Source of the DNA: a virus
Lineage: Duplodnaviria > Heunggongvirae > Uroviricota > Caudoviricetes
Virus record (IMG/VR): IMGVR_UViG_3300037512_000782
Span: 60,732 to 124,731 of that record
Length of the DNA: 64,000 nucleotides
Strand: one strand, 5' to 3'
Part shown: piece after piece, positions 1 to 64,000 of the stretch
How positions within the stretch are numbered: position 1 is the stretch's first letter
Layout of the letters: every line of letters begins with the position of its first letter
Translations under genes and position numbers: made by a program
The notes under the pieces: generated by a model
Database searches by the model: none
What the model was told of the DNA's origin: nothing
Seen by the model: only the letters and a program-made list of their open reading frames with translations

Positions 1-59
1 TCAGCTTCCACCGCTTCTTCCAGCGCCGCATCAGGAATATTAGCATAGGAAAAGGACAT
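1..59 (-). CDS. 5' end of a CDS running off the window (MSFSYANIPDAALEEAVEA...)
   Basis: ATG at 59-57 with AAGG upstream; open frame to the window edge, downstream of gp32. Confidence 0.5.
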   Translation of the reverse strand, partial: MSFSYANIPDAALEEAVEA

Positions 60-77
60 AGTAAAACCTTAAATAAA

Positions 78-106
78 GTGGCGCTCAATGGTTAGTCGAG
101 CGCCAC
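78..106 (-). terminator. hairpin downstream of gp32
   Basis: GTGGCGCTC...GAGCGCCAC stem followed by TTTATTT on the minus strand. Confidence 0.5.
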
Positions 107-144
107 AGTGCCAAAGCCATTTCTAGCTGAAAAAACGGAAAAGA

Positions 145-1320
145 CTAGAATGGCAGTTCGGTATCGTCGTCATCGCCTTCTGGCAACTGGTTGGCCATCG
201 CAGCGGCGGTAGCGGCCTGAGCGGCAGCGCGACGTGCGGCGAACGCATTGTTAGCAGCCGGAGCTTCTTGTGCCGGAGCAGCGCTAGCGCCGCTTACGAG
301 CATTTCGTCTTCGTCTGGTTCCTTTGCGGGGGCTGGATCCATGTCGGCGGAGTTGCCGAGGAAGTCAGCACCAGCAACCTTGGTAGTTGCACGGTTGGCG
401 TAATTCGGATTCGGAGCCGCGCCGAAGCTAGCGTTGCTGGCCGTGAAGCCACCTTCGCCATCACCAGCGGACTGAGCGTTGGATGCCTTCTCAAGGAATT
501 CACGCCACTTAGCGGCAGCAGTTGCTTCGTCCGGAATATCGGCCAAGAACTTTGTTAAGTCATGGCAGTTATTGAGGATTTCGAGCATTTCTTCCTTCGT
601 GTCAGCGAGCGGAGTCGATTCTGCCACGTAGTCAGAGCCGTCGTAAGAAGTCATGTTCTTTGCAGCATCCCAGCTGACAATAACACCAAAGTCGACACCC
701 TTGGTCGGAGAGTGAGGAATGAACTTGCGGCGTTCCTTCTTCATCTTGGCCAAAGCGCCCTTGGCTGGGGCACCATTTGCATTCTGGACTTCAGCTTCGA
801 CACTGTCATCGAACGGGGCTCGTAACGTGCGTTCCACAGCGTCGCTGTGACGCCACACGAGAACCTTACCATTGTTGGCAGACTTGTTATCGTCTTCACG
901 AACGAGGATGTTCGTATGCCATTCCGGACGAGCAGTCATGCCAGTCCATACCTTGAGGTGCTTGTCACCCTTTTCGTACTTCTTGGCGAGTTCGTTATAG
1001 CGATCCCAAATTGCGCGGCAGATGGGGCAGTCCTGGCCCGGTGTGTTACGGCAGCACTTCACTTCCATGTGAACGCCATTCAACTTGAGGTGGTGATAAA
1101 GAACCTTCACGCTCGGATAGGTCTTGTTCTTGACGCCTTCGATACCTTGCGGCAGAAGACGGATGATTGCGCTGTAGCTAGGATTGCGCTTGCTCACGCT
1201 AGGCTTCCAGCGAGTCGGGTCAACTTTGCCACCAATCGAAGTGGCTTCGTCGAGGTTGGACACGGTGTCGATGTCGAGATCGAGAAAATCGGCATCAGCT
1301 TGGGTATTCTTGGTAGTCAT
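145..1320 (-). CDS. gp32: T4 gp32-like single-stranded DNA-binding protein
   Basis: AIIRLLP, C-x8-CPIC zinc motif, NILVREDD..NNGKV, SYDGS, acidic C-terminus ending ELPF; AAGGAG RBS. Confidence 0.9.
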   Translation of the reverse strand: MTTKNTQADADFLDLDIDTVSNLDEATSIGGKVDPTRWKPSVSKRNPSYSAIIRLLPQGIEGVKNKTYPSVKVLYHHLKLNGVHMEVKCCRNTPGQDCPICRAIWDRYNELAKKYEKGDKHLKVWTGMTARPEWHTNILVREDDNKSANNGKVLVWRHSDAVERTLRAPFDDSVEAEVQNANGAPAKGALAKMKKERRKFIPHSPTKGVDFGVIVSWDAAKNMTSYDGSDYVAESTPLADTKEEMLEILNNCHDLTKFLADIPDEATAAAKWREFLEKASNAQSAGDGEGGFTASNASFGAAPNPNYANRATTKVAGADFLGNSADMDPAPAKEPDEDEMLVSGASAAPAQEAPAANNAFAARRAAAQAATAAAMANQLPEGDDDDTELPF

Positions 1321-1379
1321 GGGGATTACTCCTTGGATATCATTGGTTTAACTTAGGGTTATTTATGGTTTAACGTGTT

Positions 1380-1413
1380 TTGGTGATTTTGTTGTAGCTG
1401 ACCACCAACAGCT
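1380..1413 (-). promoter_or_regulatory. predicted H-type RNA pseudoknot in the gp32 leader
   Basis: mRNA AGCUG-UUGGUGGU-CAGCU-ACAACAAA-AUCACCAA: stem 1 AGCUG/CAGCU, loop pairs with AUCACCAA. Confidence 0.6.
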
Positions 1414-1419
1414 GGACAA

Positions 1420-1448
1420 ATAGTAGAAAGAATAAATTTGAATTGCAA
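1420..1448 (-). promoter_or_regulatory. sigma70-like promoter for gp32
   Basis: TTGCAA-17 bp (starts TTCAAA)-TACTAT. Confidence 0.7.
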
Positions 1449-1453
1449 ATCGG

Positions 1454-2122
1454 CTATTTTGACGCTTTTTCGGCGCTTTCTTTGTTGTGAGTCAACAAGA
1501 GCATTGCGTCATGACGCTTCAATGCGGCATCAACTTGTTCTTCGAGGTTTTCTGGAAGTTCGAAGTCGAGATCGTCAAGGTGAGCTTCCTTCAATGAGGC
1601 AGTCACTTCGTCCATCAAGGAATCGAAATCCCATGTCAACTGCTTGGAAATTACGTTGTTGATAACGCAAAGATCGGAGAACTTCGCGGCATCACCAACC
1701 AGCTTCTCGTTGTCGACTTCTTCCACATTGTTCGGATCGAAATCGTCCTTGATATGCAGAGAACCGTCTTCATCGATGTCGAGAACATTTGCAGCATCTT
1801 CGTCGGTCATGGCAGTTTCTTGCTTGACTTCCTCGTCGTCGCGAGCGTATTCTTCAGCAATCTGCATGTAGCTTTTGCCGATGAACGGATTGCGCTTCTG
1901 CTGCTCCACGAGCCACTTGTTGTAGGCTTCGGTACGAACCATCACGCCAGTACCAGCGCCGCCGAAACCTTCTCCGTCCTTACCGGAACCGGAGCCGATG
2001 TTCACGATGGCCTTGGTAAGTTCATCACGCTTTTCGAGTGCGGTCTTTTCGTACTCGGCGTTATCCTTTTCGTGCTGGTCGACAATCTTCTTGTACTTAG
2101 ATCCAAACTTAAAATGTGACAT
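1454..2122 (-). CDS. hypothetical acidic protein
   Basis: 222-aa ORF with phage-typical codon use, in the operon with the helicase and gp32. Confidence 0.7.
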   Translation of the reverse strand: MSHFKFGSKYKKIVDQHEKDNAEYEKTALEKRDELTKAIVNIGSGSGKDGEGFGGAGTGVMVRTEAYNKWLVEQQKRNPFIGKSYMQIAEEYARDDEEVKQETAMTDEDAANVLDIDEDGSLHIKDDFDPNNVEEVDNEKLVGDAAKFSDLCVINNVISKQLTWDFDSLMDEVTASLKEAHLDDLDFELPENLEEQVDAALKRHDAMLLLTHNKESAEKASK

Positions 2123-2136
2123 ACAAAACCTAAAAA

Positions 2137-2658
2137 CTAATCGTTCAATCCCGCCATAATAAAGGCTTCTTCTTCTGGATCTTCTTCAGTAAGTTTATCA
2201 AGATACTCTTGCGAGAGCTTGATCGGCTCGCTGATTTCTTGTTCAGATTCATCGGCACGAGTAGCGGCGTTCTCGATATCCGATTCAGAAGCGTTGATGC
2301 CAGCCTCCTTCGCTACCAGCAGCTTGATATCCATATCAAGCATCGCCGCCAGCTTATTCGCGTCCACCATCTTCTCGATGGCGACCAACAGCTGCATCAT
2401 GCCAAAGTCCTTCTTACAAAACTTGTTGTACATCCACCAGAGGCCAGCATTTATCTTCTCGCTGTACTTCTTCAAGGTAGCTTCGGGCATGGTAAGAACC
2501 AAGCAAGCGTCACCCGGAAATCTCGGTGTCTTCAAGTATTCATCAAAGACTTCGCGAATCTTGCCGTGTCGAGAGTCATCCAGTTCGATGTCCTCCAACT
2601 GGACAACTTCTTCATCAGCGTCGTCAGTTAAATATTTCCCCAGTACGTCCATAGACAT
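2137..2658 (-). CDS. hypothetical protein (weak resemblance to late co-activator gp33)
   Basis: 173-aa ORF with AGGA RBS; KLAAMLDMDIKLLVAKEA loosely recalls the gp33 core; lies near gp32; product uncertain. Confidence 0.6.
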   Translation of the reverse strand: MSMDVLGKYLTDDADEEVVQLEDIELDDSRHGKIREVFDEYLKTPRFPGDACLVLTMPEATLKKYSEKINAGLWWMYNKFCKKDFGMMQLLVAIEKMVDANKLAAMLDMDIKLLVAKEAGINASESDIENAATRADESEQEISEPIKLSQEYLDKLTEEDPEEEAFIMAGLND

Positions 2659-2687
2659 TTCCTATTGGAGTTACTGGAGAAATTACT

Positions 2688-4190
2688 TTAAAACTGGCTG
2701 TAAATACTCTGCATGCTCGCTACGGCAGCTTGCTGCTTGTCGTTCAACTTCTGGCCTCTAGGGGCACCGCCACCACGATTTCCGCCGCCAGTACCCACAC
2801 GGACATTCTGATTCATGCCACCAGTCGCCTCGGCAGCGATCTGGGCTTGGGTAAGGGCATCGGTGTAAGCGGCGATATCGTCCGTAGTTGCGTCATACCA
2901 GCGCATCGTATTGTAGTCGTACTTCGTGTAGAACATGACTTCGTTTTCGCCGAAGCGGTTCTTCTTCACGAAGTTGGCGTACATATTCTGCTTCTTCAAG
3001 AGGTCGTCACGAGTAATCGTAATCATGATGTCGGCGGTTTCAGCAAAGCCAGCTGAACCAGACACCGATTCGAGACCAGCATCGAGCCTAGAGTAGCCAG
3101 AACGGTTGAACTGGACTGCGGAAATGCCGACCATGTTGCGGTCGATGCAAAGTTCGCGGATCTGTTCGGCCTTCTCTTGGCCATCGAGGTACATGCTTTC
3201 CATCGTGCGGTGAGTACGGTTCGGCTTCATGATGCCGATGTAGTCCACCACGAGGACATCCGGATTCTTCTTGTAGATGGAGTAGAACTGGTCGACACGA
3301 GCTTCGATTTCTGCCGGAGTCGTAGTCGTCTTCATACGGATAACCTTCAAGCGGCCAAGGCGCTCGACACCAGGTATCTTCGTATTCTCGATAAGCTTAC
3401 GACATTCGTCGACAGAGAGGTCGGCCACTTCGTACTGCGGCACACCAGTAAGGTTGGCGGCAAGACGACGCCATACGTATTCTTCGGAAAGTTCCAGAGA
3501 AATGTAAAGCACGTCGTAGCCGTAACGTATAAAGTTACAAGCATCGGAACCCATCACAAGCGACTTACCGACGTTGGGCTGGCCAACGAACAAGGTCATC
3601 GTCTTGCGAGGATATCCACCAGAGTTGGGGTCTGTCTTGACTTGAGCCGTGTACTGATTGATAGGGCCGATTGCGGAACGAATCGGATGTGACATTTCCT
3701 TCAATCTGCGCTGTGCTTCCTCGATGTCTTCGACGAGGTCGAGACCCAATCCCATGTGGAGACTGAAGTTCAGCCTATCACGGAGAACTGGAAGCAAGTC
3801 ACGGATTTTCTCGGTATCATTGTCGTACAATGCAGTCGCGGCATCGCGCAACGCATTTTCCGTCGCCTTCTCTTGATAGAAGTTTTCAAGCAAAGTAATG
3901 ACGTAGTCCTGTTTCATGTACGGAACTTCGGCATTACAGATAGCAAGCAGCTTCTGTCGAGCAGTTTCGCTCAATCCGCTGTTGGCGAGACCGACGATAA
4001 GCTCTTGCGCTTGCGGCCTACGGTTATACTTGCGGATGAACTTTCGGATGATACCAATAAGGGTTTTGTTCGTAGCATCGGAATAGAGCTTGTCATCAAG
4101 GAACGACACCATCTTAGGAGCTATGTCGAAGTCCATAAGATAAGTGCGGAGAACAAGGTCTTCCCTAGTCAAATCATATACAGCAGCCAT
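2688..4190 (-). CDS. gp41: replicative DnaB-family helicase (T4 gp41-like)
   Basis: Walker A GQPNVGKS, VLYISLELSE, VVDYIGIM, SAVQFNRSG, KNRFG. Confidence 0.93.
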   Translation of the reverse strand: MAAVYDLTREDLVLRTYLMDFDIAPKMVSFLDDKLYSDATNKTLIGIIRKFIRKYNRRPQAQELIVGLANSGLSETARQKLLAICNAEVPYMKQDYVITLLENFYQEKATENALRDAATALYDNDTEKIRDLLPVLRDRLNFSLHMGLGLDLVEDIEEAQRRLKEMSHPIRSAIGPINQYTAQVKTDPNSGGYPRKTMTLFVGQPNVGKSLVMGSDACNFIRYGYDVLYISLELSEEYVWRRLAANLTGVPQYEVADLSVDECRKLIENTKIPGVERLGRLKVIRMKTTTTPAEIEARVDQFYSIYKKNPDVLVVDYIGIMKPNRTHRTMESMYLDGQEKAEQIRELCIDRNMVGISAVQFNRSGYSRLDAGLESVSGSAGFAETADIMITITRDDLLKKQNMYANFVKKNRFGENEVMFYTKYDYNTMRWYDATTDDIAAYTDALTQAQIAAEATGGMNQNVRVGTGGGNRGGGAPRGQKLNDKQQAAVASMQSIYSQF

Positions 4191-4207
4191 AAGTACTCAC
4201 AAGATAA

Positions 4208-4225
4208 CGCACCCTTTCGGGTGCG
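4208..4225 (-). terminator. GC-rich hairpin with GAAA loop between uvsX and gp41
   Basis: CGCACCC-GAAA-GGGTGCG on the minus strand; weak U-tract. Confidence 0.4.
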
Positions 4226-4241
4226 ATTGAAACAGCAAAGA

Positions 4242-5507
4242 TTAGTCTTCGCCGTTGACTCCCTTGCGCAAGCTTTCAGCCTTCGCAGCATCGGCGAGAT
4301 TCAAGTCTTCGATTGCTTCGTCGATTTCGGAATCTTCGACTTCTGGAGCATCGTTGTCTTCGGCAGAACCGAGTGAAGGCGGACGGAACTTGTATTCCTT
4401 CTTCACGTACTCGTTGATTTCTTCGAGGATAGTGCCGATGTATTCCTTGCGGTCAACCTTGCTGGCAAGGCAGACGATCCAGTCCTTCGGATCCTTCTTC
4501 TTGTCCATGATGACGTAGCAAGTCTTGCGAGTCTTCTGGCCGTTACCGTCCTTCGGCATCTTCTCAACGAGTTCTGGATACTTGGAAGCAGAGAACTCTT
4601 CGATGAGGCCAGCGTCGAGAGCGACGTTGTGCAAGCCGTAGAACTTGTTCAGACCAGTGTTGTAGTCAAGATAGAGCATGGCGGTCTTCCTGGGCTTCAC
4701 CATACGGCTCTTGAACACGGTGGCTTCAAGGATGATACCCTTGACTTCCTTGGTGTTGCGGTCAGGCACGTCGAGAGTCTTGCGCATCGTCAAGATGACG
4801 GAAGCGAAGTACTTGGCACCTTCACCGTTAGCGATGCGCTTCGGATCACCGTAGCCATCGGTAGCCATGTAAATGTGGTTGGTAATGAACATCGGAATGC
4901 CGAGGTTTCCGCAGCGGTTCGTGATGTTCGTGAACATGGCCTTGACCACCTTGGCCTTGGTCATGTCTTGCTTGAGTTCGCCCTTCGTGGCGTCGTTCGT
5001 AGTCTTCTTGGTAGACATACCGCCGAGAGAGTCGAGAACGAACGCAACCTTACGTTCATTCTTCATCTTCTTGCCCTTATCGGCTTCGAGAGTGTCAAGA
5101 AGTTCAGCAATAGACACAAACACGTCCTCGGCAGTCGTATGCTCTTGGACGAGCTTGAACTGGTTCGGATTGAAGCCGTTTTCTTCTATTAACTGGTCTT
5201 CATTGGTTTCGTGTTCGGTGTCGTAGTAGAAAATGTAGTAGCCCAAGTCCATCAAAGGCTTGATGAAGTTGTTCTTCATCATGTAGGACTTACCGGAGCC
5301 TTGTTCACCAGCGGCCATGAAGAATCTGTTGAGATGGAAGCCGCCGAAGATGTCGCCACATAGTAAGGCGTTCAGCATGTAGGAACCGGAATCGGCGTAG
5401 CCGTATTCTGGATGTTTGACGTTTGCGTCCGCATAACGGTCGCCCGTCTTGATTTTCTGGAAGAAGGAGAAATCGGGTTCAGCTGGGTTAGTTTTCTTTG
5501 TTGCCAT
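4242..5507 (-). CDS. uvsX: UvsX / RecA-like recombinase
   Basis: SGSYMLNALL, Walker A GEQGSGKS, YYDTE, VLDSLG, DMTKAK, ITNHIY, KSR. Confidence 0.93.
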   Translation of the reverse strand: MATKKTNPAEPDFSFFQKIKTGDRYADANVKHPEYGYADSGSYMLNALLCGDIFGGFHLNRFFMAAGEQGSGKSYMMKNNFIKPLMDLGYYIFYYDTEHETNEDQLIEENGFNPNQFKLVQEHTTAEDVFVSIAELLDTLEADKGKKMKNERKVAFVLDSLGGMSTKKTTNDATKGELKQDMTKAKVVKAMFTNITNRCGNLGIPMFITNHIYMATDGYGDPKRIANGEGAKYFASVILTMRKTLDVPDRNTKEVKGIILEATVFKSRMVKPRKTAMLYLDYNTGLNKFYGLHNVALDAGLIEEFSASKYPELVEKMPKDGNGQKTRKTCYVIMDKKKDPKDWIVCLASKVDRKEYIGTILEEINEYVKKEYKFRPPSLGSAEDNDAPEVEDSEIDEAIEDLNLADAAKAESLRKGVNGED

Positions 5508-5575
5508 ATAGCTATTCCTTATGAATAAGTGTTATTACAGTATGCCTAGAAGCGGCTTATTGGATAACAGGTGAA

Positions 5576-5604
5576 AATTTAGTTCAAATCAATTTGAATT
5601 CCAA
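5576..5604 (-). promoter_or_regulatory. sigma70-like promoter for uvsX-gp41
   Basis: TTGGAA-17 bp (starts TTCAAA)-TAAATT. Confidence 0.65.
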
Positions 5605-5610
5605 ACTGGC

Positions 5611-6543
5611 TCAAAACCGTAAATTTTGGGCATTTCCGGTTGGGAGCGCCAGTAAGTTTATACCTCCTTCCAGAGACTCCCACGCATCGGATAGGCTCAT
5701 AATGGGTGTCATGAACACATCCACCTTGTCGAACTTGACCTTCGTCCAAGGGAACTTCATGGTCTTGATTACCAGCGGTCGGCGTGTGAGTATAACGTAC
5801 GGATTGAAGTCGTTCAACTTCTTCGCGTCGTACGTGCCCTCGATATTCTGCAAAGTCAGCATCGCGACGTTGTTCACTACCCCGGTTAGCTTAACAATGG
5901 GGGCAGACTCCTTGAGTTCCACGAACGCCAGCGTCTTGTTCTTGCCAAGCGTCATGAACAATTCCTCGTACCGATGATCCTTTATTACGGACAAATACTG
6001 GCCGAGGTCGAAATAGCCCACCAGCTGGCGATGCTTAGGCATCTGGTAGCTGGTATAGACATACCTAGCGATAACTGGCTCATAGAGCTTACCGTTGTTA
6101 TCACCTAGATGCACCATCATATTGTAGATGCCCTTCAAGTCCTTTCGGCCATACTGGCGCAGCGAAAACGTACGTTTGGCAGAATCGAGTATGCGCAGAT
6201 TATGCTCCGCGCCCAGATAAAACCGAGACACAAACGGAAATCCGCTTATATTGATACGAGAACTAGCCGGAAACGTATTCAATGCGGTAACCAAGCCACT
6301 CGGCGTACAGTCGACAGCCTTCACATAGTTATTGACGACGTGGATATCGACAGTACGGCCATCCAGTCGTACCGACGGACGGCTGATACCGAACTCATTT
6401 ACATAGGGTGTATCGCTCTTGACAACGTAAGGCGCGAGCTGACCATTTTCAACCATGCCGAACTCGTCGGCTACTTCCATGTAGTCGGACAAGTAATTGT
6501 CAACATACACCACTTGTTTGGATCCGATCGTCTGTATGAACAT
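5611..6543 (-). CDS. hypothetical protein
   Basis: 310-aa ORF translationally coupled (TAATG) to the upstream gp25-domain gene. Confidence 0.7.
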   Translation of the reverse strand: MFIQTIGSKQVVYVDNYLSDYMEVADEFGMVENGQLAPYVVKSDTPYVNEFGISRPSVRLDGRTVDIHVVNNYVKAVDCTPSGLVTALNTFPASSRINISGFPFVSRFYLGAEHNLRILDSAKRTFSLRQYGRKDLKGIYNMMVHLGDNNGKLYEPVIARYVYTSYQMPKHRQLVGYFDLGQYLSVIKDHRYEELFMTLGKNKTLAFVELKESAPIVKLTGVVNNVAMLTLQNIEGTYDAKKLNDFNPYVILTRRPLVIKTMKFPWTKVKFDKVDVFMTPIMSLSDAWESLEGGINLLALPTGNAQNLRF

Positions 6544-8828
6544 TAGATCTTCCTACCACGGTTCTTGAATGGGAGCCGTATCATCTCGGTACGAGCCGAC
6601 GGCAGTACGACCGCTAGCAGCAAGTAGTACAAGTTCTCGCTATCGTCGAACTCGCAAGAACTCTGGTCGCCGTCGATAAAGACGCGAGGCTCGTACTCAT
6701 GAACCTTCTGGATACATTCTTGGATAAGAGTCAATCCATCATCTTGAGAGCCAAGCTTGAACAAGCGCTGTTCGATGCCAGTGCCGAAGTTCTGACTGAA
6801 CAAACGTTCACCTGGGTTCGTCAGCAAGATAGAGTAGACGTTCTGAATAAGGCTGGTCTCGTCAGTGACTTCGGTCATGTTGACGAAGCCCATGTCGCGG
6901 TTATACAAGGCAGTACGGCCAACCAAGTCTGGGTCAACAATTCCCGGCTTCAACTTCTTCGCCAGCGGAACGCTGCGCTGTACAGATGAATTGTCCACAT
7001 AGACATAGGCATTTTCATTGGTCAACGGAATATGCTCAACATCGCTGCGCTTACGGTAAACCATAACGCTCAATGAACCGCCTACATCGTCTGGAACGAC
7101 AACATCGAGATAAGTCGAATTGCCAGAAATAATCGGAACAAGCTTCGTACCGATCTCGACTTCATTAGCAAAGATCGACGTACCGAAATTATCGCTATCA
7201 GCGTATTTAGGAGTAATTCTCAATACTTGACCCGGTTCGGCAACTGACGAAGATAGCGTAATGTCAAACGGTTCTGGGTTCTCACTCGATTCGCCAGCCG
7301 TGAAGATGATATACGGCCTATTCTCGGTAACGGCGTTGTTAGTCGATGCGAATGTCACCGACGGTTCACCTTCGCCAATTATTCTCAACGCAATCGACGG
7401 CGTATAGGATGCGGTTCCAGACAACCACTCACGAACAATCACCGAATCCAGCGTAATGCCAACCGTCTTGTTGTAGCAATCTTCGGAAAGGTCTTCGCTG
7501 CTTGACAAAATGGCGGTATTATCCGGTCTCTTCAACGGATTCAGAATCTTGACACTACCAATCGGAATCTGCGTCACATGCTTGACCATTTCGTCATAAG
7601 ACATGTTGGAGTTCCATCCAGCAGTGTCCATCTGGTACACCATCACGATAGCCTCGCTGTAATTCATGTCTTCGACATACAGCTTCAATTCTGCAGTAGC
7701 ATCGTCCGCGCCGACAACCGAGTTCGGAGCAAACTGCATACAAACGATAGACTCGTGCTCACCACCAGCGCATACCAAGGTAGTCTGGTTTGTATGGTTC
7801 ACATCATCAGCATCATTCACGACATAGGTATCGACCGACGGATTAACCATTTCAGTCATTCGCAAATGGTCGCCCAGCAAGGCATTAGTAACCATAACGC
7901 CAGCGCTAGGAGCCTTACGCTTACGAGACGATACAAATATCGGCCAGTTCACCGGGATGCTCTTTGACGGAATTCTAGGACAATAGACCAAACGCGCCGT
8001 CGCCATAGAGTCTTCAAGAATCGCATCGACCTTCACGATAACACCATGAATGTCAAGTACACGACACATCACATTACCAATGCACAGCTGGTCATTAACT
8101 TGCAAAGAGGAGCTTAGTGCAATACATGAAAAGGCAGCAGTGCTATCACTTACTTTATTCAAAGTAACGTTACCGAAGTCGTAATAGCAGACTTCCCAAA
8201 CGGATGCCGTGTATCCGTCAGCAGATATCTCTTTAGAACCCTCGACGGTCGTATAATGTCCAATATCGTACTTGTATACCGTTCCAGACACCTTCGACAC
8301 GCAGTATGTTCCGCAAATCCTCAAATCGTCTGGGCCAAGGACATGCTTCGATGCAAGTTCGGCATTGCCGATAGTAACCGCCGTACCGTCCGCGATTTCG
8401 TCGGTATCCAGCTCAACAAATACCTCGTGGCTCTGAACTAGGATTCGTCTGACCGCGATTTCATACATCTTGCGTTCGACCAAGATGTTCATCGGATTAA
8501 CCGCGCTCATAATTGCGGATTCTGACGTTTCCGCAAAATTGCCGGAGAACCACCACATGTTTTCTCCGTTAGCTAGCGGTACAAGCAATTCCGTATTGAA
8601 CTTGTGAATATCAATACGAGGCGGCCTAAACTCGCACATCCAGTCGTCATACGCAGTACAAGGAGCATCGACGGTAAGGCCATAACCTTCCTCACCATTA
8701 TACTTCTGGCCGCTATTATACATCATGAAAAGTCGAGCACGATATTCAGACAGCTCATCGTCAGCGGTAAAGTTGACGGAGTATCCGACACGCTCATTCT
8801 GTGTTATTCTGCGTACATCCAACTGCAT
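6543..8828 (-). CDS. baseplate protein with C-terminal gp25/GPW domain and a long beta-rich N-terminal extension
   Basis: C-terminal LIQNVYSILLTNPGERLFSQNFGTGIEQRLF...YEPRV is the gp25 signature; upstream DTYV..ATAELKLYV..RPYI (DNRLRE-like) and IPT/TIG-like segments. Confidence 0.75.
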   Translation of the reverse strand: MQLDVRRITQNERVGYSVNFTADDELSEYRARLFMMYNSGQKYNGEEGYGLTVDAPCTAYDDWMCEFRPPRIDIHKFNTELLVPLANGENMWWFSGNFAETSESAIMSAVNPMNILVERKMYEIAVRRILVQSHEVFVELDTDEIADGTAVTIGNAELASKHVLGPDDLRICGTYCVSKVSGTVYKYDIGHYTTVEGSKEISADGYTASVWEVCYYDFGNVTLNKVSDSTAAFSCIALSSSLQVNDQLCIGNVMCRVLDIHGVIVKVDAILEDSMATARLVYCPRIPSKSIPVNWPIFVSSRKRKAPSAGVMVTNALLGDHLRMTEMVNPSVDTYVVNDADDVNHTNQTTLVCAGGEHESIVCMQFAPNSVVGADDATAELKLYVEDMNYSEAIVMVYQMDTAGWNSNMSYDEMVKHVTQIPIGSVKILNPLKRPDNTAILSSSEDLSEDCYNKTVGITLDSVIVREWLSGTASYTPSIALRIIGEGEPSVTFASTNNAVTENRPYIIFTAGESSENPEPFDITLSSSVAEPGQVLRITPKYADSDNFGTSIFANEVEIGTKLVPIISGNSTYLDVVVPDDVGGSLSVMVYRKRSDVEHIPLTNENAYVYVDNSSVQRSVPLAKKLKPGIVDPDLVGRTALYNRDMGFVNMTEVTDETSLIQNVYSILLTNPGERLFSQNFGTGIEQRLFKLGSQDDGLTLIQECIQKVHEYEPRVFIDGDQSSCEFDDSENLYYLLLAVVLPSARTEMIRLPFKNRGRKI

Positions 8829-8841
8829 AGTACAACCTTCT

Positions 8842-10368
8842 CTATTCGCGAGCCATCATCGCGGCCATCTGTTCTTCGTCGAACTCATCGCCAGATCCAC
8901 CGCCCATACTATAGGTCTCGACATTATCATTGGAGGACAAGTCAGCCACTTCTGGTGCCGACGGCTTTGCGCGTAATACCGACTTGTCGACGTCGACAGT
9001 CTCCGCCGTGGTTTCACCCATGCGGAGCGTACCGTAAGCTTTGTCAAGGATGCCCGGCAGCTGGCTATAGAATGCTTGCAAGGCGTTGGCCATCTGCGCA
9101 ATCTTCTTTCCTTCGCTGGCGTTTGCATAGAATACCGTCTGAATCTTGTGTTCCAGCATAACTCTGGTTGTCATCGGAATCACGGCGATCTTGAACTGGC
9201 GAACGTTCTGACTACCGACATGGCACACGCGAATCTTAATATTCGTGTCAAACAACGCGCCAAGAACTTGCGTTACTTTCGTAATAGCGTTAAGTCGTTT
9301 CAGCCAGCCGTATTCGTCAGAATCATCAGTTGGTGCCGCATCCAGCGACAACCCCAAATTCGTATTGGACACAAAGCGAGCAAGAGAATTATACATAGAT
9401 AGCGTCGTCTTATTTAACGAAGCCATCGCAGCAATCTGGTTCTCGTCGCCACTCGTTTCACGCATCATGTCGGAAGCGTCATTCAACTGTTGCGCAAACG
9501 CCTTTTCAACCGTAGTCGTACCAGTAGACTTCGAAGAACTGCCACCGACAGATTTTTCGGTCGATACTAATTTGGTCTTAACGGCTGAAGTCAAAGTAAT
9601 ATCGTTATAGAAATGCTGACTTTCTTCCGATCCAGTCTGGGTAAACAACTTATCCAGAATTTCGGTCTGGATGTTATCCAAACGGAGTGCATACGGAGTA
9701 TTAGTCACCCCAGCCACAATCGTCGTCTTACGAATACCATACGCTGGCAGCAACGTTTTCTGAAGATACTGCAAGCCTTTCAATCGGCCAGAAATGTACG
9801 ATACGCCATCTGGACGTTTCTGTCCAAGCTTGTAGCTGCACAAATAGCCATCTTTATCCAATTTGTTTGCAGCCTCTGATTCGTCCATGCCGCCACGCAT
9901 ATAGTCATGGATTAGCGCAGTCGGGAGGAACCAAGCAGCTTGATCATGTATCTTACCACCAAGAGACAACGTACGTTCAACATTCGTATTAACCCGCTTG
10001 TCATTAGTGATTACTGCATACGCACTGCCACTTCTGTTGTAGAACGAGTCATCACCATTACACGACTGTATGATATACTTGATAAGCTGATCCCACGATT
10101 GTTCGGAGTCATATCGCTGCATGTCGCTGTCATGCTTATTTTGCGTCAACTCAGAAGACGGATTCATCGCAAGCTTGTGTTCTATCTGGGAAAGAACCAG
10201 CGGCTTCAATACGGCTTTCAATTCAGATTCGAAAGCTTCCGCGTCACTCTTTATACGACGGCGAACTTCTGGATTCACGCGAGCGTATTCAGTAAGAGCC
10301 AGCAAGTCAAGGTTGATAGCCCATAGAATCGGATTATCTTGTTTTTCTTCGGTGTGCTTCATAGCCAT
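8842..10368 (-). CDS. hypothetical protein
   Basis: 508-aa ORF with GGGAG RBS in a late-motif-driven operon. Confidence 0.75.
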   Translation of the reverse strand: MAMKHTEEKQDNPILWAINLDLLALTEYARVNPEVRRRIKSDAEAFESELKAVLKPLVLSQIEHKLAMNPSSELTQNKHDSDMQRYDSEQSWDQLIKYIIQSCNGDDSFYNRSGSAYAVITNDKRVNTNVERTLSLGGKIHDQAAWFLPTALIHDYMRGGMDESEAANKLDKDGYLCSYKLGQKRPDGVSYISGRLKGLQYLQKTLLPAYGIRKTTIVAGVTNTPYALRLDNIQTEILDKLFTQTGSEESQHFYNDITLTSAVKTKLVSTEKSVGGSSSKSTGTTTVEKAFAQQLNDASDMMRETSGDENQIAAMASLNKTTLSMYNSLARFVSNTNLGLSLDAAPTDDSDEYGWLKRLNAITKVTQVLGALFDTNIKIRVCHVGSQNVRQFKIAVIPMTTRVMLEHKIQTVFYANASEGKKIAQMANALQAFYSQLPGILDKAYGTLRMGETTAETVDVDKSVLRAKPSAPEVADLSSNDNVETYSMGGGSGDEFDEEQMAAMMARE

Positions 10369-10380
10369 AACACTACTCCC

Positions 10381-11322
10381 TTACTGTGCTTGCGCCTTGG
10401 CCTTCATCATTTCGGCCATCTTCTTCTTTTCGTCGTTGATGACATTCTGAACCGCGTTAAACTGTCCCAAAGGAATACCGCCGACGAGTGCGACAACACC
10501 CGGCTCACCAGTTTCGAAGTTCTGCGGTTTCAGTATGGAGCCGACCAGACCTTGATAGTACAAGAAACCCATCGTTGCACGTTTCTCATAAATTTCTGCG
10601 GGGTCATTCGACTCACGGCGCATCGTACCGACATGTCGAGTATGAGTCTTAGTGATTACGTCGTTTCCAAATTCCTTCGCAAGGTCTTGTACGGAAACCA
10701 CTTCGGCCACATCTTGTGTATCTGTCGGGCAATAATACACCATCGTCGCATTCGGCGACTTGTTCGTAAATTTCAACTTCAATGCGGTAGAAAAATCCGA
10801 CAACGAGAAACTAAGCTGATAGCCATCACCGAGTACAATCGGCTTAGGATCGAGCATCTTCAGCTGCTCAATCACGCTGGCTGGATATTCCCACTTATGC
10901 GTAAAGATGTTGGCGAAGTTGATCGTATGGTCATCATCTTGTGCGATAAGGTGCTTATGGATAACGTTGAAGAACTCTGGCTCGATATTCTTTACATAGT
11001 CGAGTTCGTTACAAGTCAGTGGGCTCTGCTTGATGATTTCGACGACACTGGTGTTGGCAGTAATGCTTGCAGTAATTTCATTCACTTGGTTAAATAGCGA
11101 AACAGGTACATAGTGTGTAAACAGCATGCACCTAGTAGACCAGTCTGGTAAATTGAAATTTTGATGCTTGTCAGCAGTACGCTCGCTCAGTTTCTTATAG
11201 GCGATGTCATAGGACGCTTGAAACTGAGTGTCGTCACTAATAGCTTCACCGTACTTAGTGATTCCGAATACTTTCAGCAGCTTCGCCCATGTTTCGCCGA
11301 TGCCAGAAATTTCACCCTTCAT
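10381..11322 (-). CDS. hypothetical protein
   Basis: ORF track starts at GTG 11346; ATG 11322 preferred because the late motif sits at 11349-11356. Confidence 0.7.
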   Translation of the reverse strand: MKGEISGIGETWAKLLKVFGITKYGEAISDDTQFQASYDIAYKKLSERTADKHQNFNLPDWSTRCMLFTHYVPVSLFNQVNEITASITANTSVVEIIKQSPLTCNELDYVKNIEPEFFNVIHKHLIAQDDDHTINFANIFTHKWEYPASVIEQLKMLDPKPIVLGDGYQLSFSLSDFSTALKLKFTNKSPNATMVYYCPTDTQDVAEVVSVQDLAKEFGNDVITKTHTRHVGTMRRESNDPAEIYEKRATMGFLYYQGLVGSILKPQNFETGEPGVVALVGGIPLGQFNAVQNVINDEKKKMAEMMKAKAQAQ

Positions 11323-11348
11323 AAAAACCCGCGCAATTAGATACACGC

Positions 11349-11356
11349 AGTTTATC
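11349..11356 (-). promoter_or_regulatory. putative late promoter GATAAACT
   Basis: intergenic copy of the recurrent motif, heading the operon that includes the gp25-domain gene. Confidence 0.65.
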
Positions 11357-11361
11357 GGTTT

Positions 11362-12486
11362 TTATAGTAGATATTCTGGCAAATCGATCAAAACTGGTAC
11401 TTCGTCGGTGTCGGTATCTTCATCTGGATTGACAATGATACCTGGGGATGTGTTGTCGTCGGCGGGGCCGTTAGCTTCCTCGTCAAGCTCATGAAGCATC
11501 TTCATCAGCATGGCGTAGCTTTCCAGATACTCGTCATCATCGACAACCAAAGAACCTAGCGGCAGCCTTCCAGCGGCGACATTGTCTTTCGCCCTCGTGT
11601 AGTAGCGAGCGTCATTAGGCACCCAAACGTCATACAAGAATCCGTCCGGAGCAGCTTGAGTACCTACAAACACGATGTCTGGGTCTCCGCCGACAAGGAT
11701 AACCTCGCGACCAGCTGGGACTTCCTCTTGCTTCGTAAAGTCACGGTAGGTACGGAACGTACGGCTCAACAGCGGTTCGACCGCATATATGTCGTACAGA
11801 TAACCGCCAGGTAAGTACAAACTACCGATCGTCATGATAGTGCCGCTTTGAATGGCAATCTTCACCAAGTTCGGATCCAGATCGGCTGAATCGAACATAG
11901 GCGACTTCTTCGCCCAGTCAAGAACATACTCGTTCACGTTGACATTGTTATCGACGTAACCAAGCGACACAACATGGTTAAAGTCGGAACCACTCAAACC
12001 AGATACCAGACGGTTGATGCCACTATTGAACGCGGCGTCATTCTCGTCAATACCTTCAAGCGACAGATGAACTGGCATGATGTAAGGAATTCCGCCATAG
12101 ACCATCAGATAGGTCAACTCTGTTCTGGCGTACATTCCCATAACGCCGCTTGCGGTAAATACCTTGACCGCTGGCGACATATCCGGGAACTTTTCCTTTA
12201 ATTCGGTAACGTAGGTCTTGAAGTCAGCAATCATATCCGTGCCGTCGATATCGGACATGTAGGCTACGAGCTCTCGGCCATCGACACGAACAAGGCCAGT
12301 GTCGATATATCCAGCATGCGTGGCCATTCCGAAAGTATCTGCGGCGGTCTTGAAGATGTTCTTGGCCTTCGTACAAATGTATCCACGGCCAAACCAGCCA
12401 GCCATTCGAATGGCCGACTGTTTAACCTTGGACGGAAGCCGCTTTACGTACCCAGCGGCAGATTTGATCTTAGAGGTCAGCCACAT
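11362..12486 (-). CDS. hypothetical protein
   Basis: long ORF (track 11362..12522); start uncertain, ATG 12486 overlaps the upstream stop region. Confidence 0.65.
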   Translation of the reverse strand: MWLTSKIKSAAGYVKRLPSKVKQSAIRMAGWFGRGYICTKAKNIFKTAADTFGMATHAGYIDTGLVRVDGRELVAYMSDIDGTDMIADFKTYVTELKEKFPDMSPAVKVFTASGVMGMYARTELTYLMVYGGIPYIMPVHLSLEGIDENDAAFNSGINRLVSGLSGSDFNHVVSLGYVDNNVNVNEYVLDWAKKSPMFDSADLDPNLVKIAIQSGTIMTIGSLYLPGGYLYDIYAVEPLLSRTFRTYRDFTKQEEVPAGREVILVGGDPDIVFVGTQAAPDGFLYDVWVPNDARYYTRAKDNVAAGRLPLGSLVVDDDEYLESYAMLMKMLHELDEEANGPADDNTSPGIIVNPDEDTDTDEVPVLIDLPEYLL

Positions 12487-12832
12487 CGACAATGAGACCC
12501 AAGCTGCCCTTGACTTCCTCATACATCGGCTTCATGCTGGGGACGCGGATGGACGTTTCTTCAAGATTGATGATCGTGTCGGCGATAGCCTTGGCGATTA
12601 CGTCCGGCACGTTAGCCGTATCGTATTCCATTTCGAAGTCATTCTTCACGACAATCTTGCCCTTTTCGTCACGACCGACGCCAGCCTTCTCGTAGTCTTC
12701 GTCAGACACGGTGATGGAGTCGATGAAGTCATCAAACTTGCAACGGATAGCCCATGTGCAGCCAAGCTTCTGGGCGTTGTTGATGATGTTGATGCGGTCA
12801 GAAACCTTCAGCTTTACTTTCTTGTTAGCCAT
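12470..12832 (-). CDS. hypothetical protein
   Basis: 120-aa ORF with GAGAGG RBS and strong codon bias. Confidence 0.7.
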   Translation of the reverse strand: MANKKVKLKVSDRINIINNAQKLGCTWAIRCKFDDFIDSITVSDEDYEKAGVGRDEKGKIVVKNDFEMEYDTANVPDVIAKAIADTIINLEETSIRVPSMKPMYEEVKGSLGLIVDVADL

Positions 12833-12851
12833 ATAAAAACCTCTCGATGTA

Positions 12852-13808
12852 TCAAATTACATCATTTATTCTTGAATTTCGCCATTCTTGCGCTCTACGC
12901 ACATCGTCCGGAGAACGGTCAACCGTGACGGAAACGGACAAATCCACCTTACCGATAGTCTTCCTCACCGGAAGATGGTCAAAGTCCTTCGGTTCCAGCG
13001 TCAAGTAGGACGACCAGTTACCAATCGTCACCACCTTCGTCACGCCAAGTACGATATCTTCTGGATAGACATTGACGGTGACTGGAACGGCCTTGATTGC
13101 GGGATCATAGTTTATACCGTTCACTGGGGTAACGCTGAACGAAATCATCAAGTGACCGTTCGTGCCGCCGTGAAGTCCACTGTTTCCAGCATAAGGGACT
13201 CGCATCTTTAGGGCACCCGATACATAGCGGATGATCTTGGATACGGACTTCTTAACGACACCAGTTCCGTTACAGACTTCGCACTTGTTAGCCTTGAGCT
13301 TCTTTTCGCCGTTGCACTTGTCGCACTTGATTTTCTGACCAGCGATAACGACGTAGCCATATCCGCCGCACTTGCCGCAAAGGTGTTCGACACCGCCGCC
13401 AGTTCCGTCGCACTCAAGACATTCGGCCATGCGATTGAACTTGATCGGCATGGCATCTACGCCGCCGAGGAACACATCGACCGGAATCTTTACACGGAGC
13501 TTCACATCGGTTCCGTTCTTCATCTTCGGATCAACAGTAGGCGCTTTGTGGAAATTCTCGGCTACGGTAGGACGGCCAAACACTGAAGACAACATATTGA
13601 AGTCGGCAACAAACGCATTCTTGGAATCATATTCCTTGCGTTTCTCCGGAGTATCAATAAGATGGTAAGCCTCGTTAAGCTCGACCATCTTCGAGTCGTC
13701 ACCGTTGTTCTTGTCTGGGTGATACTGGCGAGCAAGCTCCTTGTACTTATGCTTGATTTCATCGTCAGTAGCGTCTGGCTTCACTTGCAATATGTCATAT
13801 ACACTCAT
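12852..13808 (-). CDS. dnaJ: DnaJ-like co-chaperone (J domain, Zn-finger region, C-terminal domain)
   Basis: YDILQV...YHPDKN J domain with HPD; CxxCxGxG-type repeats; start reassigned to MSVYDIL. Confidence 0.9.
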   Translation of the reverse strand: MSVYDILQVKPDATDDEIKHKYKELARQYHPDKNNGDDSKMVELNEAYHLIDTPEKRKEYDSKNAFVADFNMLSSVFGRPTVAENFHKAPTVDPKMKNGTDVKLRVKIPVDVFLGGVDAMPIKFNRMAECLECDGTGGGVEHLCGKCGGYGYVVIAGQKIKCDKCNGEKKLKANKCEVCNGTGVVKKSVSKIIRYVSGALKMRVPYAGNSGLHGGTNGHLMISFSVTPVNGINYDPAIKAVPVTVNVYPEDIVLGVTKVVTIGNWSSYLTLEPKDFDHLPVRKTIGKVDLSVSVTVDRSPDDVRRAQEWRNSRINDVI

Positions 13809-13834
13809 TTTCGACCTAAATGCGCTAATCAACT

Positions 13835-13842
13835 GATAAACT
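13835..13842 (+). promoter_or_regulatory. putative late promoter GATAAACT
   Basis: recurrent motif 26 nt before ATG 13869. Confidence 0.65.
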
Positions 13843-13868
13843 ACTTTAAAATTGCATCGAGACCACAA

Positions 13869-14456
13869 ATGGACGGATTCAGAATTCTTATGGAAGCCGC
13901 CACCAAGAAAAGGCGGAAATCTATCGACACTACCAAGGCCAAGCATCCGAAAGTTGGCTTTCCCGGCTACGCATTCGGAAGCAACCCAGGTGACCGTCCG
14001 AACGAAACCGCGTCATTCCAGCCGACACTAGGCGACGGCCCAGCCTTGCCAGCGACGACTACTACGCATAGCGGTGGTTACTGCGGCGTTGTCGCTATGG
14101 GCGGTGGCGGCGGATCGGTCGCCCCAGTAGTCGCATTGACTGGCGGAGACGGCGGAGATGGCGGAGCTGGGGGAGCCACTGAATCGGTGGAAGCGACACA
14201 GATCAACGCAATCATCGAATCTTACAAACAAGCCAATCCGTCGAACGACACCATCGGCGAAATCCAGAAGATGTTCGAAAGCGCAAAGAACGGATTCGGT
14301 ATGCTCTACCATTCATGCGACGGCACATCCGCACTTGACATGGTTCCAGCGACCGACGAACAGATTTCGGCACTGGCGGCAACTTGCGAGGCATCACTAA
14401 CCGCGTTCCGAAATTATACTGGGCATGACTACATAAATTGGCGCAAAACCCATTAA
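13869..14456 (+). CDS. hypothetical Gly-rich protein, candidate internal head protein
   Basis: start reassigned to MDGFRILMEAA; late motif upstream; LMEA/IIES/MFES sites. Confidence 0.65.
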   Translation: MDGFRILMEAATKKRRKSIDTTKAKHPKVGFPGYAFGSNPGDRPNETASFQPTLGDGPALPATTTTHSGGYCGVVAMGGGGGSVAPVVALTGGDGGDGGAGGATESVEATQINAIIESYKQANPSNDTIGEIQKMFESAKNGFGMLYHSCDGTSALDMVPATDEQISALAATCEASLTAFRNYTGHDYINWRKTH

Positions 14457-14460
14457 CAGA

Positions 14461-14483
14461 AAAGGCGGCTTAAAGCCGCCTTT
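14461..14483. terminator. bidirectional intrinsic terminator
   Basis: AAAGGCGGCT-TAA-AGCCGCCTTT between convergent genes. Confidence 0.8.
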
Positions 14484-14487
14484 CTTA

Positions 14488-17400
14488 TTACATGTCCATG
14501 AAGTCCAGATCAGCCGCATCATACTCTTGAGCTTGCTGGACGACTGGAGCCGCCGCGCTAGCTTTCCGCTTCTTCGGACGCTTCTGCTTCATCGGCATAG
14601 AATCAATCATTTCATCGCCAGTCAATTCTGGTTCTGGATTTGCCTTCGGTTTCGGAGTCGGCTTTGGCTTAGGTTCCTTGACCTTTGCTGGCTTAGCTGG
14701 AACATTCGCATGTGGTTTTGGCTTTGGTGTTCCATTGGATTTGCCACCAAATGTACGTTCGGTTCCATCCGCACCAACTACGGTACTGGTAGGTTCCTCA
14801 TTATCGCCATCGACGTCGTCGATATTTTCCTCGTCAACATCAACAGTTTCTGCACCATTAGACGAATGACCCTTACGGCTAACATCACGAATGTCATACG
14901 AAACGCGATTACCAGTAGCCATGTTAGTGTAGAGCTGCTTGAACTTAGCCAACACGGTTTCGGCAAACTTCGGATCATTAACATCGATGTCACGAGGCAC
15001 TGACGAATAGCACAGCGCGTCAAACATACGGTCAGTCATCGAGCCAAGACGGCACTTAACAAGTCCGTCGTCACGGCTGACATTATATGCCTTGCTGATA
15101 ATGCCGACGGCGGCATCCAACAAATCACTCTTAACCGCACGAGACTCATCGGCCCTTTCTTTATCGACGGCAGAAATCATAGCGTCATATTCTTCACTAG
15201 AGATACCGCCAGTCAACGCATCAACAGAAATCTTGAAGCCGTGAACTGGGCCACGCTTATCCATAGCAGCCGACAAGCACAGAGCATCGTAGGCTGGAAT
15301 TGTAAACCAACCCAAATTGGTGCGAACCATGTCGCCATACGGCTTCACGTCAAACGACTTTGCGATAGCATTGGTTGCATTAGATACAGCCACGGAATCA
15401 ATGTTATCCAACTGCGAAGTACGTTCAAGAAGCTCAATGAAGGCATCGAATCGTACGCCAGTAGAATAGAACATCAAGGCGGTGTTAAACGCATCGCATT
15501 CGTCATACGCCTTGATCTTGTGGTTGATCTCAATCGACATCATGACGATATAGCGGAACGTATTCTTGTCAAGCGACATTCCCGGATACTTCAAGTGTAC
15601 CATAGCGCCGTTGTACTCGACAATGCCGTCATCGCGAAGCGCTTTAATAACGCTGTTCACGTCGGAAGCATTTGTCGGCATCGTTACGGCATAGTAAGGA
15701 TTCATGCGCAAGTGGCCAACACGCTTCCTTGCCGCCTCGCTAGGCATTACACCAGCGAACGACAAGATGTTGCCACCCTTCTTGAGGGTTTCCATGAACT
15801 GCTGCTTCAGTTCAACCGCACGTTGCGCCCAAGTCTTGTCATCGTCCATACCATTGACGACGGCATTGAACAAGCGATTGATAGTATCCTTTCTCGCCGT
15901 ACTGGTATCGCCCCACAAGCCAGTCGGCACACCAGTACTCGTTTCGATTCTCAACGTATCGTTGATAATCCGAACGACTTCGGCATATTTCGGATTGGCC
16001 ATCATCTGCTGCTGGGCCTTTTCATTCTGGCAATACGCTTCGACACATGACAGCAATTCATTCGGCGTAAGTTCTTCCGGAATCTTAGAAATGATATCAG
16101 CAAACTGGTCAACCCAGTCATAGTCGACACGAGACTGTTCGCCAGATACACGCTGCGGATATGCATTGGTTTCACCGGATACCATACTCATCGTATCGAA
16201 ATCCATATCGACTTCATTTTTCAACGAGTCGCTTACGTAGCTCATGACATTAGCACGACCAGCACGTTGACCAAGGGACGTGCTTACCGTGATGACGGCA
16301 GAAATCGGAGTTTCCATGTCATCGCAGATTCGGTACAAAGACTTGATGGCTTCTGCAAGGAGTTCGGTAGCAGAATTCTTGTAATCACTGTTGAAGTTGA
16401 CTTCGCCCAATTCGTCCACCGCACCATACGTATTCACGAGCTTGTTAAATACGTTCATGCGAAGGTCATGCGCCAGCGATGCCATGTCGTCGTCCTTATA
16501 CACATGCTGCGCGTCGCCGAACACAAGTTCAGAAATCGTCACCGCATCTATACCAGAGCCAGTACCTGGGGCAACCTTAGATCCCTTATCATTAAATGCC
16601 AAGGCAACGCTACGTTGGTCATTGACAATTTTATCTGCAGTACCGACCGAGCCACCATGCATCAACGAATAGGATCCGATATCCGTACCATTCTTGGCGG
16701 CAGCATACACACTGGCCAATGTCGGATAATTCTTATCACCCTTGCGCTCATCATCCATCAAGGCACTGAGCAATTCACGCTGCAGATCATTACTGCACAA
16801 GCCCTTCGCAAAGAGCAAGGAGCCCTTCAACGAAGACAAGGTAGAATGGAATACACGCTTTTCAAGTTCGTTAGCGGACACTCGCTCGTCACGCATGATT
16901 CGATCATACGTATTGAACGCCTTACCAAGCATATAGGCATACTTGGACAGTTCCATGTTTTCCGCCAAGTCAGCCTTGACATACGGCAAGTACGCCATAC
17001 GAGCCTTGGCTTCCTTGGTATCGGTCTTACCAGTAGCGGTACTTTCCTTGGCAGTGTCCTTGTCGCCAGCACGAAGTAAGGAACGAGCGAACGAATCGGT
17101 AGCCTTTCCATACTTATCAGACGGCGACGCCGGAGAATCAACCTTGTTCATTCCACGAAGAATCGGCAGCTCGGCATTTCCTTCAAGACGATCCAAGAAC
17201 TTATCGCCGATGTCGGTAATAACTTTCACGATATTCGTAAATAGCTGTTCTGGATCGGAATCCGCCTTGACGCTGTTGTAGGCATAATCGACCAGTCGAA
17301 GAGACAGCGGGTTCTTACTGAACTTCTCGACAGTATTACGCACGTTAGCCAACACATCAAGCAACTCATTGTATTGCGTTTCAGCTGGCTTTGTCAAGTA

Positions 17401-20400
17401 GTTCGTCAAAACATACACAAGCTGAGCCATTACACTTTCATCGCTGCTCGTATAAGCGAACATACGCTTCACGGCAACTCCGTTATTACGGGCGGCTGCG
17501 GCATCGTCGTTAGACGCATAGTGTACAAGTTCATTGAGCGCGTTGACGGCGATCGAATAATCCTTCAATACGGTCTTCATCTGGTCAAGCGTAACTTCAT
17601 CGTTCACCATAGCATACAGCAATCCTTGATATTCTGGATGCTGTGAAATCAAGTTGTTGATTTCATCTTCCGATGCATCAAGCTGCTTCTGCGACTGTTC
17701 CATTCGCGTCAAGCACTTCGCCGCATGCTTACGATAACCCAGCTTTACATTCGGATGGCCGATATAGAACTTGACCCAATCAGCAGTATCCCAGTTGTCA
17801 GACTCTTGCGGAGCATCCGGAAGATTCATAGCATCAGTCATGTAATCGCCAAGTTCAGACGAAGATTCAGAATGAGTCGTCGCGGCACCTTGGTACTTAC
17901 TGAAAACTTGAATCACAGACTTGAGGCCATCGACAGATTCTTCGGCAACATCGCTAGACGGAACGATATCAGTCTGCGCATTGTCTGCGTCGAGCTCGGC
18001 TGTTTGAAGCTTGGCATTCAACTCGTTCTGCGGTGCCATTGCATTTAGTTCAGCAAGACTCTTCTCGCCGCCTTCTGGAATATCATAAGTCGGCGGAATT
18101 GCAGATGCACTTTCCGGTTCTTCGACATTGAGCTGCTGACCAGCATCCAGCAAGGTTTTCATCACTCGGACATATTGGTCAAATTGGTTGATACGCAGCT
18201 TTTTCAAAGCAGTCATGTTAGCGATCGAATTACCCGGCATCGTATTCGCAATGGCGTTCACCACGGCAAGGATATCGCGAGTAGACAAGTCGCTAGTATT
18301 CACGGCGTCATTCAGTCGTGAACGCAATGTTTTCAAGGATGCCAGCTCCGGATTGTCCGTTAGCGAATTAGTCATCGAGTCGGCAAGCTTACTCAAATCG
18401 TCGACCGCATTCTCGCGATCAGCAATCAAGATTTTGCATGCATTGATAATCTTGACAGAGTTCTCCGGCTTCTTCGCTTCGGCGGTCTTGTTTGCCGCAT
18501 TCGAAATGCTATCGAATAGCGCATTCACTTCGGCGCTAACTTCGCGATAATTAGCTGGATAGAGCTGCTGCACAATCGGAGCAACTGGCGAGTCCTTATG
18601 CGAATATGCATAGCGCACAAGACGGTCGGACATCCTTACGTAATCATGCAAAACGGTAAGAAGGAGCCACGGCATATTACCAGCGCTATACAAGCGAGCA
18701 TCCTTATAGGTGCTAACCACATCGCAAAGCACGGTGATAAGTGCAGAGTCTGCACTTTCAACCATTGCACCACTCATTTTAGAAACGAAACCATTGATCG
18801 CTTCGGACTTACCCGATACCAAGGTCATTAGCTTCGGCGCATAGTTGTAAACGGTTTCAACCGAAGCCGAATAGCGTCCGCCGACGCTGTTCGCAAATTC
18901 ACTGACAGCCTTAGTCACGTTACTACAAAGCACACGAGTCTTTGTCAGAAGTTCAGACAAGTTAGTTCCTTGAGAACGCTTGTACACACTATCGGCCAAC
19001 AACGTACGCTCCTTCAGCGAAGCGCCTTGCGGAATCAAGTGCGTATACACGAGCTTGTCTACAAATTTCGAATTGCTCAATGCCATCGTAGCTTTCGCAT
19101 GCTGGCTAGTCTTGGTATCCTTAACGACATTGGAAGTCGCGTCGATATCAAGCAACTTGTTTACCAACGGCGACACTCTCTCGGAGTCGTCCATATTGCC
19201 ATTCTTCAAGTACGAGTATGACTTGAGACCTTGAAGCATAACCCAAGATGGGTTTTCAGAAATTCGGACTGGAACCAACCCAGAGCTGATGTAGTCCTTG
19301 TAGTGGTTACGAATTTCCATTCGAGGAATCGTATCGACTACACCAGAGGTGCCAGTAATACTATCGTCATAACCGACAACGAGTTCTTCGTTCTCTGGAT
19401 CATACCTAAACAATTTCGTAGTCGCAAGACCAGCCGCAGTCAAACCTTCCTTCTTCTTACGGTCATTTGTGCTTTCCGTACTAAAGATAGCGACGGCGCT
19501 AGGCATCTTGACGGCGTTAATCGAAGTGCCGTCAACAGTCTTACCGGATACAGAGTTACCGCCAACAAAAATGATATTCTTGGCCACAGAGTCAAGCGCA
19601 TCGCGGATCGCCTCGACGGTTTCTCCATCGACTTCATGCAATCCAAGACGAGAGCAGAACTTCGCGAAATCTTGGTCATACACATCGTTCTGTTTCGGAC
19701 GGCTATCAAGCGCATCGTAGTATTCTCGCAGCATACCAGCAAGTTGAGTATGCAATCCGATTGCCGTATCAGTGCTAGTCGCGATGGAAGCAATTCGATC
19801 ACAGAACTCATCAGCAAAGTCAGCTGCAGACGCAGCGTCGACTGGATCCGTAGACATCGGCATGCCGACATCCTCGAACATCATTTGTAACACGCGATAC
19901 ACCAGCTTCGAAGTCAGTCCGTTGTACTTCAAATGACGCAAGAACTCAACAGAGAATACCTTGATATAAGTCTCGCAAGTACAACCAGTCTTATCGTTGA
20001 GCACATTAGATTGAGACGTCTCGTCACCGATAGTGCTCATATCTTTTTCGATATAATCGCCAGAATTAATTTCATCGCGGTCATTGACTTTAGCATTATC
20101 GTCAATTTCATCCAGCGAATCCGTCATTGACGACAAGTCATATTGAGGCGCATCATCCTTTGTTCTCCAAGCGTTCGCGATCAGATTGTACAACTGGCGC
20201 ACCATGGAATCGTCTGGGTTATACCAATGAGACGGATTTTGCGCATTCGGACTTGAAGGTTTTCCAGCGAAATCCTTACCGTACAAATCACGAGGGATTG
20301 CATAACAAGCAAATAGCAACCAAGCGGCATTTTTGGCATCTTCTTCGCTAACGCTCTTCGAAATTCCAGTAACTTTCAAGATTGACTGGACGGTTTCATA

Positions 20401-20934
20401 AATCTTATTGATCTTTCCAGCAACGACACCAAGCATACTGTCAACCGTATTGCTGGCAGCATAATCTTGTGACAACGGCGTATGACGGCGAGTCGGGGTC
20501 AGATTGTAAATAGTATCCTTGATGACTTTCGCAAACTTAGTGCCAATCTTCTTGAACGGGTTAGTCTGGCCAACTTCGTTCTGGCGATCGATCAATCTCT
20601 TCATAACGGCAGAGGCATGCTTGAACATACTTTCGTCCGCCAAGTTCTTCAAGTACACAGCCAACGGATGCACTACAGACGCCATCTCGTAAATATAACG
20701 ACGGCGAGAATCTGGCCTCGTATTGTCACGAAGACCGCTGTTCCAACCGCCATCCTTCTCGACCATGTCGGCAACCACATCAAGAACAGCGCCGACTTCC
20801 TTATCGAGCTTGTAATTAGCCCACGACAATTCGTATTTAGTATTATCGTCGCCTTGAAGCTCCTGAACTAGACCATAGAGTTCAGACAGTTCTGATGAAG
20901 TACTAACCACGTTTTCAAGCAATGCTTCGGCCAT
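14488..20934 (-). CDS. very large hypothetical protein (about 2150 aa), probably virion-associated
   Basis: uninterrupted ORF (track start 20943; ATG 20934 has a GGGTG RBS); late motif at 20963-20970; Lys/Pro-rich C-terminus. Confidence 0.85.
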   Translation of the reverse strand: MAEALLENVVSTSSELSELYGLVQELQGDDNTKYELSWANYKLDKEVGAVLDVVADMVEKDGGWNSGLRDNTRPDSRRRYIYEMASVVHPLAVYLKNLADESMFKHASAVMKRLIDRQNEVGQTNPFKKIGTKFAKVIKDTIYNLTPTRRHTPLSQDYAASNTVDSMLGVVAGKINKIYETVQSILKVTGISKSVSEEDAKNAAWLLFACYAIPRDLYGKDFAGKPSSPNAQNPSHWYNPDDSMVRQLYNLIANAWRTKDDAPQYDLSSMTDSLDEIDDNAKVNDRDEINSGDYIEKDMSTIGDETSQSNVLNDKTGCTCETYIKVFSVEFLRHLKYNGLTSKLVYRVLQMMFEDVGMPMSTDPVDAASAADFADEFCDRIASIATSTDTAIGLHTQLAGMLREYYDALDSRPKQNDVYDQDFAKFCSRLGLHEVDGETVEAIRDALDSVAKNIIFVGGNSVSGKTVDGTSINAVKMPSAVAIFSTESTNDRKKKEGLTAAGLATTKLFRYDPENEELVVGYDDSITGTSGVVDTIPRMEIRNHYKDYISSGLVPVRISENPSWVMLQGLKSYSYLKNGNMDDSERVSPLVNKLLDIDATSNVVKDTKTSQHAKATMALSNSKFVDKLVYTHLIPQGASLKERTLLADSVYKRSQGTNLSELLTKTRVLCSNVTKAVSEFANSVGGRYSASVETVYNYAPKLMTLVSGKSEAINGFVSKMSGAMVESADSALITVLCDVVSTYKDARLYSAGNMPWLLLTVLHDYVRMSDRLVRYAYSHKDSPVAPIVQQLYPANYREVSAEVNALFDSISNAANKTAEAKKPENSVKIINACKILIADRENAVDDLSKLADSMTNSLTDNPELASLKTLRSRLNDAVNTSDLSTRDILAVVNAIANTMPGNSIANMTALKKLRINQFDQYVRVMKTLLDAGQQLNVEEPESASAIPPTYDIPEGGEKSLAELNAMAPQNELNAKLQTAELDADNAQTDIVPSSDVAEESVDGLKSVIQVFSKYQGAATTHSESSSELGDYMTDAMNLPDAPQESDNWDTADWVKFYIGHPNVKLGYRKHAAKCLTRMEQSQKQLDASEDEINNLISQHPEYQGLLYAMVNDEVTLDQMKTVLKDYSIAVNALNELVHYASNDDAAAARNNGVAVKRMFAYTSSDESVMAQLVYVLTNYLTKPAETQYNELLDVLANVRNTVEKFSKNPLSLRLVDYAYNSVKADSDPEQLFTNIVKVITDIGDKFLDRLEGNAELPILRGMNKVDSPASPSDKYGKATDSFARSLLRAGDKDTAKESTATGKTDTKEAKARMAYLPYVKADLAENMELSKYAYMLGKAFNTYDRIMRDERVSANELEKRVFHSTLSSLKGSLLFAKGLCSNDLQRELLSALMDDERKGDKNYPTLASVYAAAKNGTDIGSYSLMHGGSVGTADKIVNDQRSVALAFNDKGSKVAPGTGSGIDAVTISELVFGDAQHVYKDDDMASLAHDLRMNVFNKLVNTYGAVDELGEVNFNSDYKNSATELLAEAIKSLYRICDDMETPISAVITVSTSLGQRAGRANVMSYVSDSLKNEVDMDFDTMSMVSGETNAYPQRVSGEQSRVDYDWVDQFADIISKIPEELTPNELLSCVEAYCQNEKAQQQMMANPKYAEVVRIINDTLRIETSTGVPTGLWGDTSTARKDTINRLFNAVVNGMDDDKTWAQRAVELKQQFMETLKKGGNILSFAGVMPSEAARKRVGHLRMNPYYAVTMPTNASDVNSVIKALRDDGIVEYNGAMVHLKYPGMSLDKNTFRYIVMMSIEINHKIKAYDECDAFNTALMFYSTGVRFDAFIELLERTSQLDNIDSVAVSNATNAIAKSFDVKPYGDMVRTNLGWFTIPAYDALCLSAAMDKRGPVHGFKISVDALTGGISSEEYDAMISAVDKERADESRAVKSDLLDAAVGIISKAYNVSRDDGLVKCRLGSMTDRMFDALCYSSVPRDIDVNDPKFAETVLAKFKQLYTNMATGNRVSYDIRDVSRKGHSSNGAETVDVDEENIDDVDGDNEEPTSTVVGADGTERTFGGKSNGTPKPKPHANVPAKPAKVKEPKPKPTPKPKANPEPELTGDEMIDSMPMKQKRPKKRKASAAAPVVQQAQEYDAADLDFMDM

Positions 20935-20962
20935 TGGAATCACCCATATTTAATCGGCAAAT

Positions 20963-21016
20963 AGTTTATCAATTTTCGCGAATAAACTACGATATTTTCA
21001 GCAAAACTGATAAACA
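20963..21016. promoter_or_regulatory. divergent putative late promoters
   Basis: AGTTTATC (minus, 20963-70), AATAAACT (20981-88) and GATAAACA (21009-16). Confidence 0.6.
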
Positions 21017-21041
21017 TTAGCTAACGAAGCGAGTCTATGCC

Positions 21042-23015
21042 ATGACATTCGATGAATACATAAATCCCAAGCTAGCCGACATTGAGAAGCAGTCGATCAA
21101 GGACACGATCGCTGGGCTCAAGAGTTTGGTCGCAAATCCAGACAACGTTTCCAAGGACGAAACAAAGTTATCGGCTGCCATCAATATCGCAAAAATTTTG
21201 ATGGGCGGAAAAGGCATTAAGCGCAATGACACCGTCATACCGCCAGAGCAAATATGGACGGCGGTCAATAATGCGCCACCAGCACAGCTAAATTTCTTGT
21301 CTAAGCCCAGAACCGAGAAAGACGCCGTAGCGGCAATGGTTAAGAAACTTCAAAAGGCCGCACCGAAGACTGACGTACTGGCAGCAGATTCGTTGCTTGA
21401 CGACAACCCGGCAGCAGTCGCCGACAATGATGCTCAGAAGGCTGAAGAAGTACAGAAAGCCGAAGAAGTACAGAAAGCCGAGGAAGCACCGAAAGTCGAG
21501 AAAGTACAGAAAGCCGAGGAAGTACAGAAAGCCGAAGAAACACCGAAAGTCGAGAAAGTGCAGAACGCTGAGGAAGCACCGAAAGCCGAGGAAGCACCGA
21601 AAGTCGAGAAAGTGCAGAAAGCCGACTTCGATCCGTTAGGCGTGTGGGGTGCATTTGATGATCCAGACTTAAATATTGACGATGCTGCACCTTTGAGCAT
21701 AAATGCAGACAATACTCCAGCAGTAAAGTCCGGGCAATTAAACGACAATTCTCAAGATAATACGCTTGTGGTTAACCAGTCGTTGCCAGCAGCAAATCAA
21801 GCGGCAGCAACTCAAACAGCAGCTCCAGCAGTGAAAACTCCAGCAGCGAAAACTCAAGCAGCGGCAATTCCAGCGGTGAAAACTCCAGCGGTGAAAACCC
21901 CAGCAGCGGCTCCAGCGGCAGCACTGCCGACCGAAGATATTCACCAGCAAAACGACGATCCGGATATCCCAGACACGGCAGACCCAAGGGACGAATTCAG
22001 CGACCTCTACGACGAAATCGACAATCTTTCGATCTCGGCAGAGCAAGCCGAAGAAGCCAAGAAGTATGCCGACCTGGTATTGACCGAGCCTAACGACTAT
22101 CCTCGCGAATACGCCATATTGTCTGGCGGTGCTTCCGCAAACCGTACCAAATGTGTTAAGGCGATGCTAATAACCGCCAACAAGCGTATAGGATATAAGG
22201 CCCCGGTGTCCAAGCGTGGAGACGACAAGCTCGACTTCCAATCTGGTGTGGTATCCCAGTCCAAGGGTCGCCCTCGTGTTGGAGCGTCCCTTGTCATGCC
22301 GTCTGGTTTCGGTTTGAAGAAAAATGCAGCCATTTGGAATACTCCGGTCATTACCGACTTCGGCTATCCATTCCTCAACTTCAGTAGCGAAGCCATGCTC
22401 AGCGTCATAAAGTCCAAGAAAGATGACGAAGCACTCAAGAATAGCAACTTGAAGAAGATGTTTAAGGAAGCGGCCAAGCGCTATGGCGGCATCTGGAAGG
22501 CGATCTATTCATCGCCGCTGACCCTCATTCGCCAGATTGCATCCGACGTCGGCATCAAGTGTACACCTAAGTACTTGAAGGTCGATGGTTCAGACTTATT
22601 GAACTCCGACTCTGGCGAAAACGTGACGGTCATTCCGATCAAGTATTACAGTATCGACCCAGAGTTCGAAGGATTCATCAACGTACCGCGTGACTTCCTC
22701 ACGACATTCTACGATGTCATCGACTACAGCAGCACATCGAAGCGCATGTACTTGAAGTACGCACAAGGAATGTCGGAAGAAGAGTTCGCTGAAGAGATTT
22801 CGGAAAATCGTGGTGTGCCACCGTTCTACATTCTCGTGCCCAAGCAAGCGAAGTTCAGCAAGTGTCACATTCGCGGCGGTAGCCTATTAGGTTCCCTAAT
22901 GAATGTCATTTTGGGACGCAAGAAGTGTACGATGGTCAAGACAGTATTCCAAGGCAAGCGCGGATGCCTCGCCATGGAGACCGATACAGCTAACACACTA
23001 TACGCCGATATCTAG
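21042..23015 (+). CDS. hypothetical protein with repeat-rich linker; paralog of 23111..24685
   Basis: 657 aa; C-terminal DFGYP, DPxFEG and GVPPFY motifs shared with the next gene. Confidence 0.85.
   Translation: MTFDEYINPKLADIEKQSIKDTIAGLKSLVANPDNVSKDETKLSAAINIAKILMGGKGIKRNDTVIPPEQIWTAVNNAPPAQLNFLSKPRTEKDAVAAMVKKLQKAAPKTDVLAADSLLDDNPAAVADNDAQKAEEVQKAEEVQKAEEAPKVEKVQKAEEVQKAEETPKVEKVQNAEEAPKAEEAPKVEKVQKADFDPLGVWGAFDDPDLNIDDAAPLSINADNTPAVKSGQLNDNSQDNTLVVNQSLPAANQAAATQTAAPAVKTPAAKTQAAAIPAVKTPAVKTPAAAPAAALPTEDIHQQNDDPDIPDTADPRDEFSDLYDEIDNLSISAEQAEEAKKYADLVLTEPNDYPREYAILSGGASANRTKCVKAMLITANKRIGYKAPVSKRGDDKLDFQSGVVSQSKGRPRVGASLVMPSGFGLKKNAAIWNTPVITDFGYPFLNFSSEAMLSVIKSKKDDEALKNSNLKKMFKEAAKRYGGIWKAIYSSPLTLIRQIASDVGIKCTPKYLKVDGSDLLNSDSGENVTVIPIKYYSIDPEFEGFINVPRDFLTTFYDVIDYSSTSKRMYLKYAQGMSEEEFAEEISENRGVPPFYILVPKQAKFSKCHIRGGSLLGSLMNVILGRKKCTMVKTVFQGKRGCLAMETDTANTLYADI
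21435..21625 (+). repeat. intragenic tandem repeats of 18-nt units (KAEEVQ / KAEEAP / KVEKVQ)
   Basis: repeated CAGAAAGCCGA(A/G)GAA and CCGAAAGTCGAGAAAGT units. Confidence 0.85.
21815..21922 (+). repeat. intragenic (A/V)KTPA repeats
   Basis: repeated CCAGC(A/G)GTGAAAAC-type units. Confidence 0.7.
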
Positions 23016-23019
23016 CCAT

Positions 23020-23035
23020 TGTTTCACGTGAAACA
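23020..23035. promoter_or_regulatory. parS: parS site (ParB/Spo0J-type binding palindrome)
   Basis: perfect 16-bp palindrome TGTTTCACGTGAAACA, identical to the bacterial parS consensus, intergenic. Confidence 0.8.
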
Positions 23036-23037
23036 TC

Positions 23038-23065
23038 AAAAATCCGTCTTTAGAGGCGGATTTTT
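23038..23065 (+). terminator. intrinsic terminator
   Basis: AAAAATCCGTCT-TTAG-AGGCGGATTTTT. Confidence 0.75.
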
Positions 23066-23076
23066 CGTATTTAATT

Positions 23077-23084
23077 GATAAACT
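23077..23084 (+). promoter_or_regulatory. putative late promoter GATAAACT
   Basis: recurrent motif 26 nt before ATG 23111. Confidence 0.65.
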
Positions 23085-23110
23085 AACCATAGATTAAATT
23101 CGAGTTTCTG

Positions 23111-24685
23111 ATGGCCACCAACGAAAAGAATCTTCTTGAAAGTGAAAACGATGATAAGGCAATCGCCGCAATCGACCACACCTTGGATATGTGGGTCAAA
23201 GATGACGCGCAAAAAGCCAAAATAAAAGAAGCAATCATGTCTTCGTTCAAAGCTGACGCCAGCAACTACGATAAGTTCACCGAGGATCCAGTTAACTATA
23301 CTCGCGCATACATCGAAAAAGCTACAGAAGCTCCAGCGGAACCAGTACCGACCGATGTAATTTCGCCGAAAGAATCCGACGAAACACCAGCCGATGATGA
23401 TAATGGCGAACCAGAAACACCAGAGGAAGAAGATGAAATCAAGGAGACAGCGCTTGATAATCTCGCCAAGATCTATCCGGTAATTGCCAAGGAATACAAG
23501 CTCCGCTTCCGTAACAACGGCGAGGATGCTGAAAAGCTCGCCGAATACACTCTCAAGATTGTCGAAGGCAGGGGCACTAACGCCGCCAAGTGGAAGCAGT
23601 ACCTCGACGAAAAGTGCAACAAGGGCACCAACAAGGCGATGATCCAGAATAAGGTCATTCCAACGCTCGTGAAGGCTTACAATGCCAAGGGTAAGGACGA
23701 GATCGAACTTACACGCCAAGTCAACGACGAGCAAACCGCTGGTCTCAAAGACCGCAACGGAAATGACGCTGGCCATATAATCGTACCGGAAGGTTTCAAC
23801 CAGCCGCCTATCGAACTTGGTGACCAAGTGGTCACTATGGACTTCGGCTATCCGGCGATCAACTTCAACAGCACCTTGATCAAGGAAATCGTTGGCGAGA
23901 CCGACAAGCCGCGCCTCAAGAAGCTCCTCATAGCTCTCATGAACCGTATCGACGGTTCGCCAGCTGGCAAGGCATTGATCAAGAACTTCATCTTCAGCTT
24001 CTCACTCACCAAGACCACCAATGGCGTTAAGCGTTCCGAAATGTACAAGCTCATCAAGGAAGCCGCATCAGCACAGGGTATTCCGATGCTCCGTCGTCCG
24101 TTGAAGGTAGAAAGCGAACAGCTCGTTGGAAAATCCGAAGCCGACACGATTAAAGTTCAGCCGTTGAACGCAGTCGCCAATCCGAAGAACGAATCTCTCG
24201 ACTTCCTCGAATACGATCCGTTGTTCGAAGGCTGGTTCTCAGAAAAGGTTCTCGGTCGGAGCAAGGACGAGAATGAACAGCATGTATACGGCAAGCCAGT
24301 CGAACTACCATCGGCCTACGTCAAGCAGTTCTACACCGTCTTGGTTCCGAGTGGCCCGACTGGTCTGCACTACTACGCTCGCTACATGACAGATAGTGAA
24401 CGAAACGCCATCTACAAAAAGCTCGGCGACAATTCCGAAGACGAAATCAAGACCGGAAACCGCAACGTGAACGACATGATTCTCAAGCGCTACCTCGATG
24501 AAACGAATGGCGTTCCGCCGTTCTATCTCCTCATGCCGCGCACCAAGCCAACCAAGGAACGTCTCCGCGTCTGCGACGACACTGTCGTAAACGGAAAGGT
24601 ATGTATCAAGTCGATCGAAGGCAAGAACAAGGATGCATACTTCATGGACAAGGACAAGATCGACTCCGTATTCGAAGCTGGTTAA
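23111..24685 (+). CDS. hypothetical protein; paralog of 21042..23015
   Basis: 524 aa; shared C-terminal motifs; N-terminal NLLES. Confidence 0.85.
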   Translation: MATNEKNLLESENDDKAIAAIDHTLDMWVKDDAQKAKIKEAIMSSFKADASNYDKFTEDPVNYTRAYIEKATEAPAEPVPTDVISPKESDETPADDDNGEPETPEEEDEIKETALDNLAKIYPVIAKEYKLRFRNNGEDAEKLAEYTLKIVEGRGTNAAKWKQYLDEKCNKGTNKAMIQNKVIPTLVKAYNAKGKDEIELTRQVNDEQTAGLKDRNGNDAGHIIVPEGFNQPPIELGDQVVTMDFGYPAINFNSTLIKEIVGETDKPRLKKLLIALMNRIDGSPAGKALIKNFIFSFSLTKTTNGVKRSEMYKLIKEAASAQGIPMLRRPLKVESEQLVGKSEADTIKVQPLNAVANPKNESLDFLEYDPLFEGWFSEKVLGRSKDENEQHVYGKPVELPSAYVKQFYTVLVPSGPTGLHYYARYMTDSERNAIYKKLGDNSEDEIKTGNRNVNDMILKRYLDETNGVPPFYLLMPRTKPTKERLRVCDDTVVNGKVCIKSIEGKNKDAYFMDKDKIDSVFEAG

Positions 24686-24688
24686 TTT

Positions 24689-25666
24689 ATGGATAAGAAT
24701 GTACTCTTGAACTGCCTTTCAACTGGAAAGGCCCTAATCGAATCGAACGCAGCCTTCTTTGCGAAGAAGACGGACAAGAAGCGATTCGAACAAGGTAAGA
24801 AGCTGACAAGACAGTTCGTCGGTGTATCACGCGCACCAGATGGCAATGCCGTTATCGAATTCCAGGTTCCTTCTCGTAGCGAACCCGGTGTCATGCGTCA
24901 TTGCTTTATCGACGTGATACCCAAAGATACAAACTTGTTCACACTAGCCCAGACTACGAAGAGGCTCGCTGACCGCGTGAATGTCTTGAAGAACGCTGAC
25001 GTGCGTTGCTTCTGTTCGTGTCCAGACTTCAACTGGAACGGCATGAAGTACATGATGAAGCACAAGTACGACAGCATGTCTTCAGACCACCACGCCGACA
25101 ACGATCACGACGACCACGGTGAAGATATTGCACCTAAAGTAAGAAAGCCAGCACTTTGTTCGCACTTGGTCGCTGCACTCGGCGGTATCTTGACCAACGC
25201 CTCCGTAATCATGAAGCAAGTTCGTACGGCTCCGCCAATCGAAGAGCAGCCGCAAGAAGAACCGCAGCCTACCGAAGAACATCCGATCGTAGGTAAGGCC
25301 GACTCCGAAGAACAATCGAACAACGTAGCCGAAGAACACGAACAAGCTCGTAACGAAGCTAACGAAATGTTCACTACTGACGGCGGCACCATCAAGACCG
25401 AGGAAACACAGAAGGCGCTCGACGCGCTTGCAGACAACATCGAGCCGACCGCCGAAGGCGAGACTGACGATGAAGTTCCAGAAGTTCTCGACGACCCAGG
25501 ACTAGGTCTTGTAGGAAAAGCCGACTCCGAAGAAAAAGCAAACAAACTCGTCGACTATGACGAGCTTGCAGCAAATCCTATGTTCGATGTCCCAGTAGAT
25601 GACGAGGAAGAAGAAATCAGTGTCGATGACGAAGATGTCATCACCGAACCAATGAAACTCCCTTAA
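24689..25666 (+). CDS. SWIM-like zinc-finger protein with acidic tail
   Basis: CFCSCPDF...LCSHL (CxC...CxH). Confidence 0.7.
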   Translation: MDKNVLLNCLSTGKALIESNAAFFAKKTDKKRFEQGKKLTRQFVGVSRAPDGNAVIEFQVPSRSEPGVMRHCFIDVIPKDTNLFTLAQTTKRLADRVNVLKNADVRCFCSCPDFNWNGMKYMMKHKYDSMSSDHHADNDHDDHGEDIAPKVRKPALCSHLVAALGGILTNASVIMKQVRTAPPIEEQPQEEPQPTEEHPIVGKADSEEQSNNVAEEHEQARNEANEMFTTDGGTIKTEETQKALDALADNIEPTAEGETDDEVPEVLDDPGLGLVGKADSEEKANKLVDYDELAANPMFDVPVDDEEEEISVDDEDVITEPMKLP

Positions 25667-26163
25667 TTAGACCAGATAGGTTCAAGCGTCGCGACAGAAA
25701 TCTGATCGGACGTGTTATTCCATTTGTAGTTGTTGCCGACAACGATCATCAGTATATCGTGCAACACGGATCTCACCAGACCGTTCTTGACCGTCTGTAA
25801 AACAGTGTTGATGTACATCTTGTCACACTCTTCACGACTGTAGTCATTGAACCCGGTCTCCTCGTACAACGCGGCAAGCGCAAGAGTTACGCACGGATCC
25901 AACTTTATTCCGATCAGTCCCAGCAGATAGATAACAAACTTCGGCAGAGGATGCTTCGCGGCAAAGCCTTTCTTGATGGTAAGGCGACTGCGCACACTGG
26001 TAAAATCCATGCTCGTCATTTCCTCAATGTCATCATCGACGTCGCCGTTCAAGATAACAATGTCGGCTACAAGTTTGTCCTTCAACTTGCACACGCCATC
26101 TTTTTCGACGGCGGCATGCTTGTACTTGTCTGGAATAATAATGGTACGGATATACTGTGACAT
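25663..26163 (-). CDS. hypothetical protein
   Basis: 166-aa ORF with AGGTG RBS. Confidence 0.7.
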   Translation of the reverse strand: MSQYIRTIIIPDKYKHAAVEKDGVCKLKDKLVADIVILNGDVDDDIEEMTSMDFTSVRSRLTIKKGFAAKHPLPKFVIYLLGLIGIKLDPCVTLALAALYEETGFNDYSREECDKMYINTVLQTVKNGLVRSVLHDILMIVVGNNYKWNNTSDQISVATLEPIWSN

Positions 26164-26207
26164 AAGCGTTACACCTAGTTACTGATGAAATTAGTTCATT
26201 TCATAGT

Positions 26208-27842
26208 TTAGGCGGCGTTGAAGTCAACTGGCTGGCACTGACGGCTTTCCATTTCGTCGATGAACAACTGATCCGGACGTTCCGGCAAGGTAGCCTCGTA
26301 CTCGTATTCGTACTCGATATCGGTGTGTGTAGGAATGTCTTGGTTGAGAAGTTCCTCATCCATGATGCAGCGAACATGATCGGCATACTGCTCCGGCACG
26401 ATAATGGAGTCATGCACCGTGCAGAAATGGCAACCGACTTCCTCGATGATACGAGGGCAGACTTGATCGAACACGAAGCTGCTCTCGATTTTCTGCATTT
26501 CATAAGCCAACGCGGCATGGCAATGTTCCTTCAGCGACCACATGCAGTTGTAGAGGTTGGGGAAGTGTTCACGCCAGCAACGCTGAACCGCACCACGGAT
26601 CGGCTCACGCTTGGTATCGAAGTACAGCGGAGAGAACAAGAAGGAAAGCAATCCCTTCTTTGCTTCGTCACGAGTCAGCTGCCTACCGATATCTTCGTCG
26701 GCACTGCATTCGCTCTGGAAGAATTCGTATATCTTGCCTTCCGCCACCAAGTTACGGTAACGGTCGAGCTCGGCTTCCATGCGGCCAAGGACGAGATCCT
26801 TGCGGCCAGCATTCCAGATCGGCTTGAAACGGAGGAACGTATCGCGGTTCTCGGTGAGGTCATTGCGATAGAAGTCGATATAACGACGGAACACGGCAAT
26901 GATGAAGGCCGCTTGAGAAGACTTGATATCGACTTCGGCAACCTTGTCTCCATCGCAGCGCAATGCGGCATGACGGATTTCCTTCTTCATGTTCGTCACG
27001 TTCGTATGGATACGGCCATACTTGTCGTGCTTCACATAAAGGTCTCCGTCTTCGTCAAGGAGGCCGTTGAAGCGCTCGATCTTGCAACGTTCAAGGTCGG
27101 CATTGTACGGAGCCATCTTGCCGTTCTCGACCATTTCATTCAAGGTAGCATCAGCCACATTCGCATCAATGGAGAAGTGGCTCAGCTCGTCATAGCAAAT
27201 CGCCACTACTGGATCTTCCATAGATACGCGCTTGCGTTCCTCGAAGGACTTCTGGATACGCTTCAAGACTACCGGAGAAGTGATCGTGTACTTGGACATC
27301 GTGCCGCGCACAACGACTTCGGTATTCTTGAGCTTCTTGTCGAGTCTGGTCTGCAGATAGGTAGCGTAGCTGTTCTGGTACGGAGCGCAAAGCCAGAAAG
27401 CCTTGCACTTTCCCTTACGGCTGGAGTCACCCTTGATGTAGCTCTGAGAACGGCCAATGAAGCCATTCTCGACCAAGGTGTTGATGGCAGTGATGTAGCC
27501 GTCACCGAGGAACTTGTGGAGCAAGGCAGCAGAAAGGTGGGTCTTCCAATACTTACGAGGAATCTTGGGCTGCACAACCATATTGGTCATGAGGTCACTA
27601 CGGAGATGGCTCGTAACCATGTAAAGGACGAGTGCCATCGTATCAAGTAAAGTCTTGTTTACAGGAGAATGTCCGTTCTTTGTCGTAAAATCGTGACAAA
27701 ATGACACAAAACCCTTGTAGAGCATAGACGGCAGTTCAATCTTGAACTCAGTCTTAGGCTTACGACGCTTGGTCTTCTTGGTTCGGTTAAGGGTTTCGTC
27801 AATCACGTCCATAAAGTTAACAAAACTTCCCAAGTCCGGCAA
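26208..27842 (-). CDS. family A (PolA/T7-type) nucleotide polymerase-like protein without exonuclease domains
   Basis: YGRIHTNVTN, motif A EVDIKSSQ, motif B TRDEAKKGLLSFLF, MQKIES, motif C TVHDSIIV in PolA order; start uncertain (TTG 27842 or ATG 27812). Confidence 0.65.
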   Translation of the reverse strand: MPDLGSFVNFMDVIDETLNRTKKTKRRKPKTEFKIELPSMLYKGFVSFCHDFTTKNGHSPVNKTLLDTMALVLYMVTSHLRSDLMTNMVVQPKIPRKYWKTHLSAALLHKFLGDGYITAINTLVENGFIGRSQSYIKGDSSRKGKCKAFWLCAPYQNSYATYLQTRLDKKLKNTEVVVRGTMSKYTITSPVVLKRIQKSFEERKRVSMEDPVVAICYDELSHFSIDANVADATLNEMVENGKMAPYNADLERCKIERFNGLLDEDGDLYVKHDKYGRIHTNVTNMKKEIRHAALRCDGDKVAEVDIKSSQAAFIIAVFRRYIDFYRNDLTENRDTFLRFKPIWNAGRKDLVLGRMEAELDRYRNLVAEGKIYEFFQSECSADEDIGRQLTRDEAKKGLLSFLFSPLYFDTKREPIRGAVQRCWREHFPNLYNCMWSLKEHCHAALAYEMQKIESSFVFDQVCPRIIEEVGCHFCTVHDSIIVPEQYADHVRCIMDEELLNQDIPTHTDIEYEYEYEATLPERPDQLFIDEMESRQCQPVDFNAA

Positions 27843-27930
27843 GTCTCCATTGCAGGATATTGGAGTAAATCAGACCAGCGGTGCTAGTCCGGTTTACTGC
27901 CGAGTTTATCGTTCAGTTATACGGAGTACA

Positions 27931-27959
27931 AAGGTAGACTAAACGAGTTTGAATTTCAA
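27931..27959 (-). promoter_or_regulatory. sigma70-like promoter for the PolA-like gene
   Basis: TTGAAA-17 bp (starts TTCAAA)-TACCTT. Confidence 0.6.
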
Positions 27960-28024
27960 GTTCGACCATCAGTCCTTGTCTCACCCGGCACCACCGACCA
28001 TGTTAATGTTTCGAAATCAATAAG

Positions 28025-28061
28025 TCTGAGTATATGGTTTAGTTTACATAATATACTCAGA
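28025..28061. repeat. 11-bp perfect inverted repeat in the AT-rich divergent intergenic region
   Basis: TCTGAGTATAT-15 nt-ATATACTCAGA. Confidence 0.75.
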
Positions 28062-28171
28062 AAAGGGGTCGAAAGTAAGGTATAAAAGTTCAACGAAGCA
28101 GCCAGAGTGCTGCAGTCTTGCCCTACGGACGCCCCATATAGATGTTTCGAAAAATGACTATTTAGGCTAAT

Positions 28172-28200
28172 TTGCAATTCAAATTGATAATGGCTATCTT
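28172..28200 (+). promoter_or_regulatory. sigma70-like promoter for the uvsW-rnh-gp46 operon
   Basis: TTGCAA-17 bp (starts TTCAAA)-TATCTT. Confidence 0.65.
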
Positions 28201-28208
28201 GTTCCATT

Positions 28209-28712
28209 ATGGCTTACACATCTTGTATAACAATCGAGTTACTATCAATGTTCCGCTGGAAGGAGACTGGGTGGAAGGCACCCGTGTCCTTGGTATCGCC
28301 GGATGTGACCATCCGTCTTGCAGCGCACGAGTCTTGCTCCAATAACAACTGGAAGCTTGACTTGGACGTGGAAAGTGTCGAGAACCATAATGAATGGGCC
28401 GACCCGTCCTTGCAAGACAAGATTGTTGCCGCCGTCATGAAGCGTTGCCAGCACGACGTCAAGGTCGTCCGCATCTTTGGCGCTTCGCTTCGCAATACCT
28501 ACATCAACGGTATGAAGCGTTCGAACATGTTCTTTCCGACCGACTTCCGTGTGAATTTCAACTACAAGTACAGATTCATCGTCGCGTTGGAAGGCGAGAC
28601 CTACGAAAAGCTTGACGGTATTTACTTGGTTCCGTCCTACATCCCGGCACCGCGAGATGGCTTTGACGCCGAGCAGTTCTACAAGTTGTGCTGTTACGAG
28701 AGATTTGAATAA
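28209..28712 (+). CDS. hypothetical protein
   Basis: 167-aa ORF coupled (TAATG) to uvsW. Confidence 0.7.
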   Translation: MAYTSCITIELLSMFRWKETGWKAPVSLVSPDVTIRLAAHESCSNNNWKLDLDVESVENHNEWADPSLQDKIVAAVMKRCQHDVKVVRIFGASLRNTYINGMKRSNMFFPTDFRVNFNYKYRFIVALEGETYEKLDGIYLVPSYIPAPRDGFDAEQFYKLCCYERFE

Positions 28713-30487
28713 TGGCCCAGCAACAGACAAATTTCGCACCGTCCGTCGTGCGCTTCGAGTACAATGACGCTATCCAGTGTCATGTAGCCATCGAATCCGA
28801 GGACAAGCGACTTGCCTACATGATTAACAGCTTCATATCGGCTGCCATGACGTTCTATGACAAGACGAAGTCGAAGACGTGGCAAGTGTCCGAAGGATTC
28901 AAGAGCGCATTCGTTACATTTTACGACCGTAAGTTCCAGTTACTACCGATCGGCTTAATACCGAGAGTCAGCCGTCTTGTCCATGGCCGTTTCGGTTCGA
29001 AGATCGAACTGACCAAGGATATCAACGACTTGTTCATTCCGCCTCGCGGAAAGCTGACTAGGAACGACGTCGTCGGTTTCGCCAATACGCTGAACTTGCA
29101 CAATCGTCTAACTGGCGAACCGATCATTCCGTACGAACATCAGTACAAGCTGGCCGAGCGAGCCATCAACGGACGCCGCATTTCGTTACTAGCTTGCACG
29201 AGCGCTGGCAAGTCTCTTGCCATGTGCATTATCGCGAGGTACTTAATATCTCGCGAGAACAAGAAGCTCTTGATCGTCGTGCCGTCCACCAACTTGGTCG
29301 AGCAGCTGTTCTCCGACTTCTACAACGACTATGGCTGGGAAGACGCTCGCCGTTATTGCACGTTGATTTACGCGGACTCCGATGACAAGTTGTCGAAATC
29401 ACAGAAGGAGAACTTGAAGAAGAACAACATTGGCGAAGAAGTCATGCTGAAGCAGATTACCATTTCGACGTGGCAGTCGCTCCAGAACAAGCCAGATTCC
29501 TTCTTCGAGTGCTTCACTGCGGTCATGGTCGACGAAGCCCACTCGACTCGCGGCGTCAAGTTACGAGATATCTTGGCCAAGTGCGTGAATGCCATCGACT
29601 TCAAGATTGGCGTGTCCGGTACTTTGCCGAGTGACGGTATCGACGCTGGCTACATCGAAAGTCAGCTTGGCCGCAAGGAAGACATCATCAGATTGAAGGA
29701 ACTCGTCGCACAAGGTATCCTTACCCCAGTGACTGTCCGTTCTATCTTGATTCCGTATCCTCCGCAGTTACGAAAGATGATCTGCCGCCAGACCTACGAT
29801 GACGAAGTCGCATTCTGCAGCTCCAACACGTCGCGCCAGGATATTGTCAAGCTGTTGATCGACGCTGGCAAGATTACGACCGAGCAGAACACGGTTATCT
29901 TGTTCAAGAATATCGATCCGCTTGAAATGATGCACGAGTTTCTTGCAGCGAACTATCCGCAGTTCACTTACCATATCATCAAGGGTGACGTGTCCGTGGA
30001 TGAACGCGAGGATATTCGTAAGTCGATCGAGTATTCGACTGGCCACATCATCTTGGCAACTTACGGCTGCATGAAGCAAGGCGTCAACATCAAGCTTCTG
30101 CACAACTTAATATTTGCCAACCCGGCGAAGTCTGTGTACATGGTCGTCCAGTCGATCGGTCGTATTGTGCGTCCGCACAAGGACAAGAAGATGGCCTATG
30201 TGTATGACTTGGTCGACGATGCGTCGTACGAGTATATCGGACGTTCCGGATATCCTATCGTGAAGACGAACTACATGGTCAAGCACTACGATATCCGTCG
30301 TTCCTACTATGACGACGACGAAATTCCGGTCGAGGAGATCAACTTCACTGGAATTTACGAAGCCAAGATTGACGAAAATGTTATAGCCGAGCGCAAGAAG
30401 AAGGCTGCCGACAAGGCGAAGGCCAAGGCCGAGAAGGCCGTCAGCAAGAGCAAGGCTAAAGTATTCAAGAACAAATTTTTCTTATAA
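28712..30487 (+). CDS. uvsW: UvsW-like superfamily 2 helicase
   Basis: PYEHQ, CTSAGKS, VVPSTNLVEQ, STWQS, VDEAH, GVSGT, QSIGR, YDLVDD. Confidence 0.92.
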   Translation: MAQQQTNFAPSVVRFEYNDAIQCHVAIESEDKRLAYMINSFISAAMTFYDKTKSKTWQVSEGFKSAFVTFYDRKFQLLPIGLIPRVSRLVHGRFGSKIELTKDINDLFIPPRGKLTRNDVVGFANTLNLHNRLTGEPIIPYEHQYKLAERAINGRRISLLACTSAGKSLAMCIIARYLISRENKKLLIVVPSTNLVEQLFSDFYNDYGWEDARRYCTLIYADSDDKLSKSQKENLKKNNIGEEVMLKQITISTWQSLQNKPDSFFECFTAVMVDEAHSTRGVKLRDILAKCVNAIDFKIGVSGTLPSDGIDAGYIESQLGRKEDIIRLKELVAQGILTPVTVRSILIPYPPQLRKMICRQTYDDEVAFCSSNTSRQDIVKLLIDAGKITTEQNTVILFKNIDPLEMMHEFLAANYPQFTYHIIKGDVSVDEREDIRKSIEYSTGHIILATYGCMKQGVNIKLLHNLIFANPAKSVYMVVQSIGRIVRPHKDKKMAYVYDLVDDASYEYIGRSGYPIVKTNYMVKHYDIRRSYYDDDEIPVEEINFTGIYEAKIDENVIAERKKKAADKAKAKAEKAVSKSKAKVFKNKFFL

Positions 30488-30496
30488 GGTTAATTT

Positions 30497-30958
30497 ATGC
30501 GAGGTACAATAACTTATTGGGATGGCATTCGTCGGTTCTTCGCCGAGCGCGGGTTTGACCGGGCCAAGTTGGACAGAAACTGCTTTGACGGTTTCAAGAT
30601 TGTCTCTGCCGATATTCACGAGCCGCTTGAAGGCTATGCGGTTTTCCGTGAATCTGCACCGGATATCTTTGCGCAGTTCGACCGTCTCGACTGTTCTGTA
30701 GACCGTCCGACGGATTACTACCGCGACTTCTTTATCGGTGAATGCAAGCGTCCGCGTGAGGCGCAGCAGTTGGTCGATGCTCTTTATGAAGTTGCCGCGA
30801 TGGATCCTCCAGAACCAGTATATGAATCCGCTGATGTCGTTCATACGGTTAGTTTGGAAGTCTTGAACGATATTGCTGCCATGAGTGGCAGTACACCAGC
30901 AATTAAAGGCGAACCGTTTGTCAATACCGATGGTGAGCTCGTTGTAGAACTGGCTTAG
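30497..30958 (+). CDS. hypothetical protein
   Basis: 153-aa ORF in operon, AAGG RBS. Confidence 0.7.
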   Translation: MRGTITYWDGIRRFFAERGFDRAKLDRNCFDGFKIVSADIHEPLEGYAVFRESAPDIFAQFDRLDCSVDRPTDYYRDFFIGECKRPREAQQLVDALYEVAAMDPPEPVYESADVVHTVSLEVLNDIAAMSGSTPAIKGEPFVNTDGELVVELA

Positions 30959-30966
30959 GAGTTATT

Positions 30967-32322
30967 ATGGAATTCAAGTCAAAGCCTCTCAAGAGTTATC
31001 CGTTCAAGAACAATCGCCTTCTCGTTATCGACTGGGCATCGCTTTCCTATCATCAGCTTTGGTCAATGAAGACGAAGTCCAGCAAGAAGCAGCTGGGCAG
31101 TGTGTTGCCGGAAGACGACGAAATGATCGTCTGGCGAGCAAAGATGTTCAACCGCATGCTGGACTACATCAGACTTTTCAATCCGATGGACATTATTCTC
31201 TGCCTTGAAGGCAAGAAGGCATGGCGCAAGCAAGTCGTCAAGGACTATTACACAAAGTATGCCGAAGTCTATTACGATAGCATCGGCTACTATGTCTGCA
31301 GCGACAATTATGCCTACCGTGTGACGAAATGCGGCGATACTTACGGCGTGGCCAAGATTTCTCCGAAGGAACGCCCGGTGTTCGAATCGTTGAAGCATCG
31401 TCCGCTCGGAAAGTTGCCTCAGCAGACCCAAGACATGCTTTGGGGAATCAAGACGCTCTCTGGAACTCCGGTGCTTCCGTCGTACAAGGGAAAGCGTGGC
31501 GCGTCTCCTTGGGAATTCTCGGTCGACAAGAAGTATTGGCAAGCCTACAAGGATGAATACGCAATGGAACTTGCTCCGTTCTTCCGCGCAAAGGCTGTCA
31601 AGTGCGACATTGCCGAAGGCGACGACATGATCTATGCCGCCGTCAAGAAGTACAGCGGCGACTACGACGATGTCATCGTCATCACGCGAGACTCCGATAT
31701 GTCCCAGATCGACGTGAAGAACTTGAAGATTTTCAACCACACGTCCGAGAATTTCGTCGAATGTCTCTATCCGCAGAAGTACCTTGACGCCAAGGTTCTA
31801 TCTGGAGATACCTCTGACAATATCCGTGGCATGGCCTATGTCGATGCGAAGACTGGCGAGTACAAGCCGACCAAGGCTAACGCCGTCTCCGAAAAGGAAG
31901 CCGTGACCTTGCTTGAAAACTGCCCGAACATCTATGCTGTAGCCCAGGCTAATGGCTGGGGCGAACAGTACATGAGGAACCGTACATTGATCGACTTGTC
32001 GATGGTTCCTCGTAACGTGTCCGAGGCTATCGACGTCGTGATGGATAAGCCAGCCCCAGAACTGGCTATCGACTGGAACAAGACCAATGAATGGGGCATC
32101 CCAGAAAGCAAGGTGGACTACTATCGCACTCTGCAGCAGTTCGGTTTCTTCGCCGTACTCAAGCGCGAAAACGCCAACCCAGAATCGTTCAAGGGCGAAC
32201 AGCTCGTCCAGAAGGAAGCCGACATGAACCAGAAGCTGCTGGATGATATGTCTACTGGTCTGGATTTCGAGTCGGTTGAAGGAATCTTCGACGGCCCGGC
32301 GTTTGACATCGGAATGCTTTAA
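30967..32322 (+). CDS. rnh: T4 RNase H-like 5'-3' exonuclease (FEN family)
   Basis: LLVIDW, KAWRK, YKGKR, EGDDMI, TRDSDMSQ, GDTSDNI, RNRTLIDL. Confidence 0.88.
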   Translation: MEFKSKPLKSYPFKNNRLLVIDWASLSYHQLWSMKTKSSKKQLGSVLPEDDEMIVWRAKMFNRMLDYIRLFNPMDIILCLEGKKAWRKQVVKDYYTKYAEVYYDSIGYYVCSDNYAYRVTKCGDTYGVAKISPKERPVFESLKHRPLGKLPQQTQDMLWGIKTLSGTPVLPSYKGKRGASPWEFSVDKKYWQAYKDEYAMELAPFFRAKAVKCDIAEGDDMIYAAVKKYSGDYDDVIVITRDSDMSQIDVKNLKIFNHTSENFVECLYPQKYLDAKVLSGDTSDNIRGMAYVDAKTGEYKPTKANAVSEKEAVTLLENCPNIYAVAQANGWGEQYMRNRTLIDLSMVPRNVSEAIDVVMDKPAPELAIDWNKTNEWGIPESKVDYYRTLQQFGFFAVLKRENANPESFKGEQLVQKEADMNQKLLDDMSTGLDFESVEGIFDGPAFDIGML

Positions 32323-32354
32323 AGTTATATTTATTGGCGTATATTGAGGAAATT

Positions 32355-34025
32355 ATGGCAGAAACACCAGTAAACGCATTGGTTCGTGTGTCCACGAACA
32401 ATGAACTTGATTTTAACGAATGGCTCGATTACCATATCGCGCTGGGATTTAACCGTATATTTGTCTATGACTCTGGGAACCACGGCTGGCTTCCGGATGC
32501 TTGCCGCAAGCGTGAAGAACATGTCACGCTTGTTCCGCTTGCTGGTAATGACTGGCGCAAGAAGAGCAACATCATCAAGGCTTATGTCGCACAGACTACG
32601 GAACCGTCTTGGGCAGTGTGCCTCGAAGACGACGAATTCATCTGGCTTGACTTGAACGTAAGTCGCTCTATCAGCAGCTTCATCAACAAGTATTTCGGCA
32701 CTGCAGCTTTGGCTATGTCGGTGTACGTGAAGTATCTGTCGTCCGAAAAGCCGATGAAGAACCGTGTCGGCACACTGATCGACTGCTTCCAGCATGCTCG
32801 TCCGAATCCGCAAGGTCTCGTGCATCCGTGCTCGCATACGCCGAACTTCACCTTTACTTTCTTCTACGTTCCAGACAATCGTTGCGTCCCTATGCGCGGC
32901 CCTCTTACTCCGAACACGCAGTATTGGCGTGACTTCAAGGGCACTGTTCTTACGGAAGCTGGCCTTGGCAAGTATCTCACTTCCCAGCAGTACAATCCGG
33001 ACGCCTATCCAGTGCGCGGCTACAAGTATGGCTTGAAGTCTGGTATGGAAATGGGCATGCAGCCTGGAACCAAGCCAGTCGGCTATACCGTCCGTGACAA
33101 CACCATGATCAACGAACGCGCCGCCTTGCTGCAAATTCCGGTCAACGAGGCTACCGAAGAACTGTTCGCCAAGGACGAACTTCTCGTGGAACAGCCGACG
33201 TTGCCGAAGCGCGAAATTTCTCCAGAAGAAGCTGCGGAACTCGAATTGCCGATTCCTCTTGGTAAGATCGACACCTTCATCCTTTATGGCTATCCGCTTG
33301 AACATGTCATCGACTTCGCTGTCAAGAACGGCTACGAAGATACTCCGGAACACCGCACGGTGGTCGAGCGCGTGTATCGTCGCGAATGTTCAATGATTAT
33401 CGAGTCGACTCCGGTCTACAAGCGTCTCGCCGAACTTGAAGCCGAAGGTGGCCGCACCGACGACATGATCTGTGCCGAACTCAAGATCAGCTACCCGGCC
33501 CTCTTGAAGATGCGCAAGTGCATGTCAGTGCTGAACATCAATGAACACGAAGCCAAAAAGGCAGATGCTGAAGCTGCTGCAGTCGAAACTGACAATGCGC
33601 AAGCGAAGGCTGTCGTCGAAAGTTCCGACATGGCCGAACTCACCAAGCAGTTTGACGAGACCGTCAATGCCCATCCGATTTCCAAGGAAGACGAGAAGCG
33701 CTTTGACGACAAGGTCGAGGAACAGAAGGCCAAGCGCCGCGAACGCGCAAAGAAGGCTCGTGAAAAGAAGAAGGCCAACCAAGAAGCCAAGAAGGCTGCC
33801 GAGGCTACCGAGGATGAAACTCTGCTGAGTGGCGATATCAAGATTTATAAAGATATCTATGCTGATGCGAGCTACGCATTGATTGGTAAGGCATCCGACA
33901 AGGCATCCGACAAGGAACCGCCTAAAGAGTCCGAAAAGAAGGAAGACGATGTCGAACTCGACCTTGGTGATACTAACCTTCTGAACAATACCGACCTTTC
34001 CGCATTTGGTAATATAGATGCATAA
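32355..34025 (+). CDS. glycosyltransferase-like protein (GT-A, GT2/GT92-like N-terminus) with charged C-terminal tail containing a capsid-like peptide
   Basis: EWLDYHIALGFNRIFVYDSG and WAVCLEDDEFI motifs; GAGGA RBS supports ATG 32355. Confidence 0.7.
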   Translation: MAETPVNALVRVSTNNELDFNEWLDYHIALGFNRIFVYDSGNHGWLPDACRKREEHVTLVPLAGNDWRKKSNIIKAYVAQTTEPSWAVCLEDDEFIWLDLNVSRSISSFINKYFGTAALAMSVYVKYLSSEKPMKNRVGTLIDCFQHARPNPQGLVHPCSHTPNFTFTFFYVPDNRCVPMRGPLTPNTQYWRDFKGTVLTEAGLGKYLTSQQYNPDAYPVRGYKYGLKSGMEMGMQPGTKPVGYTVRDNTMINERAALLQIPVNEATEELFAKDELLVEQPTLPKREISPEEAAELELPIPLGKIDTFILYGYPLEHVIDFAVKNGYEDTPEHRTVVERVYRRECSMIIESTPVYKRLAELEAEGGRTDDMICAELKISYPALLKMRKCMSVLNINEHEAKKADAEAAAVETDNAQAKAVVESSDMAELTKQFDETVNAHPISKEDEKRFDDKVEEQKAKRRERAKKAREKKKANQEAKKAAEATEDETLLSGDIKIYKDIYADASYALIGKASDKASDKEPPKESEKKEDDVELDLGDTNLLNNTDLSAFGNIDA

Positions 34026-36282
34026 GATTATTTTCAAGGAACTTGAGTTCCGCAATTTCATGTCGTACGGAAACACGAAGAATGTCTTCGAGTTCCGTGA
34101 CGGCTTGACTTGGCTCAGTGGCGACAACGGCTTCGGCAAGTCCGCCATTGTTGAGGCGATGACTTTCGCCTTACTAGGTGTCTCTTACCGTGGCGGTAAG
34201 AAGGAAGAATTACGAAACACGAAGAATGCCAACGACGGCGCGGTCACGATGGTTCAGTTGACCTTCGATACGGAAAATCCGCAAGACGGTCACGAGTCAT
34301 GGCGCGTACTTCGTACGATTTCTGGAAAGTCATCGACGGTGAAGTTCACCATCGAGAAGCTTGAAGGCGAGGACTGGGTCGTCCAGAACAAACGAGCTGG
34401 TTTCAGCCAGCAAGACTTCGAAGAAAAGATCCTTCAGTTCAATGAAGTGCTTTTCAAGAACGTCATAGCAATGAACACCCAAGAGACGCTTCCGTTCTTC
34501 ATGCTCCCGGCAGCGAAGAAGCGCGAATTACTAGAGTCGATTATTTCTCTGTCCCTCGACGCTTGGAAGAAGGCTAACCACAAGCGATTGTCTGATGCCA
34601 CGATTTCTTTCAACGTGGCTCAGTCCGATATGCAGCAGCTCAACAACGAAGTTGTCGAACTGAAGCAGATTCACGCTCGCATGGTTGCAGAACGCGCCGA
34701 GAACCTTGACCAGATGAAAGCTGATTACGCGGCTCTGGACTCGCAGTACACGACTCTCTACGCGGACTACAGAGGCCATGAAGACACCAAGTTCGATCTC
34801 AATGAGCAGTTGAACCAGATCCGTAACGATCTCGCCGCCGAAACCGATATTGACAACGAAATCGATCGAATCAATCGCCAGTCTGCAAAGCTTCCGCAGC
34901 TCACCGATGCCAAGGAACGCTATGCTACTGCCGAGGCGGCTTATAACAAGTTACTAGCCGACCACGAGGTCTATGAGCAGACCATGCAAGGTGTCGTTGA
35001 ATCGTATAATGACATCCAAGAAAAGCTTTCCGATATTCCGTCGGCTCGTGCCAAGGTCGACCGTCAGTACGGCATCAAGGAAAACGAAATCCGCTTACGA
35101 ACTGAACAGCGTGACCAGTTGACCGAGACGGCAAAGTCGTTCAAGGTCGGTACTCCGTGTCCGACTTGCGGCCACATTTCCGACGAGTCCGACGTCGAGC
35201 GTCACAAGGCCGAACTGCGTGTCAAGTGGACTGCGCTCAATGACCAAGTCAAGGCTTTGAAGACTGAGCTTGCCCCATTGAAGGAACAGCTTAGCCAGTT
35301 TGATAACCAAGTGGTTGAGTATCGTTCGCAGCTTGACGCATTGCAGCCGAGGATCGATGAGTACCAGTCTTATCTGGACAACGAAAAGACTGCGGCATAC
35401 ACCGAAATGATTACGGCGAAGAACGAAGTATCTCGTCTTGAGCGCGAGCTTGGCAATGTCGACCTCGATTCGCTTTCGGCTCGTCTCGATGAACTCAAGA
35501 AGGAAAAGACGAAGTTCCCTGCCCTTCGCGAGACGTACGAGTCGCTTAACGATAAGTACAACAGCATCGTTGCCGCGCAGAGTGAGCTTTCCGGACAGCT
35601 TACCCAGATTCGTACTCGTAAGGAAACCTTGAAGGCTGACATCGAACGTGCCGAAAATTCTACCGACGACTCGATCGCCGTCATGGAAGAGAAGATTAAG
35701 AAGAACAAGGTCTTACTAGCCGAAGCTGAAAAGAACTTGCATTCGGCCAGCGACACGATCGCTATCTGCAATACTATCACGAAGGTCTGTGCCGACGATG
35801 GTATGAAGAAGATGGTGTTCAGTATGTTCGTCCCGGCGTTCAACAAGGCCGTGCAGCGCAACATCGCAAAGGCTCATTTGCCGTTCGTCGTGACGTTCAG
35901 CGATTCCATGGACTATACGTTCAAGACTCTGCCGGGTCTGTCGCCGTCCTACACGATGCTCTCCCAAGGCCAGAAGCGCAAGCTCGGTTTCGCTATCTCC
36001 ATGGCGTTCCGCGACTTCGTGTCGCTTGTCGGAAACTTCAATGTCAACTTCTTGTCTCTCGACGAAGTGCTCGACATTTCTACCGACGACAACTCCATGC
36101 GTGACATGCTCGACCTTGCCAAGCTGATGTTGGCCGATATCGGATGCGCAGTCATCATTACTCACCGTGGCAAGGTGGTGTCGGATAAGTTCGACTTCCA
36201 TCAGGCCGTGACGAATAATGGTCTGTACTCGACGCTTGGGCCCATCAAGCCGATGTGGGAAAAAGAGCAAGAGCCCGCCTAG
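34018..36282 (+). CDS. gp46: T4 gp46-like (Rad50/SbcC) recombination ATPase
   Basis: FRNFMSYGN, Walker A GDNGFGKS, coiled coil with CPTC zinc hook, LSQGQ signature, LSLDE, ITH. Confidence 0.92.
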   Translation: MHKIIFKELEFRNFMSYGNTKNVFEFRDGLTWLSGDNGFGKSAIVEAMTFALLGVSYRGGKKEELRNTKNANDGAVTMVQLTFDTENPQDGHESWRVLRTISGKSSTVKFTIEKLEGEDWVVQNKRAGFSQQDFEEKILQFNEVLFKNVIAMNTQETLPFFMLPAAKKRELLESIISLSLDAWKKANHKRLSDATISFNVAQSDMQQLNNEVVELKQIHARMVAERAENLDQMKADYAALDSQYTTLYADYRGHEDTKFDLNEQLNQIRNDLAAETDIDNEIDRINRQSAKLPQLTDAKERYATAEAAYNKLLADHEVYEQTMQGVVESYNDIQEKLSDIPSARAKVDRQYGIKENEIRLRTEQRDQLTETAKSFKVGTPCPTCGHISDESDVERHKAELRVKWTALNDQVKALKTELAPLKEQLSQFDNQVVEYRSQLDALQPRIDEYQSYLDNEKTAAYTEMITAKNEVSRLERELGNVDLDSLSARLDELKKEKTKFPALRETYESLNDKYNSIVAAQSELSGQLTQIRTRKETLKADIERAENSTDDSIAVMEEKIKKNKVLLAEAEKNLHSASDTIAICNTITKVCADDGMKKMVFSMFVPAFNKAVQRNIAKAHLPFVVTFSDSMDYTFKTLPGLSPSYTMLSQGQKRKLGFAISMAFRDFVSLVGNFNVNFLSLDEVLDISTDDNSMRDMLDLAKLMLADIGCAVIITHRGKVVSDKFDFHQAVTNNGLYSTLGPIKPMWEKEQEPA

Positions 36283-36289
36283 AACATCG

Positions 36290-36331
36290 GCCTCGGTTAC
36301 GGAACTGATAAACTAGGCATGTAACCGAGGC
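36290..36331 (+). promoter_or_regulatory. late promoter inside an RBS-sequestering hairpin
   Basis: GCCTCGGTTAC / GTAACCGAGGC 11-bp stem; GATAAACT at 36307-14 in the loop; GAGG RBS in the 3' arm. Confidence 0.75.
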
Positions 36332-36337
36332 GTTTTC

Positions 36338-39300
36338 ATGGCTGGACTGTTTGACTTCGAACATTATTATACCGAAAAGCAGATTAAAACTGACATCAAG
36401 CTAGATGTCAGTGATATTCCTATGAAGAGTACCGCGAGCTCGTCCGCTATGAACGAGGACGGTACGGTTGACGAAGTCAACATGAACGAACTCGTCACGA
36501 ATAACGTGATGTATCGAATTACTGGAATGACAATCCCGGCTGGCCAGCTCGACGCCAACAGCCGTATCCGTATCGTAACGAGAACCGCCGATCCAGAATC
36601 AGATTTCTATACAGACAACAGCTATTATCTGGCCATTGGATATCCGCTTGACGACTTGGTTGAAAGCGGTATTTATGCCATACCGGAATCGCGCTCGGTA
36701 ATTCAAGATTTCACTCTCACCGTTGGTATGGCAGTTGATAATGTATCTCTGCAAGACATTCGACTTTGTACCGAAAATGCATCTGGGGTCGTAGAAACTC
36801 CAGTTGCTGCGCTTACGCTTTCTGTCACGCCGCGTTTCCGTTATATGAACAAGGGCCGTTCGACCATCGACTTGTCATTGACCGATGCGGTCGACCAGAA
36901 CTTCTGGCATCAAGAAGGAAGTCATTTCTTGAATACGATGGCGTTCAACGCGGTCGGCTTTATGGGAGGACTCTACAAGTCGTCGAAATGGCTCACCAAG
37001 CAGTCCGAAGGCCGTACGTCCGCCGTTTACCAGTATGATTCGTTTGTCAAGATGATCAACAATCTTGGCAAGACCGCCAAGGAGAACAATCTTGGTATCA
37101 AGACGGTATTCTATGACACGTCATTCGCAAACCCAGTTACTAGAACGAAGGGCATGTCAAACTGGCAGTACATGGTTGCCTTGTACAAGGCAGACTGGAC
37201 TCGTACCGACATCAGCAAGAGCGCCAAGGTGAAGGACGTATATGGCAACGAGGTGACTAAGTTTGTAGATAAGTGCCGTACGCAGCAGTCGGATCCGCTT
37301 CCAGATATTAGCGGCGACGGTGCTACCGCGCTGATTCCTACCGTGTCGGATGTTTTCAAGAAACTGTACACTAGCAAGGAAGATTTGGCAAGCGAATTTA
37401 CTAACAAGTTCATTGATGCCTACAAGAGCTTGACAAGCATTGCTGGAGTTAGGCCGTTCATGTCTGGTGCGCTGAAGCGAAAGCTCGACAATGCTAGGTA
37501 TGCGCTTCGCAAGCTTGGTGAAGGTACGCCGCAGATGATGCTCGACTTGGCTTCGTGCCGTAACTTGCTGGCACTATTTGATTCGGAAGGCTACATCCAT
37601 CATCGCTTTGATCCGAGTGTCCAGTATCCTACCAACCCTACAAAGGCTAACCAAAACCGCGACTACGACCACGGTGTCCGTATGGTGGCCCAGTGGGGCG
37701 GCCAAGTAAACCTGGTCACTGGTTTCAATGGCACACTGACACAAGGTCATGTGGCTGTCGCCGATGCTCAATATTATGAAAAGGCGTCGTATTCTAGTGC
37801 GCTGACGTATGCTACTGCATCTGACCCTAGATGCCGCAACTGGCAAATATCGTCTTCTGAAATGACCGTGGCTGACATCAAGAATACCTTGTGCGAATAT
37901 TTCGGTGGCATGTACAACAAGCGAAATGATGTCGAGGAAGGCGAAGAAGGATATACCAGATGGTGGTACGATTCCGAGCAAAATCCTCCGTATCGACTCG
38001 AAATTACATATAAGGACACCGACGACTCGATGAAGACCCAAGAAGTGGGTATTGCCGACTATCAAGCTGGTATTGACACAAGTAATATCCAGTCAGTCGC
38101 TAACCTTATCGCAGCGGCTAAACGCGGCGATACCCTTATCCTTTATACGGGAACTTCAAGGGCGTTTGTCGACGTCGTGATGAGAGAAATAGCCACACTG
38201 ATTATGGCGAAGAATAGTTCGCTTTCGTTCGGATCTGATGCGTTCTATGAATGGAACGGAACTTACGCTTCCTTGACTGATAGCACGAACATCTTGGTTG
38301 CTGAATGGGAAGCTGCGTCGACGGCTGGGACTGTCGAAAACTTTAGGGATTTCTATCCGTCGTATATGGTGCTTGATGATCTTGGGGATTCTACTACCTA
38401 TACCATCAACCAGTGCGTTACATTGTCTGAAGACGTGATGGGTGACGCGCTTGACGAAATTGACAATATTTTGTCCGTACAAGGACTGTTCTTCGGCCCA
38501 GCGTTTCTGCTGCTGCAGAAACTGAGACTGCGTGGAGCCAATAGCGATTATGACGAGCTGATGGATATTATCAACCGTATCCGTTGGTATCAGATGTATA
38601 CCCATGAATCGGTATTCGATAACAAGACCTACATTGGTAATCGGCTGCCTTACAATTCGACGAACACGCCGTATGTATTTATGCCAGCTCGTTTCTTGGT
38701 TCCGGTGCAGATGTATAAGCGCGTCCGTGTTCGGTATAAGCGCTGGGGACGTACTCGACACAAGATGGTGAAGCGTTCTATAGGAGTTCGCTGGTGCGAA
38801 GTGACATTTGTCGATAACGATGTCTACGAGGCATATCCTCCTAACAGCGAGGAACCGAAGCAGTTTTATCCGATTGGAAAGAATGCGACGGTGACGACTA
38901 ACAACTCGGCAAGCGTCTTTACATTCGATTCTCCGATAGAAGGAGATACGACGGACTTGATAAGTGTCGGTAAGGTTACAAAGTTCAAGACTGGTACTTT
39001 GCTGCTGGTCAATGCGGACGGTATCGAAGTCGACGTATCGATTGACAGTGCGTCCAAGTTCACTGCCGATTATGTTGTCGAAGGAATTAGCGGCAGCGTG
39101 TTCGTTGTCGGTATCTATGTGCCGCTTGAGAATACGGCGAAGTCTGACGAACGCACGAAGGTTCGTGTCGAATACAAGATGCCGTACATTCCGTATGACG
39201 CTGAACTCCGTCGTTGGGCATTCATGCAGTATGGCGCGTTCGACCAAGACATCTACGCAAGCGAGACTCGTGAAGTTCCAGCAATTCCAGAAGAAAAGAC

Positions 39301-41008
39301 TCCCGGCTGGGTCATCTTCAAGCCGACATCGAAGCGTATCGGCGACATGCAAGCAAGCATGGGTATTTACGACGCCGTGTCTATTTTGATGGGTATTCTC
39401 CGCAATACGTTCGGATCGGCTTGTGTCGAGCTGGTTGAAACTATGCGCTCTGTTGAAGACCAAGAACTCATCAGTTCTGGTGGCGGTGAAAGCGCGTTCT
39501 TGTCTTGGCATAACTACGGCCTTGCCGCAAAGATTTTGATTAACGATCCGAGCACTGGTATGCCTATCGAAGACGGCAGTGACGACTTTATGAAGTTGAT
39601 CGACGTCGCCGAGGCGTTTACTGAAGCTTGCTATAACGGCGCGTTCGGAAAGCCGCTTAATGTCGTGTGGTGTGGCCGTCTGAAGATTGGTGCGAATAAC
39701 TTTGTATGGGAATTCTTGCCGATTGGCGTTGGCCACAAGGATGCAATCAAGTTCCGCGAAGCCTTGCTGAATCAAGAAGACCCGGTGGCTAGCCTTGGGT
39801 ATGTCGATGTTGATGCGAACAAGCTCGTGTACAAGAGCCGTCCGACTGAAAAGGTTCCTTACATCTTGTCGTCCAGCTCGTCCTACAAGAATGCGATTGT
39901 AATTAACGGACACCACTATGTAAGTCCGCGCAATATCCGCAATTACGTGACGCCGCATGACTTAGTTCTGATGAACATTATCGAGTTCTGCAACCTTATC
40001 AAGACGAAGATGCAAGCTAATGGCTCCTCGCTTAACAACCGTGCCAGCATGTACGAGTGGAAGTCACTTAATGACCGTGCATACAAGCAGCTTCTTCTCT
40101 ACTATGGATTGACTGGAAGCATCAATGCGGCTCGCGCTCTCGTAAGTGGCGAGTACGTCGAGACTTACAAGGATATCGTAGACCGCAAGTACAGCGAGGA
40201 CTTGGTCGAAATGGTCAAGGACTTCTTGGGCAACTTGTATTCCGAAGCGAAGGTGTATGTCGAGGATGCCGCCGATGGCGGTGCTTGGCTGTCCCTCAAC
40301 GACGGTAAGCTCCACTTGAAGACGACCGACATCCGACCAATATATGACCAGAAGTCGAAGGACAACTTCTTCGGCGAAAAGATTGCGCCGCTTGAATGTA
40401 CTGAACGCGGTCTCTATGTTGATGGCGTGTTCAAGACTGAAGCTGAACTGGAAGCGATGGGCTATCAGCTTGAACGAGTTAGCGACCGCAGCTTTATCGA
40501 CGGTTTCAAGGACGGCAAGGTTGTCGGCGACGACGCGCTTCTGTTGCATTCGCTCGTGGCTACCCAGATCAAGGAAGAATTCGACAAGCTGCGCGAGCTG
40601 TTCGAGAACTATGGTGGCAGTATCATGTACGACCACTTTGCTGACGGCCCGAATGCGTCCATGGCCGACATGGTGGAAAACGAGTTCGGCTTGATTTCTG
40701 GACAAGACTTGATCGGTTTCGACGAACTTCGTGCCATCTTCAAGCAGAAGAATATCGAGGATAACGCTGGCAAGTTCTCTGACGGTTCCACGAAGGGCGC
40801 TGGCGGCGTCGGCAGTTCTGGCAGTATGAGCGGCGACATCTTCGAAAAGGTCGTGTCAAATGCTGAACTGGCTGGTGTACGTAAGGCCAGCTTGACCAAG
40901 GAGCACATCAATGTGACCGTCCAGCAAGGCACGATGACTACAGAGCAGCTGTACCGTGCCATCATGAAGGGTACGATGACCCAGGCTAACGACATGTTCA
41001 GCAAATAG
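36338..41008 (+). CDS. large virion protein with degenerate peptidase M15-like domain
   Basis: 1556 aa; ETMRSVEDQ...SWHNYGLAAKI...WCG resembles the M15 R-S-x3-Q / SxHxxGxAxD / WGG motifs. Confidence 0.7.
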   Translation: MAGLFDFEHYYTEKQIKTDIKLDVSDIPMKSTASSSAMNEDGTVDEVNMNELVTNNVMYRITGMTIPAGQLDANSRIRIVTRTADPESDFYTDNSYYLAIGYPLDDLVESGIYAIPESRSVIQDFTLTVGMAVDNVSLQDIRLCTENASGVVETPVAALTLSVTPRFRYMNKGRSTIDLSLTDAVDQNFWHQEGSHFLNTMAFNAVGFMGGLYKSSKWLTKQSEGRTSAVYQYDSFVKMINNLGKTAKENNLGIKTVFYDTSFANPVTRTKGMSNWQYMVALYKADWTRTDISKSAKVKDVYGNEVTKFVDKCRTQQSDPLPDISGDGATALIPTVSDVFKKLYTSKEDLASEFTNKFIDAYKSLTSIAGVRPFMSGALKRKLDNARYALRKLGEGTPQMMLDLASCRNLLALFDSEGYIHHRFDPSVQYPTNPTKANQNRDYDHGVRMVAQWGGQVNLVTGFNGTLTQGHVAVADAQYYEKASYSSALTYATASDPRCRNWQISSSEMTVADIKNTLCEYFGGMYNKRNDVEEGEEGYTRWWYDSEQNPPYRLEITYKDTDDSMKTQEVGIADYQAGIDTSNIQSVANLIAAAKRGDTLILYTGTSRAFVDVVMREIATLIMAKNSSLSFGSDAFYEWNGTYASLTDSTNILVAEWEAASTAGTVENFRDFYPSYMVLDDLGDSTTYTINQCVTLSEDVMGDALDEIDNILSVQGLFFGPAFLLLQKLRLRGANSDYDELMDIINRIRWYQMYTHESVFDNKTYIGNRLPYNSTNTPYVFMPARFLVPVQMYKRVRVRYKRWGRTRHKMVKRSIGVRWCEVTFVDNDVYEAYPPNSEEPKQFYPIGKNATVTTNNSASVFTFDSPIEGDTTDLISVGKVTKFKTGTLLLVNADGIEVDVSIDSASKFTADYVVEGISGSVFVVGIYVPLENTAKSDERTKVRVEYKMPYIPYDAELRRWAFMQYGAFDQDIYASETREVPAIPEEKTPGWVIFKPTSKRIGDMQASMGIYDAVSILMGILRNTFGSACVELVETMRSVEDQELISSGGGESAFLSWHNYGLAAKILINDPSTGMPIEDGSDDFMKLIDVAEAFTEACYNGAFGKPLNVVWCGRLKIGANNFVWEFLPIGVGHKDAIKFREALLNQEDPVASLGYVDVDANKLVYKSRPTEKVPYILSSSSSYKNAIVINGHHYVSPRNIRNYVTPHDLVLMNIIEFCNLIKTKMQANGSSLNNRASMYEWKSLNDRAYKQLLLYYGLTGSINAARALVSGEYVETYKDIVDRKYSEDLVEMVKDFLGNLYSEAKVYVEDAADGGAWLSLNDGKLHLKTTDIRPIYDQKSKDNFFGEKIAPLECTERGLYVDGVFKTEAELEAMGYQLERVSDRSFIDGFKDGKVVGDDALLLHSLVATQIKEEFDKLRELFENYGGSIMYDHFADGPNASMADMVENEFGLISGQDLIGFDELRAIFKQKNIEDNAGKFSDGSTKGAGGVGSSGSMSGDIFEKVVSNAELAGVRKASLTKEHINVTVQQGTMTTEQLYRAIMKGTMTQANDMFSK

Positions 41009-41014
41009 AAAACT

Positions 41015-41022
41015 GATAAACT
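41015..41022 (+). promoter_or_regulatory. putative late promoter GATAAACT
   Basis: recurrent motif 25 nt before ATG 41048. Confidence 0.65.
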
Positions 41023-41047
41023 GCGTACAAACACTTTTCGGTGATTT

Positions 41048-42631
41048 ATGTCCGCACGTTTGCTCATTAAGAAATATACTGGTAAAGATGGCGACTTCGG
41101 AACTCCGGTGTCGTCTATCGGTCTGAAGCGCGTTGATACGTGTGTACCTTCGGTGTATAGTTCAGCGGCGCTTGAAAATACTGGCCATACCGTTCCAGCC
41201 GACGATGCTTCCGAAGCTGGTGCCTATTGCGTGTACCGTCCGGACAATCCAGAGTGCTATTCGTACTCTATGGAAAGCGTTTTCAAGATTCATCTTATCA
41301 AAGCTCCAGATATCCAATTAAGCAACATTCGACTCTATCCTATCGGAGAAAGGCCAACATCACCAACTGCCGCGAAACTTTATATAGGCAACTCGATATC
41401 CTATAGCCGCCCAACAGACCAGAAATCCCAAATTGCTCTCAACGATATCTGGAACTATTCTAAGGAGCACCCTTTTTATCTGACCGTCGCTGGTCTTTAT
41501 GGCCAAGTGCCAGATCCTCGTCTTAGCCAAGAGCAATATACGGTCGAGTACAAGGACTGCGGTTTCGGAAACCTTATCTACATCAACGGCGACCGCCAAC
41601 CTACATTAACGGTTGCGACTCGAACCCACGGTGACGAAGCCATTGTCTACACGTTCGAGAACAAGTCTGGGTTCCCGATCGAGAACTTTATTGAATTTAT
41701 CCCGGTGTCACACGATAAGCCGACGTTGGAAGACGCGAAACCGCTTGGCGAACCATACGTTTACCACCCAGCAATCTGTGATGCGAATGGACAAGCGACT
41801 AGTGAAACTGATCCGACAAAGATTTGCCTTGTCGTTCTCGATCCGTCGTATCGTTCAGAACAACATCCAGATGGTCTTGACTTGATTCGTGACTATCCGT
41901 ATGGATTGATCTACAAGCGCCCAGCTGACGAACACCGTTCCAATTTCGGTACTGGCGGCGCTATCCAGATGGTGTACCTCTACAACGGACAGCCGGGAAC
42001 CTATGGCGAGAATAATCCAGCCTACGTACCGACCGAGTGGCACAATACCACTATCGACGAGAATGGCAACGTGACGACCAATGACAACGTCGATTCTCCG
42101 TTCAAGGACTCTGGCAAGCCGACGTTCTCTTTTGATGTTGTCGTTGAGAATGACAACTTCGGCCATACGAGCTATGTCATCAACGGCGTCCGCCGTCCGA
42201 TGCTGAATTTCGATCTGAACGCCGTCTATGTATTCCATAACCGTTCTGGCGCAAGCTTCCCAATGCGCTTTATCGGCAATCCGTTCTCGCCGATTGCCAA
42301 CTTCATCAACGACGTAGTCGTGGACGGAGTTATTGTCGCCAACGGAGCTACGAACGACGAAACCATTTATGTAGACCCAGAGGCCGTCTTAAAGGCTGGT
42401 AAGAAGATCAATGCCTACCAGTGTGTAACGGCACCAGAATTGGGCAGTTTTGTCCATAATGTGCCTCTGTGTATGTGCGGAAACTACAATTTGTGCCGTG
42501 TCGACGGCGGTATCTACAATCCTCTGAAGGCTGGCGAGACCGACTATGTGTACTTGCAGCTTGAAGTTGGTGGCAATGCCGATCCTGGCTATTGCGTACC
42601 GGATATCCAAATCGAGTACGACGAAAATTAG
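41048..42631 (+). CDS. putative virion structural protein
   Basis: 527 aa; two copies of an ING-x-R-x-P-x-L...Y-x-F-x-N-(K/R)-S-G motif; late motif upstream. Confidence 0.7.
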   Translation: MSARLLIKKYTGKDGDFGTPVSSIGLKRVDTCVPSVYSSAALENTGHTVPADDASEAGAYCVYRPDNPECYSYSMESVFKIHLIKAPDIQLSNIRLYPIGERPTSPTAAKLYIGNSISYSRPTDQKSQIALNDIWNYSKEHPFYLTVAGLYGQVPDPRLSQEQYTVEYKDCGFGNLIYINGDRQPTLTVATRTHGDEAIVYTFENKSGFPIENFIEFIPVSHDKPTLEDAKPLGEPYVYHPAICDANGQATSETDPTKICLVVLDPSYRSEQHPDGLDLIRDYPYGLIYKRPADEHRSNFGTGGAIQMVYLYNGQPGTYGENNPAYVPTEWHNTTIDENGNVTTNDNVDSPFKDSGKPTFSFDVVVENDNFGHTSYVINGVRRPMLNFDLNAVYVFHNRSGASFPMRFIGNPFSPIANFINDVVVDGVIVANGATNDETIYVDPEAVLKAGKKINAYQCVTAPELGSFVHNVPLCMCGNYNLCRVDGGIYNPLKAGETDYVYLQLEVGGNADPGYCVPDIQIEYDEN

Positions 42632-42699
42632 AAAATGTGACCATTATATAAACTATTCGGAAATTCGGGCCAGACTGGCTCAATGAAAGGACTTTCAAT

Positions 42700-44421
42700 A
42701 TGCAGAACAACGCAACAATCCAACAGAAGGCTATGCAGGACATCTTCGCACTTGACGAAGCTGTAGGCCAGTTTGAATCATTCGGTAGCCAGCTGGACTT
42801 GGGCTTGCCGACCGAAGAAGATGACGCTCCAAAGTCGTTCGACGACATGCTCGAAGTCAATCCGAGCAATGAACCGATGGAATTTGGTGAAAATTTCATG
42901 AGCGAAGGCGACGACATGGCTGACAAGCAGACCCAGAAGTTCGTGGTCGATGAATTTGCTAAAGAAGCCGCAAAGCTTCCGGATGGCAACATCAGCGCCG
43001 CTGACATCACTGGTATCTCGGCCATTATCCAGATGAACAATCACATCACTGGTGACGTTCGTTCTTTCATTGACCAGACTATCAATCATGCTGTTCAGGC
43101 TCAACAGCAACAGAACGTTTCCGACGCACAGCCGAACGGTACGGTTGCCCAGGATATCGCCAAGACTGGCGACAATGCTGGTGCCGACGTTGGTGCTGAA
43201 GCTCCGATCGATGGCGGCATTCCGACCATGGATCCGGTTGATCCGACTGCTGAACCGTCTCTCGAAACCAATCCGGCTGACGGCCTTGACGCAAGCATGA
43301 CGGCTGACGTTGGCGATCCGCTCGCCGACATGACTGATCCGCTTGCTGCCGACCCAGCTGCTGCACCAGCTGCTGAAGAAGATCCGCTCGCCGACATGAC
43401 CGATCCGCTTGCTGCCGACCCAGCTGCTGCACCAGCTGCTGAAGAAGATCCGCTTGCTGGCATGGACGCTGGTCTTGAAGGTGACGCTCCAGCCGCCGAC
43501 GCTGGTGAACCAGCTGCTGCTGAAGGTGACGCCGATCTTGACGGTTTCCTTGATGATGACGGCGACGCCTCCGCCTCCGCTGATGAAGGCAAGGTCGCTG
43601 ACGACAAGTCGGACGATAAGTCTGAGGACAAGTCTGAGGATAAGTCCGATGACAAGTCTGAAAGCAAGGACGACGACAACGATGAAGACTTCAATTTCGA
43701 AGCTATCGCTACCAAGGCTCGCGGTCTTATGGAAGACCAGACAGCCGCTGAAGTTCCAGTTGACGCTTCTGCCGTTGACGCTGGTAGCGAACAAGGTGCA
43801 AATGCAGCTGTCGAAGATGTTGGCGGCGATACGGCTAGCACCGACGAACCAGCTATGGAATGTGGTGCCGCTGCCGCCGATGATGCCGAAGCTCGTGTGG
43901 AATCAATCGTGAGCGACACTCGCATGAAGATGGCTGTTGCACAAGCAAAGGCTGTACTTGAATCTTATCACCAAGAACGTGAACGTTCCAACACTCTCGC
44001 CAAGCTCGACAGCGTCGTGAGCAACCTCAAGCAGAAGGTGCTGACTGAATCTATCGTTGCTGACTACGGTAAGAAGTCTAAGGAACGCGCACAGCTCGAA
44101 TCCGCCGTTGAAGCTATCTACAACGAACCGGAAGCTACCCCAGCTCCGTCCGTATTCGAAGCTACTATGGATCGCATCAATTCCGCCCTTTCTGCCAAGA
44201 AGCCGTCCATCGCGGCTGAAGCTGACAAGGTGATCGCTGAATTCGAAGCCTCCCAAGCAGCTGCCAAGAAGGCTCTCAACGAAAGCGTTGAAGCTCCGAA
44301 GGCTGATCCGAAGCAAGCTCGCATCGATTCTCTCCTCGAAGGCGCTGCACACGCTGCAGCTGCTACGAGCGACATCGACCAGCAGCTCAAGGACATTGTG
44401 AACCAAGTGAAGAATTCCTAA
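42700..44421 (+). CDS. highly acidic Ala-rich protein, candidate prohead core/scaffold or internal protein
   Basis: strong codon bias; TATAAACT at 42647-54; many L/V/F-x-E-S/A sites; AAGGA RBS. Confidence 0.75.
   Translation: MQNNATIQQKAMQDIFALDEAVGQFESFGSQLDLGLPTEEDDAPKSFDDMLEVNPSNEPMEFGENFMSEGDDMADKQTQKFVVDEFAKEAAKLPDGNISAADITGISAIIQMNNHITGDVRSFIDQTINHAVQAQQQQNVSDAQPNGTVAQDIAKTGDNAGADVGAEAPIDGGIPTMDPVDPTAEPSLETNPADGLDASMTADVGDPLADMTDPLAADPAAAPAAEEDPLADMTDPLAADPAAAPAAEEDPLAGMDAGLEGDAPAADAGEPAAAEGDADLDGFLDDDGDASASADEGKVADDKSDDKSEDKSEDKSDDKSESKDDDNDEDFNFEAIATKARGLMEDQTAAEVPVDASAVDAGSEQGANAAVEDVGGDTASTDEPAMECGAAAADDAEARVESIVSDTRMKMAVAQAKAVLESYHQERERSNTLAKLDSVVSNLKQKVLTESIVADYGKKSKERAQLESAVEAIYNEPEATPAPSVFEATMDRINSALSAKKPSIAAEADKVIAEFEASQAAAKKALNESVEAPKADPKQARIDSLLEGAAHAAAATSDIDQQLKDIVNQVKNS
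43315..43460 (+). repeat. 66-nt tandem repeat (DPLADMTDPLAADPAAAPAAEE, about 2.2 copies)
   Basis: units start at 43315, 43381 and 43447. Confidence 0.9.
43600..43661 (+). repeat. 12-nt tandem repeat (D/E)DKS x5
   Basis: GA(C/G/T)GA(C/T)AAGTCN units. Confidence 0.8.
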
Positions 44422-44442
44422 TCTCCATATTGTTCTCCTGAA

Positions 44443-44474
44443 GGGGCCGTCGCGAAAGCGGCGGCTTCTTTTTT
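44443..44474 (+). terminator. intrinsic terminator
   Basis: GGGGCCGTCGC-GAAA-GCGGCGGCTTC followed by T-tract. Confidence 0.8.
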
Positions 44475-44523
44475 GTCCTTTTAGGCTAATTTAGGAAACG
44501 GAAACTGATAAACTGCATTCGTC

Positions 44524-46695
44524 ATGAATAACGGTCATTTTGCAGGTCGAATTAAGAAGTTCGTAGAGGATGCCGTCGAGAAGGCGAAGGGAACCGAGGG
44601 GCAGCTTTACAAGATAATGAACGCCCATGGGTTCTACGACGTCGCCGACGAGAACAACGGACTCACAAATTGGCAACGCGCCAGCGTACCAAGTTATAAT
44701 CAGCACCGTATTTCTGAAATGTGCGACGCAATTGCAGAAATGATCGGCGACATGCTGAGTAACGAGGAATACGGTATCTTGTACCCAAACCTCGATGATG
44801 TTGTTGGTAAGCTTGACCTCAATGCGACTAAGACTGCATCTGAAATGCAAGTTGTCCGTGGCGCATTGGCTCCATTGACCTTCGGCCAATCCGAAACCGC
44901 AATGCAGTCGATGGGTCAGCTGACTGCCGTCCTCATGGGCGGATTTGCCTTCGACCCGGACATCTTGCCGCCTATCGCGTTGAATATTCCAGGACTTCCG
45001 TTGACCTTCGCTAACGCTTATCCGAAAGGTTCGTTTCCGGCTGACTGGACTTTCCTTTATGACCACGAGACCGTTAAGTCGAAAAAGTTTTATGAGGCTG
45101 ATGACGGCGGCATCGCTATCGGTGCCAATATCAAGCTGAACTTGGGCCAGTCCAGACAACAGATCTTGAAGCTCGTGTTCTCTGTGCCAGATGTTGACGA
45201 GAACGGCATGACTAAGGGTGATGCCATCGGCGGCCTTTCTCCAGACGAATTTAACAAGATGTTCGATATTTCGGACAAGACTTATTCGGAGGCGGCATCG
45301 GCTGAATCATCAAAGGACACTATCGAGAATTTTGAACTCGATGACGACCAGATGCAGCTTGCGTTCTTCCGCTACATCCAGCTTACCTTGTGGGGCGCAA
45401 TCAAGAACCCAGACAACTGGGCTTATCTGCACTGGGGATGCCTTACGCACAACTCATGCCCAAGCGCTGTGAAGACTGCAATCTGCAGCTTTATACATAC
45501 AAATGGTTTCGCCGTCGATCCGAAAATTTGCCCAGAAGCTGGATTGATTTCATATTGCGTGAACATGGGCATGGCTTATCTGACCGGAAGGACGAAGCCA
45601 GTATACATGTTCATATTGCCAGACATGACATATCTGGATGACAAGAATCAGAAGGTCACGGCCACTGCGGCGCTTGGCTGGAGCAGCAACAACAATGGAG
45701 TCCCAGTCGACAAGAAACTGGCCAATTTGCACTTCACTCTTGCTGCCGATATCTTGTCCCACTTGACCTATGACACGAATCCTAACCGCGTCGAATTGCG
45801 AAAGCGCCGTGTCGACGAAGCCAACTTGATCTACAAGTATGTTGGCTTGCCGACGATGAAGTTCAAGGATACCTTGATTCCTTCTGAACTGGCCGCTAAC
45901 GCGATGGAAAAGCGTGGATTACTTTATCTGGTCAAGGGTACAATCAAGGTTTACGAAAACAAGAACTCGACGCTTCCTTTGTCCGATGCCAACTTCAAGA
46001 TTGTCAATCAGGCGGAAAAGGGCGCGAACGAACTATCCGACATTACCGTCAAGACCATCAAGTACATTCTCGCGAAGGCTGGCCTTCCGGGAATCGTCGT
46101 GACTTCCGTGTACCGTTCTCCAGAAGCGCAGACACGCGCAATGTTCAACAACCGTCAGAACCACGACGGCGGAATCGCCGTTAACTATGCGGCAAAGGGC
46201 CGTGCAGTTGACCAGTGCTATACAGACGTGTCTAAACAGTATTATCACGGACACAAGATTACTGATCCAGCGCACCAGAAGCAAGCCAAGGACGCCATGC
46301 AAGCCAAGTGCCAAGAATTTCTTGACAAAGGTACGCCAGTTTCGAACCACGGTTACGACCAGACGAAGCTGCAAGCAGTCGACATGGGCCCAAAGAGCAG
46401 CAAGGCTTATTTCAGGTTCACCGACGAACAGATGCGAAAGATGAATACGGCTTGCTGGGATGCGTACCAAGAAGGATATCTGAAGATTTACTTGGGCCCA
46501 GAAGAATATGGCGGCCCGAAGGTCAAAGACCCGGCGTTCCACATCGAAGTGTGGCAAGACAGCAAGCACAAGCACCCAGAAGGTTTCGGCTCGCAGCCAG
46601 CTCCTCCGAGCGTCGACTGCAAGGTGCTTGACGAGAACTTGAAGAACAAGAACACGTGGGACTTGGTTTATGTCCACGACCAGACGCTGGCATAG
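44524..46695 (+). CDS. putative virion-associated peptidoglycan hydrolase (lysozyme-like plus peptidase M15-like domains)
   Basis: GGIAIGANIKL...LRKRRVDEANLI (muramidase-like); VTSVYRSPEAQ...SNH...AVDM...FHIEV (M15); late motif at 44507-14. Confidence 0.65.
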   Translation: MNNGHFAGRIKKFVEDAVEKAKGTEGQLYKIMNAHGFYDVADENNGLTNWQRASVPSYNQHRISEMCDAIAEMIGDMLSNEEYGILYPNLDDVVGKLDLNATKTASEMQVVRGALAPLTFGQSETAMQSMGQLTAVLMGGFAFDPDILPPIALNIPGLPLTFANAYPKGSFPADWTFLYDHETVKSKKFYEADDGGIAIGANIKLNLGQSRQQILKLVFSVPDVDENGMTKGDAIGGLSPDEFNKMFDISDKTYSEAASAESSKDTIENFELDDDQMQLAFFRYIQLTLWGAIKNPDNWAYLHWGCLTHNSCPSAVKTAICSFIHTNGFAVDPKICPEAGLISYCVNMGMAYLTGRTKPVYMFILPDMTYLDDKNQKVTATAALGWSSNNNGVPVDKKLANLHFTLAADILSHLTYDTNPNRVELRKRRVDEANLIYKYVGLPTMKFKDTLIPSELAANAMEKRGLLYLVKGTIKVYENKNSTLPLSDANFKIVNQAEKGANELSDITVKTIKYILAKAGLPGIVVTSVYRSPEAQTRAMFNNRQNHDGGIAVNYAAKGRAVDQCYTDVSKQYYHGHKITDPAHQKQAKDAMQAKCQEFLDKGTPVSNHGYDQTKLQAVDMGPKSSKAYFRFTDEQMRKMNTACWDAYQEGYLKIYLGPEEYGGPKVKDPAFHIEVWQDSKHKHPEGFGSQPAPPSVDCKVLDENLKNKNTWDLVYVHDQTLA

Positions 46696-46703
46696 GAGTA
46701 GTT

Positions 46704-47474
46704 ATGGCAGAGATTTACAAGCAAACGAAGCAAGCATTTGACCAAAGCGTCTACGCATACTTGGTGAAGCGTCTCCGTGAACCAGTGGAAGATACGGACG
46801 CCTACGGCTGCGGATTCATTGACGAACGCGGCGCGGAAACCCAGTCTGCAAGTACAAATTCTAATGCCAAGTGGGCATACACCGACTTGGACAAGCTCAT
46901 ATTCTTCATGAAGTCGGCCATGGGTTCCGCCGTCGATACGCTTCCAAACGTGTTCGACTGGATCGACTCTCTGGCCATCATGAACCAAGTGGATCTTGTG
47001 AAGAATGTTCCGGTCTATCGAAAGGTGATCGGCCTCGTGGAAGAGATTTCGTATCTTCCGGCAGAGAACCGTGGCGAAGGCAAGATGCAACCCAACGCCG
47101 ATGATGCGAGCTTGACGATGGAACAGCGACTGCAGCGAGCTTTCACTTGCGCCCAGTTCCTCATGCACTGCATCATAAACAACGGCACGGTACAGAGCGA
47201 GAACTTCATGACCAATACGTTCGATACCGACGTGCTGGCCGCTACCGAAGCTACCTTCAACATCCGTTCCGTTGGAACATACCGAGATATCGTGGACTTC
47301 TTGAAGAAGGGTCGCGTTATCGACTATGCGTCCGTCAAGCCGGAAGGATATGCGCTTGCCGTAAGGATTGCGAAGGCGTTGATGACTTCTGCAGATACGA
47401 TTTTCAACAAAGATTTAACAAATTCACTGAACGAAGCCAAATCATGGAGGACTCTGTCGACGTATGCCGGATAA
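46704..47474 (+). CDS. hypothetical protein
   Basis: start reassigned to ATG 46704 behind AGGAG. Confidence 0.75.
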   Translation: MAEIYKQTKQAFDQSVYAYLVKRLREPVEDTDAYGCGFIDERGAETQSASTNSNAKWAYTDLDKLIFFMKSAMGSAVDTLPNVFDWIDSLAIMNQVDLVKNVPVYRKVIGLVEEISYLPAENRGEGKMQPNADDASLTMEQRLQRAFTCAQFLMHCIINNGTVQSENFMTNTFDTDVLAATEATFNIRSVGTYRDIVDFLKKGRVIDYASVKPEGYALAVRIAKALMTSADTIFNKDLTNSLNEAKSWRTLSTYAG

Positions 47475-47667
47475 GCGTCAAATGTTCAACGGCGTCCCGT
47501 GTTTCAAGGTTGACGCTGACGATTTCATGTACATCGCGGCATGCGCCACGATGAAGAAGCGTCTTCTGTCCAAGAATATCAAGAACGACGAGCTGCGTGA
47601 GTTCTATGTGTCCTCTCGTACGCCGAAGTTCACCGTTGACTATGATGGAGTACTTTTACAGTGGTAA
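47464..47667 (+). CDS. small hypothetical protein preceding the portal gene
   Basis: 67 aa with GGAGG upstream. Confidence 0.6.
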   Translation: MPDKRQMFNGVPCFKVDADDFMYIAACATMKKRLLSKNIKNDELREFYVSSRTPKFTVDYDGVLLQW

Positions 47668-47676
47668 GGGAAGCTT

Positions 47677-49377
47677 ATGCTAGTTAAGAAGAACAAAGAA
47701 AACGACAATATAGCCACAAGGCTCCTTAGCCATGTGAGGGATTACGGTCAGGCGAACGAGCGCGGTGCCATTTTCGACCGAGTGTTCAACCGTGGTGACG
47801 TTGTTCGTCAGATTCGCGCTTCACGTAACGTGGTCGGCCAAGGCATCAACCAGATGCTCTCTCCGGACGGTTCCGCCGTCGACGGATTCAGCATGTACAT
47901 GCCAGCGCTCGGTATCAGCGGTTCGAACAAGATCGATCCGGACAAGATACAGAACGCGATTGCCGAGAACCAAGCCCAGCTATACTGGAAGAAGAACCAA
48001 GAACGCGCTCGCAAGTACGACACGGTCGCATCTCGTTCTGAAGTGAACGAGTCCTTAATACAGATCTGTAACGAGGCCGTGTACAAGGACGACGTGGACG
48101 AAATCTGCTCGCTCGACATCGACCATGACGCCGCTATCGGCGATCCTGTGCGCAAGAAGCTCGGCAAGATATTCCGTCAGACGGTTCTCCGCCGCATCAT
48201 GAAGTTCCACCAAGACGGCTGGGAGTACATGAAGTACCTCTTGACTCGTGGCCGTATCTTCTTTGAAGTTATCTACGATCCCAATACTGGCAATATCGAA
48301 GGCGTGAACATGCTGCCGGAAGAGCACATGATCATCGTCGTTCAGGACAACTTGATTATCGGCTATCGCCAGATGCTTACTGGTACGATGGCCTCGCAGA
48401 ATAACGGCAAGAATTATATCGATTTCTCGCCGAACCAGATTCTGTACGCATCCCTCGGCATGACTGGCCCCGGCGGCGTCAATGACCCTCGTTCCATCTT
48501 GGAACCAGCGATGAAGCCGTACAACCAATTGAATACGATTGAAGACTCCGTCGTGATGTACCGTGTCCTCTGGGGTTCAGAAAAGCTTGTTCTAAAGGTT
48601 GACGTGTCTGGTATGACGAAGGCTACTGCCGAGAAGTTCATGAAAGACCAAGCGAAGATGTTCTCTCGTCGTCTCGATTACAACTCGATGACTGGTGAAG
48701 TGACCAACTTCGGTACGTCACCTGGCCTTACCGAACACTTCATCATCGGTGTGGGTAACGGTCGTACTGGTTCCAGCATTGAACGTATGCAAGGCGGTGC
48801 CGAGCTTGGAAACATCGATGACTTGAAGTTCTTCAAGCGCAACTTGGTGAACTCCTTGATGGTTCCGCCGGGACGTATCACCGCTTTGGCTGGCGACTCC
48901 CAGAATTACTCACAAGGTAAGATCGGTGAAGTCACTCAGGCCGAAGTCTCGTTTGCTCGCCTCGTGCAGCGCTATCAGACTCCGTTCGAGACGATTCTTA
49001 TTCGTCTGTTCGTGATGGTGCTGAATACTGACAACACGATCGACGACTCTATCAAGCTGCAAGAGTTCTATACAGTGCGCTTCCGCAAGTCCAACGGTTT
49101 CCAGAACTTCATCGACTCCGAAGTTTGGACGACGAAGCTCGCCGTGTTCGACTCGATGATGAAGCACGTGTCCTCGAAGGAAAATCCGAACGGCGCTCTC
49201 TCGAAGCAAGCCGCGTTGCGCTGGGGTCTGCGTCTCAACGACGAACAGTACAACCTCAACAAGGCTTGGTGCAAAGAAGAGAAGGCCGAAGAATCTGGCG
49301 AAGCTACTGGCGACGAAGGCGGTGGCGAAGCCTCTGGCGGCGCACCGGATGCTGGTGGCGGAATGCCTGGAATGTAG
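47677..49377 (+). CDS. gp20: portal protein (T4 gp20-like)
   Basis: LEPAMKPYNQLNTIEDSVVMYR, VDVSGM, LGNIDDLKFFKRNL..SLMVPPGR, EVSFARLVQR. Confidence 0.93.
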   Translation: MLVKKNKENDNIATRLLSHVRDYGQANERGAIFDRVFNRGDVVRQIRASRNVVGQGINQMLSPDGSAVDGFSMYMPALGISGSNKIDPDKIQNAIAENQAQLYWKKNQERARKYDTVASRSEVNESLIQICNEAVYKDDVDEICSLDIDHDAAIGDPVRKKLGKIFRQTVLRRIMKFHQDGWEYMKYLLTRGRIFFEVIYDPNTGNIEGVNMLPEEHMIIVVQDNLIIGYRQMLTGTMASQNNGKNYIDFSPNQILYASLGMTGPGGVNDPRSILEPAMKPYNQLNTIEDSVVMYRVLWGSEKLVLKVDVSGMTKATAEKFMKDQAKMFSRRLDYNSMTGEVTNFGTSPGLTEHFIIGVGNGRTGSSIERMQGGAELGNIDDLKFFKRNLVNSLMVPPGRITALAGDSQNYSQGKIGEVTQAEVSFARLVQRYQTPFETILIRLFVMVLNTDNTIDDSIKLQEFYTVRFRKSNGFQNFIDSEVWTTKLAVFDSMMKHVSSKENPNGALSKQAALRWGLRLNDEQYNLNKAWCKEEKAEESGEATGDEGGGEASGGAPDAGGGMPGM

Positions 49378-49381
49378 TGTT

Positions 49382-49407
49382 AAAGGTGGTCATTCGACCA
49401 CCTTTTT
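49382..49407 (+). terminator. intrinsic terminator
   Basis: AAAGGTGGTC-ATTC-GACCACCTTTTT. Confidence 0.8.
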
Positions 49408-49534
49408 CATTTCAATGTAGGTTTTTGGCACTTTTTTCACGGCGTTTTTTGAGACCCCTAAACATTATAACAAGAAACGCCTATCAGAGTAGTACCGCTG
49501 GTGCTGCCGAGAAGGCACAACAGAAGGACTACTT

Positions 49535-51028
49535 ATGCAGACTCTTCAGAAAAAGAACCTCTCGAATAAGTGGCGCACCATTCTTGAATCCAACCTTGGT
49601 CGTCCTATTCGTACTCGCGCTGAAGCCAGCGTGATTGCTACCTTGCTGGAAAACCAGAACAAGGTTAACCGTGGCGCTATGCTTGAATCTGCCAACGTCT
49701 CCGCTGACGTTGCTCAATATCAGCAGTACGCTCTCCCGATGATCCGTCGTCAGTTCCCGGAACTGCTCGCCATGAACACGGTGACTGTGATTCCGACAAC
49801 GACTCCGCAGGGCATCTATTTTGCTCTTCGTTATCTTTATGATAACGAACCGCTCAAGACCACTGCATTCCGTCGCGGTCAGAAGCAAGAAATTGGCTAC
49901 GATCTCGTAGCTGACCACACTGGTTTCGCTGGCACTTTCAACCCGTGGACTACTGGCCGTGGTGAAATGTTGTCCAACTACATGGAAGGTACTGGTGTTA
50001 ACGGTGCTTCCGCTAACGGCAACACTTTCGATCCAGAAGAACCGGGTCTCCTCTACAACAACTTTGGTGGCTCTTACCTCGCTGGCAACGACCAGTACGG
50101 TGACCTCTCCTTCAACATCAAGAAGGCTTCCATCAAGGTGATCAGCGGTGCCATCCGTGTTGGTACTCGCGCCATCAAGTCTCACTACACGATCGAATTG
50201 CAGCAAGATATGGCTGCTGCTCATGGTCAGGACGTTGAAGCCCTTCTCCTCGAAGGTCTCCAGTTTGAGATCCAGCAGAACATCGACCGTGAAATCCTCC
50301 AGGCCATGGTGCTTGTTGCTCAGACTCCGGCTCTCGGTGGTGAAGCAGCAATCCAGATGGACTTGGCTGACAAGAACATCCTCAACGCTGGTATGGGCCG
50401 CTGGGCCGCAGAACGTATCGCTGGTGGTATCGTGAATACTATCATCGCCGTATCTCGCAAGATCGCTCTTACGACTCGTATGGGCTGCGGTAACTTCGCA
50501 ATCATCTCCCCGGATATTGCTGCTGCTGTCGCAACTCTCAACAACGGTATCTATACGCCGACTTACCTCCAGACCGACGCTGCTGTGCAGCCGAGTGGTG
50601 GTGTGGCCGACGCTGGTAGCCTCTTGAATGGCAACATCAAGCTGTATCAGGACATCTACGCTCAGGCTTCTTACGCCCTCATCGGTTACAAGGGCCCGCG
50701 TCAGGGTGAGTCTGGTATCATCATGATGCCTTACATCCCATATATCTTCTGTAAGACCGCTGGTCAGGAAGATGGTTCTCCGCGTCTCATTGTCAAGTCT
50801 CGTTACGCCATTGTTGCGAACTTGCTCGGCGCTGGTCAGTTCTACCGTGTCATCCACTTCTCCAACGTCAACACTGTTATCACTGGCATCGACCTTGATA
50901 ACATGCCGTGGCAGTCTAACGGTTCGCTCGCTGGTGCTTCGCTCCAGGCTGGCCTCTCTTACGAGACTGTTCCGAATGGCGTGGTGAACGTGCCGGGTGG
51001 CCTCTCTTACGAAGACAACAACTGGTAA
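49535..51028 (+). CDS. gp23: major capsid protein (T4 gp23-like)
   Basis: LLENQ, PMIRRQFPELLA, GIYFALR, TRAIKSHYTIELQQDMAAAHGQDVE, IDREI, MPYIP, KSRYAIVAN. Confidence 0.96.
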   Translation: MQTLQKKNLSNKWRTILESNLGRPIRTRAEASVIATLLENQNKVNRGAMLESANVSADVAQYQQYALPMIRRQFPELLAMNTVTVIPTTTPQGIYFALRYLYDNEPLKTTAFRRGQKQEIGYDLVADHTGFAGTFNPWTTGRGEMLSNYMEGTGVNGASANGNTFDPEEPGLLYNNFGGSYLAGNDQYGDLSFNIKKASIKVISGAIRVGTRAIKSHYTIELQQDMAAAHGQDVEALLLEGLQFEIQQNIDREILQAMVLVAQTPALGGEAAIQMDLADKNILNAGMGRWAAERIAGGIVNTIIAVSRKIALTTRMGCGNFAIISPDIAAAVATLNNGIYTPTYLQTDAAVQPSGGVADAGSLLNGNIKLYQDIYAQASYALIGYKGPRQGESGIIMMPYIPYIFCKTAGQEDGSPRLIVKSRYAIVANLLGAGQFYRVIHFSNVNTVITGIDLDNMPWQSNGSLAGASLQAGLSYETVPNGVVNVPGGLSYEDNNW

Positions 51029-51064
51029 TCGTACTACGTGAATTGCTAGTAAGATAGAAACTAA

Positions 51065-51099
51065 GAAAGCGACGAAGTAATTCGTCGCTTTCCTTTTTT
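51065..51099 (+). terminator. intrinsic terminator after gp23
   Basis: GAAAGCGACGAA-GTAA-TTCGTCGCTTTC then CTTTTTT. Confidence 0.85.
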
Positions 51100-51169
51100 A
51101 TGCGTAAATAACAATTCACAACTTATTAACAATCATATAAACTACTGCATAACTGAGCGGTAGTTTTTG

Positions 51170-51346
51170 ATGAATCCCAAGGATAGTAAACAGTTATTGA
51201 CTGCAGTCTTGAATAATGACACAGCGACGGTCAAGCAGATTGTCGGCGCGTACTTCGAGTCGTGTTATGCGTCAGAGCTGGAGAATGCGTCCAAGGCCAT
51301 CATGGAGTCTATCGGCAATGAGGGGAAGGCTTTGTATGGCAACTAA
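51170..51346 (+). CDS. small prohead core protein candidate (gp67-like position), 58 aa, absent from the ORF track
   Basis: MNPKDSKQLLTAVLNND...YFES...IMES...LYGN; TATAAACT at 51136-43; overlaps the protease start. Confidence 0.65.
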   Translation: MNPKDSKQLLTAVLNNDTATVKQIVGAYFESCYASELENASKAIMESIGNEGKALYGN

Positions 51347-52100
51347 TCAATTATACGGCGACGTGATTTTCGAAGGATCCTCGGCGGCAATGGTTGACCG
51401 CAAGGATATTTTTGGAAATAACGTTAAACGCTTGATTATCGAAGGCACGGCTATCCGCTGTAATATTCCCGGTATTAACAACCGCGCCTATCCGAAGCGT
51501 ATTATTGAACGCGAAATGAACCGTCTTATCAAGGACTTTGTCGTCCGTGGTCGTCTCGCTGCTTCGTTGAACCATCCTCGCTTGGGCACAGACGGCACCG
51601 CGAAGGACTATCCTATTTTTGAAATGGACTTGATGTCCATCTGCGCCTTGATCGAAGACCTCCACATGGAAGGCGACGATCTCAAGGTTCGCATGGTCGT
51701 TATGGAAGAGACTGCTGCTGGTAGGCAGCTCGCCGCATTGATCCGTGGCGGCTATCATCCGGGTTTCTCTCTGCGTGGCGCTGGAAGCACCATCGAAATG
51801 GGAGACCATGAGGAAATCTCCGACGACTATACGATGATCACTATTGACGTTGTTGGTAATCCGTCATTTGGACAAGAAGCGATTTTCACTGCCAGACAAG
51901 AATCTGCAGAGTCTACTGGCAAGGCTCCGTTGACCGAATCTGTGACAGGACCACGACCGCTGGTCGAATCTGTTACGGATGTTATGAACCGTTACGGACG
52001 TGAAATCGAACACAACTACAGAAACTTTGTGGTTGGATTTGGTCGTTATGACAAAACTGGACTAATTTCTGCATTGCGAGGCTTCAACACATGCAATTAA
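51336..52100 (+). CDS. gp21: prohead protease (T4 gp21-like)
   Basis: LIIEG, NNRAYP, LNHP, TAAGR, GFSLRGAGS, IDVVGNPS; start reassigned to ATG 51336. Confidence 0.92.
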   Translation: MATNQLYGDVIFEGSSAAMVDRKDIFGNNVKRLIIEGTAIRCNIPGINNRAYPKRIIEREMNRLIKDFVVRGRLAASLNHPRLGTDGTAKDYPIFEMDLMSICALIEDLHMEGDDLKVRMVVMEETAAGRQLAALIRGGYHPGFSLRGAGSTIEMGDHEEISDDYTMITIDVVGNPSFGQEAIFTARQESAESTGKAPLTESVTGPRPLVESVTDVMNRYGREIEHNYRNFVVGFGRYDKTGLISALRGFNTCN

Positions 52101-53008
52101 GCTCAGTACTTACAGAAGAAGAAATGGCCGGAATAAATCCGGAAATCGTTGCGAAGATCGAATCGGCTTGCAACGGTGAAATTGCCGCCGCCCAAGAGGA
52201 CAGCAAGGACAAGCAGCGCAAGCAAGTAAACCAGATGCTTGAAGCCGTCTCCTCGAAGGCCGAAACCATGATCGCCGAGGCAGTATCGGAGAATGTTGCG
52301 AAGATGAAGACCAGTGCGATTAACGACCGCATGTTCAAGGTTCTCAGCGCAATGTCAGCCGTGCTTGAAAGCGCCGGAATTACTATCAGCCTCAACGGAA
52401 CGACTTCCGAAGAGACCAAGAAGCTCCGCGACTTGCTGGCTCAAGCCAATAACAAGCTCAAGACGGCCTACGCCGAACGCGAGAACTTGAAGGACAAGCT
52501 GAACGAGGCCGAGAAGAAGTCCTACATCATGCGCCTCGTGCAGGGAATGAAGCCGAACGTGGTTCAAGCTGTCATGGCTCACTTCGTCAACTATGACGTT
52601 CGCGACATCACTTCCGACAGTATCATGAAGTTCATCGACGGTTCTTCTAACGATGTGTTCATGATGGATGTAGACCCAGAGCGTGACGGAAAGCTCAATA
52701 TGGACAATGTGGTAAACGCATTGAAGGATATTGACGCCGAACTCGACCGCGAGAACAAGCTTGAATCTATCGACGGCGTGTTCGAATGCGACGAGACCGA
52801 GGAAACTCCGAAGACTACGCCGAAGATCGAATCCCTTACCAAGGGACTCAAGCCGCAACGCGCCAATCTGTCCGCTGGCATGGATACGTTGTTCGAGGAT
52901 GTTAACGCCGAGTACGTTGAAATTCCGACGGACGATGCTTCCGATATCGAAACCGCCATGTCGAATGTCAAGGCTTTCGAAAACCTCGGACTCGGAAAAT
53001 TTGCCTAA
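52091..53008 (+). CDS. prohead core scaffold protein (gp22-like)
   Basis: follows gp21; acidic, helical, several xES/xEA sites. Confidence 0.65.
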   Translation: MQLSSVLTEEEMAGINPEIVAKIESACNGEIAAAQEDSKDKQRKQVNQMLEAVSSKAETMIAEAVSENVAKMKTSAINDRMFKVLSAMSAVLESAGITISLNGTTSEETKKLRDLLAQANNKLKTAYAERENLKDKLNEAEKKSYIMRLVQGMKPNVVQAVMAHFVNYDVRDITSDSIMKFIDGSSNDVFMMDVDPERDGKLNMDNVVNALKDIDAELDRENKLESIDGVFECDETEETPKTTPKIESLTKGLKPQRANLSAGMDTLFEDVNAEYVEIPTDDASDIETAMSNVKAFENLGLGKFA

Positions 53009-53030
53009 TAACCTCCTTGTTGGCTCCGAA

Positions 53031-53060
53031 GGGGCTCGGTCGCAAGACCGGGCCTCTTTT
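53031..53060 (+). terminator. intrinsic terminator
   Basis: GGGGCTCGGTC-GCAA-GACCGGGCCTC then TTTT. Confidence 0.8.
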
Positions 53061-53122
53061 AGTGTAATTTATCTACCTAGACGAAATGTGCCTAACTGAT
53101 AAACTAGGCGTGTAGAGGATTT

Positions 53123-53761
53123 ATGAAACAACCAGACTACACTACCATTGCCCCTCGTGGACAGACGCAAGTCAACCAGAACGCGAATCCGTATGGATAT
53201 TCGCAGAACGGATATCCGCCGCAGAATAACGGTTATCCGCAAGGCGGCTATGTACCTCAGAACAACGGCTACGTTTACAATCAGCCGAACAACGGATATC
53301 CTAACGCTGGATACGTACCGCCGAACCAAGACCAGAACGGCGTGTTCATTCCGACACAGGTCAACATCGGTGAAGGTTCCCAAGAGTTCAGAAACGCATA
53401 TCAGAACAACTTGAACCGTTTCAACGAAGTAAACCGCAAGGTCAAGGAAGGCATCAACCAGAGCGAAGCTGTACAGCGTGTCAAGGAAATGTCCTCTTAT
53501 AAGACGAAGGTCGAGACCGACTGGAAGGACGACGTGCAAGGTGCCGCCATCAATCCGGAAATGATGCTGACCTTTATCGAGAACCTTTGTGTGTCCTTGA
53601 AGAACCCGCAAGAATGGCTTCCGCCCAAGTGCGAGAAGTATTTCGAACCGTTCAGCAAGAAGTCTGAACCGATCGTGCAAGCTCTCAAGAACACTGGCAA
53701 TACAATCAGAAAACTGTGCGGTATGCCGCTTCCAGAAGCTGCACAGCCGCCGAAGGGATAA
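53123..53761 (+). CDS. hypothetical protein with N/Q/G/Y/P low-complexity N-terminus
   Basis: repeated (N)NGYP/GYVP units; late motif at 53098-53105; GAGGA RBS. Confidence 0.75.
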   Translation: MKQPDYTTIAPRGQTQVNQNANPYGYSQNGYPPQNNGYPQGGYVPQNNGYVYNQPNNGYPNAGYVPPNQDQNGVFIPTQVNIGEGSQEFRNAYQNNLNRFNEVNRKVKEGINQSEAVQRVKEMSSYKTKVETDWKDDVQGAAINPEMMLTFIENLCVSLKNPQEWLPPKCEKYFEPFSKKSEPIVQALKNTGNTIRKLCGMPLPEAAQPPKG

Positions 53762-53767
53762 TGACCT

Positions 53768-56332
53768 ATGGGCACACCGTCAATCATTTTAGGCTACTAT
53801 ACATTTCCGTTTGCTGAAATCCATGCACCGATAGAAGTGTTTGCCATCGACGAGAATGGTGATGAAGACGGTCGTGTCCGTTCAGTTGAACTGGAAGCGA
53901 TAAACGGTGTGTCAAATGGCTTTTATTTGACACTTGAAGGTGAAGAAAATGTACTGCTTAATATTCCTCCTCTATACGCTGGTGAATCCGAAGTCTATCG
54001 GAAAATACCGTTAAGATTTGTTATTGGATATATCGACGTAGACAAGGACGAATTCGACAAGAACGGCCTAGACTACTACGAAGAAGACGACCTGACCTAC
54101 AAGCGTGTAGATGTCAATGTATTTGCAACTGTCTTCGGTCAAGAACTCCCAACAATCACTTATGTCGAAAATCTGGCGTCTCGTGTTGACGAGGCGGCCT
54201 CTGTTGTTGTGCATGGCACGAACATGACTGACGGCTTGAGTATCAAGCTGACAAACGGCGAGACGGAATATGTTGTTCCTCCAGAAGATATCGAATTCGA
54301 CATAGATGAAGACGGTGTCGGCACGGCGACCTTTACGGTCTATCCGGGAATGCTCGCCACTGACGGCAACGGTTCCGAACCGTGTGCCCAGTACGACATC
54401 TATTTCAGTTATGAAAAACAAGTGTTCGGCGATCCGAGCATTGGCTTGATCCGTTATAAGTACGATAGCGAAACCGATGAACAGCAGCGCTATTCTACCG
54501 AAGGCGTGACCATCGAGAAGGAGTGTTACCAGACTGGCTCGATGTCGCTTGTGTATGACTCGGTTGACGAGAATGGAAACGCCGTATTGAACGCGGCGGC
54601 TGACCCTCGGTTTGGTAAAGACATCTATTTCAAGATTGACCCAGATGCCGAATGTACCGATTACTTCTATACGATGGTGCGCTTGAAGTACAACAAGAAC
54701 TTGACGCACAAGGCTGGATTGCTGAAGCTTAATGGCATTCAGCTGCTGGACGGCGATGTCGTATGGCTGGCTCATCAGACCATTGAAGAAGAAAATGGCT
54801 TGTGGGTGGTACATGCGGGAAGCTGGCAAGGATTCAATCAAGAGAGCGCTGGTTGTGAAATCGACTGCTATCGAGTCCCTACTCCGATGCCAGTCGATGA
54901 CAAGGTGTTGGTTGATTTGGGAGCTCGCGCAAGCTATCCGGTCGATTATGTGTGCCGTGACAATGTACCATACAAGTGCGGCTCTCGTACGATATGCAAT
55001 TACAAGGTATCTCCTGGTAATGTGGTCGCGTTGCTAAATCAAGAAAACGGCGAAGACGGAATTTATTTGGTCACTTGCGGCAACTGGGTGAAACTCGCCG
55101 ATTTGCTGGAGTCCGATGTCAATGGCACGACTGTCGATTTCACTTCAAGGATTATCGTGCAAAACGATATTGATTTTTGTAAGTGCGGCGGACTGTTCCA
55201 CATTGACTACTATTTCTTGACGCCGTCTTGCTACATGCATCATCTGCAGCGCACCGTTAAGATTATCTGCGCTGGAGCTTCTATTGCGCCGAACGCGGAA
55301 GGGCACCAGTTCCGTATCACGGAATACCAGATTAGGGTCGGTGAGGAAGATGCTTTGATTGGCAATAACGGAAGGACGCCGGGTGACCCAGTGAAGGAAA
55401 CTTGCGTTGTCGATAACGAAGATTTTGATTACGACTTCGGACTGGGTCTTATTGAGCATAGACAGTTTGAACAAGATCCGAAGTGCATCCAGACTCCAAT
55501 GTGCGATAGTATTTGCGACGTTCCTCGCATCTATAATCTTCGCATGCCAGCTGGCTACAGCAATAGCAATGACCGCAACGGATTTACGATAAAGTTCTGG
55601 CGTCTTGAGGACGATGGATGGCATCTGTATGCCTATGTCGCGTCTGGTACTCAGATGACCGGAATGGATTACTACGTATATCACTTGCATGTAAAGGGTA
55701 AGGCTACCGAATCTATGGTCGATGTAAATGAACACGACTGGTTCTCCGAGACTACTGGCGTCATTGCTGGCGGTGATTCTGGAGATGCCTTTGGTATATG
55801 CGATGATAAGTGGGAATTCCTTATTGGGTACGATGCTGATGACAAGCCAGTAACCAGAAACGGTCTGGACAGCGAGACGCTGTATATGCCGTGGCGCATA
55901 TCTTGTACTACGAATTTGTTTGCGCATAGCTATCCGCATTCGACGCTGCGTACGACATGCGCTGATATGGATGATGCGGCCAAGATGATTGATGCAGTTG
56001 GTGATATGTGTGAAGACTGCAACGGAACTGGCGTCGATCCGGAAACTGGATTGGTTTGCCAGACGTGCGACGGCGATGGAAAGAACCCGGACGGATACCT
56101 TGTCGGTATGAAACATTTGTTCGGAGTCGCATATTACACCACTACTATGAGCAAGGGACAGTTTGTCGCTGAATATAACCAGTACGATCCGAACTGTATC
56201 TGGTATGTCGTCAATGAAGTTCTTGTTACTGATGACGACGGCATGGACTATACCTATGGCGGAAATCCAATTCACACGCCGTTTGAAACGGATAGAAGCA
56301 ACGAAAACGAACATGAGGTTTTGAGGAGATAG
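53768..56332 (+). CDS. Cys-rich structural/fibre-like protein
   Basis: two copies of a phage structural-protein motif (GDVVWLAHQT..ENGLWVV..GSW; GNVVALLNQ..EDGIYLV..GNW), IPT-like segment, CEDCNGTG/CQTCDGDG. Confidence 0.7.
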   Translation: MGTPSIILGYYTFPFAEIHAPIEVFAIDENGDEDGRVRSVELEAINGVSNGFYLTLEGEENVLLNIPPLYAGESEVYRKIPLRFVIGYIDVDKDEFDKNGLDYYEEDDLTYKRVDVNVFATVFGQELPTITYVENLASRVDEAASVVVHGTNMTDGLSIKLTNGETEYVVPPEDIEFDIDEDGVGTATFTVYPGMLATDGNGSEPCAQYDIYFSYEKQVFGDPSIGLIRYKYDSETDEQQRYSTEGVTIEKECYQTGSMSLVYDSVDENGNAVLNAAADPRFGKDIYFKIDPDAECTDYFYTMVRLKYNKNLTHKAGLLKLNGIQLLDGDVVWLAHQTIEEENGLWVVHAGSWQGFNQESAGCEIDCYRVPTPMPVDDKVLVDLGARASYPVDYVCRDNVPYKCGSRTICNYKVSPGNVVALLNQENGEDGIYLVTCGNWVKLADLLESDVNGTTVDFTSRIIVQNDIDFCKCGGLFHIDYYFLTPSCYMHHLQRTVKIICAGASIAPNAEGHQFRITEYQIRVGEEDALIGNNGRTPGDPVKETCVVDNEDFDYDFGLGLIEHRQFEQDPKCIQTPMCDSICDVPRIYNLRMPAGYSNSNDRNGFTIKFWRLEDDGWHLYAYVASGTQMTGMDYYVYHLHVKGKATESMVDVNEHDWFSETTGVIAGGDSGDAFGICDDKWEFLIGYDADDKPVTRNGLDSETLYMPWRISCTTNLFAHSYPHSTLRTTCADMDDAAKMIDAVGDMCEDCNGTGVDPETGLVCQTCDGDGKNPDGYLVGMKHLFGVAYYTTTMSKGQFVAEYNQYDPNCIWYVVNEVLVTDDDGMDYTYGGNPIHTPFETDRSNENEHEVLRR

Positions 56333-56336
56333 ATTT

Positions 56337-57440
56337 ATGGCATACTTTTCCAAAGAAGAAATCATATTCAAGAAGATTATGTCGTTGGATCCGACCGTCG
56401 GTGCGGTCGATGATAAAGCTCGTGCATGGCTTCCGGTTACATGCATTGATGAAGATAATCCGGATCCGAATGGCCGTGTGACGTTAAGGGCACCGTATCC
56501 GATTGGGGACGGAGATGTCAATGGCACCGTATGCCCGTACTGCGAAGGTTTAGGACACGTGACCAAACATGAATGTTTGGCTTGCACTAAGGGTTACAAG
56601 ACCGAGCAGTGCTCCGCATGCAACGGCACTGGATGGAAGGATGCTGAATGTGACGAAGAAGAACGTGAACCGTGCGAAGTTTGTAATGGTGCTGGTACAG
56701 TTCAAGTTGAGTGCCCACAGTGCGGCGGCACTGGATTCGTCACCGAGATTTCTGACGATCCGTCTGACGCCGAATGCGAACATTGCCACGGAACTGGCAT
56801 TCTTGGCGGAGCCGTAGGCGCAATCACTGTAGATGCTGATGGCATAATCACCTTGCGCTATGACGACGTGTCATTGGGTATTGACGAGCATGGCCGTATC
56901 TTCGGTCGCTTGAAGGTCAAGGACGGAAAAAGCGGACTTGATATCGAACGAATTGACGGCAAGGACAACGTATTCGTCAAGGTCGATACGAAGTCGATCC
57001 GCATTAACGACAACGGATGTCTTGAAGTCGTTGACTATGTCAAGCCGTATGCGGAACAGTTTTCGAATAGCGTCGCGTTCAATCAAAAGGTTCTTTACAG
57101 TAGCGATCCGATATCGCTTAGTGATGGCGGTAAGGATATTATTGTCGATGATGCCGATGTCAAGAAGATTCATGTACATCTGTCTGTGGGTATTCGCAAT
57201 GATGATTATTTGAACGCTACGTCGTGGACTGGACTTCAGATGAATGTCGGCGGCAATCTGTCTGAAATCTTCTGCTGGGATCAGACGATACCTTATACTA
57301 TTGTGAACTTCGATACATTCATCGATGTGTCCAATGATCGTACGGTTCCCGTATGGCTGAAATTCAAGGCTGGCGCGGTTGAGGACTTCATTCCAGCTGG
57401 CGCAACGTTCTCTTGGACAGCCAACGTAACTTCGTGCTAA
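56337..57440 (+). CDS. fibre-like protein with DnaJ-type Zn-finger repeats
   Basis: six CxxCxGxG-type motifs followed by shaft-like repeats (VKVDTKSIRINDNGCLEV). Confidence 0.7.
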   Translation: MAYFSKEEIIFKKIMSLDPTVGAVDDKARAWLPVTCIDEDNPDPNGRVTLRAPYPIGDGDVNGTVCPYCEGLGHVTKHECLACTKGYKTEQCSACNGTGWKDAECDEEEREPCEVCNGAGTVQVECPQCGGTGFVTEISDDPSDAECEHCHGTGILGGAVGAITVDADGIITLRYDDVSLGIDEHGRIFGRLKVKDGKSGLDIERIDGKDNVFVKVDTKSIRINDNGCLEVVDYVKPYAEQFSNSVAFNQKVLYSSDPISLSDGGKDIIVDDADVKKIHVHLSVGIRNDDYLNATSWTGLQMNVGGNLSEIFCWDQTIPYTIVNFDTFIDVSNDRTVPVWLKFKAGAVEDFIPAGATFSWTANVTSC

Positions 57441-57479
57441 ATGAACTAATTTAAACTTTAACGAAACATTTGGGTTAAA

Positions 57480-58238
57480 ATGGCTAATCGTAACATTAAC
57501 GGGCCGAAGAAGCGCCCGGCCAATCCGGCTGTATTCGACGAAAAGGGTCGACAGACCGTCGCTTCGATGAAGTATGACAAGATCGACAAGGACTATCTGA
57601 CAAAGCTCCTCTTGGAACATAAGCGTGATGTTGAACTTTTTGGTAAGGGCTATCCGGTTTCCGACGACTTGGCCACTGCAATTCAGGTGGTTATCAAGAA
57701 GACCGCTGGCATGATGTCTTGGCGCAAGTACACGGATCCTTGGAAGGAAGAGATGTATGCCAGGGCCCAGTTCTGCGCTCTGAAGTATTGCCACTCGTTC
57801 GATCCGAACAAGATGGCCGAGAACTCCAAGAACAAAGACCCTTACTACTACTTGGGACAGATCGTGTCTCGTGCATTCATGCAGCAAGTGACAGACCTCA
57901 AGAAGAAGTCGAAGTACATCAAGTTCACATCGCTCAACGAGAACATTCTCCACACTTGCGTCAACATCGACGAGTATGCTGGCGTCATCGAACGTGAGGA
58001 GAAGCGCCAGAAGGACGAGATCAATGCGAACCTCGCTATGGAACACAACAACGTGTCCGACGCCGTCGATGTCCTTGAGAAGGTGGATCCGTACATGGAC
58101 GACAAGGTAATCGAACTCGCGAAGAGGCTCGTCGACGAGGAAGGCATCAGCGAGGAATCTGCTTGCAAGGAAGCCAAGCGCATCTTGGCCGCACGTAAGC
58201 AGAAAGCTGCTGAAGCCAAGAAGGCAGAAAAGAAGTAA
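57480..58238 (+). CDS. gp55: late-transcription sigma factor (T4 gp55-like)
   Basis: WRKYTDPWKEEM..ALKYCHSFDPNK..DPYYYLGQIVSRAF matches the gp55 pattern. Confidence 0.88.
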   Translation: MANRNINGPKKRPANPAVFDEKGRQTVASMKYDKIDKDYLTKLLLEHKRDVELFGKGYPVSDDLATAIQVVIKKTAGMMSWRKYTDPWKEEMYARAQFCALKYCHSFDPNKMAENSKNKDPYYYLGQIVSRAFMQQVTDLKKKSKYIKFTSLNENILHTCVNIDEYAGVIEREEKRQKDEINANLAMEHNNVSDAVDVLEKVDPYMDDKVIELAKRLVDEEGISEESACKEAKRILAARKQKAAEAKKAEKK

Positions 58239-58264
58239 TTTTAATCATACGCATCTTTCCTCCT

Positions 58265-58288
58265 AAGCCGCCAGAAATGGCGGCTTTC
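58265..58288 (+). terminator. intrinsic terminator
   Basis: AAGCCGCCA-GAAA-TGGCGGCTTT. Confidence 0.7.
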
Positions 58289-58378
58289 TACGTTTAAACA
58301 TTCAACTTAAATCATTTCAACGCGAAACAAGTTCTGTTGAATTTTGATAAACTATCTTCAAAGTCAAGGACAACTACT

Positions 58379-58858
58379 ATGGCTCTAAAGATTGACAGTG
58401 GAAACGTATTGGGTATGTACGGAACGAATTTTGATACCCATCCAGACTGGAGACACGATATTTACGTGCAGACCCAGAGCCTCATCCCTGGGGTCATGGA
58501 CATCAAGTCCGGTAAGGCAGAGAAGTTCGTAAAACGTGCCGAGGAACAGATGTACTGGCATACCGAGGACAAGCTTGCCGAACTTCAAGACAAGTTCCTC
58601 GAAGACGATATGGTAAATAACACGCCGGGTCGTGGCCAGAAGAACTATCGCCGTATGGAATACGACATCACGAAGAATCCCAACGGAAAGGGAGCCGAGG
58701 AAGACCGCAAGGCCGCCGAGGAGAAGGAAGTTCTCACTAAAGAGAAGCTGATGGACGTGCTCAATAACGTTCGCTATACCATGTGTTCGACTGCGTCCGC
58801 TTGGGGCGACGAGCCTATCAAGCAGAAGGACTACCAAGACCAGATCAAGCTTAGGTAG
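58379..58858 (+). CDS. hypothetical protein
   Basis: ATG 58379 with AAGGA RBS; late motif at 58346-53. Confidence 0.7.
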   Translation: MALKIDSGNVLGMYGTNFDTHPDWRHDIYVQTQSLIPGVMDIKSGKAEKFVKRAEEQMYWHTEDKLAELQDKFLEDDMVNNTPGRGQKNYRRMEYDITKNPNGKGAEEDRKAAEEKEVLTKEKLMDVLNNVRYTMCSTASAWGDEPIKQKDYQDQIKLR

Positions 58859-58885
58859 GGGTTTTTCTTCCTTTTACCCTACCTT

Positions 58886-58911
58886 GGAGGTCGCCGTGAG
58901 GCGGCCTCCTT
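58886..58911 (+). terminator. intrinsic terminator
   Basis: GGAGGTCGCC-GTGA-GGCGGCCTCC then TTCTGTTTT. Confidence 0.7.
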
Positions 58912-58917
58912 CTGTTT

Positions 58918-58933
58918 TGGCATGGTTTTTGCT
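58918..58933 (+). promoter_or_regulatory. sigma54 (-24/-12) type promoter for hsp20
   Basis: TGGCATGGTTTTTGCT = GG-N10-GC consensus, 42 nt upstream of the ATG. Confidence 0.65.
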
Positions 58934-58975
58934 TATTAATGGGCAAAGGAAATAATTTAATACTCAAAAGGAGTT

Positions 58976-59422
58976 ATGCCTATGTACAATAAAATGCCTG
59001 TGTTTAACATCTTCGGTGTCGATCCGTTCGACTTCGGTGAGTCCAATGTCGCTAACGGTTTCTGCAATATCGGTAACGAGCTGCAGAACATGGTGAAGGC
59101 GATGACTTGTGAGGACGACCAGAAGCCTCACGCCAGACGCCCTAACTTCCGTGCCGAACATACTGATGAAGCCGACATTTTCTACGTGGAACTGCCGGGT
59201 GTGAAAAAGGAAGACATCAGTGTGGTCGTCTCTGGTGAATACACCTTGGCGCTGCTCGCCCAGCGCAAGGTCGGAAAGACCGAGACTACGTTCCGCACGG
59301 AGTTGGCAAGCGACAAGGACATCAACAACGCCAAGCTGAAGTACGAAGATGGCTTGCTGACCGTCACTATCGCTCCCAAGCCGAAGGCTGTATCTGATGT
59401 CAAGAAGCTTCAGATCCAGTAA
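58976..59422 (+). CDS. small heat-shock protein (Hsp20/alpha-crystallin family)
   Basis: VELPGVKKEDISV and AKLKYEDGLLTVTIAPK motifs; AAGGAG RBS. Confidence 0.9.
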   Translation: MPMYNKMPVFNIFGVDPFDFGESNVANGFCNIGNELQNMVKAMTCEDDQKPHARRPNFRAEHTDEADIFYVELPGVKKEDISVVVSGEYTLALLAQRKVGKTETTFRTELASDKDINNAKLKYEDGLLTVTIAPKPKAVSDVKKLQIQ

Positions 59423-59448
59423 GTTAAACTATCACAAAGGAGGAAATT

Positions 59449-59479
59449 AAAAAATGCCGTCCGAAAGGGCGGCATTTTT
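59449..59479. terminator. bidirectional intrinsic terminator
   Basis: AAAAAATGCCGTCC-GAAA-GGGCGGCATTTTT between convergent genes. Confidence 0.8.
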
Positions 59480-59498
59480 GTTTCCTTTTTTGTTTTGG

Positions 59499-59819
59499 TT
59501 AGATCTGCTTTGCGGACAGCCAGTTTCTGTAGTAGTTGAGACTACGGCGGACTGTCTGGAAGTTTTCGGTGCCAGCGGCCTTCATTGCATCCATCGTGAT
59601 CGATTCGAGGAACGCCTTCGGTTCCGTGTCGCCGCGCATGGCTTCGAGCGTGTCGATTGCCTCGAACTTGACGGAGTCGTTTTCGGTGAGCTCGGTATCG
59701 ATATCGTGGGTTAGGCCGAACGCCTTGATAACGCCTTCCAGCTTCGCCTTGTTGGAGTCAGTCATCAACTGGCGGGTCTTGTAGATGAAGTACTTTTCTG
59801 GTTCTGTAGCTTGACGCAT
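59499..59819 (-). CDS. hypothetical protein
   Basis: 106 aa; AGGAG RBS; late motif at 59846-53 (minus). Confidence 0.7.
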   Translation of the reverse strand: MRQATEPEKYFIYKTRQLMTDSNKAKLEGVIKAFGLTHDIDTELTENDSVKFEAIDTLEAMRGDTEPKAFLESITMDAMKAAGTENFQTVRRSLNYYRNWLSAKQI

Positions 59820-59845
59820 GGTCGTTCTCCTAGCTTTATGACATC

Positions 59846-59882
59846 AGTTTATCATTTTTGTGCGGCGGCGATTTGATAAACT
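59846..59882. promoter_or_regulatory. back-to-back late promoters
   Basis: AGTTTATC (59846-53) and GATAAACT (59875-82). Confidence 0.65.
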
Positions 59883-59907
59883 GACCATGTAAGAAAGGGT
59901 TCAAGCG

Positions 59908-61515
59908 ATGACACCATATTATTACGTTCGTGAAGTTGAAAAGATTATGATTGCGTTGATGGACGTATTCAATAATCTGCGTGCCAAGAAATACAAGGAC
60001 ATCTCGCGTACGGCGTCCGACCGTACAGTTGCTGTCCCTATCACGACCCACAGCAGCGCGAACTTCGCAAACTTGGTCGCTTCTACGCAGTCGACGCAAG
60101 AACCGATGCCAGTGCCTATTCTTGGCTTCCGTTATACCGGAAACTCGCATGACCAAGCCAACATGGTGCAGCCGTGCTATGCGCGTGAAATCTACTCGCC
60201 CACGATACAGAAGTTCATCCGTGACATACAGCCGACGCCGCAAGTATTCAAGTTCGAAATGACATTGCTCTGCAACGACATGTCCGACTATCTGCAGATA
60301 AAGGAAAACATCGAAGCCTATTTCAACACGTACCGCACAGTCCGTATCAAGGAGTTCGACTTCATCCCGGAAATAGAGCGACCGATTCCGTTCTCGGTCA
60401 CTTGGACGGATAGTCTCGACGACGAGAAGTCATCGGACAGCAAGGAATACCAGTATTACAAGACGACCTACACCATCGAGGCCCATGGCGTCTATCACCG
60501 TAAGTACGAAATTCCGGCGATCATCAAGTACGCCGAAATGAATTTCAACATCAACAACGAACTTATCGACTCGTTGCAAGTGTTCGTGTATCCAGACGAA
60601 ATCGCGCAGCAGAAGAAGCACTTGTGGGAAACCGTCGAGCCTTCGATTCGCGAGGGCTGGTCGCTGCTCAAGACGTTCACTAGGACGCTTGTTCGCAAGA
60701 CGGACGAGGACGGCGACGAATACTGGAAGGATGAGACTCGCAAGAGCTACGACTTGACCTATCACGACGAGAGTGACATTACGAAGCGCAACAAGGTAGG
60801 AAATGTCGTAACTGGCTACAACCCTATTCTGAAGGGTTACAAGCGTGACGATAATGGCAACATCATCAAGGACAAGGACGGCGACCCGATTCCTATTTAC
60901 GACTGGGAAGATATCGTCGTCGGCGACGTGAACCGTCCGCCGGAAGTCCCTTCATTCGACTTGATCCACTTGAACTTTGACGAGGATACTTCTCTGGAGC
61001 ACGACTTCAGCGGACTCAACCGTGACTTCGTCGCGATATCCAGCGAGAAGCGTGAGTTTGTACCAGACATGGCTCCAGGCAACGGCAGCTATGCACCGGA
61101 CGGATACGCTTCCGAGAATACGGACTGGTCGCAGATTCTTAACTGGTTCGGCGACAACAAGGAAGGAAAGATCGAATCTTCCTACACCTTCAAGGCCACG
61201 CTGCAGTTCAAGCACCCAGATGTCGATACGGTGTTCCAGTATCTATACAATCCGAAGGACGTCACTCTGTCCGACGGAACGGTCATCCCGGCGGAAACCG
61301 TTTGGTTCGACTGGGGCATACAAGATCACCGACTCTATTTCACATATCACACATCGTCGCAGTATCACCGCTTCGTGAGCGCAAAGACCGACTTCGACGA
61401 CAAGACAATTTATTCGATCTACTTTGTCCTTTATAACGAAGGACAGAACGGCGCGTTCGGTATTCGTACGAACTTCTCCGACACGATGATCGCTCTGGAA
61501 ACGAAGGAAGTATAA
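59908..61515 (+). CDS. gp15: tail sheath stabiliser/terminator (T4 gp15-like) with C-terminal extension
   Basis: YYVREVEKIMIALMDVFNNL, VAVPI, IQPTPQVFKFEM, QIKENIEAYF; about 300 extra C-terminal residues. Confidence 0.7.
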   Translation: MTPYYYVREVEKIMIALMDVFNNLRAKKYKDISRTASDRTVAVPITTHSSANFANLVASTQSTQEPMPVPILGFRYTGNSHDQANMVQPCYAREIYSPTIQKFIRDIQPTPQVFKFEMTLLCNDMSDYLQIKENIEAYFNTYRTVRIKEFDFIPEIERPIPFSVTWTDSLDDEKSSDSKEYQYYKTTYTIEAHGVYHRKYEIPAIIKYAEMNFNINNELIDSLQVFVYPDEIAQQKKHLWETVEPSIREGWSLLKTFTRTLVRKTDEDGDEYWKDETRKSYDLTYHDESDITKRNKVGNVVTGYNPILKGYKRDDNGNIIKDKDGDPIPIYDWEDIVVGDVNRPPEVPSFDLIHLNFDEDTSLEHDFSGLNRDFVAISSEKREFVPDMAPGNGSYAPDGYASENTDWSQILNWFGDNKEGKIESSYTFKATLQFKHPDVDTVFQYLYNPKDVTLSDGTVIPAETVWFDWGIQDHRLYFTYHTSSQYHRFVSAKTDFDDKTIYSIYFVLYNEGQNGAFGIRTNFSDTMIALETKEV

Positions 61516-61856
61516 TGTTTAACTGGAAAGAACGGCTACAATCCAAGGAGACAGCAGCCAAGGCCGCCGAAAATCAGACGGTGGACGCTATGCCGCATGC
61601 CAATCTCAGTATTCCGAAAGTTAACCGCATTAAGCAGTTCTTTGAGGATCGCCAGTATGACGACGTTCCTTTCAAGCTAGAGGGTATGGCCAACATGAGA
61701 GCCGTCCAAGAGGTGCTGCGCAAGGAGCAAGACGACGAGTACATGCACCGTGATGAGAATATGAAAACGTTCAACATCATAAACGAAACTAATAACCAGC
61801 ATCCTTACGATGCATATTTCCAAAGGAAACGACCAGATGAACGATCTGATAGCTAG
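61515..61856 (+). CDS. hypothetical protein
   Basis: 113 aa, coupled (TAATG). Confidence 0.7.
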   Translation: MFNWKERLQSKETAAKAAENQTVDAMPHANLSIPKVNRIKQFFEDRQYDDVPFKLEGMANMRAVQEVLRKEQDDEYMHRDENMKTFNIINETNNQHPYDAYFQRKRPDERSDS

Positions 61857-62394
61857 ACTCAAGGTGACGACGACCACCAAAATCAAGCCGTCTACGGTGA
61901 AGGCTAAAGTGCCAGCCTCCATTAAGATTCCCGCGCCGACCACGATTAAGGTTGCGCCGATTGTTGAACCGTCTGCTGGCAAGCCAGTCAAGGTTGACCA
62001 CGCTCGCGACATGGAGTTCGTGAAGGCGAGCATCCGTAACAAGATGGCTGAATGCAAGGCGAAGGTCGATATCGGTATCAACGAGGACATCATCGCGAAG
62101 TACCGTGATGAATACCAGCAGTTCCTCAAGGAACTCGAAACTATGGATTTCAGCTCCATGATTTTCGGACAGCCGACGGCGCAAGCCACGGCTCCGGCTG
62201 CGGCCCCAGTGGCTCAAGAGGAAGTTCCTCTTGCCAATGGGATCTCCGTAGGCGAAGAAGCTGGCGGATCCATCGTGATTCCGACTACGACGACTCCGAA
62301 GAAGTCTCGCAAGAAGAAGGTGGTGACTGAAGAAGTCCAGACCGACGCTACCGAGGCTCCGGCAGAAGTCGCAGAGGCTCCAGCAGAAGCGTAA
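61837..62394 (+). CDS. hypothetical Lys/Ala/Pro/Thr-rich protein
   Basis: ATG 61837 with AAGGA RBS. Confidence 0.7.
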   Translation: MNDLIARLKVTTTTKIKPSTVKAKVPASIKIPAPTTIKVAPIVEPSAGKPVKVDHARDMEFVKASIRNKMAECKAKVDIGINEDIIAKYRDEYQQFLKELETMDFSSMIFGQPTAQATAPAAAPVAQEEVPLANGISVGEEAGGSIVIPTTTTPKKSRKKKVVTEEVQTDATEAPAEVAEAPAEA

Positions 62395-62420
62395 ACCAAA
62401 CTTTACTTGGTTTGTAAAGA

Positions 62421-62451
62421 AAAGTCGACTTGCAACCCAGGTCGACCTTTT
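62421..62451 (+). terminator. hairpin/terminator
   Basis: GTCGACTTG...CAGGTCGAC followed by CTTTT. Confidence 0.5.
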
Positions 62452-62493
62452 CGCGTCCAGATAAGCTATATTAAGGAATTGGGGAGCTTTGAT

Positions 62494-62715
62494 ATGGACT
62501 TACGTGAACGCAACTTATTGCAGATCGAAGAGATTGAGAAACATAAGTGGATCGAGTCCGAAAAGGCTGGCCACGACTTGGGCGAAGCCGCCCGTATCGA
62601 CTGGGTGCTCAAATATGCAGCTAAGTGGAGCGAAGAGCATCCAGTGACAGATGATAAACTGCCTACAGATGAAAGTTTGAAGGCAGATAATGGCATTTCA
62701 AAAGATATTCCTTGA
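62494..62715 (+). CDS. small protein, DUF4032-like
   Basis: EIEKHKWIESEKAGHDLGEAARIDWV motif; GGGGAG RBS. Confidence 0.6.
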   Translation: MDLRERNLLQIEEIEKHKWIESEKAGHDLGEAARIDWVLKYAAKWSEEHPVTDDKLPTDESLKADNGISKDIP

Positions 62716-63187
62716 ATCTCTTGCCGACATGTGCGGTTCCAAGGCTGGGCTAGTCGCTGCAGCCTTCATGCCTCGTCAAGAGGCCGCCGACGGTATTGGC
62801 GGAGATTACGACACTCTGAAGGATCTCGCCGTATGGTTGCTGGTTGAGAGTAATGTACTCAATCAGCTGCACTGGAATACTGACACGAATCTCAAGCATG
62901 AACTGTTGAACGAGGCTTACGAGCTTTGCCGCGACACTGGCGACAAGCTGGCCGAAACATATATCGCACTTACTGGAAAGCCGTGCGACAAGGAATTTCC
63001 GAAGGTTGATTCTGGCGTCGGTCTCAAGGATACCGATGTCATTGCGCTCTTGAAGAAGCTCGACAGCCACATGAATGAAGCTTGCGCGAAGAATCCGAAA
63101 TTCCCAGAGGGCGTCAAGAATGCGTTCGCCGACTTCGATGAAGCCATGACGACGATTATCTACAAGTACAGCCAGTTCACGGCATAA
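62690..63187 (+). CDS. ferritin/Dps-like four-helix protein (DUF5856-like)
   Basis: QLHWNT...HELLNEAYE...DKLAETY pattern; late motif at 62653-60. Confidence 0.6.
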   Translation: MAFQKIFLESLADMCGSKAGLVAAAFMPRQEAADGIGGDYDTLKDLAVWLLVESNVLNQLHWNTDTNLKHELLNEAYELCRDTGDKLAETYIALTGKPCDKEFPKVDSGVGLKDTDVIALLKKLDSHMNEACAKNPKFPEGVKNAFADFDEAMTTIIYKYSQFTA

Positions 63188-63196
63188 GGAATACCT

Positions 63197-63949
63197 ATGG
63201 AACTTATTACCACAGATGACATGGTCGAATACGTCAAGAGCCGCATGGGTTACCCCGTGACGGAAATTGAGATGGTCGTTGAAGAACGAGGCGGCCTTGG
63301 CCATATCCATCTGGCCATCAATGATACGCTGCGATGGTTCTACCGTATCAACATGGACGAGGCGTCTTACAAGGATATCTTGAAGATTCCTCTACGTGCT
63401 GGTATCATCCAGTACCGTGTTCCAGACAATATCATGGAAGTTATCGACGTGCAGCCTTCCTACGGTAACACGTTCTCTCCGATGATGGCTTGGGACGTCG
63501 GCCCCGGTGAATCGCTCATGGGTGTCGGTGGCGCGGGTCTTGGTGGTCTCGGCCAGTTCGACTTGGTGACTTATGCTGGTGCCATCCGCTACCTGAACGA
63601 CGTTAAGAAGCTTGTCGGTACGCAGTACAACATCAAGCTCCATCCAGTAGACCATATACTCAGAGTCTATCCTACTCCGAAGTCTGACCGTATCGCGCTC
63701 GCTACCGTGTACGTGAAGGCCAAGAAGTACGAAGTATTTGCGAACCCGCTGTTCTGTGACATGGCAGTCGCTCGTGCAGAAATGCAGCTGGGAAAGATCC
63801 TCAAGAAGGACGATATCACGCTTCCTGGTGGTGCCAAGGTCAACGGTCAAGCTATATACACCGATGCGAAGACCGAATGGGATGCATTGTTTAAGATGCT
63901 GCAAGAACAGTCCGCCCAGCCGTTCATGATGACTGACTTGATGTCCTAG
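63197..63949 (+). CDS. gp13: neck protein (T4 gp13-like)
   Basis: YVKSRMGYPVTEIEM, QLGKILKK, LPGGAKVNGQAIY. Confidence 0.85.
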   Translation: MELITTDDMVEYVKSRMGYPVTEIEMVVEERGGLGHIHLAINDTLRWFYRINMDEASYKDILKIPLRAGIIQYRVPDNIMEVIDVQPSYGNTFSPMMAWDVGPGESLMGVGGAGLGGLGQFDLVTYAGAIRYLNDVKKLVGTQYNIKLHPVDHILRVYPTPKSDRIALATVYVKAKKYEVFANPLFCDMAVARAEMQLGKILKKDDITLPGGAKVNGQAIYTDAKTEWDALFKMLQEQSAQPFMMTDLMS

Positions 63950-64000
63950 CGTCTCTTGACAAATCTACCAGTGTTTTACTATATTGATTCCCGTCTAACA

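Follow-up and report, generated by a model that had tools for sequence, protein, structure and literature searches.

A 544-aa gene with family-A polymerase-like motifs lies on the minus strand (26208..27842, as listed among the open reading frames and translated) of a window of 64,000 nucleotides, the whole stretch of DNA that was analysed, from the 348-kb genome of a giant T4-like rumen jumbo phage. The question raised by this locus is what such an enzyme does in a phage of a type that has a family-B replicative polymerase. The original prediction was of a minimal polymerase, related in fold to T7-type RNA polymerases and accessory to a T4-like replisome, with origin priming, short RNA/DNA synthesis or counter-defence as candidate roles. 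The T4-like context is confirmed by a gp32-like SSB, a gp41/DnaB-like helicase and UvsX in the window, and a separate family-B DNA polymerase gene (PolB) is found about 10 kb upstream of the window (48.8-51.7 kb of the genome), supporting the accessory role. The phage also encodes a primase of DnaG type (Zn-ribbon and Toprim) and two sigma factors (Sigma70_r2 proteins), and no multisubunit RNA polymerase (RNAP) was found in its genome. As the phage has its own DnaG-type primase and two sigma factors, no missing function demands the 544-aa enzyme. Paralogs of the protein were not found within the phage genome, and PF00476 has no match there, while the same model does match in control genomes.

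Three start codons are candidates for the gene (TTG 27842, TTG 27833 and ATG 27812). Residues 1-23 are of low confidence in the structure model, and some homologs start at the position of Met11. Residues 24-205 (27228..27773, minus strand, as are all features of the protein given below) are modelled as an N-terminal winged-helix-type domain, and the winged helix that had been guessed for the N-terminus is supported at the level of predicted fold, the listed structural neighbours being almost all winged-helix domains, including those of ORC/Cdc6 and the plasmid initiator RepA. The catalytic core, with a short thumb, palm and fingers, takes up residues 206-503 (26334..27227), and is followed by an acidic C-terminal tail of low confidence (residues 504-544, 26211..26333, pLDDT 41-64). 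The best Foldseek matches of the model are all family-A polymerases or mtRNAP, with mtRNAP level with Klenow in structural score. A palm/fingers fold carrying the motif A and C aspartates and the R-x3-K O-helix is present; this fold and the conservation of residues support placement in the superfamily of family-A polymerases and T7 RNAP. The protein has no 3'-5' exonuclease domain, either active or vestigial, as anticipated from the absence of exonuclease motifs; by fold, a winged-helix-type domain is seen in residues 24-205 instead.

The motifs listed in the original prediction all sit on conserved columns of the family alignment (G276, R277, H279, T280 and N281 for GRIHT-N; D305, S309 and Q310 for DIKSSQ; Y372 for GKIY; R391 and K395 for R-x3-K; P428 for FP; Q450 for MQ; H477, D478 and S479 for VHDS). 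In 126 diverse family members, R277, D305, Y372, K395, Q450, E453, H477 and D478 are invariant (126/126); both catalytic aspartates are thus present and conserved across homologs. The DxxGR hairpin and duplex-binding track (D273-R290, DKYGRIHTNVTNMKKEIR, 26973..27026) parallels TGRLSSTDPNLQNIPVR of Pol I, and in addition to R277 is strongly conserved at H279 (117/126) and R290 (123/126). Motif A (EVDIKSSQAAF, 26904..26936) contains the catalytic D305, with Q310 (125/126) at the steric-gate position in a register that was set by the hhalign alignment to divPolA2 (see below) and by spacing, not by residue-level superposition. Motif B, on the O-helix, reads R391-x3-K395-x3-L399-x3-F403-S (26631..26672). 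R391 is kept in 108/126 sequences, position 399 is F, Y or L, and position 403 is Phe in 94 and Tyr in 29; the replacement of YG by LF that had been described is seen here, F403 standing where the YG pair has Tyr. Q450 and E453 lie on an L-Q-x-x-E-S helix (26481..26498), and motif C (TVHDSI, 26403..26420) carries H477, the catalytic D478 and S479 (113/126).

The protein has 92 close homologs, with identity down to 23%, and the family as a whole comprises 2,385 representatives after clustering at 50% identity. Its members are associated for the most part with Bacteroidota and Planctomycetota. In cellular genomes it is found in mobile elements, without uvsW or rnh, and members occur in integrase-bearing islands of Bacteroidota. 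A Segetibacter member is adjoined by a tyrosine integrase and an HNH endonuclease, and in Rufibacter the gene is split, with the N-terminal domain as a separate adjacent gene. Pfam (at E up to 1), PHROG, NCBIfam and PADLOC models gave nothing meaningful with the 544-aa protein, and among 107 distant members the catalytic part has no Pfam match, with only sporadic N-terminal HTH, ANT or Rep families. The family profile has no match in PDB sequences at E up to 10, and a megablast search of GenBank phages with the gene region likewise found none.

A relationship was recovered with divPolA2 (Yutin et al. 2024, Virol J 21:200; bioRxiv 2024.04.26.591309; PMC11188092), which is represented by AUR84708 of Vibrio phage 1.063.O and is also found in ICP1, barbaviruses and Aeromonas phages. 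That the two are a single family by HMMER was rejected: there is no detection in either direction (-1.0 bits against AUR84708), and MG592441 yields no match to the family HMM at E up to 10. Profile-profile comparison then indicated a sister relationship, with hhalign aligning the family and divPolA2 profiles over 183 columns that span the whole catalytic core (97.7%, E 2.3e-12), and Foldseek matches the model of the 544-aa protein to the divPolA2 models of Barba31A and Aeromonas 4L372D (E about 1e-7). Both groups have 28 residues between the GR arginine and the motif A aspartate, lack an exonuclease, carry an extra N-terminal globular domain and are encoded along with a regular PolB, and HDS in motif C is also found in some divPolA2 members. 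However, the hhalign alignment covers the catalytic core alone, leaving the N-terminal domains unaligned; the steric-gate position is E, H or W in divPolA2 but Gln (125/126) in the 544-aa family, and the L-Q-x-x-E-S motif of the latter has no counterpart there. The distributions also differ, as AUR84708 finds 266 phage records with tblastn, whereas queries from the 544-aa family find only six metagenomic huge phages (600-735 kb) and one Pinkberry virus, the family being otherwise absent from cultured phages in GenBank. By profile alignment, the 544-aa family is best described as a very large, unnamed sister clade of divPolA2.

The family also resembles the TV-Pols, for which primase-polymerase activity was predicted (Iyer, Abhiman and Aravind 2008, Biol Direct 3:39; PMC2579912) and which include CCPol of SCCmec, an enzyme that uses dNTPs by preference and can prime in complex with MP (Bebel et al. 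2020, eLife 9:e55478; PMC7581432). A short helical thumb, an Arg hairpin, a two-Asp palm and R-x3-K fingers are common to both groups, as are a nuclease-free length of 400-600 aa, an optional N-terminal globular domain that is sometimes a separate adjacent gene (here in Rufibacter), and occurrence in viruses and integrase-bearing elements, in Bacteroidetes and Planctomycetes. To our knowledge, CCPol-MP is the sole minimal PolA-type enzyme among TV-Pol, CCPol and divPolA1/2 to have been assayed, and it is a new kind of primase. The TV-Pol of Ma-LMM01 (BAF36121), which is adjoined by IS605-type transposases, has the same motif order, and its LLQRIEV carries the L-Q-x-x-E motif. The hhalign match between the family and the Ma-LMM01 TV-Pol group is confined to the N-terminal region and is non-significant (3%, E 0.013). 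There are further differences: no D5-like helicase partner is seen, the neighbour in the phage being UvsW, and CCPol has the steric-gate Glu of Pol I, has exonuclease remnants and needs the OB-fold MP, none of which is seen here. Membership of the 544-aa family in TV-Pol is not proven by these alignments.

Comparison with the better-known polymerases bears on the choice of sugar. Motifs A, B and C come in the same order as in Pol I Klenow and T7 gp5 (PF00476), and the duplex-binding track GR...N-L-x-x...R is shared with Pol I, GR...TNLKK..R paralleling GRLSSTDPNLQNIPVR. K+4 is F, Y or L, in keeping with F762 in PolA and Y526 in T7 DNAP, and Q450 is assigned to Q849 of Pol I rather than to H784 of T7 RNAP, by motif order and position only. 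The family differs from family A in having no Pfam match at E up to 1, no exonuclease or vestige of one, a truncated thumb and, in the 544-aa protein, an N-terminal winged-helix-type domain; D+5 is Gln (125/126) instead of Glu, and HDS (113/126) replaces HDE, the reference motifs being DYSQIE and VHDE in Pol I, and DASGLE and VHDE in T7 DNAP. With N4 RNAPII (gp15/gp16; PDB 6dt7) and T7-like RNAPs, on the other hand, it shares an Asp rather than a Thr in DxxGR and the motif C T-V-H-D-[S/C] (IHDS in T7 RNAP), and the large subunit of N4 RNAPII gave the best HMMER score among the reference enzymes (16.8 bits). The RNAPs have Gly at D+5 (DGSCSG in T7, DATSSG in N4 RNAPII), Met at K+4 and Tyr at K+8, whereas the corresponding residues here are Gln, F/Y/L and mostly Phe (75% of members at K+8). 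In T7 RNAP, the substitution Y639F abolishes ribose selection. RNAP N-terminal or promoter-recognition elements are absent from the 544-aa protein, neither the protein nor the genome is matched by PF00940 at E up to 1 (for the genome this carries no weight by itself, as the control genomes contain no member of the family), and hhalign of the family profile against single sequences of T7 RNAP, T7 DNAP and N4 RNAPII gave motif-level, non-significant matches only. The Gln at D+5 has the same shape as the steric-gate Glu of Pol I and T7 DNAP, and, as far as the alignment can indicate, the active-site details lean towards dNTP use and DNA synthesis. Against a DNA product count the Asp of DxxGR, the HDS of motif C, the HMMER score of N4 RNAPII and the structural tie with mtRNAP.

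Upstream of the polymerase gene is a divergent block on the plus strand (28209..32322), consisting of a 167-aa ORF, the UvsW helicase (28712-30487; PDB 2oca, E 4.9e-47), a 153-aa ORF and a T4 RNase H/FEN-like exonuclease (30967-32322; PDB 1tfr, E 2.4e-5; phrog_107). The divergent arrangement of uvsW and T4-type RNase H beside the polymerase gene is found in three phage lineages, in which the polymerase diverges faster than UvsW (47% versus 70% identity, and 34% versus 48%). In T4, RNA-DNA hybrids are substrates of both UvsW, which unwinds R-loops, and RNase H. Downstream and co-directional with the polymerase gene is a 166-aa ORF (25663..26163, minus strand) that may encode a partner subunit. 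A relative, phage L006, has a counterpart in the same place (32% identity, E 4e-31); the ORF has no Pfam or PHROG match, and no OB or SSB fold was detected in it.

The divergent genes are separated by an intergenic gap of 366 bp (27843..28208, read directly from the sequence), which contains a copy of GATAAACT (27903-27910, minus strand), an 11-bp inverted repeat (28025-28061) and two copies of ATGTTTCGAAA (28006 and 28142, plus strand). ATGTTTCGAAA is found at these two places only in the 348-kb genome, and the gap repeats are not conserved in L006. The gene had been credited with both a sigma70-type promoter and a late motif at 27903-27910. The former was not recovered, as a consensus scan finds no such promoter directly upstream and the region has about as many sites as chance would give (4 versus 3.2 expected). 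As for the latter, the T4 late motif TATAAATA occurs nowhere in the window. GATAAACT is a copy of a real, phage-specific promoter-like word, which occurs 38 times in the genome, where about 11 occurrences would be expected, and mostly lies 17-29 nt ahead of a start codon. This particular copy (27910-27903) is degenerate, its flanks departing from the consensus cGATAAACTcg, and lies 60-90 nt from the gene start; the dual-promoter claim is a weak one. The Bacteroidota -7 motif TAnnTTTG is not enriched (18 versus 27 expected), nor did a long conserved promoter emerge, the repeated word being short.

The reading that we favour, with about even confidence, is that the 544-aa protein is a catalytically competent, exonuclease-less polymerase of the Pol I/T7-RNAP superfamily, which is accessory, template-dependent and dNTP-using, and makes short DNA at recombination or primer-removal junctions. 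The fold, the conservation of the catalytic residues, the divPolA2 homology and the genomic setting are established; that the product is DNA rather than RNA, and the pathway, we infer. The winged-helix domain would hold the polymerase on DNA or on a partner protein, and the polymerase would make short DNA stretches at primer-template junctions arising from the UvsW/T4-type RNase H machinery, with gap filling, bypass of damage and the extension of D-loops as candidate tasks. It may also be able to prime de novo, as the TV-Pol CCPol-MP does. The T4-like gene neighbourhood is a weak guide to pathway. The enzyme is not the replicase, since PolB is present, nor the lagging-strand primase, since there is a primase of DnaG type, and a transcriptase is not needed because the phage has two sigma factors and a short sigma-type promoter word. 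The idea that the phage has no primase, and hence that the 544-aa enzyme is its primase, was rejected given the DnaG-type gene. A role as general transcriptase of the phage was weakened by the presence of two sigma factors and because neither a long conserved promoter nor a multisubunit RNAP was found.

A rather unlikely reading, though one with several points in its favour, is that of a site-specific primase-polymerase or initiator, in which the winged-helix domain binds a DNA site, such as the repeats of the adjoining 366-bp gap, and the core starts a DNA strand de novo, giving the phage, and the mobile elements carrying relatives, an origin-specific start independent of DnaG. Priming with dNTPs is on record for one minimal PolA-type enzyme, CCPol-MP (PMC7581432), and TV-Pols are predicted prim-pols (PMC2579912). 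The integrase-bearing Bacteroidota islands, the N-terminal domain sometimes encoded by its own neighbouring gene, as reported for TV-Pols, the ORC/Cdc6 and RepA winged-helix neighbours, the ATGTTTCGAAA pair unique to the gap adjoining the gene, and the conserved small downstream ORF as a possible partner are all consistent with initiation. However, the profile match to the Ma-LMM01 TV-Pol is non-significant, the gap repeats are not kept in L006, and no OB or SSB fold is detected in the downstream ORF; moreover, a primase is already encoded by the phage, and recombination offers T4-type phages another way to start replication. It is also unlikely that the protein is an RNA-synthesising enzyme, a minimal N4 RNAPII-like RNAP whose product would be particular transcripts, or else a primer RNA or an R-loop formed at an origin, the RNA later being removed by the neighbouring UvsW (through R-loop unwinding) and RNase H. 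The N4 RNAPII score, the DxxGR Asp and an HDS motif C like the IHDS of T7 RNAP point this way, as does the action of UvsW and RNase H on RNA-DNA hybrids in T4, and RNA synthesis was raised as a possibility for divPolA2 by Yutin et al. (PMC11188092). Opposed to it are the bulky Gln at D+5, where both RNAPs have Gly, the Phe that predominates where the ribose-sensing Tyr sits, and Q450, which by motif order falls where T7 RNAP has His784. At 544 aa, the protein is also too small to accommodate either an RNAP N-terminal domain or a loop for promoter specificity, PF00940 has no match, and the promoter word is a short one in a phage with two sigma factors, no long conserved promoter having been found.

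A further, decidedly doubtful reading is that of a PolA-derived, winged-helix-guided initiator that would recognise a specific site, such as the ATGTTTCGAAA pair and hairpin of the adjoining gap, and make the first DNA or RNA primer at an origin, with UvsW and RNase H as the off-switch. Least probable is that the enzyme is non-templated in vivo, as a terminal transferase, in nucleotide-signal synthesis or in counter-defence, or that it is a selfish passenger without a replication role. The gene does evolve faster than its UvsW neighbour, and the family is common in mobile elements and variable neighbourhoods, as is also seen for divPolA2 (PMC11188092). Nevertheless, conservation extends to the full complement of residues that would contact duplex and template, namely the GR hairpin, R290, the R and K of the O-helix and Q450; the place beside uvsW is retained across phage lineages, and there is no noteworthy PADLOC or defence-family match.

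The sister group divPolA2 and the similar minimal family TV-Pol are already in the literature, and TV-Pol, CCPol and divPolA1/2 form an emerging hidden layer of proofreading-free PolA-type polymerases in phages and mobile elements. The 544-aa family is very large and invisible to Pfam, PHROGs and NCBIfam, with a sharp invariant signature and a winged-helix fusion. At the position that selects the sugar it has Gln instead of the Glu of DNA polymerases or the Gly of RNA polymerases, and is therefore a test case for the evolution of sugar choice. If the initiator reading is true, the family would constitute a third priming route besides DnaG and AEP, across thousands of phage and mobile-element lineages. 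The ordinary outcome, that of a repair or gap-filling DNA polymerase, would give a name to thousands of hypothetical proteins and place one more component in the module that T4-like jumbo phages use for replication and recombination.

The PolA-like gene (26208-27842, minus strand) has an open reading frame 544 codons long. Its product is very probably a PolA-superfamily polymerase that looks active, lacks an exonuclease and has a winged-helix-type N-terminus, that is sister to divPolA2 (the phage polymerase group of Yutin et al. 2024) and that is accessory to a complete T4-type replisome. The listed start, TTG 27842, has GGAG just 2 nt upstream, and translation could instead begin at TTG 27833 or ATG 27812; residues 1-23 have poor model quality in AlphaFold2, and some homologs start at the position of Met11. 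A word-indexed search found 92 homologs, with identity down to 23%, and an exhaustive search found 2,385 matching cluster representatives (E <=1e-3); the protein is therefore real and widespread. Among 126 diverse members, R277, D305, Y372, K395, Q450, E453, H477 and D478 are 100% conserved, followed by Q310 (99%), T475 and R290 (98% each), H279 (93%), and S479 and P311 (90% each). The polymerase motifs listed in the original prediction all fall on conserved columns in this set, with the two catalytic aspartates, D305 and D478, among the invariant ones. No paralog was found in the 348-kb genome. Copies with 99% identity are present in rumen MAG bins, and the contigs carrying them fall in MAGs of Fibrobacter as well as of Prevotella. 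The family is otherwise found in metagenomes and in assemblies of Bacteroidota, Planctomycetota and Ignavibacteriales; among GenBank phages it is limited to six metagenomic huge phages of 600-735 kb and one Pinkberry virus.

An AlphaFold2 model was built from 50 homologs (pLDDT 83.9, pTM 0.71). In an exhaustive structural search, residues about 200-503 match the palm and fingers of the Pol I/T7-RNAP superfamily: Klenow 1d9d scores 12.3 (243, 3.7 A), yeast mtRNAP 6ymv 12.3 (254, 4.2 A), T7 DNA polymerase 11.8 (246, 3.7 A), Pol theta 11.5 (232, 3.7 A), T7 RNAP 9.8 (374, 10.3 A) and N4 RNAPII 8.3 (201, 6.8 A). With Foldseek, the best 50 PDB matches are without exception family-A polymerases or mtRNAP. 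The predicted polymerase fold is thus recovered. An exonuclease-less protein of the PolA superfamily whose N-terminal domain is of winged-helix type, as the original prediction tentatively suggested, can be counted secure. Pfam, PHROGs, NCBIfam and PADLOC gave no meaningful match to the protein, and Pfam gave none for the catalytic part of 107 distant members scanned singly. The family profile had no match among all PDB sequences, and against single T7 RNAP, T7 DNAP and N4 RNAPII sequences only motif B or C aligned, without significance.

To place the family, divPolA2 was represented by AUR84708 and four diverse relatives (ICP1, PH357, Aeromonas 2L372D and Barba30A). HMMER found no connection between the two groups, whereas profile-profile comparison joined them with 97.7% probability (E 2.3e-12) over 183 columns that start at the GR hairpin and end past motif C, but with no alignment of their N-terminal domains. 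For these reasons the family is a sister clade of divPolA2, outside it at ordinary search depth. In both, the motif-A Asp lies 28 residues after the GR Arg; the distance is 37 for Pol I and 112 for T7 RNAP. The distributions differ: divPolA2 occurs in 266 phage records of GenBank, from phages of Vibrio, Rheinheimera and Aeromonas. The TV-Pol family of Iyer et al. 2008 (PMC2579912) comprises minimal PolA-like proteins, 400-600 aa long. A helical domain at the N-terminus is optional and can be encoded by a gene of its own. The carriers include viruses as well as elements with an integrase, resolvase or transposase in Bacteroidetes, Planctomycetes and other groups. The TV-Pol of Ma-LMM01 (BAF36121), which adjoins IS605-type transposases, has the motif order and the distinctive LLQRIE motif in common with the target family. 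Membership of TV-Pol is unproven, however, because the profile-profile score against the Ma-LMM01 group is not significant (3%, E 0.013). The Segetibacter aerophilus member (5284-8623 of its locus) resembles the TV-Pol setting: after the gene come a NUMOD4/HNH homing endonuclease and a tyrosine integrase, beside dnaA, in what looks like a small integrative element bearing the polymerase. In Rufibacter latericius the protein is split over adjacent, overlapping ORFs, 5208-5879 (N-terminal, HMM positions 9-178) and 5872-6921 (catalytic, 179-433). The separate N-terminal ORF resembles the two-gene TV-Pol arrangement, and the split may reflect either a genuine two-subunit protein or a frameshift artefact.

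The virus record (348 kb, estimated 91% complete) has a T4-like core of gp32-like SSB, gp41/DnaB-like helicase, UvsX, gp46/SbcC, portal and major head protein. A family-B DNA polymerase and a primase with Zn-ribbon and Toprim are encoded outside the window. The replisome is complete without the PolA-like gene, which is thus accessory, as originally proposed. The gene is divergent from a block of four: a 167-aa ORF, UvsW (PDB 2oca, E 4.9e-47), a 153-aa ORF and a T4 RNase H/FEN-like exonuclease (PDB 1tfr, E 2.4e-5). This layout is kept in three other contexts: L006, a related 486-kb phage contig (polymerase 47% identical, UvsW 70%), the locus L013 (34% and 48%) and GCA_016648615. The polymerase gene changes faster than the UvsW gene. 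In L006 the polymerase-like gene is separated from the uvsW block by an inserted endonuclease V gene (4974-5714). Directly downstream and co-directional is a 166-aa ORF (25663-26163, minus strand), which matched no known family and has a conserved counterpart in the corresponding place in L006 (32% identity, E 4e-31).

The predicted promoters did not hold up. No sigma-70-type site was found directly upstream, where the region scores at chance level. The T4 motif TATAAATA does not occur in the window, and the supposed late motif is really GATAAACT, the phage's own promoter-like word, in a copy with off-consensus flanks 60-90 nt from the start. GATAAACT (consensus aaCTGATAAACTgc) is the most intergenic-enriched word in the genome, with 38 copies against about 11 expected; around 27 are intergenic and precede start codons, many of them those of large genes, by 17-29 nt. 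Window copies include 20963, 23077, 36307, 41015, 44507, 53098 and 59846/59875. The word behaves like a short promoter of the phage itself, probably late or middle and recognised by one of two sigma factors. Two Sigma70_r2 proteins above the Pfam cut-off are encoded outside the window (15183-15350, minus strand, and 198329-198520, plus strand, of the whole record), and these are enough to account for it. No RNAP beta subunit was found in the genome; host RNA polymerase is probably redirected. GC-rich words such as CGGGGCTGCCTCGC and GCGAGGCAGCCCCG recur about 15-17 times in intergenic regions genome-wide and resemble a common terminator hairpin. Host initiation is SD-led, given how often the Shine-Dalgarno context AACCAAGGAG occurs there.

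Whether the product is DNA or RNA was addressed with reference motifs read from T7, N4 and E. coli database records, counting from the motif-A Asp (D305) and motif-B Lys (K395). At the steric gate, D+5, the family has Gln in 125 of 126 members, Pol I and T7 DNAP have Glu, divPolA2 has E/E/E/H/W, and T7 RNAP and N4 RNAPII have Gly. K+4 is F/Y/L in the family (Pol I F762, T7 DNAP Y526), M/M/F/A/G in the five divPolA2 members and Met in the two RNAPs. K+8 is Phe (75%) or Tyr (23%) in the family, variable in divPolA2 and Tyr in all four references. Ribose selection by T7 RNAP uses the hydroxyl of this Tyr, and Y639F abolishes it. Q450, placed by motif order rather than alignment, corresponds to the Pol I Gln (Q849) where T7 RNAP has His (H784) and divPolA2 has no counterpart. 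An RNA-synthesising enzyme would fit two RNAP-like features: the Asp of DxxGR, seen in T7 RNAP and N4 RNAPII (TxxGR in Pol I, not conserved in divPolA2), and the HDS motif C of T7 RNAP (N4 RNAPII HDC; Pol I and T7 DNAP HDE). HDS also occurs in divPolA2 (FDE, YDE, HDD, HDS, HDS) and so is not RNAP-specific. On balance the pocket, judged from alignment and not superposed structure, looks closed to a 2'-OH and nearer to a DNA polymerase; RNA synthesis is improbable.

A site-specific primase-polymerase is slightly more probable than RNA synthesis, though still unlikely. Prim-pol activity was predicted for TV-Pol (PMC2579912), and its one assayed representative, CCPol with its partner MP, primes de novo; it prefers dNTPs and retains the Pol I steric-gate Glu (PMC7581432). 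By analogy with MP, the 166-aa ORF might encode a partner subunit. The 366-bp gap between the divergent units (27843-28208) has an 11-bp inverted repeat at 28025-28061, flanked by plus-strand copies of ATGTTTCGAAA (28006-28016 and 28142-28152, 136 bp apart), which contains the palindrome TTTCGAAA. These are its only two copies in 348 kb, and the pair could be an operator or origin-like site; ATGTTTCGAAA is not conserved in L006. Some other role, or none in replication, is very unlikely. The most likely function, with roughly an even chance of being correct, is that of an accessory dNTP-using DNA polymerase, which would fill short patches in a recombination and primer-processing pathway and might also prime. 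Polymerases of this kind have already been described computationally (TV-Pol in 2008, divPolA in 2024), with CCPol the sole assayed member. In Vibrio cholerae phage ICP1 the divPolA2 gene (e.g. MW794167, 57667-58971) is annotated merely as hypothetical. ICP1 is a well-studied, tractable system for the function of this wider polymerase group.

Follow-up and report, generated by a model that had tools for sequence, protein, structure and literature searches.

From our analysis of the window (the whole stretch of DNA analysed, 64,000 nt in length, from a giant, rumen-type phage with a genome of 348,092 bp), a 22-residue segment in the tail of a glycosyltransferase-like protein very probably originated, judging from the sequences compared, as a captured fragment of a capsid gene. 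The tail copy may now be a selected, optional mimic motif, a reading to which we assign a probability of roughly 0.5. By this reading, a fragment of ∼69 nt from a capsid gene of this phage group landed in the C-terminal linker of a GT-A-fold protein, a region that is disordered, and brought with it a strand-turn-strand-loop-strand element; the element belongs to the capsid A domain, and its turn lies at the intra-capsomer subunit interface in T4. The insert is optional for the enzyme and, where present, acts as an exchangeable cassette found as allele A (of which one haplotype spread recently over diverged backbones), as old and diverged B alleles, or in decayed and deleted states. It may well be a co-opted short beta-hairpin interaction motif which mimics a capsid interface element and binds, by strand addition, to whatever normally contacts that element, the candidate partners being a neighbouring capsid subunit, an assembly intermediate, or a host factor recognising the capsid element. 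A phage chaperonin as the shared partner was rejected since the genome carries neither Cpn60 nor Cpn10.

The match between the tail and the capsid protein [Table 1] is gap-free and identical at 17 of 22 positions (both translations checked), in agreement with the earlier note, which had described a copy of a major-capsid peptide embedded in a non-capsid protein. Pairwise BLASTP extends the match to 17/23 (40.8 bits, E = 8e-8), and the same pair has E = 1.8e-5 when all 411 ORFs in the genome are compared with one another by BLASTP. In that comparison, the pair was the sole short match joining otherwise unrelated proteins, the remaining short matches being N-termini common to paralogue families. 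When the genome was searched in six frames with the capsid protein as query, the only matches were the capsid gene and the tail of the GT-like protein. The segment is present across many independent assemblies (JGI, ENA, and Logan samples) and is therefore not an assembly chimera.

Table 1. Features discussed in the text, with nucleotide positions counted from the first letter of the window.
Feature	Position	Strand	Basis
Host gene, GT-A-fold (GT2_4/GT92-like) protein	32355..34025	+	ORF list, Pfam, homologue alignment
N-terminal GT-A fold domain, aa 8-280	32355..33173	+	AlphaFold2, Foldseek
Helical middle domain and long charged helices, aa 297-490	33222..33803	+	Model secondary structure, alignment
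Disordered, indel-prone linker holding the insert, aa 492-548	33807..33977	+	pLDDT, alignments
22-aa capsid-hairpin copy, allele A, aa 497-518 (563-aa numbering)	33822..33887	+	Translation, BLASTP
12-nt tandem duplication, 2 x AAGGCATCCGAC	33888..33911	+	Alignment
Conserved acidic-hydrophobic C-terminal motif, core NLL..x..DLSAF	33951..34022	+	Alignment
Major capsid protein gene, T4 gp23 family, 497 aa	49535..51028	+	Pfam, phmmer
Capsid A-domain segment, aa 363-384	50621..50686	+	Model strands, HMMER alignment to gp23

The donor protein is assigned by sequence to the T4 gp23-type major capsid proteins (HK97 fold), with a Pfam Gp23 match at E = 8e-63 and phmmer matches to the T4 gp23 structures 6uzc/7vs5 at E = 6e-29 that cover the segment. 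In the capsid protein, the segment runs from a strand end through an NGN turn, a strand, and a loop to a further strand (model strands 357-363, 368-373, and 380-384; pLDDT 77-90), and it is equivalent to T4 gp23 416-437 in the HMMER alignment. Position 5 of the 22-mer, in the turn, corresponds to K420 of T4, and the gp24-bypass mutation K420R lies at a subunit interface within the capsomer (PMC9546572). Every tail allele has a derived Asp or Glu at this position. The amino acids of the capsid hairpin are invariant among 35 capsid loci (15 distinct 66-mers), where the differences are synonymous except for Q/N at position 15 and one I/L. A gp24-like second capsid paralogue was looked for and is absent from the genome, which rules out such a paralogue as the donor.

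The tail copy is not a recent duplication of the phage's own capsid gene, as had been claimed earlier; the two segments are identical at 46/66 nt, and on recounting, 9 of the 17 identical residues indeed use different codons, including Ser AGC in the tail versus TCT in the capsid gene. The codon argument holds against recent self-duplication but is weaker than the earlier note had made it, since just 3 of the 17 shared-residue codons (codons 1, 17, and 19) were never seen in the capsid genes of related phages, compared as a pool of 15 distinct alleles. The sampled capsid allele closest to the tail copy matches it at 48-50 of 66 nt, and the nucleotide identity between capsid copies and tail copies is 62-76%. 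DGR-type mutagenesis was rejected because the substitutions are not adenine-specific and fall mostly at C/T positions, with that range of identity. Neutral capture was to be recognised, in the earlier note, by a peptide absent or decaying in homologues and nearly identical in DNA to the capsid gene of another phage; distant homologues and some close ones lack the peptide, have deleted it, or carry it in decayed form, but no near-identical capsid DNA was found, and the tail peptide also shows purifying selection. Of the three origins and roles that had been offered, a fragment captured from the capsid gene of a (related) phage is the one that fits the data. Searches for relatives and donors gave no match for the host protein or its tail among GenBank phages (tblastn and blastn), 0 matches in IMG/VR for a back-translated pattern of the tail-type first strand, and 0 in both IMG/VR and JGI metagenomes for a capsid hairpin carrying, as the tail does, Asp at position 15. 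A looser hairpin pattern matched only ordinary capsid genes and one further allele A tail.

The host gene lies in a uvsW-rnh-gp46 replication/recombination operon, and its stop overlaps the start of a gp46-like gene at 34018. Alignment with homologues places its start at the ATG at 32355 (556 aa) rather than the upstream TTG at 32334, although residue numbers here follow the 563-aa numbering of the ORF that starts at this TTG. By profile, modelled fold, and DxD motif, the host protein is classed as GT-A fold glycosyltransferase-like. Residues 28-117 match PF13704 (Glyco_tranf_2_4; E = 1e-9, 39.2 bits against a gathering cut-off of 27.5), the AlphaFold2 model has pLDDT mostly 80-97 over the GT-A domain, and the top Foldseek match of the model is GalS1 (GT92; 8d3t, E = 2e-7), with nucleotidyl- and glycosyltransferases next in rank. 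A DxD-like motif, EDDEF, occupies aa 98-102, in which D99 is kept by at least 90% of the 29 homologues compared, and D106 is invariant. A sequence search of the host family against the PDB gave nothing useful. The genome yielded no ThyA-type hydroxymethylase, so a hydroxymethyl-base acceptor for the GT-like protein is not supported. A basic segment (aa 465-481, nt 33726-33776) closes the helical region. The linker that follows has pLDDT of about 30 and showed indels or length variation in every comparison made, on both sides of the insert, which bears out the earlier remark that the segment interrupts a low-complexity region; the 22-mer ends inside it, 45 residues short of the C-terminus. The 12-nt duplication reported after the 22-mer is also present (units at 33888-33899 and 33900-33911), and it is unique to the window genome, being missing from all 8 of the 8 close relatives aligned. 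The C-terminal motif, kept across the whole family in homologues 34% to 98% identical, may from its sequence be a candidate sliding-clamp-type docking tail, of the kind known from clients of the T4/RB69 gp45 clamp. Loosely similar tails end two further proteins, one of 2151 aa and a putative DNA polymerase (genome 48755-51712) so named from its clamp-tail-like C-terminus alone.

We then compared the tail copies across the family. The insert is confined to one subclade, and most of the family lack it while retaining all other domains and the C-terminal docking-like motif. Full-length inserts are limited to homologues with 76% identity or more, with possible remnants at 64-68% identity, and in the P0027/P0029 type the insert is deleted. 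The copies fall into a capsid-like allele A, diverged B alleles, and decayed or deleted forms elsewhere. The P0034-type allele is identical to the capsid 22-mer at 19/22 positions, and the L025-type B allele at 13/22 to the family consensus, 14/22 to one foreign capsid protein, and 10/22 to its own. A derived His13 is common to all B alleles and the derived acidic position 5 to A and B, which makes a single capture followed by divergence the simpler account. An origin of allele B from a foreign T4-like capsid gene is accordingly the less favoured account. One contig (L074 and L039) carries a standard capsid hairpin together with a B tail.

Tail alleles move among phage backbones through short-patch recombination. 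The window and P0020, P0021, and P0009 have a backbone dS of 0.8-0.96 and a peptide dS of 0 (0.2 for P0009), whereas the sister backbones of the window and L025 (backbone dS 0.24) and of P0009 and P0019 (backbone dS 0.10) have a peptide dS of at least 1.4 and dN of 0.43-0.61. Four or more backbones, separated by a dS of about 0.9, have one allele A haplotype in common. Patchy identity is not peculiar to the peptide, since patches of recent exchange occur elsewhere in the host gene; codons 67-230 are nearly without synonymous differences between the window and L003. We rejected a DNA- or RNA-level element as the cause of the near-identical allele A DNA, as neither a sigma-70-like promoter nor a terminator was found in it and its RNA structure is no greater than that of shuffled controls (z = -0.18). 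A late-promoter-like TATAAAGA inside allele A was also rejected, being destroyed in the P0009-type allele.

Comparisons of allele A with capsid alleles gave pS of 0.73-0.93 and pN of 0.10-0.20, a ratio that is biased low because the capsid branch is itself very strongly constrained. Within allele A, pN/pS is 0.11 between the P0034-type and the window (p = 0.005), and between B alleles it is 0.29 for L025 with P0019 (p = 0.001) and 0.34 for L025 with P0022 (p = 1e-4), all selection statistics being drawn from 22-28 codons. Purifying selection is indicated by these ratios on both the A and the B classes (pN/pS 0.1-0.35). In the P0006-P0018 clade, the peptide evolves at or above the neutral rate, with a burst of amino-acid replacements: the ratio of nonsynonymous to synonymous polymorphic codons is 10:2 for the peptide, compared with 27:60 for the remainder (Fisher p = 7.7e-4), and peptide dN is 0.07-0.18 against a backbone dS of 0.05-0.14. 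The changes in this clade drop aromatic or hydrophobic residues (Y13H, Y18D, and L20E).

The hairpin retains its aromatic and hydrophobic residues despite saturating synonymous change and a charged, disordered setting, which suggests co-option as an interaction motif, and we infer from this pattern that the constraint on the peptide reflects binding. Such a motif would resemble viral short linear motif mimicry, as a short, foldable, hydrophobic element in disorder that arises by small insertion, evolves fast, and is easily lost. Unlike viral motif mimicry of the host, however, it is the virus's own capsid protein that would be mimicked, and the capture of the gene fragment is directly traceable. 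Several observations go against a motif: it is dispensable, since most of the family is without the insert; Y13H, Y18D, and L20E resemble decay or the 'detoxifying' of an aggregation-prone insert; and two of the strands are part of the A-domain sheet once the capsid protein is folded and do not obviously form a free epitope. A complex prediction of the capsid protein with tail residues 470-563 scored 0.00 and carries no weight either way. We consider it unlikely that the copy is a deliberate mimic of the intra-capsomer element, swappable and polymorphic by fluctuating selection, which serves as bait or blocker for a nascent-capsid sensor or as a handle from a replisome enzyme to the head.

A serious, if less probable, account is that the segment is a neutral or slightly harmful fossil, which entered a tolerant linker by illegitimate recombination, has no function, and is decaying or undergoing deletion while being moved by mosaic recombination. 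This would agree with its disorder, its limitation to one clade with loss or decay elsewhere, the proneness of the linker to indels and a duplication, omega of about 1 or above with hydrophobic-to-polar changes in the P0006-P0018 clade, and the recent-exchange patch shared with L003. A functionless fragment, however, accords poorly with pN/pS of 0.1-0.35 (p between 1e-3 and 1e-8) within and between allele classes at near-saturated synonymous sites, with a Ser retained despite a codon switch from TCN to AGC, with 5 or 6 aromatic or aliphatic residues kept within a highly charged disordered linker, and with the spread of one allele A haplotype over at least four diverged backbones.

It is improbable that the hairpin is a docking handle which adds onto capsid assembly intermediates and brings the enzyme to proheads for glycosylation or packaging. 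The turn equivalent to T4 K420, at the intra-capsomer subunit interface, would suit such a role, as would the lack of a gp24-like vertex paralogue, because of which the capsid protein must make both hexamer and pentamer contacts through the hairpin region. The replication/recombination operon, the basic helix, and the clamp-tail-like C-terminus point to DNA rather than capsids, and the handle varies and is often lost while the capsid site is invariant, a poor fit to simple lock-and-key docking on the capsid protein. From these sequences, the invariance of the capsid beside the variation of the tail would be awkward if the capsid protein were the only partner. In T4, the capsid targeting sequence of the internal proteins and Alt is N-terminal, binds the scaffold core, and is removed by the head protease. 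The segment is comparable to it as a short peptide that would connect head assembly with a protein that is non-structural or enzymatic, but T4-type head targeting relies on N-terminal signals and not on an internal hairpin, and the T4 sequence is not capsid-derived, whereas the segment is a literal copy of a capsid element near the C-terminus. A T4 capsid targeting sequence was rejected, given the position of the segment in the linker.

Slightly less probable still is an anti-defence decoy or trigger, in which the copy engages a host capsid sensor, titrating it ahead of late-gene expression or being itself sensed. That short peptides of a capsid protein can serve as immune ligands has a precedent in T4, where the Gol peptide of gp23, near its N-terminal part (about residues 93-122), together with EF-Tu activates the Lit protease. 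The segment resembles Gol as a short T4-type capsid stretch that may act alone as a recognition element; it maps instead to the A domain, outside the Gol region, which led us to reject a Gol-type Lit ligand, and Gol acts from within the capsid protein, whereas the segment has been copied into another protein. No sensor is known for an element of the gp23 416-437 type, which weighs against a decoy. Capsid-sensing defence families do exist, with several of them (Avs7 and Dsr1) sensing major capsid proteins, but the described sensors of the Avs type recognise extended surfaces of folded capsid proteins and not a 22-mer (bioRxiv 10.64898/2026.01.04.697583). Arms-race loci show this kind of pattern (two allele classes of long standing, exchange of cassettes, and a replacement burst in one clade), yet a decoy would be expected to follow the capsid sequence, which is invariant, and many lineages let the copy drift or delete it. 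Similarity by chance or convergence, or an artefact of assembly, has only the shortness of the match in its favour and is extremely improbable given the E-value against the whole proteome, the 19/22 identity of the P0034-type allele, and the many independent assemblies and samples that carry the segment.

If the captured segment is a functional mimic motif, a phage is able to create a new interaction motif from its own coat protein, by placing a piece of that protein in an unrelated enzyme with a flexible tail, which would be self-mimicry rather than mimicry of the host. The allele series (capsid-like, remodelled, and deleted) provides natural variants for probing the contacts of the capsid A-domain hairpin, for which neighbouring subunits, assembly factors, and capsid-sensing immune proteins (the latter now known to be common) are candidates. 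If it is only a fossil, it is a cleanly dated capture of a gene fragment followed by decay in a disordered linker, and even then very short recombination patches are documented among co-circulating jumbo phages.

The 22 residues in the linker of the GT-like protein and the hairpin of the major capsid protein are, in the window translations, as the earlier note quoted them, with 17 of 22 positions identical without gaps, and the pair scores 40.8 bits in BLASTP (E = 8e-8; E = 1.8e-5 against the 411 ORFs called on the 348,092-bp genome). Among these ORFs it is the sole short match joining otherwise unrelated proteins, and querying all six frames of the genome with the capsid protein returned the capsid gene, the GT-like tail, and nothing else. 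At the DNA level, 46 of 66 nucleotides are identical, and our codon count bears out the claim that the codons differ for 9 of the 17 shared residues, Ser (AGC versus TCT) among them. The 12-nt duplication said to follow the segment was also confirmed; it is in tandem and private to the window genome. An assembly chimera, which the note had entertained, is excluded because the segment recurs across many independent assemblies. We regard its origin as a capsid-gene fragment captured into a disordered linker as secure.

Features of the GT-like protein, the capsid gene and related loci (residues in 563-aa numbering)
Feature	Sequence	Coordinates	Strand	Remark
GT-like gene	window	32355-34025	+	
GT-A fold domain	GT-like protein	aa 8-280		predicted model, confident; conserved EDDEF motif
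Helical region	GT-like protein	aa 297-490		closes in basic stretch
Disordered stretch	GT-like protein	aa 492-548		carries insert; pLDDT ~30
Acidic-hydrophobic motif	GT-like protein	last ~20 residues		conserved family-wide
C-terminal motif	window	33951-34022		core DLSAF
Tail copy	window	33822-33887		
GATATC pair and palindrome	window	33840-33865		sites 12 nt apart
12-nt duplication	window	33888-33911		
Capsid gene	window	49535-51028	+	
Capsid hairpin	window	50621-50686		
Gap before capsid gene	window	49377-49535		short gap only
Hint/LAGLIDADG gene	L025	18479-20254		
Hint/LAGLIDADG gene	L026	18636-20390		
Hint/LAGLIDADG gene	L027	18479-20233		
2151-aa protein	window	14488-20943	-	
Putative DNA polymerase	genome	48755-51712	-	outside window
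~8 small ORFs	genome	318-328 kb; 176-177 kb		outside window

The host protein has 556 aa (563 if started at an upstream TTG), and its gene has an RNase H/5'-3' exonuclease-like gene on one side and a gp46/SbcC-like gene on the other, overlapping the start of the latter. The best structural match to its GT-A domain model is GalS1, a GT92 galactan synthase. Pfam searches of the whole genome found no ThyA-type thymidylate synthase/hydroxymethylase, and a hydroxymethyl-base as sugar acceptor is not supported; the same searches found neither Cpn60 nor Cpn10, the phage being without its own chaperonin. Tails of the D-[LF]-x-[FA]-[MF] type, loosely similar to the C-terminal motif of the GT-like protein, end the 2151-aa protein and the putative DNA polymerase (read as such from its tail alone), and all three tails may be candidate sliding-clamp docking tails, resembling those of T4 gp45 clients. 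Separately, the ~8 small ORFs resemble one another over their first 20-35 residues alone (55-89% identity); this shared stretch could be an N-terminal tag or a propeptide and recalls capsid targeting sequences.

We found 43 metagenomic homologues of the host protein (34-97% identity), apparently from rumen or gut judging by sample names only. The GT domain, helical domain, basic stretch, and C-terminal motif are kept in all of them, and the capsid-like segment is restricted to homologues at least 76% identical. The P0028/L006 and P0025/L004 types (64-68% identity) show possible remnants, the segment is deleted in the P0027/P0029 type, and most 34-45% homologues carry unrelated sequence in its place; in the P0036-P0038 group the corresponding position shows a faint resemblance of DIKV type, unproven as a trace of it.

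Our favoured reading, at a probability of about 0.5, is that the captured fragment was co-opted as an optional beta-hairpin interaction motif mimicking a capsid interface element. Nei-Gojobori counts over the 22 codons gave, for capsid-like tail copies (allele A) versus capsid alleles, pS 0.73-0.93 and pN 0.10-0.20 (pN/pS 0.13-0.27, p 1e-4 to 2e-8), a ratio that constraint on the capsid branch itself pulls downwards; under a rough correction in which the tail branch receives half of the synonymous changes, ~19 replacements are expected and 5-7 observed. The P0034 and window types, both A, gave pS 0.34 and pN 0.04 (pN/pS 0.11, p 0.005), and among diverged copies (allele B) the values were pS 0.66 and pN 0.19 for L025/P0019 (0.29, p 0.001) and pS 0.87 and pN 0.29 for L025/P0022 (0.34, p 1e-4). 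Both classes appear from these few codons to show long-term constraint. The P0006-P0018 clade follows the opposite trend, with nonsynonymous to synonymous polymorphic codons at 10:2 in 28 codons versus 27:60 across the remaining 513 (p = 7.7e-4) and peptide dN (0.07-0.18) at or above backbone dS (0.05-0.14); its changes mostly swap out aromatic or aliphatic residues. The linker around the peptide is unchanged, and the clade shows either relaxation or diversification, again on few codons. Hairpin-forming hydrophobics kept in a charged disordered context despite saturating synonymous change, together with the recent spread of one allele, argue for selection; the dispensability of the motif and its decay in one clade argue against a selected function, and a pure fossil is a possible, somewhat less probable reading.

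The donor family is that of the T4 gp23-type major capsid proteins (Pfam Gp23, E = 8e-63 for the window's capsid protein); residues 362-388 of the window's capsid protein align to T4 gp23 415-441 (HMMER). In its model (pLDDT 77-90 across the region), the 22-mer runs from the end of strand 357-363 through an NGN turn, strand 368-373, and a loop to strand 380-384. Position 5 corresponds to T4 K420, and the gp24-bypass mutation K420R lies in a loop at the neighbouring-subunit interface within the capsomer (PMC9546572); by this alignment the 22-mer is not the Gol region, but contains an intra-capsomer interface element. A six-frame search with the capsid protein found no gp24-like vertex paralogue in the genome (348 kb, CheckV completeness 91%), so a single capsid protein would need to make pentamers and hexamers. 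Between portal and capsid genes, close relatives carry a 584-591-aa gene with Hint/intein-splicing and LAGLIDADG matches where the window has a gap; the presence of this intein or homing element thus varies among genomes.

Capsid proteins are 88-97% identical among phages whose GT proteins share only 45-84%. The 35 capsid loci represent 15 distinct 66-mers differing by up to 15 nt, synonymous except at two variable residues, the 22 residues being constant bar Q/N at position 15 and one I/L. The tail copy matches these alleles at 41-50 of 66 nt, and only its codons 1, 17, and 19 in the window are never found in any of them; searches of IMG/VR and JGI metagenomes turned up no capsid gene carrying the residues that distinguish the tail. 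The variant nearest the capsid protein, P0034 (L056; 19/22), differs at positions 5, 10, and 15, each to a charged residue. If the motif is functional, capsid subunits or assembly intermediates are improbable partners, weakened by a capsid site that is invariant while the copy varies. A host capsid sensor, as the note had proposed, has precedents in short capsid peptides and capsid sensing, yet nothing in the present data points to one and we consider it slightly more improbable still; the partner may also be something else.

Allele A is carried by the window, P0003, P0004/5, P0020, P0021, L062, and the P0006-P0018 clade, and the B alleles (L025, P0022, P0019) have Val8 and His13 in common and a remodelled second strand. 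The DNA of allele A is AT-rich, with two GATATC sites flanking the palindrome TTTATAAA in the window; the capsid copy has neither sites nor palindrome, one tail allele disrupts the arrangement, and no function was found for it. Both classes occur in each of three backbone lineages. Between the window and P0020, P0021, and P0009, backbone dS is 0.8-0.96 and tail-flank dS 0.6-2.1, whereas peptide dS is 0 (0.2 for P0009); conversely, sister backbones (window/L025, dS 0.24; P0009/P0019, dS 0.10) carry peptides with dS ≥1.4 and dN 0.43-0.61. The same allele on diverged backbones and different alleles on sisters mark the segment as a short cassette that recombination moves between backbones, and the spread of one A haplotype is recent. 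Across codons 67-230 (~160 codons, GT domain), the window and L003 have almost no synonymous differences, against a backbone dS of ~0.8 elsewhere, which marks a recent recombination patch and illustrates the mosaicism of these genomes. With such patches elsewhere in the GT-like gene, exchange as such is ordinary for these phages.
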